Both the position numbers and the translations under genes were made by a program. Under the pieces are notes generated by a model. The model did no database searches, was not told the DNA's origin, and saw only the letters and a program-made list of their open reading frames with translations. DNA of 18,623 nucleotides from Candidatus Hydrogenedentota bacterium (lineage in GTDB: Bacteria; Hydrogenedentota; Hydrogenedentia; Hydrogenedentales; SLHB01), in contig BTWA01000063.1 in the NCBI GenBank assembly GCA_045863295.1, positions 1 to 18,623 of the forward strand. The letters are read 5' to 3'. Within the stretch, counting starts at the first letter, position 1. Every line of letters begins with the position of its first letter. Positions 1 through 18,623 of this stretch are shown piece by piece.

Positions 1-7
1 TAGATCT

Positions 8-45
8 CATGACCACAGTATATCACCGTAGGCATAATAAGTTAA
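8..45 (-). promoter_or_regulatory. Sigma70-like promoter (TTAACT-N17-TATACT with TGn extension) and an ATG 6 nt downstream; probable leaderless start of a gene leaving the window
   Basis: Reverse complement of 1-45 reads TTAACT-TATTATGCCTACGGTGA-TATACT-GTGGTC-ATG AGA TCT. There is no room for an RBS. Confidence 0.5.
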
Positions 46-74
46 AGCAGTCTAGCCCAAACTATTCTGAGTGA

Positions 75-139
75 GCATTTTGCACCACGGAGACTGTACT
101 TCAGTCTTTCACGCACGCCTTAAGCGTGGTGCAAAATGC
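75..139. repeat. Perfect 15-bp inverted repeat with an internal hairpin (MITE-like or IS-end remnant)
   Basis: GCATTTTGCACCACG (75-89) pairs with CGTGGTGCAAAATGC (125-139). Inner hairpin AGACTG-TACTT-CAGTCT at 91-107. Confidence 0.7.
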
Positions 140-162
140 GGGCTACTGTTGCGCCCTGCCTG

Positions 163-204
163 AAAAAACACGTAGGGCATTCGGCCGTCCGCCGAATGCC
201 CTAC
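163..204 (-). terminator. Rho-independent terminator of the nrdAB-orf operon
   Basis: 14-bp perfect stem GTAGGGCATTCGGC (172-185) / GCCGAATGCCCTAC (191-204), followed on the minus strand by GTGTTTTTT; 37 nt past the stop at 242. Confidence 0.75.
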
Positions 205-241
205 CCCACATATCAACGCTCAGATGCGTTTTAGGATGATG

Positions 242-571
242 TTAAAGTGCTCGTGTCAAGCGGGCCACCGCCGCTATCACTCCCAATGCGCCAAGGATCA
301 GCGCTATCCAATAAAACGCGACGCCAATCGCGTTACCCCGGTCCAATTGTTCAAAGCACCGGTCGCACCAGCAACCGGTAAACGGCCGTGGTCCAGGATA
401 AGGCCGCGTATGCCCCGGCGAACCGCACACGTCACAGAAACCGCAATATCCCCGTGGCACGCCTTCACTTTCCAAGGACTCCACATTGTCCCGCCACAGG
501 AAGCAATAGCACCCTCTCGACTCGGCATGCCTCACGATATCGGCCAGTGACGGGTCCGGTTCATCCGCCAA
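242..571 (-). CDS. Small Cys-rich hypothetical protein with C-terminal transmembrane helix
   Basis: TTG start 14 nt after the nrdB stop with AAGGTG upstream. Motifs CYC, CGFCDVC..GH and CWCDRC; hydrophobic C-terminus AIGVAFYWIALILGALGVIAAV; followed by the terminator. Confidence 0.7.
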   Translation of the reverse strand: MADEPDPSLADIVRHAESRGCYCFLWRDNVESLESEGVPRGYCGFCDVCGSPGHTRPYPGPRPFTGCWCDRCFEQLDRGNAIGVAFYWIALILGALGVIAAVARLTRAL

Positions 572-585
572 CGCGAGTCACCTTG

Positions 586-1650
586 TTACCACTCCAACGC
601 ACCGGCCGTCTGATACTCGATTACACGCGTCTCGAAGAAATTCTTCTCTTTGGCCAAATCCATGGTCTCGCTCATCCAGGGAAATGGATTCTTCGAATGG
701 TACTTGGCTTTCAGGCCAATGCGTTCCATCCGCCGGTCCGCGATGTACTGCACATACTCGCGGAAGAGCCCCGCATTCAACCCAAGTATGCCCCGCGGCA
801 GACAATCCTCCGCATACCGAATCTCATACTCCACCGCTTCCTCGATCATCGCGCGAATCTCGTTCTCCAATTCCGGCGTCCACGCCAGCGGATTTTCCTC
901 CCGGATGGTGTTGATCAAGTCGACGCCGAAATTCAGGTGAATTGTTTCGTCGCGCAAAATATATTGGAATTGCTGGCCGATGCCTGTCATCCGGTTTTGC
1001 CGGTGGAACGACAGGATCATGACGAATCCGCTGTAGAAGAAGATGCCTTCCATGATTACGTAGAAGCCCACCAGATTCTTGATGAACTGTTGGATGCCTT
1101 CCAGCGTCTCCGTGCTGAAATCCTCGCGAAGCACGTTTTCCGTCAACTTCATCACGAACTGGTCTTTACCCTCAATGGAATCGACCTCGTGATACATGTT
1201 GAACACTTCCCGCGCGTCCAGCCCGAGCGACTCCACGATGTAATGAAACGTGTGCGTGTGCACCGCCTCTTCAAACGCCTGCCGCAACAAATATTGCCGG
1301 GCTTCGGGATTTGTAATGTGTTTGAAGATCGCCAGCACGATGTTGTTGCCCACCAGGCTCTCGCCCGTGCTGAAGAAGCCCAGGTTTCGCATAATCACAC
1401 GCCGCTCATCGTCCGTCAGCAGGTTCGACTTCCACAGCTCGATGTCCTGCTGCATGGGCACTTCCGAAGGCAGCCAATTGTTGTTGCACCCGTTCAGGTA
1501 GTGTTCCCAAGCCCAGTGATACTTCAACGGCATCAACTGGTTCACGTCCACCTGCTTGCAGTTCAGCAAGCGCTTCCGGGTCGGATCGATCCGCTCCGAC
1601 AAATCAAACGGACGCACAGGCTCTCCAGGAACATTGCAGCATGCGGACAT
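586..1650 (-). CDS. nrdB: Ribonucleoside-diphosphate reductase beta subunit, class Ic (R2c) type
   Basis: Ferritin-like ligand motifs [20 protein letters not shown] and RDETIH; C-terminal [23 protein letters not shown]. Confidence 0.97.
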
Positions 1651-1720
1651 GTATGAGTGCCTCCTACGGTTACAGTATTCGCTCTAAATCGAAATCAAGT
1701 GCTTCTATCTAATCCAGCAA

Positions 1721-4558
1721 CTATTGGCACGCTTCGCAATCCGGATCCAGAATGCTGCACGCCTTGCCTACCGCCGTGGCGGGAACAGTCTCTTGCACCT
1801 CGCGGCTCACCTGAATATTGCTTGAGGCCGATTTGCTCTTCATCCAGCGTGGCTGAATGCCGCGCCGGTTGATATCGACGGTCGACTTCTCGACTTGTGT
1901 CGCGGCCAGTGTGCGCAAGTAGTAGGTCGTTTTTAATCCCTTTCGCCACGCAAACTGATACATGTCGCTCAGCGCCCGCCCGCTTGGCGTGGCCAGATAC
2001 AAATTGAGCGACTGCCCCATGTCAATCCATTTCTGGCGGCGGCTCGCGCATTCAATAAGCCACTGCGGCTCGATCTCGAAGGCCGTAAGATATTTCTCCT
2101 TCAAATCGTCCGGTATCCGCTCAATCTCCGAGATAGCTCCGTCGAAATACTTCAGGTCGTCAATCATTTCCTCGTCCCACAGACCACGCGCTTTCAAATC
2201 CTCCACCAGATACGTATTCACCCACGTGAATTCGCCGGACAGATTGGATTTTGCAAAGAGGTGTTTGTAGGCAGGTTCGATCGATTGAAACACGCCGGTA
2301 ATATTCGAGATCGTGGCCGTCGGTGCTATGGCCATCGTATTGCTGTTGCGCATTCCATACAACTTTACCAGTTCACGCGTCGCGTTCCAGTCCATGGTGC
2401 TGGATCGATCCACATCCACATAACCGCCCCGTTCATGGGCCAATTGCGAGATCGTGTCGATGGGCAGCAATCCGCGCGACCACTTCGATCCCGGGTAACT
2501 CGGGTAGGTGCCCCGCTCGCGCGCAAGCTCCGTCGAAGCGACAATCGCATAGAAAGAGATCACTTCCATGCTGCGATCGGCGAAGGCAATGGCGCCGTCG
2601 CTGGCGTAGCCGATGCCCTGTTTATACAGCGCATCCTGAAATCCCATGATGCCAAGGCCGACTGGCCGATGGCGCAGATTTGCCGCGCGCGCCTCCAGCG
2701 TCGGGTAGTAGTTGATGTCAATTACATTGTCAAGCATTCGCACCGCCGTGCGAACGGTTTGCGCAATCAACTCTTCATTCAGTCCGTTTTCGGAGGTGTG
2801 CACCGCAAGATTAATCGAACCCAGGTTGCATACCGCCGTTTCTTCCTGCGAGGTATTCAGAAGGATTTCCGTGCAAAGGTTCGAGCAATGCACCACGCCC
2901 GCATGGTCCTGAGGCGAACGAATGTTGGAAGGGTCCTTGAAGGTAATCCACGGATGCCCCGTTTCGAACAGCATGCTCAGCATTTTTCGCCACAACTGCA
3001 CCGCTTCGACACGCTTAAACTGTTCGATCTCGCCGCGGTCCGCCTTCGCCTCGTATTCAGCATAGCGCTCCGCAAACGCACGGCCGTACAAATGATGCAA
3101 ATCGGGCGTTTCGCTCGGGTTGAACAATGTCCAATGCCCATTTTCAATTACGCGCTTGATGAAGAGATCGGGGATCCAATTCGCCGTGTGCATGTCGTGT
3201 GTACGGCGCCGTTCGTCGCCCGTATTCTTGCGCAGATCAAGAAAATCTTCGATATCAAGGTGCCACGTCTCCAAGTACGCGCACATCGCGCCTTTACGCT
3301 TGCCACCCTGGTTTACGGCCACCGCCGTGTCGTTCGCTACTTTCAAGAAGGGAATTACGCCCTGACTCCGGCCATTCGTGCCTTTGATGTATCCGCCCGT
3401 CGCGCGCACGTTCGTCCAATCGTTTCCGAGTCCGCCGGCCCACTTCGATAGACGCGCGTCGTCGCCGATGACTTTGAAAATATGTTCCAAGTCGTCTTCG
3501 ATCGTGGAGAGATAGCACGAACTGAGCTGCGGATGAAGCGTGCCCGCATTAAAGAGTGTTGGCGTGGAGGAGGTGAACAAGAAGCGCGAAAGCACATCGT
3601 AAAAATCGACGGCCCGTTCGTTCTTCTGCTCGCCTTCGTTGATTGCAAGGCCCATCGCCACGCGCATCCAGAAATACTGCGGCGATTCGATCCGACGTTC
3701 CTTGTCGTGAATCAGATACCGATCGTACAGCGTCTGAAGTCCCATGTACGTGAACAGTCCATCGCGCGAAAAATCCAAAGCATCCGCCAGCTTCGGCAAA
3801 TCAAATCCCGCCAGTGCGGGAGACAACCGCTCCAGACGGATGCCTTCTTCAATGTAATGGGAAAAATGGGCGCGCTGTTTGGTTTCCGCGGACCCCACTT
3901 CATATTCCGCGGGCAAGACCTCGCTGTATATCGTCACCAGCAGCACGCGCGCCGCCACGTAACTGTACGCCGGATCCCGTTCGATCCGCCCGCGTGCCGC
4001 GAAGATAATCGCCTTCTCGATTTCCGTCGCCGTGATGCCGTCGTACAACGTCACGATGACTTCGTCAAACAGGTTTTGGGCGGAAACCAGTTCCTCGAAT
4101 CCCTTGCACGCCTCGATAATCCTGCGCCGTATGGAATCCGGGTCCAGCGGTTTGCGCGTCCCATCCGGTAGCGACAGGTGAAGTTTGGCCTGGGGAGCCC
4201 CTTTAAGATCCGTTTCCCCACGCAACGCCCGCGCCTTTTTGCGCTCTTCTCGATAGACGATATAGCGGCGGGCGACCGAATAGTGCCCATGTTTCATCAG
4301 CGTCTGTTCGACCGTATCCTGGATGCGTTCGATTTCCAGCGTGTCTCCTACCAGCGCCTGTTTTAGTACACTGGCTACCACACTGTCTGAAATGGACCGC
4401 ACCTGTGCCTGGGTGTCCGGGTCGAGATGCCCTTCTTTGGGGATGGCCGAATCGGCCTTGAACGCCGCTTCAATTGCCCGGTAAATCCGGTCGGGTTCGA
4501 AATTCGCCGAACGCCCGTCGCGCTTTTGCACCGAATAAGCCGCATGGGGTTCAATCAC
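1721..4558 (-). CDS. nrdA: Ribonucleoside-diphosphate reductase alpha subunit with two N-terminal ATP-cone-like domains
   Basis: Motifs [33 protein letters not shown] and C-terminal CEAC. N-terminal VQKRDG cone plus a second [10 protein letters not shown] cone. GTG start with RBS AAGGAGG. Confidence 0.97.
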
Positions 4559-4890
4559 GTGGTCCGCCCTCCTTCACGCTTGCTATCAGAAAACGAGGCC
4601 CCTACTGCCCCGATCTTGGCTCAATTGCGCGGCACGGGATTTGCCCACGGAAATTCGAAAAAAACCGGAGCCCAGGATTGGGTCCCAACGGAATCTGCGC
4701 CACCACCAGACTGGCCCTGCCCGAACCAGACGGGCTCTCCCGCCGTACCGCATTCAACTCACAAAACGGCGCGAACGCCGTCAAATTGCTCCCAAGAACT
4801 GGCCCCACGCCCTACCGCCGGGCCCCACGTAACCTAGGCGGCAAATCCGGTTAGAAGTTGGTTAGCCTGCCGCTCTCAATGAGGTGATAC

Positions 4891-4937
4891 ACACAATATC
4901 GTGTGGTATGAAAAAAAGTCAATACCAAATTTAGCGC
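4891..4937. promoter_or_regulatory. Tandem NrdR boxes
   Basis: ACACAATATCGTGTGG (4891-4906; 13/16 to consensus acaCwAtATaTwGtgt) and ATACCAAATTTAGCGC (4922-4937; keeps the C-A-AT-T-G core). Starts are 31 bp apart, upstream of nrdA. Confidence 0.8.
4893..4922 (-). promoter_or_regulatory. Putative sigma70 promoter of nrdAB
   Basis: Minus strand TTGACT (4922-4917)-N18-TATTGT (4898-4893). The -10 lies inside the first NrdR box and the -35 abuts the second. Confidence 0.6.
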
Positions 4938-5091
4938 ATCCGGTTTTTCGAGGAGTTCTTGTCGTTCGACGTCACAATGCGCAATTTTCTTCTTGATCAT
5001 GTCAATAGATCCCCAAAAATGCCCGTCACCTGAGATGACTCTTGCCACACTTTTCGGACCCTTTTCACCAGTGGCCTTTTCCCTTGCTTTT

Positions 5092-5140
5092 TTGACTCCC
5101 GTCACGCTGTTCAGGAATAATGACTTACCCGGTCATGAAT
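5092..5140 (+). promoter_or_regulatory. Putative promoter and palindromic Rrf2-type operator
   Basis: TTGACT (5092-5097)-N18-AATAAT (5116-5121), followed by palindrome ATGAC-TTACCCG-GTCAT (5120-5136), resembling the GACT-N5-AGTC core of IscR type 1 sites. Confidence 0.6.
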
Positions 5141-5199
5141 GAGACGTTTTGGTGGATCTCGGATCACGCCGTCAAGCCAGACCGCGTATAGGAAGCCGA

Positions 5200-5613
5200 A
5201 TGAACATCTCATCCCGATGTGAATACGCGTGCAGAGCCATGGTGGAACTGTCTGCTCACGAGCAGAACGTGCAACCTCTGCCAGCGACGATCATCGCCGA
5301 GCGCCGGGCCATTCCGGAAAAGTACTTGGTCCATATCCTGCTGCAGCTCAAGCGGGCAGGCTTGGTGCGCAGCGTGCGCGGGGCGCAAGGGGGATATTTC
5401 CTGGCCCGTGCCGCTGACCAGATAACGCTGTTCGACGTGGTCCGGGCCATAGACGGCGCGGTGCTGGACCCGCTCCCGGTAGAAGATGCCGAGAGCACGG
5501 TGCTCGCCCCTGCGTGGCGCGAAGTCGCGACCGGGGTAGAAAAGGTACTTACGGAATATACTTTTCGCGATTTGTTGGAACGGTCCGCCAAGGCGCATAT
5601 GTACTATATTTAG
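5200..5613 (+). CDS. Rrf2 family transcriptional regulator, CymR-like (no C-terminal Fe-S cysteine triad)
   Basis: MNISSRCEYACRAMVEL, IPEKYLVHILLQLKRAGLVRSVRGAQGGYFLAR and C-terminus MYYI. ATG 5200 matches the usual Rrf2 N-terminus. Confidence 0.93.
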   Translation: MNISSRCEYACRAMVELSAHEQNVQPLPATIIAERRAIPEKYLVHILLQLKRAGLVRSVRGAQGGYFLARAADQITLFDVVRAIDGAVLDPLPVEDAESTVLAPAWREVATGVEKVLTEYTFRDLLERSAKAHMYYI

Positions 5614-5667
5614 CGAACGCTGCGGCGCCCAATCTGCCGTACATTGTACGAATTGAGGATAGGAAAC

Positions 5668-6945
5668 ATGTCCATCGCACACGAAGGCGAACCCAAGGCG
5701 AACGAATGGCGCAAGCGGTACGACGCGGTCATCGGATTGGGATTGAATACCTATACGCCCACTCAGGCCGTGGTGGATTCCGCGCAAGGGTATCGTCTGA
5801 AAACGGTCGATGGCAAGGAGCTTATTGATTTTGCCGCAGGCGTGTTGGTGGCCAATCTCGGCCACAACCATCCGCTGTTTGAAGAGCGCTACCGCCATTA
5901 TGCCGCGCGCCTGCCTCGAACGGCATACAACCTGATTGCGCCAATTGTGGCCGAAGCGTCCGAAAGGCTCGTGGCATCGATGAAAGCCAACCCAAAGGCG
6001 CAAAAAGTGCTCTGGGCCGCCAGCGGATCGGAAGGCATCCAAAAGGCCATGTGGTGCGCCATGCACAAGCATCCCAATCGGCCCATTCTCGCTGCAACGC
6101 GCGGCGGATTTCACGGCAAGAAAGGGTTGGCCGGCGACGTAACTGGTGAAACCAGCCAGAACCCCAATGTCCGGTTCGTTTCATTTCCGTTGGACGACGA
6201 CAAGCCCGAATCGTTCTACCGGGATGAACTGGAAGCCCTCTGGAAATCAGAGAATGGCAAGATTGCACTTCTGATCACGGAGCCCTATCTTGGCGCGAAA
6301 GGGTCGTTTCATCCACCGGTGTGGTATCACAAGCTGCTGCAATCGTGGTGCGAATCCCACGACATTGCGCTAATCTTTGATGAGGTGCAGGCCTGTCACG
6401 GCCGCACCGGGAACATGTACGCCTTTGAGTCCTACGAGATTCAGCCCGATCTGGTAGTGCTCGGCAAAGGACTCGCCAACGGCGAACCCGCGGCCGCTGT
6501 AGTGGGCCGAGCCGATCTTATCGATACACTGACTTACGGCGAAGCCTCCGATACATTCAGCGCCACACCCCGGGCGGCGGCGGCGGTATGCGCTACGTTT
6601 GACGTGTTTGACCGCGAGCAAATCGTGGAACATGCCAGAAGAATAGCCGTGCCGTTGCGCGAGGGATTGCATCGCCTGAAGGATCAGTTTCCGTTTGTAG
6701 CCGCCGTGCGCGGCGAAGGACTCGTCTATGGTATCGAAATGTCCGATGCCGAAACCGCCACCCGTTGCGTGTTGGAAGCCTACCGCGGTGACGGAACTAC
6801 CGGCGTCCACTTCTTGGGGCCGCTTGCACAGAAAGTGCTCCGAGTCAGCCCACCGTTGATCATTGACGAAGCGGGCCTCGATCAAGCATTCGGCATGCTC
6901 GAGACAGCGTGGGCGCGTGTCTCACTTCAGGCCGCCACATTCTAA
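5668..6945 (+). CDS. Class III PLP-dependent aminotransferase
   Basis: Motifs DFAAGVLVANLGH, SGSEG, FHG, LIFDEVQ..GRTG and PLP lysine in LGKGLANG. ATG 5668 follows GAGGATAGGA. Confidence 0.93.
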   Translation: MSIAHEGEPKANEWRKRYDAVIGLGLNTYTPTQAVVDSAQGYRLKTVDGKELIDFAAGVLVANLGHNHPLFEERYRHYAARLPRTAYNLIAPIVAEASERLVASMKANPKAQKVLWAASGSEGIQKAMWCAMHKHPNRPILAATRGGFHGKKGLAGDVTGETSQNPNVRFVSFPLDDDKPESFYRDELEALWKSENGKIALLITEPYLGAKGSFHPPVWYHKLLQSWCESHDIALIFDEVQACHGRTGNMYAFESYEIQPDLVVLGKGLANGEPAAAVVGRADLIDTLTYGEASDTFSATPRAAAAVCATFDVFDREQIVEHARRIAVPLREGLHRLKDQFPFVAAVRGEGLVYGIEMSDAETATRCVLEAYRGDGTTGVHFLGPLAQKVLRVSPPLIIDEAGLDQAFGMLETAWARVSLQAATF

Positions 6946-7079
6946 TTAGTGAGTGCTTTTCGCACCCGGTAGCGTGTGTTATACTGAGAGCTTCGGTCAC
7001 GTAGAATTTGTTTCGATTGGGCAAGGCGGCGACTCTCCAGTCGTGCAATCGGAACGTCCCCGACTGCGATGCCGCGTAA

Positions 7080-9470
7080 ATGGGCCTTTTTTGGGCAAAA
7101 CTGGGCATGGTCGATAAGGTGCAATGCCGCAGTGACGAAGCCGCACCGCGCGGAAACCCCGCGCAGGGCGGAACGCCCGACGCCGATGATAATAGTATCC
7201 GCAATAGTACTATTGCAGACCAACAACCCGATTCCCCCGGTGTACTATTTGAACGAAATCCAGCCCCCATGTGGATCTGCGACCCCGAAACACTTACCGC
7301 GCTCGCAGTAAATGCCGCCGCCCTGCAAAGGTACGCCTGCGGGCGGGATGCATTTCTGAAACTGACTCCGCAGGACTTCTTCCCAGCTGACGACCGGCGC
7401 TCCATTGCACAGTTTATCCGGCACCTCCGCGAGACGGTTGAAACGTCGGCCGTATATTCGATTAAGAATCTGTCGGACCAGACGATGGACGTTGAAATCT
7501 GCATGCAAACCGCGAATTTCAACGGGCGGCCCGCGCGTTGGGTTATGGTTATCGATTCATCTCTTCCGATCGGATCAAGCCGGGACTCCGATATAGCCGG
7601 ATCCAACCTCGCTTCGGCGCTTGAGACGGTACGCGAAGTAGTCTGGTCGTTCGATCTCGCGGGCGGTTTGAGCTACCTCAGCCCGGCCGCCGAATGGCTG
7701 TACGGACGCCCCTTGGATGCGCTTCGATCCGAACCGCAATTCTGGATTGATGCCGTGCATCCGGACGATCGGCCTTATGTGGATGCGGCCCTCGCCGAAC
7801 TCAATGAGAAAGGCGAGAAGGAGTTGGTTTACCGCATCATTCGGGGCGATGGTTCCATCGTGTGGGTTCACGACCGAGGCTGGACAATTCGCAACGATCG
7901 TGGAGAACCGATCCGTCACGCCGGCATCGTGCGCGACATCACTGAAAAACACCATACCGAAGTGCGCCTCTGGCTGCTTGCGGAAGCCATGGAGCAGGTC
8001 GCGGAATCGGTGGTCATCACGGATCGATCAGGTGTTATTCAATATGTCAACCCGGCCTTTACATCGAATTCCGGCTATGAGGCCAGCGAAGTGATCGGTC
8101 AGAATCCGCGAATCCTGAAAAGCGGCGAGCAATCGCCCGCTGTGTATGAATCCATGTGGCGGACGATTTCCTCAGGCGGGGTGTGGACCGGTCACCTTAT
8201 CAATAAGCGAAAAGACGGCTCTCTATACACCGAAGAAGTTTCCATATCGCCCATACGGAACGACCGCAGCGAGATTGACCATTACGTGGCCGTCAAACGA
8301 AATATTACGCACGAACTGGAACTCGAGGCGCAATTTCTACAAGCACAAAAGATGGAAGCGGTCGGAAGGCTCGCAGGCGGCGTCGCGCACGACTTCAACA
8401 ACCTGCTTGGCGTCATTGTCGGCTATTCCGATCTCATCGATGCCGAATTGCCCGACGAGAGCCCATTGAAGGAAGAGATTGGGTGCATACGCGACGCGGC
8501 CTATCGTTCGCGAGATATCACGCGTCAATTGCTCGCCTTCTCGCGCAAACAAATCATTCTTCCTGAGCCTTTAAATCTCAATGAACACATCGCCGTTACG
8601 CAAAAAACGCTCATGCGATTAATTGGCGAAGACATCGAATTGAAATTTAAACCGTATCCCGATCTCTGGACCGTTTACTTCGATGCGTCGCAACTGGATC
8701 AGGTGTTGCTCAATTTGGCTGTGAACGCGCGGGACGCCATGCCTCAGGGCGGAGCCATTACCGTGGTGACGTCCAATCAAACGTTGACTGAAGCAGACGC
8801 GGAATCGATTCCCCTTGCCGCCGCCGGCGATTACGTCAGTCTCGTATTCTCGGACAACGGCTCAGGCATAGACGCCGATGTTCTCGATCATATCTTCGAA
8901 CCCTTCTTCACCACGAAGGAAGCAGGAAAAGGAACCGGGTTGGGTTTGGCAACTGTCTACGGCATCGTTACCCAATGCAAAGGGTTCATTCTGGTGGAAA
9001 GTCAGCTAGGATCGGGAACCTCCTTTCAAATCTCTCTCCCTCGTCACACGAAAGGTTCCATCGCACACACCAAACACACAGAAGCTCCTCCCGCGACTGG
9101 GAGCGGCGTGGTCCTCATCGCGGATGACAATCCCTTGGTACGTAAGATGGCCAAGTCCATGCTTACGCGCCTTGGCTACACCGCCTACGACGGCGAATCG
9201 CCCGAAGAGTTGCTTCACTTCAGTTCCACCCACGAGGGCAAGATCGATTTGCTCTTGACCGACGTAGTTATGCCCGGAATGAGTGGCAAAGAGCTGGCGG
9301 ACCGGCTCCAGGCGCAAAGGCCTGATCTGCGTGTCATATTCATGAGCGGCTATACCTCGGACACCATTGCATTGCATGGCGTGCTCCAGGATGGCATCCA
9401 CCATCTGCAGAAACCCTTCACCCAGAAGGACTTGACCAAAAAGATTCACGAGTTGCTGGGCGTGGACTAA
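7080..9470 (+). CDS. Cytoplasmic PAS-domain hybrid sensor histidine kinase/receiver (CckA-like architecture); start uncertain
   Basis: Three PAS-like segments, H-box AHDFNNLL, NLAVNARDAM, DNGSG, FEPFFTTK..GTGLGL, and a receiver domain (LLLTDVVMP, MSGY, QKPF). Confidence 0.92.
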   Translation: MGLFWAKLGMVDKVQCRSDEAAPRGNPAQGGTPDADDNSIRNSTIADQQPDSPGVLFERNPAPMWICDPETLTALAVNAAALQRYACGRDAFLKLTPQDFFPADDRRSIAQFIRHLRETVETSAVYSIKNLSDQTMDVEICMQTANFNGRPARWVMVIDSSLPIGSSRDSDIAGSNLASALETVREVVWSFDLAGGLSYLSPAAEWLYGRPLDALRSEPQFWIDAVHPDDRPYVDAALAELNEKGEKELVYRIIRGDGSIVWVHDRGWTIRNDRGEPIRHAGIVRDITEKHHTEVRLWLLAEAMEQVAESVVITDRSGVIQYVNPAFTSNSGYEASEVIGQNPRILKSGEQSPAVYESMWRTISSGGVWTGHLINKRKDGSLYTEEVSISPIRNDRSEIDHYVAVKRNITHELELEAQFLQAQKMEAVGRLAGGVAHDFNNLLGVIVGYSDLIDAELPDESPLKEEIGCIRDAAYRSRDITRQLLAFSRKQIILPEPLNLNEHIAVTQKTLMRLIGEDIELKFKPYPDLWTVYFDASQLDQVLLNLAVNARDAMPQGGAITVVTSNQTLTEADAESIPLAAAGDYVSLVFSDNGSGIDADVLDHIFEPFFTTKEAGKGTGLGLATVYGIVTQCKGFILVESQLGSGTSFQISLPRHTKGSIAHTKHTEAPPATGSGVVLIADDNPLVRKMAKSMLTRLGYTAYDGESPEELLHFSSTHEGKIDLLLTDVVMPGMSGKELADRLQAQRPDLRVIFMSGYTSDTIALHGVLQDGIHHLQKPFTQKDLTKKIHELLGVD

Positions 9471-9602
9471 GCGCTCAATTCGCCATTGAAAACTTTCCGT
9501 TCCCAAAACCCGCCGAAGGTGTATACTTAATTGTGAAGTGCATCACGATTGCGCGGAGCACAATCGGGAGCGCGAGGTCTCCAACCGGGGGGAAATGAGA
9601 CC

Positions 9603-11129
9603 ATGTGCTGCGGGTGTCATACCATCAATCGCCGGACCTTTATGGAAATCACGGCGGGTGCTGTTGCGGCGGCTGGGGTGTCCGGTGCAAACGGCCAAGA
9701 GTACGAGGAAGCGGCTTGGTCCGTTGACGTGTGGGATCCCACCCGGCCTTACACCATGCAAAGCAAGACACTGCGCGTGCAGCCCATCCTCATGTACCGG
9801 TTGCCCCAGCGCAAAGAGATGGCCTCGTGGAAATCATGGGGCGGCATTCAAGACGAAGCAGCCGTCGCGGACGAAATCAACCGCATCACCCAGGAACTCT
9901 CGGCCGTCCAGGCCCGGGCAGAGTTCCCCCTCGAAATCCTGCCCGTCCTTCGGGTGACATCGCCGGAAGAAGGCGCCAACGCCTCAAAGACCGCCGACGC
10001 GGTCATCGTCTACCCGGCGACGGGATCCGGCGACTTGCTGCTTTCCTGTGTGCCGCCCCACGGGGCCATAGTGTTTGTGAGGCACGAATCCGGGCCAGTC
10101 TACTACTGGTACGAGGCGCTCAGCACCCGCTATCTGCAATCGGAGCGCATGCCCGCCGGCGAATCCCGACCCCTCCACGTCGACGACGTGGTTGTCGACG
10201 ACCCGGATGAATTGCTGTGGCGTTTGCGCGGCTTGTACGGCGCGCACAACCTGTTAAATGCACGCGTCGTCGCATTGGGCGGTCCGTGGGGAAAGTACGC
10301 CGCCGAAGCGCCGGAGTTTGCCAAGCAGCGGTTCAATTTCGATATTGTCGACGTGAGTTACGATGTGCTCGCCGCGCGGCTCGAAAAGGCCATGTTGAGT
10401 CCCGCCGCGATGAAAGTCGCTGAACACTGGACAGACGCATATCTAAGCCTTCCCAGTACGACCCTGAATACAGAACGCTCCTTCGTCACCAACAGTTTTC
10501 TGCTGTATGTGCTGTTCAAAGAGATGATCACCGAACACAATGCGGACGCGTTTACCATTCGCGGATGCATGGGCACAGTGCTTCCCATGTCCAAGACCAC
10601 GGCGTGCCTCGCACTGGAAATCATGAACGATGAAGGCCTCGTTGCGTTCTGCGAATCCGATTTCGTGGTGATTCCCGCAGGCATCCTGCTGCATCACGTA
10701 TCGCGCAAACCCGTGTTCATGCACAACTCGACGTTTCCGCATAACGCCACCGTCACCTGCGCCCACTGCACAGGCCCGCGCCGCATGAACGCCGAGCGGT
10801 TCGAACCCGCCGATATCCTCACGCACTACGAATCCGAATACGGTGCGGCGCCCAAGGTTTCCATGCCCGCGGGCCAGGAAGTTTGCTTCATAAATCCTGA
10901 GTATGCGACCGGCCGTTGGGTAGGCATGAAAGGCAATGTGAAAAGCAATCCATTTCTGCCCATCTGCCGATCGCAACAGGATGTCGAAATCGCGGGAGAC
11001 TGGCGCCGGCTACGCCACGAAGTGCGCGACTCCCACTGGATGATGGTCTATGGCGACTACCTCAAAGAGGCCGGCTACGCCGCAAAACGCCTCGGCCTTC
11101 AATGGCACAACATCTCTTACGCGGTGTGA
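9603..11129 (+). CDS. Tat-signal protein with L-fucose/L-arabinose isomerase-like C-terminal region
   Basis: INRRTFM twin-arginine motif and Ala-rich h-region. Motifs ACLALEIMNDEGLVAFCESD, CAHC and SHWMMVYGD are typical of FucI-like proteins. Confidence 0.7.
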   Translation: MCCGCHTINRRTFMEITAGAVAAAGVSGANGQEYEEAAWSVDVWDPTRPYTMQSKTLRVQPILMYRLPQRKEMASWKSWGGIQDEAAVADEINRITQELSAVQARAEFPLEILPVLRVTSPEEGANASKTADAVIVYPATGSGDLLLSCVPPHGAIVFVRHESGPVYYWYEALSTRYLQSERMPAGESRPLHVDDVVVDDPDELLWRLRGLYGAHNLLNARVVALGGPWGKYAAEAPEFAKQRFNFDIVDVSYDVLAARLEKAMLSPAAMKVAEHWTDAYLSLPSTTLNTERSFVTNSFLLYVLFKEMITEHNADAFTIRGCMGTVLPMSKTTACLALEIMNDEGLVAFCESDFVVIPAGILLHHVSRKPVFMHNSTFPHNATVTCAHCTGPRRMNAERFEPADILTHYESEYGAAPKVSMPAGQEVCFINPEYATGRWVGMKGNVKSNPFLPICRSQQDVEIAGDWRRLRHEVRDSHWMMVYGDYLKEAGYAAKRLGLQWHNISYAV

Positions 11130-11218
11130 AGAATGGAGAGCGTTGACCGCGCGGAATTGAATCACCCGCTTCAGGAGTTACGAATCGCCCCCGGCCCCCG
11201 CCGGAGGCGATTCGTAGT
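10636..11218 (+). repeat. 583-bp direct repeat, copy 1
   Basis: Matches 16211-16793 (offset 5575). One mismatch seen by eye, G10646 vs T16221. Confidence 0.97.
11179..11216. terminator. Strong hairpin between convergent genes (probable bidirectional terminator), copy 1
   Basis: TACGAATCGCC-C-CCGG ... CCGG-A-GGCGATTCGTA. U-tracts are weak. Confidence 0.6.
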
Positions 11219-11253
11219 ACTTATTGCCTTGTCAAACGGTATTTACAGTCCCT

Positions 11254-12582
11254 TTACTTCTTCAGCGAGTACTCTTGAATCTTCTTGCGCAATGTCACCC
11301 GCGAAATTCCGAGGATCTCGGCAGATTTCATGATGTTCCAGCCGGTGTGCGCCAATACAAGCCCCACATGTTCACGCTCCACATCACGCAATGTCTTGAG
11401 CTCGCCAATCCTTGGCACAACTACAGTCGAAGCTTTCATCGCATCCGATATGTCTTCAATAGTAATTGTATCGTGCTTACAAACGAGTATTGATCGCGTC
11501 AAGATATTGACCATCTCTCGAACATTGCCAGGCCAATCATAAGACTGAAGCGTTTGAAGGGCGCCTTCCTCAATATGCGATACCCTTCCTTTCAGTTCCC
11601 GGTTCAGGCGATCTAGGAGTGTCTTCGCTAGCAGCGGAATATCCCCCCGGCGTTCCCTCAGGGGAGGCACATGAATCGTCGTGACCGCCAGGCGGTAATA
11701 TAGATCCTCGCGAAACGATCCCATAGCGGCCATTGTCGTCAAGTCCTGGTGGGTCGCGGCAATGACACGCGCGCGAAACGGGAGTGCTACAGTGCCACCG
11801 ACAGGCTCAAACTCCCTCTCCTGTAACACCCGCAGCAGTTTGGCTTGGAGGTCGAGCGGCATATCCCCGATTTCATCCAGAAACACGGTACCCTCACCTG
11901 CCACAGTCAGTTTGCCGGTTTTTTTGGTATCCGCGCCTGTGAATGAACCTTTGACATATCCAAAAAGCTCGCTTTCCAGCAATGTCGGCACAACTGCCGA
12001 ACAATTGATGGCGACAAAAGGAAACTTCGGACGCGACGACTCATGAATAGTTCGTGCCACCAGTTCTTTGCCGGTTCCGCTGTCACCAGTGATGAGTACG
12101 GGGATGGGATTGGCACTCAACAACGCTATTCGCTTTAAGATGTCGATCATTTTAGGATCCGCGCCAACGATCTCGTTCGGCTCAGCACGATCCTCGGAAG
12201 CCGTTGGCACCCGCTTCGCGGGTGTGTGCTCCAATTGACGAGAAACCTTCTCAAGACAAAGCAGGACGGAATCCCAATCCAGGGGTTTTCGAATATAGTC
12301 GAATGCGCCGATGCGAATCGCATCTATGGTCGCTTTGGCATCCTGAACGCCAGTGATCATGATGGACACCAAGCCCGGCTGACGATCGCGTAGTTTTCGT
12401 AGAACCTCTAAACCGGACATGTCGGGCAGTCGCAAATCGACAAAGGCAACTTCCGGTTCAACACCCATTTCCAACGCACTTCGACCGGTGTGAAAACACT
12501 GAATTGAATGTCCTTCCATCTCCAACTGCAATTGAAATGTCCTGCATAGGGCGATGTCGTCGTCAATAATGACAATGTTCAT
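11254..12582 (-). CDS. Sigma54-dependent response regulator (NtrC/AtoC/ZraR family: REC-AAA+-Fis HTH)
   Basis: IIDDD and FVDLRLP receiver motifs; GDSGTGKE; ESELFG..KGSFTGA; FLDEIG; FREDLYYRL; WPGNVRE; SAEILGISRVTLRKK. Confidence 0.96.
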   Translation of the reverse strand: MNIVIIDDDIALCRTFQLQLEMEGHSIQCFHTGRSALEMGVEPEVAFVDLRLPDMSGLEVLRKLRDRQPGLVSIMITGVQDAKATIDAIRIGAFDYIRKPLDWDSVLLCLEKVSRQLEHTPAKRVPTASEDRAEPNEIVGADPKMIDILKRIALLSANPIPVLITGDSGTGKELVARTIHESSRPKFPFVAINCSAVVPTLLESELFGYVKGSFTGADTKKTGKLTVAGEGTVFLDEIGDMPLDLQAKLLRVLQEREFEPVGGTVALPFRARVIAATHQDLTTMAAMGSFREDLYYRLAVTTIHVPPLRERRGDIPLLAKTLLDRLNRELKGRVSHIEEGALQTLQSYDWPGNVREMVNILTRSILVCKHDTITIEDISDAMKASTVVVPRIGELKTLRDVEREHVGLVLAHTGWNIMKSAEILGISRVTLRKKIQEYSLKK

Positions 12583-14417
12583 GACAGGCTCCGGGATCCA
12601 GGCCGGTACGATTTCAACTTGACAGAGGCCGGCTTGTCTGCGTCACCTTGAGCAATTGGAAGCGTTACAGTCACTTCGAGCCCGCCCTCGCTTCGGTTGG
12701 AAATGATCAGCGATCCACCGTGCAATTCGGCTATCTTCTTCACATTGGCAAGTCCCAGTCCGGTGCCCTTTAATTTGTTGGTGTAGAAGGGTTCAGAGGC
12801 ACGAGCTAGCCCTTCTTCGGTGAGTCCCGGCCCATTGTCAACGAAGTGTATGGCTGCATAACCCTGAACCGCCGAGTGCCGTTCCGCGCAAACACGAATC
12901 CACCCTGCGCCGTCAATAGCATCTGCGGCATTCTCCAGTATGTTCGAAAAAACGCGCCGCACTTGCTCCCGATCAATCATGAGAACGAGGCGCTCGTCAG
13001 GAGCGATCACCCGCAGCGTAATGCCCTTCGACGCAAGTACAGGCTCCAAAACACGGCAGGTTTCAGCCGCCAGTTCGTCGAACAAAACCGGTTCCAAAGT
13101 CAGTGCTAAGGGCCGGCTATAGTGAAGCATATCGGTCAGCATATTTTCGAGACGGTCCACTTGCTGCAAAACGATTTGACCCATTTCCCGGTAACGAACG
13201 TCACTTCCCGCAGCGCGTGCCAGCACCTGAGTATTTATCTTGATCGACGAAAGCGGATTTCTCATTTCGTGCACGATGCTCGCGGTTAGTTCCCCAACCG
13301 AAGCCAATGCTTCCGTTCGAACGAGTTCCATCTGCTTTGCCTTCAACGTATCCATCATAAGATTGAACGCCTGGCGAAACGTCTCGCCTTCAACTGTGTC
13401 CTGTCGCCTGAGACGCTCTCCATAGTGACCGCTCTGAATGCGCGAAGCTACCCAGACAAGCTCGTTCAGCGGACGCCCTACAAACCGGGACACGGCCCAG
13501 ACCGCGGCAAATACAAACGCCAATGTAATTGCGACCGTGGTTATGATGCGAATCACAAGGATCTGAAGCCATTTCATGGCTTCACTCCGATCCACCTGAA
13601 TGCCCAATAACCAACCGGCGGGCGACATTGGAGCGACCGCAACCATGACTTGTCTTCCGTCTGAATTTGTGGTCTCAACCACCTTTGGCGGCGATGCCTG
13701 GAGGCTGAGCAACCACGCCGATTCGTTGTCGTCATTTATTGCCGGGTTCTGAACGGCGGCGGCAGTTGTGGACGACATCAGCATTCCCTTGTCCCGTGCG
13801 AAGAGCATTACTTGTGCCGTTGTGTACAGGGCGCTAGGACTCTGCATCGCGGGACCAATCTCCGATGCCACATCGACAATTCCAACAAGAGAGGCGCCAT
13901 TCGGACGGTGTTCGGCCGTTCCAACGGCTGTAACCAAACAAAGCCTATATTCGCCGGAGTCGCCCATTCTCGTAAGTATCCAGAGCGACTGGTGATCTTT
14001 CGACGGGTGTTCCATGGGTCGAATGCTCGTTGCGAGATCGGGCGTGCCGTCAGTTATTCCAAGTACAGTGCCTCCGGAATCTACGACAGCCATGCCTAGA
14101 AAGCGGCTGTGATTGTCAATGTACCTTTCTAAAACGGCCGCGATTTCCTCTGGCCCCGCCGAGGCGACATCAACCGACCCGGCAAGGAGTGTCCCCAAGT
14201 GATTGAGTTCTTGCTCCATCGAATTCAAACGCGCCTCAATTTGGTCTCGACTGGATCGCAGCATTACAAGAAGATGTTCCTGGGAGAGATCCATGATAGC
14301 TTCCGACGCGCAATGGTAACCTTGCGTGGCGATAATGAGTAGAGGCAGGATTGAAACCATCAAGACGGCCGCGAGAATGCGTCCGCGCATCGTCCATCGG
14401 GGCTTGTACGATTCCAT
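12579..14417 (-). CDS. Membrane sensor histidine kinase (TM, large extracytoplasmic domain, TM, HAMP, HisKA, HATPase)
   Basis: Two hydrophobic helices, HEMRNPL, NILENA, DNGPG and GTGLGL. ATGA overlap with the response regulator. Confidence 0.95.
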   Translation of the reverse strand: MESYKPRWTMRGRILAAVLMVSILPLLIIATQGYHCASEAIMDLSQEHLLVMLRSSRDQIEARLNSMEQELNHLGTLLAGSVDVASAGPEEIAAVLERYIDNHSRFLGMAVVDSGGTVLGITDGTPDLATSIRPMEHPSKDHQSLWILTRMGDSGEYRLCLVTAVGTAEHRPNGASLVGIVDVASEIGPAMQSPSALYTTAQVMLFARDKGMLMSSTTAAAVQNPAINDDNESAWLLSLQASPPKVVETTNSDGRQVMVAVAPMSPAGWLLGIQVDRSEAMKWLQILVIRIITTVAITLAFVFAAVWAVSRFVGRPLNELVWVASRIQSGHYGERLRRQDTVEGETFRQAFNLMMDTLKAKQMELVRTEALASVGELTASIVHEMRNPLSSIKINTQVLARAAGSDVRYREMGQIVLQQVDRLENMLTDMLHYSRPLALTLEPVLFDELAAETCRVLEPVLASKGITLRVIAPDERLVLMIDREQVRRVFSNILENAADAIDGAGWIRVCAERHSAVQGYAAIHFVDNGPGLTEEGLARASEPFYTNKLKGTGLGLANVKKIAELHGGSLIISNRSEGGLEVTVTLPIAQGDADKPASVKLKSYRPGSRSLS

Positions 14418-14469
14418 TACCTCTTTCCCTTACTTTCTTCCCTTGTAGAATGGTACTAATTGTGAATTA

Positions 14470-14511
14470 AAAAGTACCGGCCCAAGCCAACGCGCAGTTG
14501 TCAGGGGCCGG
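14470..14511 (-). terminator. Imperfect hairpin plus U-tract after small secreted gene A
   Basis: CCGGCCC (14477-14483) pairs with GGGCCGG (14505-14511), with inner CAAC/GTTG; followed on the minus strand by TACTTTTT. Confidence 0.45.
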
Positions 14512-14528
14512 CCTTTCCAATCCGATAT

Positions 14529-14909
14529 CTAGTAGCGGTGCACATGCTTGATATGGTCGATAGTTCGCAGCCTCTGAACCGGATCTACAAACTGGCCGGA
14601 TCCCGCCCTCGACGCCCCCTCACTTGGCTGGGTAACAACACGTTTCACGAATCGGCCGTGCCGCTCATATTTGCCCAAGTCACCCTTGTCATAAGTCACC
14701 CGAGTCTGGGCGGGATACAAGACCAAATTCTGGTTATGTGACGATCGGGCGGGATCAGCGATCCGCTTCACAAATCGTCCATGGCGTTCATAGGTCACTC
14801 CGTTGGAGATGCTGTACACCGGGCCGGCACTCGCAACGCTTGAGAACAGCATGGTGGTCATTATTCCGAGTGTCAATCCGGAAATAAATACACGGCTCAA
14901 CATAAACAT
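14529..14909 (-). CDS. Small secreted protein A (126 aa), unknown family, internal YERHGRFVKR repeat
   Basis: RBS GGGAG 7 nt before ATG; signal peptide ending VASA; clear paralogy with 15315-15683. Confidence 0.85.
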   Translation of the reverse strand: MFMLSRVFISGLTLGIMTTMLFSSVASAGPVYSISNGVTYERHGRFVKRIADPARSSHNQNLVLYPAQTRVTYDKGDLGKYERHGRFVKRVVTQPSEGASRAGSGQFVDPVQRLRTIDHIKHVHRY

Positions 14910-15036
14910 AACCAAACTCCCTTCCCACGTGCCTGGCACGCTGTTTCCCCACCCTCTAGGTGGGCTTTTTCTTCCCGGTTGAACGTTTCCGGCTTTGCGG
15001 GGCCATGTGCCCTGCTGGAAGCCGCGACTGGTTCAA

Positions 15037-15053
15037 CGCATAGGGTGTGCCAA
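15037..15053 (-). promoter_or_regulatory. Sigma54 -24/-12 promoter of gene A
   Basis: TTGGCACACCCTATGCG, i.e. GG-N10-GC. Confidence 0.8.
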
Positions 15054-15080
15054 ATTTTGAAAAACCGCCATGTCATTCTC

Positions 15081-15093
15081 TATCAACGGATTA
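15081..15093 (+). promoter_or_regulatory. IHF consensus site
   Basis: TATCAACGGATTA is a perfect match to WATCAANNNNTTR and lies between the enhancer and the sigma54 promoter. Confidence 0.6.
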
Positions 15094-15127
15094 CGGACAG
15101 TGCTCGCGTTGCAGTTGTCAACTGGAG

Positions 15128-15168
15128 TGGATAGTGTCTTTCCACCCCTGGTGGAAAGAAATGGATAT
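15128..15168. promoter_or_regulatory. Putative tandem enhancer (UAS) for gene A
   Basis: TGGATAG-TGT-CTTTCCA (15128-15144) and half-site TGGAAAG-AAA-TGGATAT (15152-15168), 24-bp period. Confidence 0.6.
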
Positions 15169-15247
15169 TCCCAATTGAGGACTCTCATCGCTCGTCCCGT
15201 TGAAATGGCCCGGCCCAATAGGCCCATGAGCCTCTGCAATATCGGCA

Positions 15248-15300
15248 AACAAAGTAAAGTGCCAGCCCCGGGGTCGCAGACAACCACCGGGGCTGGCACT
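15248..15300 (-). terminator. Rho-independent terminator after small secreted gene B
   Basis: 14-bp perfect stem AGTGCCAGCCCCGG (15258-15271) / CCGGGGCTGGCACT (15287-15300), followed by TTACTTTGTTT on the minus strand. Confidence 0.75.
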
Positions 15301-15314
15301 CAGACTGCCGAAAC

Positions 15315-15683
15315 CTACGATCGGCGCACGTGTTTGATGACGCCGACTTTGCGCACAGCCAATTCCGGCGCGTTGAAACCGCCGGATCCCGCACGGGCCT
15401 TGACCGGAATATCAACGGTGCGGTGTACGAACCGGCCGAGGCGTTCGTATTTTCCCAAGTCGCCTTTGTCGTACGTCACTTTCAACTGAGCAGGAGCGGA
15501 AGACGCGTTTGCGGACGGCGCGGAAATCTCAACAGTCCGCTTCATCAGTCTTCCAGACCGTTCGAAGGTCACGCCACTGTCTGTTGTGTACGTTGGGGCG
15601 GCGAGTGCGACACCGGCCGGCACCATCGACGCTACCAATCCCATTGCGAGAGCTCTTACCGACATGCGCTTGAACGTAAACAT
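15315..15683 (-). CDS. Small secreted protein B (122 aa), paralog of A
   Basis: RBS AAGGAG 7 nt before ATG 15683; signal peptide ending VALA; shares VTYDKGDLGKYERxGRFV and IKHVxR with A. Confidence 0.87.
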   Translation of the reverse strand: MFTFKRMSVRALAMGLVASMVPAGVALAAPTYTTDSGVTFERSGRLMKRTVEISAPSANASSAPAQLKVTYDKGDLGKYERLGRFVHRTVDIPVKARAGSGGFNAPELAVRKVGVIKHVRRS

Positions 15684-15813
15684 AGCCAATCTCCTTTTCC
15701 GTACTCCGCTTTGAAAGCTCGATAGTACGCATTTTGCTATCACCTTTCCGGTGGATTCGCTGCTTGTCATTTCAACTGGTTCGCCGCGCCTTGCGGCTAC
15801 CTGGATTGATATG

Positions 15814-15830
15814 AGCATGGGGCATGCCAA
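15814..15830 (-). promoter_or_regulatory. Sigma54 -24/-12 promoter of gene B
   Basis: TTGGCATGCCCCATGCT, i.e. GG-N10-GC. Confidence 0.8.
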
Positions 15831-15906
15831 TTTGAATAGATTGCCGTTAAGTGCCATGAGAGCAAGTGATTGGGGAGGGTCAGCAATCCGGAGATATAAG
15901 CTTAAC

Positions 15907-15947
15907 GGAAAAGAAACTGACCACCCAGCATGGTAGCATTCTTTCCA
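15907..15947. promoter_or_regulatory. Putative tandem enhancer (UAS) for gene B
   Basis: GGAAAAG-AAA-CTGACCA (15907-15923) and TGGTAGC-ATT-CTTTCCA (15931-15947), 24-bp period, at nearly the same distance from the promoter as for gene A. Confidence 0.6.
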
Positions 15948-16061
15948 TCTGCGGCGGCATCGGGTATGCAGCCGCTGGCAGTAGCACAATCTCGATCGAA
16001 CGGGATGACAACACCCAGGCGACTACGACACCCATAACGATGGAAATCTCAAGAAACCTGC

Positions 16062-16210
16062 TTAATTCGATGGCCACTCCTCATCTTCGATGTCCGCCCA
16101 GGGGTCGTCACATGTGGGTTTGCCATCTTCATCCAGGCGTGTGAGTCCGTGATAGGTACTAGCCTTGTTCACTATGTATAGCGGTATCTGCCCGGTAAAC
16201 GGGTCGCCCA
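16062..16210 (-). pseudogene. Possible 3' remnant of a gene cut at the repeat junction
   Basis: Open frame GDPFTGQIPLYIVNKASTYHGLTRLDEDGKPTCDDPWADIEDEEWPSN-stop runs from the repeat boundary and has no start of its own. Confidence 0.35.
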
Positions 16211-16704
16211 GCCTCGTTGCTTTCTGCGAATCCGATTTCGTGGTGATTCCCGCAGGCATCCTGCTGCATCACGTATCGCGCAAACCCGTGTTCATGCACA
16301 ACTCGACGTTTCCGCATAACGCCACCGTCACCTGCGCCCACTGCACAGGCCCGCGCCGCATGAACGCCGAGCGGTTCGAACCCGCCGATATCCTCACGCA
16401 CTACGAATCCGAATACGGTGCGGCGCCCAAGGTTTCCATGCCCGCGGGCCAGGAAGTTTGCTTCATAAATCCTGAGTATGCGACCGGCCGTTGGGTAGGC
16501 ATGAAAGGCAATGTGAAAAGCAATCCATTTCTGCCCATCTGCCGATCGCAACAGGATGTCGAAATCGCGGGAGACTGGCGCCGGCTACGCCACGAAGTGC
16601 GCGACTCCCACTGGATGATGGTCTATGGCGACTACCTCAAAGAGGCCGGCTACGCCGCAAAACGCCTCGGCCTTCAATGGCACAACATCTCTTACGCGGT
16701 GTGA
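16211..16704 (+). pseudogene. 5'-truncated duplicate of the isomerase-like gene (C-terminal ~163 codons)
   Basis: LVAFCESD...NISYAV is identical to the end of 9603-11129; the Tat signal and N-terminal two thirds are missing. Confidence 0.85.
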
Positions 16705-16793
16705 AGAATGGAGAGCGTTGACCGCGCGGAATTGAATCACCCGCTTCAGGAGTTACGAATCGCCCCCGGCCCCCGCCGGAGGCGATTCGTAGT
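16211..16793 (+). repeat. 583-bp direct repeat, copy 2
   Basis: Matches 10636-11218 and includes the hairpin copy at 16754-16791. Confidence 0.97.
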
Positions 16794-16868
16794 CTTAACT
16801 GCAGTAGTCGAATTACTGAAACAAGGGATAAAGAGAGCGGAAACGACAATGAACCGGCAGACCCGGGC

Positions 16869-17444
16869 TCAGAAATTCCACATCACTTGGCCGCCGGAGT
16901 CGTCTTTGGCGGCAGGGTCAGAGACATGGGCGTCCTCGGGGATGTCGTCAGAAAATGAGGGTTCATCGGCAGCATCCGAGTACGGGGATTCGTCCGCCTC
17001 GATGGCAGTAGACGAGTTGATGGGACTCGTGGAAATGTCAACTTCCGCCGCAGTTTCCCAAGGAGCCGCATGGCCATTATCGCCCTCGCGCCCTTCGGCC
17101 GCAACGGATTCGTCGACGTCGGGTTCATCGCCTGTCTGCGGTGGGGCGGGTTCGGCAGGCACGGCGGTTACCACGGCATAATTGGATTCCGGCTCCGGTT
17201 GTCGAACTTCCCGTTTCGAGCGGGACTCCGAAACCCGGTCCAGGTAAAACACGTAGTCTACCGGCTCCCGAAGGATGCGGGAGATCTTAAGGCAGATCAG
17301 AATGGACGGGTTCAGCTTGCCCTTTTCAATCGCGATGATGGTCTGTCGGGTAACGTCGACTTCGCGCGCCAGGTCTGCCTGACGCAAACCCAAGCGTGAT
17401 CGCAAGTCCCTCACACGATTTCGTAGACTCAACCCCTCACTCAT
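16869..17444 (-). CDS. Xre/Cro-family helix-turn-helix regulator with long acidic C-terminal tail (start 17444 or 17462)
   Basis: LRNRVRDLRSRLGLRQADLAREVDVTRQTIIAIEKGKLNPS..VDYVF, followed by an E/D/P/S/A-rich tail. Confidence 0.9.
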   Translation of the reverse strand: MSEGLSLRNRVRDLRSRLGLRQADLAREVDVTRQTIIAIEKGKLNPSILICLKISRILREPVDYVFYLDRVSESRSKREVRQPEPESNYAVVTAVPAEPAPPQTGDEPDVDESVAAEGREGDNGHAAPWETAAEVDISTSPINSSTAIEADESPYSDAADEPSFSDDIPEDAHVSDPAAKDDSGGQVMWNF

Positions 17445-18623
17445 AACGCGGGATAATACCATGCGACCTATCCGGCATCAACCGTTCTGAAACAGTGCCG
17501 AGATTCCTCGTTGCGAATATCGAAGCACCGAAATTTCCTGTATGCTCCACAGGCAAGCGCGACTTAATCTGAGACACGAATCCGTCGAAGCAAAACGTGA
17601 CGAACTCGAAGCGGTGTTTCACGCTGTTCCCTAATACAATTGGACGATCACCATTTGGACTCGCGCTGCAGAGCGCGTTTCCGATGCGGGAGCACTCGCA
17701 AATTACGTGGCGTCCCGTCAGGTAGATTCCAAGCTCCACGCATTGGTACAGCCGGATCGCCCGAATCCAATTTTTCGGGAAATTCAGGCGTAGGCAAGCC
17801 ATCGAGTTGTTCACGATCCATTCTGCAACAGGTGTTTGCACGGGATGCCGACTCTCCCAGTTTTTCAAATCATTCTACCCACTTGTATCGCCGACTCATC
17901 GTCCAGGTGCGTTTTATTCATTTCTAAAATTGCGGCATATTCGGCATATATTACTCGTGCACGTTGGAGAAGTTGTTAGGTGATTGTATGTTGGGATAAG
18001 GCCAAACCCGCTACAGCTTCAATATGAAGCAATGAAGAAGTGGCAGTCATCGACGATTGATTATGAAGCATACCATATGTTGAATAGTGCCTGCTGGGGT
18101 CTACAGAATCGTGGATAGGACAAGTCGCCCGGGTAAGGTCGGCAGAGCTCGCCAGTGCCCCGGCTCAGCTCCTTCAATATGAGTGAAACAAGTATGGAAC
18201 ATAGTTTTTGGCTACTTGCCGTGCGTTTCACCAAGCAAACTATGGGTTTCACAAGCCTGACTGGCCATGGTGAAATGAAATGATTAGATACGAAATGCAA
18301 TGCAGAATTCCGGTGTTCACTTCGTGATGAGGTGTTCGGTTCCCTGTTTAAAGCGGGGTATCAGGCCCCTCAAAAAGGCTTGCGTGTCTGCTTAGGTGTA
18401 GGGTACCGTATGCCGGTTTGGGGGTGTGTTGTAGTGGCTAAGCGTGCTCAGGCACGGTTCTTTTGGGGTTACCAATCAATCCGATGGCAAGTCGTTATTG
18501 TGGAATCGATTTTGGCACATCCAACAGTTGTGCCGCTTTGGCGGATGGCGATCAAGTCCGTGTTTTGGAGCTTGACCCTTCCAATGATACGCCGACCTGT
18601 CTACCGTCACTCCTGTATGTATC

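Follow-up and report, generated by a model that had tools for sequence, protein, structure and literature searches.

Gene content of the locus

The locus lies in a window of 18,623 bp (contig BTWA01000063.1), and its features are collected in Table 1. In order, it holds a class-III aminotransferase gene, a hybrid histidine kinase gene, an intact gene (gene G) that ends in the first copy of a repeat (R1), a cassette (X), a second copy of the repeat (R2), and an HTH regulator gene facing the other way. Gene G belongs to a family that carries the database label 'sugar isomerase / L-fucose isomerase-like', and it had no match in Pfam or NCBIfam. Among 8,000 sequences scored there were 1,778 homologues at E ≤ 0.001, the best at 65% identity; a PDB sequence search with G gave nothing usable, its one match having an E value of 0.51. 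The homologues are 500 to 513 aa long and aligned to G with 98-100% coverage, as expected if the host gene is intact, which was one part of the original prediction. The N-terminal 70 aa of the HTH gene product were 57-81% identical to those encoded at the loci of 13 relatives.

Table 1. Features of the R-X-R locus and its flanks (positions in the window).
Feature	Position	Strand	Description and basis
Aminotransferase gene	5644..6945	+	Class III; conserved left anchor of a variable gap; Pfam PF00202, E 2.3e-73
PAS/PAS hybrid histidine kinase gene	7080..9470	+	With receiver domain; Pfam PAS, HisKA, HATPase_c, Response_reg
Gene G	9603..11129	+	Intact, 508 aa; twin-arginine signal (RRTFM motif read in translation)
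R1	10636..11218	+	Repeat copy 1: last 494 nt of gene G and an 89-nt tail with hairpin
Hairpin, first copy	11179..11216		GC-rich, between convergent genes G and regulator; inverted-repeat search and fold
Cassette X	11219..16210	-	4,992 bp; putative sigma-54 two-component module with two likely target genes; Pfam, NCBIfam and PHROGs scans
Response regulator gene	11254..12582	-	NtrC-type, sigma-54-dependent (REC, AAA+, HTH_8); Pfam Sigma54_activat, E 5.3e-63
Sensor histidine kinase gene	12579..14417	-	Periplasmic Cache-like domain; Pfam HisKA, HATPase_c; dCache_1 below cut-off
sp1	14529..14909	-	126-aa predicted secreted protein with two DKGDLGKYERHGRFVKR-like motif copies; translation, alignment
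-24/-12-like box of sp1	15038..15052	-	TGGCAC-N6-TGC, 129 nt 5' of the sp1 start; pattern search
sp2	15315..15683	-	122-aa paralogue of sp1 (46% identity); translation, alignment
-24/-12-like box of sp2	15814..15829	-	TGGCAT-N6-TGCT, 131 nt 5' of the sp2 start; pattern search
R2	16211..16793	+	Orphan, 5'-truncated repeat copy 2 (G end, tail, hairpin); self-alignment
Hairpin, second copy	16754..16791		Faces the convergent HTH gene; inverted-repeat search
HTH regulator gene	16869..17462	-	HTH_3 (XRE-type); conserved right anchor of the variable gap; Pfam PF01381

A 583-bp repeat with sharp boundaries

Self-alignment of the window showed that R1 and R2, offset by 5,575 bp, agree at all but one of their 583 positions (582/583). 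This bears out the arrangement that had been proposed (gene, R, X, R, next gene), and also the description of R as the last 494 nt of the isomerase-like gene plus its hairpin, with one mismatch near the edge. The sole mismatch (G at 10646, T at 16221) is synonymous, changing an Ala codon from GCG to GCT, and sits 10 nt inside the repeat edge; the uninterrupted match is 572 bp. The left end of R falls within a codon and the right end is 2 nt past the hairpin. Beyond both ends identity drops at once to background, and the boundaries are sharp, because the 300-nt flanks on both sides of R1 and R2, when aligned locally, scored no higher than shuffled sequences. Homology to G was absent 5' of position 16211 at both the DNA and the protein level. 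An older and larger duplication that had decayed around R was ruled out, since the flanks have neither DNA nor protein homology. The only junction microhomology was a shifted CTTA past the right ends, which we took as chance.

In the 6.3-Mb genome to which the window belongs, R was found as these two copies and otherwise only as a 66% paralogue, and in a self-comparison of the genome R1/R2 was the only intra-contig direct repeat of at least 500 bp at 99% identity or more. The hairpin of the first copy folded at -32.9 kcal/mol (z -5.2), and none of 200 shuffled sequences folded as well; there is no T-tract after it. As predicted, each hairpin copy lies between convergent genes, the first between G and the regulator gene (which ends at 11254) and the second between the R2 fragment and the HTH gene (which ends at 16869).

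Content and composition of cassette X

Judging from domain content and gene order, X appears to be a complete sigma-54 module, with a Cache kinase, an NtrC-type regulator and genes for two small predicted secreted proteins. The features expected of an NtrB/NtrC-like two-component system were present at the level of sequence: the kinase and regulator domains, an rpoN gene in the genome (contig C34), and -24/-12 boxes, which we take to be the meaning of the TGGCAY-N6-TGC pattern 5' of sp1 and sp2. The NCBIfam matches of the regulator were ntrC/AtoC-like and fell under the equivalog cut-offs. The stop of the kinase gene overlaps the start of the regulator gene. The best relative of the kinase among 5.8 billion proteins had 35% identity; within the family its occurrence is patchy, with matches at E ≤ 1e-40 in 16 of 54 genomes and a best identity of 39%. 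A search with sp1 recovered 13 proteins at E ≤ 0.001, two of which were the window's own.

The claim that X is less GC-rich was upheld weakly. The GC content of X is 0.535 and that of the genome 0.566; among 1,224 windows of 4,992 bp drawn from the genome, X ranks at the 6th percentile. In contrast, its tetranucleotide distance is ordinary, at the 73rd percentile of genome windows, and X is therefore no compositional outlier. A foreign origin of X was rejected as far as composition is concerned.

Search for mobility functions

The original prediction held that X has no integrase or transposase, and every scan agreed with it. The long ORFs of X were compared with Pfam and NCBIfam and yielded no integrase, transposase or replication gene; 20 stop-to-stop ORFs compared with Pfam at E ≤ 1 gave nothing near a cut-off. 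With 10 ORFs compared with PHROGs, the only matches were to transcription-regulator families, and these came from the HTH gene outside X. Mobility genes were likewise absent from all small ORFs of X and from the 527-bp stretch that separates sp2 from R2, and no recombinase was found across the 18.6-kb contig. The window has no tRNA genes and no Rfam families. Taken from its sequence, X appears to show no sign of self-mobility.

These results, together with the repeat itself, set the locus apart from several kinds of element. It is not bounded by insertion sequences as a composite transposon is, R being the 3' end of a housekeeping-type gene. The duplication is, as had been claimed, far longer than the target duplications that transposases or integrases leave, and the locus has neither the recombinase nor the short att site of an integrative element or CIME. 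A free plasmid or excised circle would fit poorly with a cassette that lacks a replication gene and that has the same depth as its flanks in run X1 (see below).

Integrative elements typically enter the 3' ends of genes and regenerate the gene end, and the right end of R, so close behind the hairpin, would suit a site-specific, CIME-like element that uses the hairpin as its attachment site and whose recombinase was lost or acts in trans. Several observations make this very unlikely. Known att cores are far shorter than this duplication, whose left end interrupts a codon; the integrase is missing from both cassette and contig; the hairpin sequence has no further occurrence in the genome beyond the R copies; and the pairs listed in the inverted-repeat search include no terminal inverted repeats for X.

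Host functions were also considered. The genome encodes RecA, RpoN, ComEC and DprA. Ku-dependent end joining was rejected as a route because this genome, which is 96% complete, yielded no Ku.

Read depth and assembly support

Data from public runs were used as Logan k=31 contigs, in which R collapses to one unitig. In run X1, the probable source run of the assembly, the region is covered by unitigs at 8378-10676 (11.8x), 11189-12608 (13.1x), 12593-16251 (11.7x) and 16764-18582 (12.1x). Each of the four unitigs flanking R extends about 30 nt into it, and therefore all four junctions exist in this run. The R unitig is 572 nt long and has a depth of 18.8x, approximately 1.5-1.6 times that of its neighbors (11.7-13.1x). 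The depth of X (11.7-13.1x) equals that of the chromosomal flanks (11.6-12.1x), the comparison that had been proposed as a check. R at single-copy depth with unsupported junctions, the pattern named beforehand as the mark of a misassembly, was not what we found, because R is at 18.8x and all four junctions are present.

The genome is metagenome-derived and related strains co-occur in sludge samples, so a chimera in which the assembler merged two strains or loci, making the duplication unreal, had to be considered. Under such a merge of two strains the two sides should differ in depth, or X should be at the sum of both. Instead, the unitigs of the region share one depth (11.6-13.1x) in run X1, with R higher rather than equal, and X connects to R alone. 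A chimera is already disfavored by these data, and we consider it extremely unlikely.

Ambiguity in the assembly graph is a different matter. The assembly has eight contig-end overlaps of exactly 55 nt and 770 N, and looks like the product of SPAdes at k=55. The path of the contig across the R-X loop is thus no independent proof of integration. The window could represent an empty site (G-R-HTH) plus a separate 5,575-bp circle of R and X, or a mixture of integrated and excised forms, with the loop threaded once by the assembler. The graph is a simple loop in which the ends of X connect to R only, the exact repeat far exceeds k, and the depth of R falls short of 2x. However, R would be expected at 2x for a circle plus an empty site too, and the shortfall therefore lends that reading no support. 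A free circle would match the flanks in depth only if it were kept at precisely one copy per chromosome, and X has no replication or partition gene. We consider this alternative unlikely. The same facts count against integration as assembled: the k=31 contigs are collapsed, so that the 5' part of G, R and X, or X, R and the HTH gene, are linked on no single molecule; an assembler of the SPAdes type may simply have threaded the loop once; and the depth of R is short of twofold.

Relatives and other sequencing runs

In three relatives (G005, G015 and G021), the aminotransferase gene and the HTH gene converge with no gene between them, their stops being 21, 33 and 139 bp apart, respectively. In the window the stops are 9,923 bp apart, and the 9.9 kb between them is therefore a lineage-specific filling. 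To this filling the PAS/PAS hybrid kinase (7080-9470) also appears to belong; in another relative (G008, C373) the only gene between the two anchors is a PAS kinase, its C-terminal half 48% identical. The more distant relatives in which the anchors abut lack G as well, and the six best G orthologues of relatives are located elsewhere. Within about 9 kb around these six there was no comparable sigma-54 regulator or Cache kinase, one of the loci giving only a weak receiver-domain match (30%). None of the 40-41 genomes searched was from the same genus, and the best DNA identity for G was 66-68%. No empty site is known from these genomes, which counts against an insertion. No metagenome contig contained an exact match to a 30-mer taken from the R tail (0 records).

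Runs X2 and X3, from other studies, match the window nearly throughout the parts that they cover; in runs X2-X4 the depth across X is low and uneven. X2 and X3 share four differences within 191 bp of R (10916, 10937, 11099 and 11106), which in X3 are the only differences apart from contig ends and position 109. A contig of X3 (10910-11248) carries the variant R and extends 30 nt into X, and therefore the junction from G to X exists on a different allele of R. In X2 the contig with the same variant ends exactly at 11218.

The near-identity of R1 and R2 could thus reflect gene conversion rather than youth, given that the junction occurs on this four-site variant. The original prediction of a recent event is accordingly uncertain as to age. 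One possibility, to which we give less weight but which is not negligible, is that the same structure is old: it would predate the divergence of strains across sludge samples, gene conversion would keep the copies alike, and the mismatch at 10646/16221 would mark the limit of a conversion tract. The clustering of the four differences in runs otherwise nearly identical to the window, the X3 contig joining variant R to X, the exact stop of the X2 contig at the end of R1, and the position of the mismatch so near the repeat edge are all consistent with this. On the other hand, depths there are 2-5x and the contigs drop rare variants. Three of the four differences are at third codon positions, as in an imported functional allele rather than a decaying pseudogene. 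The data would be explained equally well by a mixture of strains, or by a recombination tract of unrelated origin in the lineage of X2 and X3, and neither run shows both copies of R.

Proposed origin and consequences

We estimate a probability of roughly 0.6 that the structure is a real scar of insertion into the chromosome, of the type known as insertion with long target duplication, and not a self-mobile element. X lies directly after the terminator hairpin of the intact, exported, sugar-isomerase-like gene G, and on its far side stands a second copy of the last 494 nt of G and its tail, dead and without a promoter. The whole block fills the gap between the aminotransferase and HTH regulator genes, two convergent core genes that are adjacent in relatives.

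Host recombination probably made this structure. The simplest route would be one RecA crossover of the Campbell type, in which a circular DNA containing R and X recombines with the gene end in the chromosome; alternatively, replication or repair may have switched template in two steps. Either event would duplicate R and keep the gene whole. Campbell-type single-crossover integration is the basis of laboratory insertion-duplication with circular DNA that carries a 3' gene fragment. The topology is the same as here (intact gene, insert, promoterless 5'-truncated copy), the length of the repeat is that of the homology on the circle, and the event is reversible through RecA. Unlike the laboratory case, vector or replicon functions are absent here. 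Two points count against the proposal: the donor would be a circle of R and X from an unexplained natural source, and X is compositionally ordinary, so that nothing marks it as incoming DNA.

RecA could act on the two 583-bp copies to delete or amplify the DNA between them, or to convert one copy to the sequence of the other. The original prediction named release of a 5,575-bp circle, amplification of X, and its on/off or dosage variation; with direct repeats of this length in a genome that encodes RecA these are plausible. The k=31 contigs, in which the collapse of R hides such forms, showed no empty site, circle junction or depth excess of X. It is doubtful that R-X-R goes further and is an active, recombinase-free module that depends on RecA. 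Such a module would form the 5,575-bp circle, amplify, and re-enter any genome bearing G by a single crossover; it would vary the sigma-54 circuit on/off or in dosage at the population level, with flanking repeats evolving in concert across strains.

Comparison with known systems

Insertion with long target duplication was described by Nobusato et al. 2000 (Gene 259:99, cited in PMC2853133). Furuta, Abe and Kobayashi 2010 (PMC2853133) define it by an insert of <20 kb, a duplication of >30 bp and no linked mobile genes, with a repeat that spans the stop codon and a target gene that stays intact. They also propose a sequence of invasion, amplification via the repeats, and release (PMC2853133). 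In the present locus the insert is 4,992 bp and has no linked mobility genes, and the repeat is 583 bp (582/583 identical) and otherwise unique in the genome except for the 66% paralogue. As in the published cases, long direct repeats of a unique target flank a block of <20 kb that has no linked transposase or integrase, the repeat spans the stop codon, and the target gene is intact. In contrast, the published cases carry restriction-modification cargo between repeats that range from 46 to ~423 bp (417/423 in one example) and have a sister genome with the empty site (PMC2853133), whereas here the cargo is a putative sigma-54 two-component module, the repeat is 583 bp, and there was no same-genus genome among the 40-41. 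Restriction-modification cargo describes the published sample and is not part of the mechanism.

The class of event has thus been described already, and the present case does not reveal a new mechanism. If integrated as assembled, it is a clean, unusually long (583 bp) and well-preserved (one mismatch) gene gain with long target duplication. It comes from a sludge bacterium of a little-studied uncultured phylum and its cargo is regulatory rather than defensive, making it a useful data point. Such scars indicate that whole operons can be added between convergent core genes through host recombination alone, and can probably also be removed or amplified in this way.

Two further systems leave similar remains. 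In E. coli, e14 or phage 21 integrates in icd and strands the icdC pseudo-3' end beyond the insert, so that a functional gene end is followed by a second, stranded copy, as at our locus. Those elements bring an integrase and their own diverged gene end, whereas here the copies are near-identical (582/583) and there is no recombinase. At Rhs, CDI and T6SS effector loci, homologous recombination produces C-terminal displacement arrays with orphan 3' fragments downstream. The likeness is that recombination in the 3' region of a gene strands orphan 3' fragments behind it; the orphans of those arrays are different toxin tips with immunity genes, whereas R2 has the same sequence as the end of G, and G is no polymorphic toxin.

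Sequence and boundaries of the repeat

The source genome (88 contigs, 6.34 Mb, 96% complete) contains the window as the whole of contig C63 (18,623 bp). The names that databases give to its nearest protein relatives assign the genome to Hydrogenedentota. Between the two copies of R, the duplicated 3' end of the sugar isomerase-like gene G, we found 582 of 583 sites to match, at an offset of 5,575 bp. The single mismatch (G10646 versus T16221) is a synonymous change in an alanine codon, 10 nt from the left edge. Outside both ends of R, identity falls straight to background level, and the neighboring 300 nt of the copies gave local alignment scores no better than shuffles, indicating that the duplicated unit is sharply bounded. 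The 5' part of G and the right end of X, the cassette between the copies, also aligned no better than shuffles. R comprises the final 494 nt of G and an 89-nt tail. Its left edge lies within a codon and at no feature, and its right edge is 2 nt past a strong hairpin in the tail. Genome self-comparisons returned R1 and R2 as the only intra-contig direct repeat of at least 500 bp at 99% identity or more, and a search of the same genome for R found, beyond these copies, just one paralogue (66% identical, on C22). The originally noted order of gene, R, X, R and next gene is confirmed.

Features of the window, run X1 unitigs and repeat pairs on other contigs
Feature	Position	Strand	Description
Aminotransferase	5644-6945
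G	9603-11129	+	508 aa, twin-arginine signal, intact
R1	10636-11218
Hairpin in R tail	11179-11216		-32.9 kcal/mol, z -5.2
X	11219-16210
NtrC-type sigma-54 activator	11254-12582	-	Pfam/NCBIfam domains
Cache-type histidine kinase	12579-14417	-	Pfam/NCBIfam domains; stop overlaps activator start
sp1, small secreted protein	14529-14909	-	paralogue of sp2
sp2, small secreted protein	15315-15683	-	paralogue of sp1
R2	16211-16793
HTH regulator	16869-17462
X1 unitig	8378-10676		11.8x
X1 unitig	11189-12608		13.1x
X1 unitig	12593-16251		11.7x
X1 unitig	16764-18582		12.1x
X1 R unitig			572 nt, 18.8x
Repeat pair on C6	38615-38760 / 45491-45636
Repeat pair on C24	78599-78678 / 86101-86181
Repeat pair on C1	44057-44228 / 49851-50022

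The duplication in public reads

Run X1, probably the source of the assembly, contained 99% of the sampled words. In the k=31 contigs on which the comparison of public runs rests, and which cannot link the sides of R on one molecule, every flanking X1 unitig extends approximately 30 nt into R, so the reads contain all four junctions, at the depth of a single copy. The depth of X equalled that of the chromosome, and R stood at approximately 1.5-1.6x. The original prediction held that a false duplication would show single-copy R and unsupported junctions; given the elevated depth of R and the four junctions in X1, we regard the duplication as real.

The genome assembly has eight contig-end overlaps of exactly 55 nt and 770 N and looks like the product of SPAdes at k=55; the route its contig takes through the R-X loop therefore adds no independent evidence. 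An identical assembly graph would result if the chromosome had an empty site and R and X formed a separate 5,575-bp circle, but we consider this unlikely: X lacks any replication function and is at exactly chromosomal depth.

The X1 contigs also break within X at 12593-12608, the junction of kinase and regulator, where they overlap by only 16 nt. We attribute the break to a local dropout in coverage, and the overlap of the kinase stop codon with the activator start codon argues for continuous DNA. At the left end of the contig, positions 51-145 (also 1-55) hold a palindromic dispersed repeat of approximately 95 nt, apparently an element of REP/MITE type. BLAST of this repeat against the genome produced 92 rows, many of them copies 87-97% identical, and in X1, where it is spread across 27 contigs, its k-mer depth reached 1,774 at position 109. 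The window shares its first 55 nt exactly with the end of contig C3, which represents a link in a k=55 graph, and the dispersed repeat accounts for the contig break.

Gene content of X and G

X has four genes, all on the minus strand. As originally noted, there was no integrase or transposase, nor a replication gene, in any long ORF of X (Pfam, NCBIfam). A Pfam scan of 20 stop-to-stop ORFs at E≤1 gave nothing close to cut-off, and a PHROGs scan of 10 ORFs matched transcription-regulator families alone, to the HTH gene outside X. Neither a tRNA gene nor an Rfam family was found in the window. The suggestion that X is less GC-rich held to a slight degree: its value of 0.535, versus 0.566 for the genome, is at the 6th percentile among 1,224 windows. 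In tetranucleotide usage, however, X is unremarkable (73rd percentile). It appears to be accessory DNA of the lineage itself rather than a recent import from afar.

The products of sp1 and sp2 (approximately 125 aa each, 46% identical) have two DKGDLGKYERHGRFVKR-like motifs apiece, reflecting an internal duplication, and a conserved C-terminal His. The motif does not occur in the rest of the genome. Their family is rare and unnamed: of 65 candidates, 13 proteins reached E≤0.001, including the two from the window, and none of the 13 has a Pfam domain. Sigma-54-type boxes (TGGCAY-N6-TGC) precede the start codons of sp1 and sp2 by 129 nt and 131 nt, respectively, and C34 carries rpoN. From these boxes, rpoN and the kinase and activator domains, X is predicted to encode a complete signaling circuit together with its probable targets. 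Matches to the kinase at E≤1e-40 were found in 16 of 54 family genomes (top identity 39%); among 5.8 billion proteins the best match was 35% identical, and matches were mostly Hydrogenedentes records.

G had no match in Pfam or NCBIfam and no relative of solved structure by sequence. Of 8,000 proteins scored, 1,778 were homologous to it at E≤0.001 (500-513 aa; best 65% identical), with source labels of "sugar isomerase" or "L-fucose isomerase-like". The six best orthologues in relatives are at other loci, and the approximately 9 kb around them contained no comparable sigma-54 regulator or Cache kinase; one locus had only a weak 30% receiver-domain match.

Genomic neighborhood in relatives

None of the 41 genomes searched belongs to the same genus. 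At the family level, the aminotransferase and XRE-type HTH regulator genes are direct convergent neighbors, and the distance between their stops is 21 bp in G005, 33 bp in G015 and 139 bp in G021. The window's order of the two ribonucleotide reductase genes is also preserved in G005, and G008 has a single PAS kinase between the convergent genes. In the window these stops are 9,923 bp apart, so everything that lies between them (PAS kinase, G, X and R2) is lineage-specific filling. This convergent gap (6946-16868) is a hotspot of accumulated accessory signaling genes.

Alleles of R in other runs

Where two runs from other studies, X2 and X3 (2-5x depth), cover the window, they match it almost throughout. 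They share four differences, all falling within 191 bp of R (10916, 10937, 11099 and 11106); away from contig ends, X3 otherwise departs from the window only at position 109. Such clustering suggests that recombination or gene conversion acted on a tract within the repeat alone. The X3 contig with variant R extends 30 nt into X and so places the G-to-X junction on a second R allele; that of X2 ends exactly at the end of R. We see three explanations. The duplication could be older, with the window strain having homogenized its R copies by gene conversion and left the edge mismatch over. A short tract could also have entered the X2/X3 lineage from elsewhere; with three of the four changes in third codon positions, an incoming functional allele would fit. 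Finally, the samples could be strain mixtures. Of the proposed recent capture, the structure and its reality stand; the event itself may be recent or older.

Proposed origin and comparison with known insertions

The intact gene, the insert and the promoterless, 5'-truncated copy have the topology of single-crossover (Campbell) integration, from which we infer that a circle carrying R and X would have integrated at the end of G. The featureless left edge of R, inside a codon, is as expected of an arbitrary fragment end. The presence of RecA, ComEC and DprA, together with the failure to find Ku in the 96%-complete genome, makes classical end joining less likely than a homologous or replication-based route. 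Instead of a single crossover, a template switch in two steps at the hairpin may have produced the structure. As originally proposed, and as is the standard expectation for 583-bp direct repeats, RecA would excise a 5,575-bp circle or amplify the cassette; mobility and switching of the module are hypothetical.

The R-X-R structure has the operational features of an insertion with long target duplication as defined in the text of Furuta et al. 2010 (PMC2853133, citing Nobusato et al. 2000 as reference 37): an insert below 20 kb, a duplication above 30 bp and no linked mobile genes. As is often so in that text, the repeat spans the stop codon and the target gene survives. The cases described there have repeats of 46 to approximately 423 bp around restriction-modification genes, whereas here the repeat is 583 bp and the cargo a signaling module; unlike those cases, this one comes without an empty-site genome. 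The same text proposes a cycle of invasion, amplification and release, with experimental support for amplification only. R-X-R is thus a further case of an already described kind of insertion scar. An integrase-dependent island, a composite transposon and a C-terminal displacement array were also considered, and each fails a defining feature.

Elsewhere in the genome, direct repeat pairs of 81-172 bp (88-99% identical) bracket 5.6-7.4 kb. In the C6 pair, the stop of a 729-aa ORF is overlapped by the left copy, and no long ORF contains the right one, so this pair may be another gene-tail duplication.
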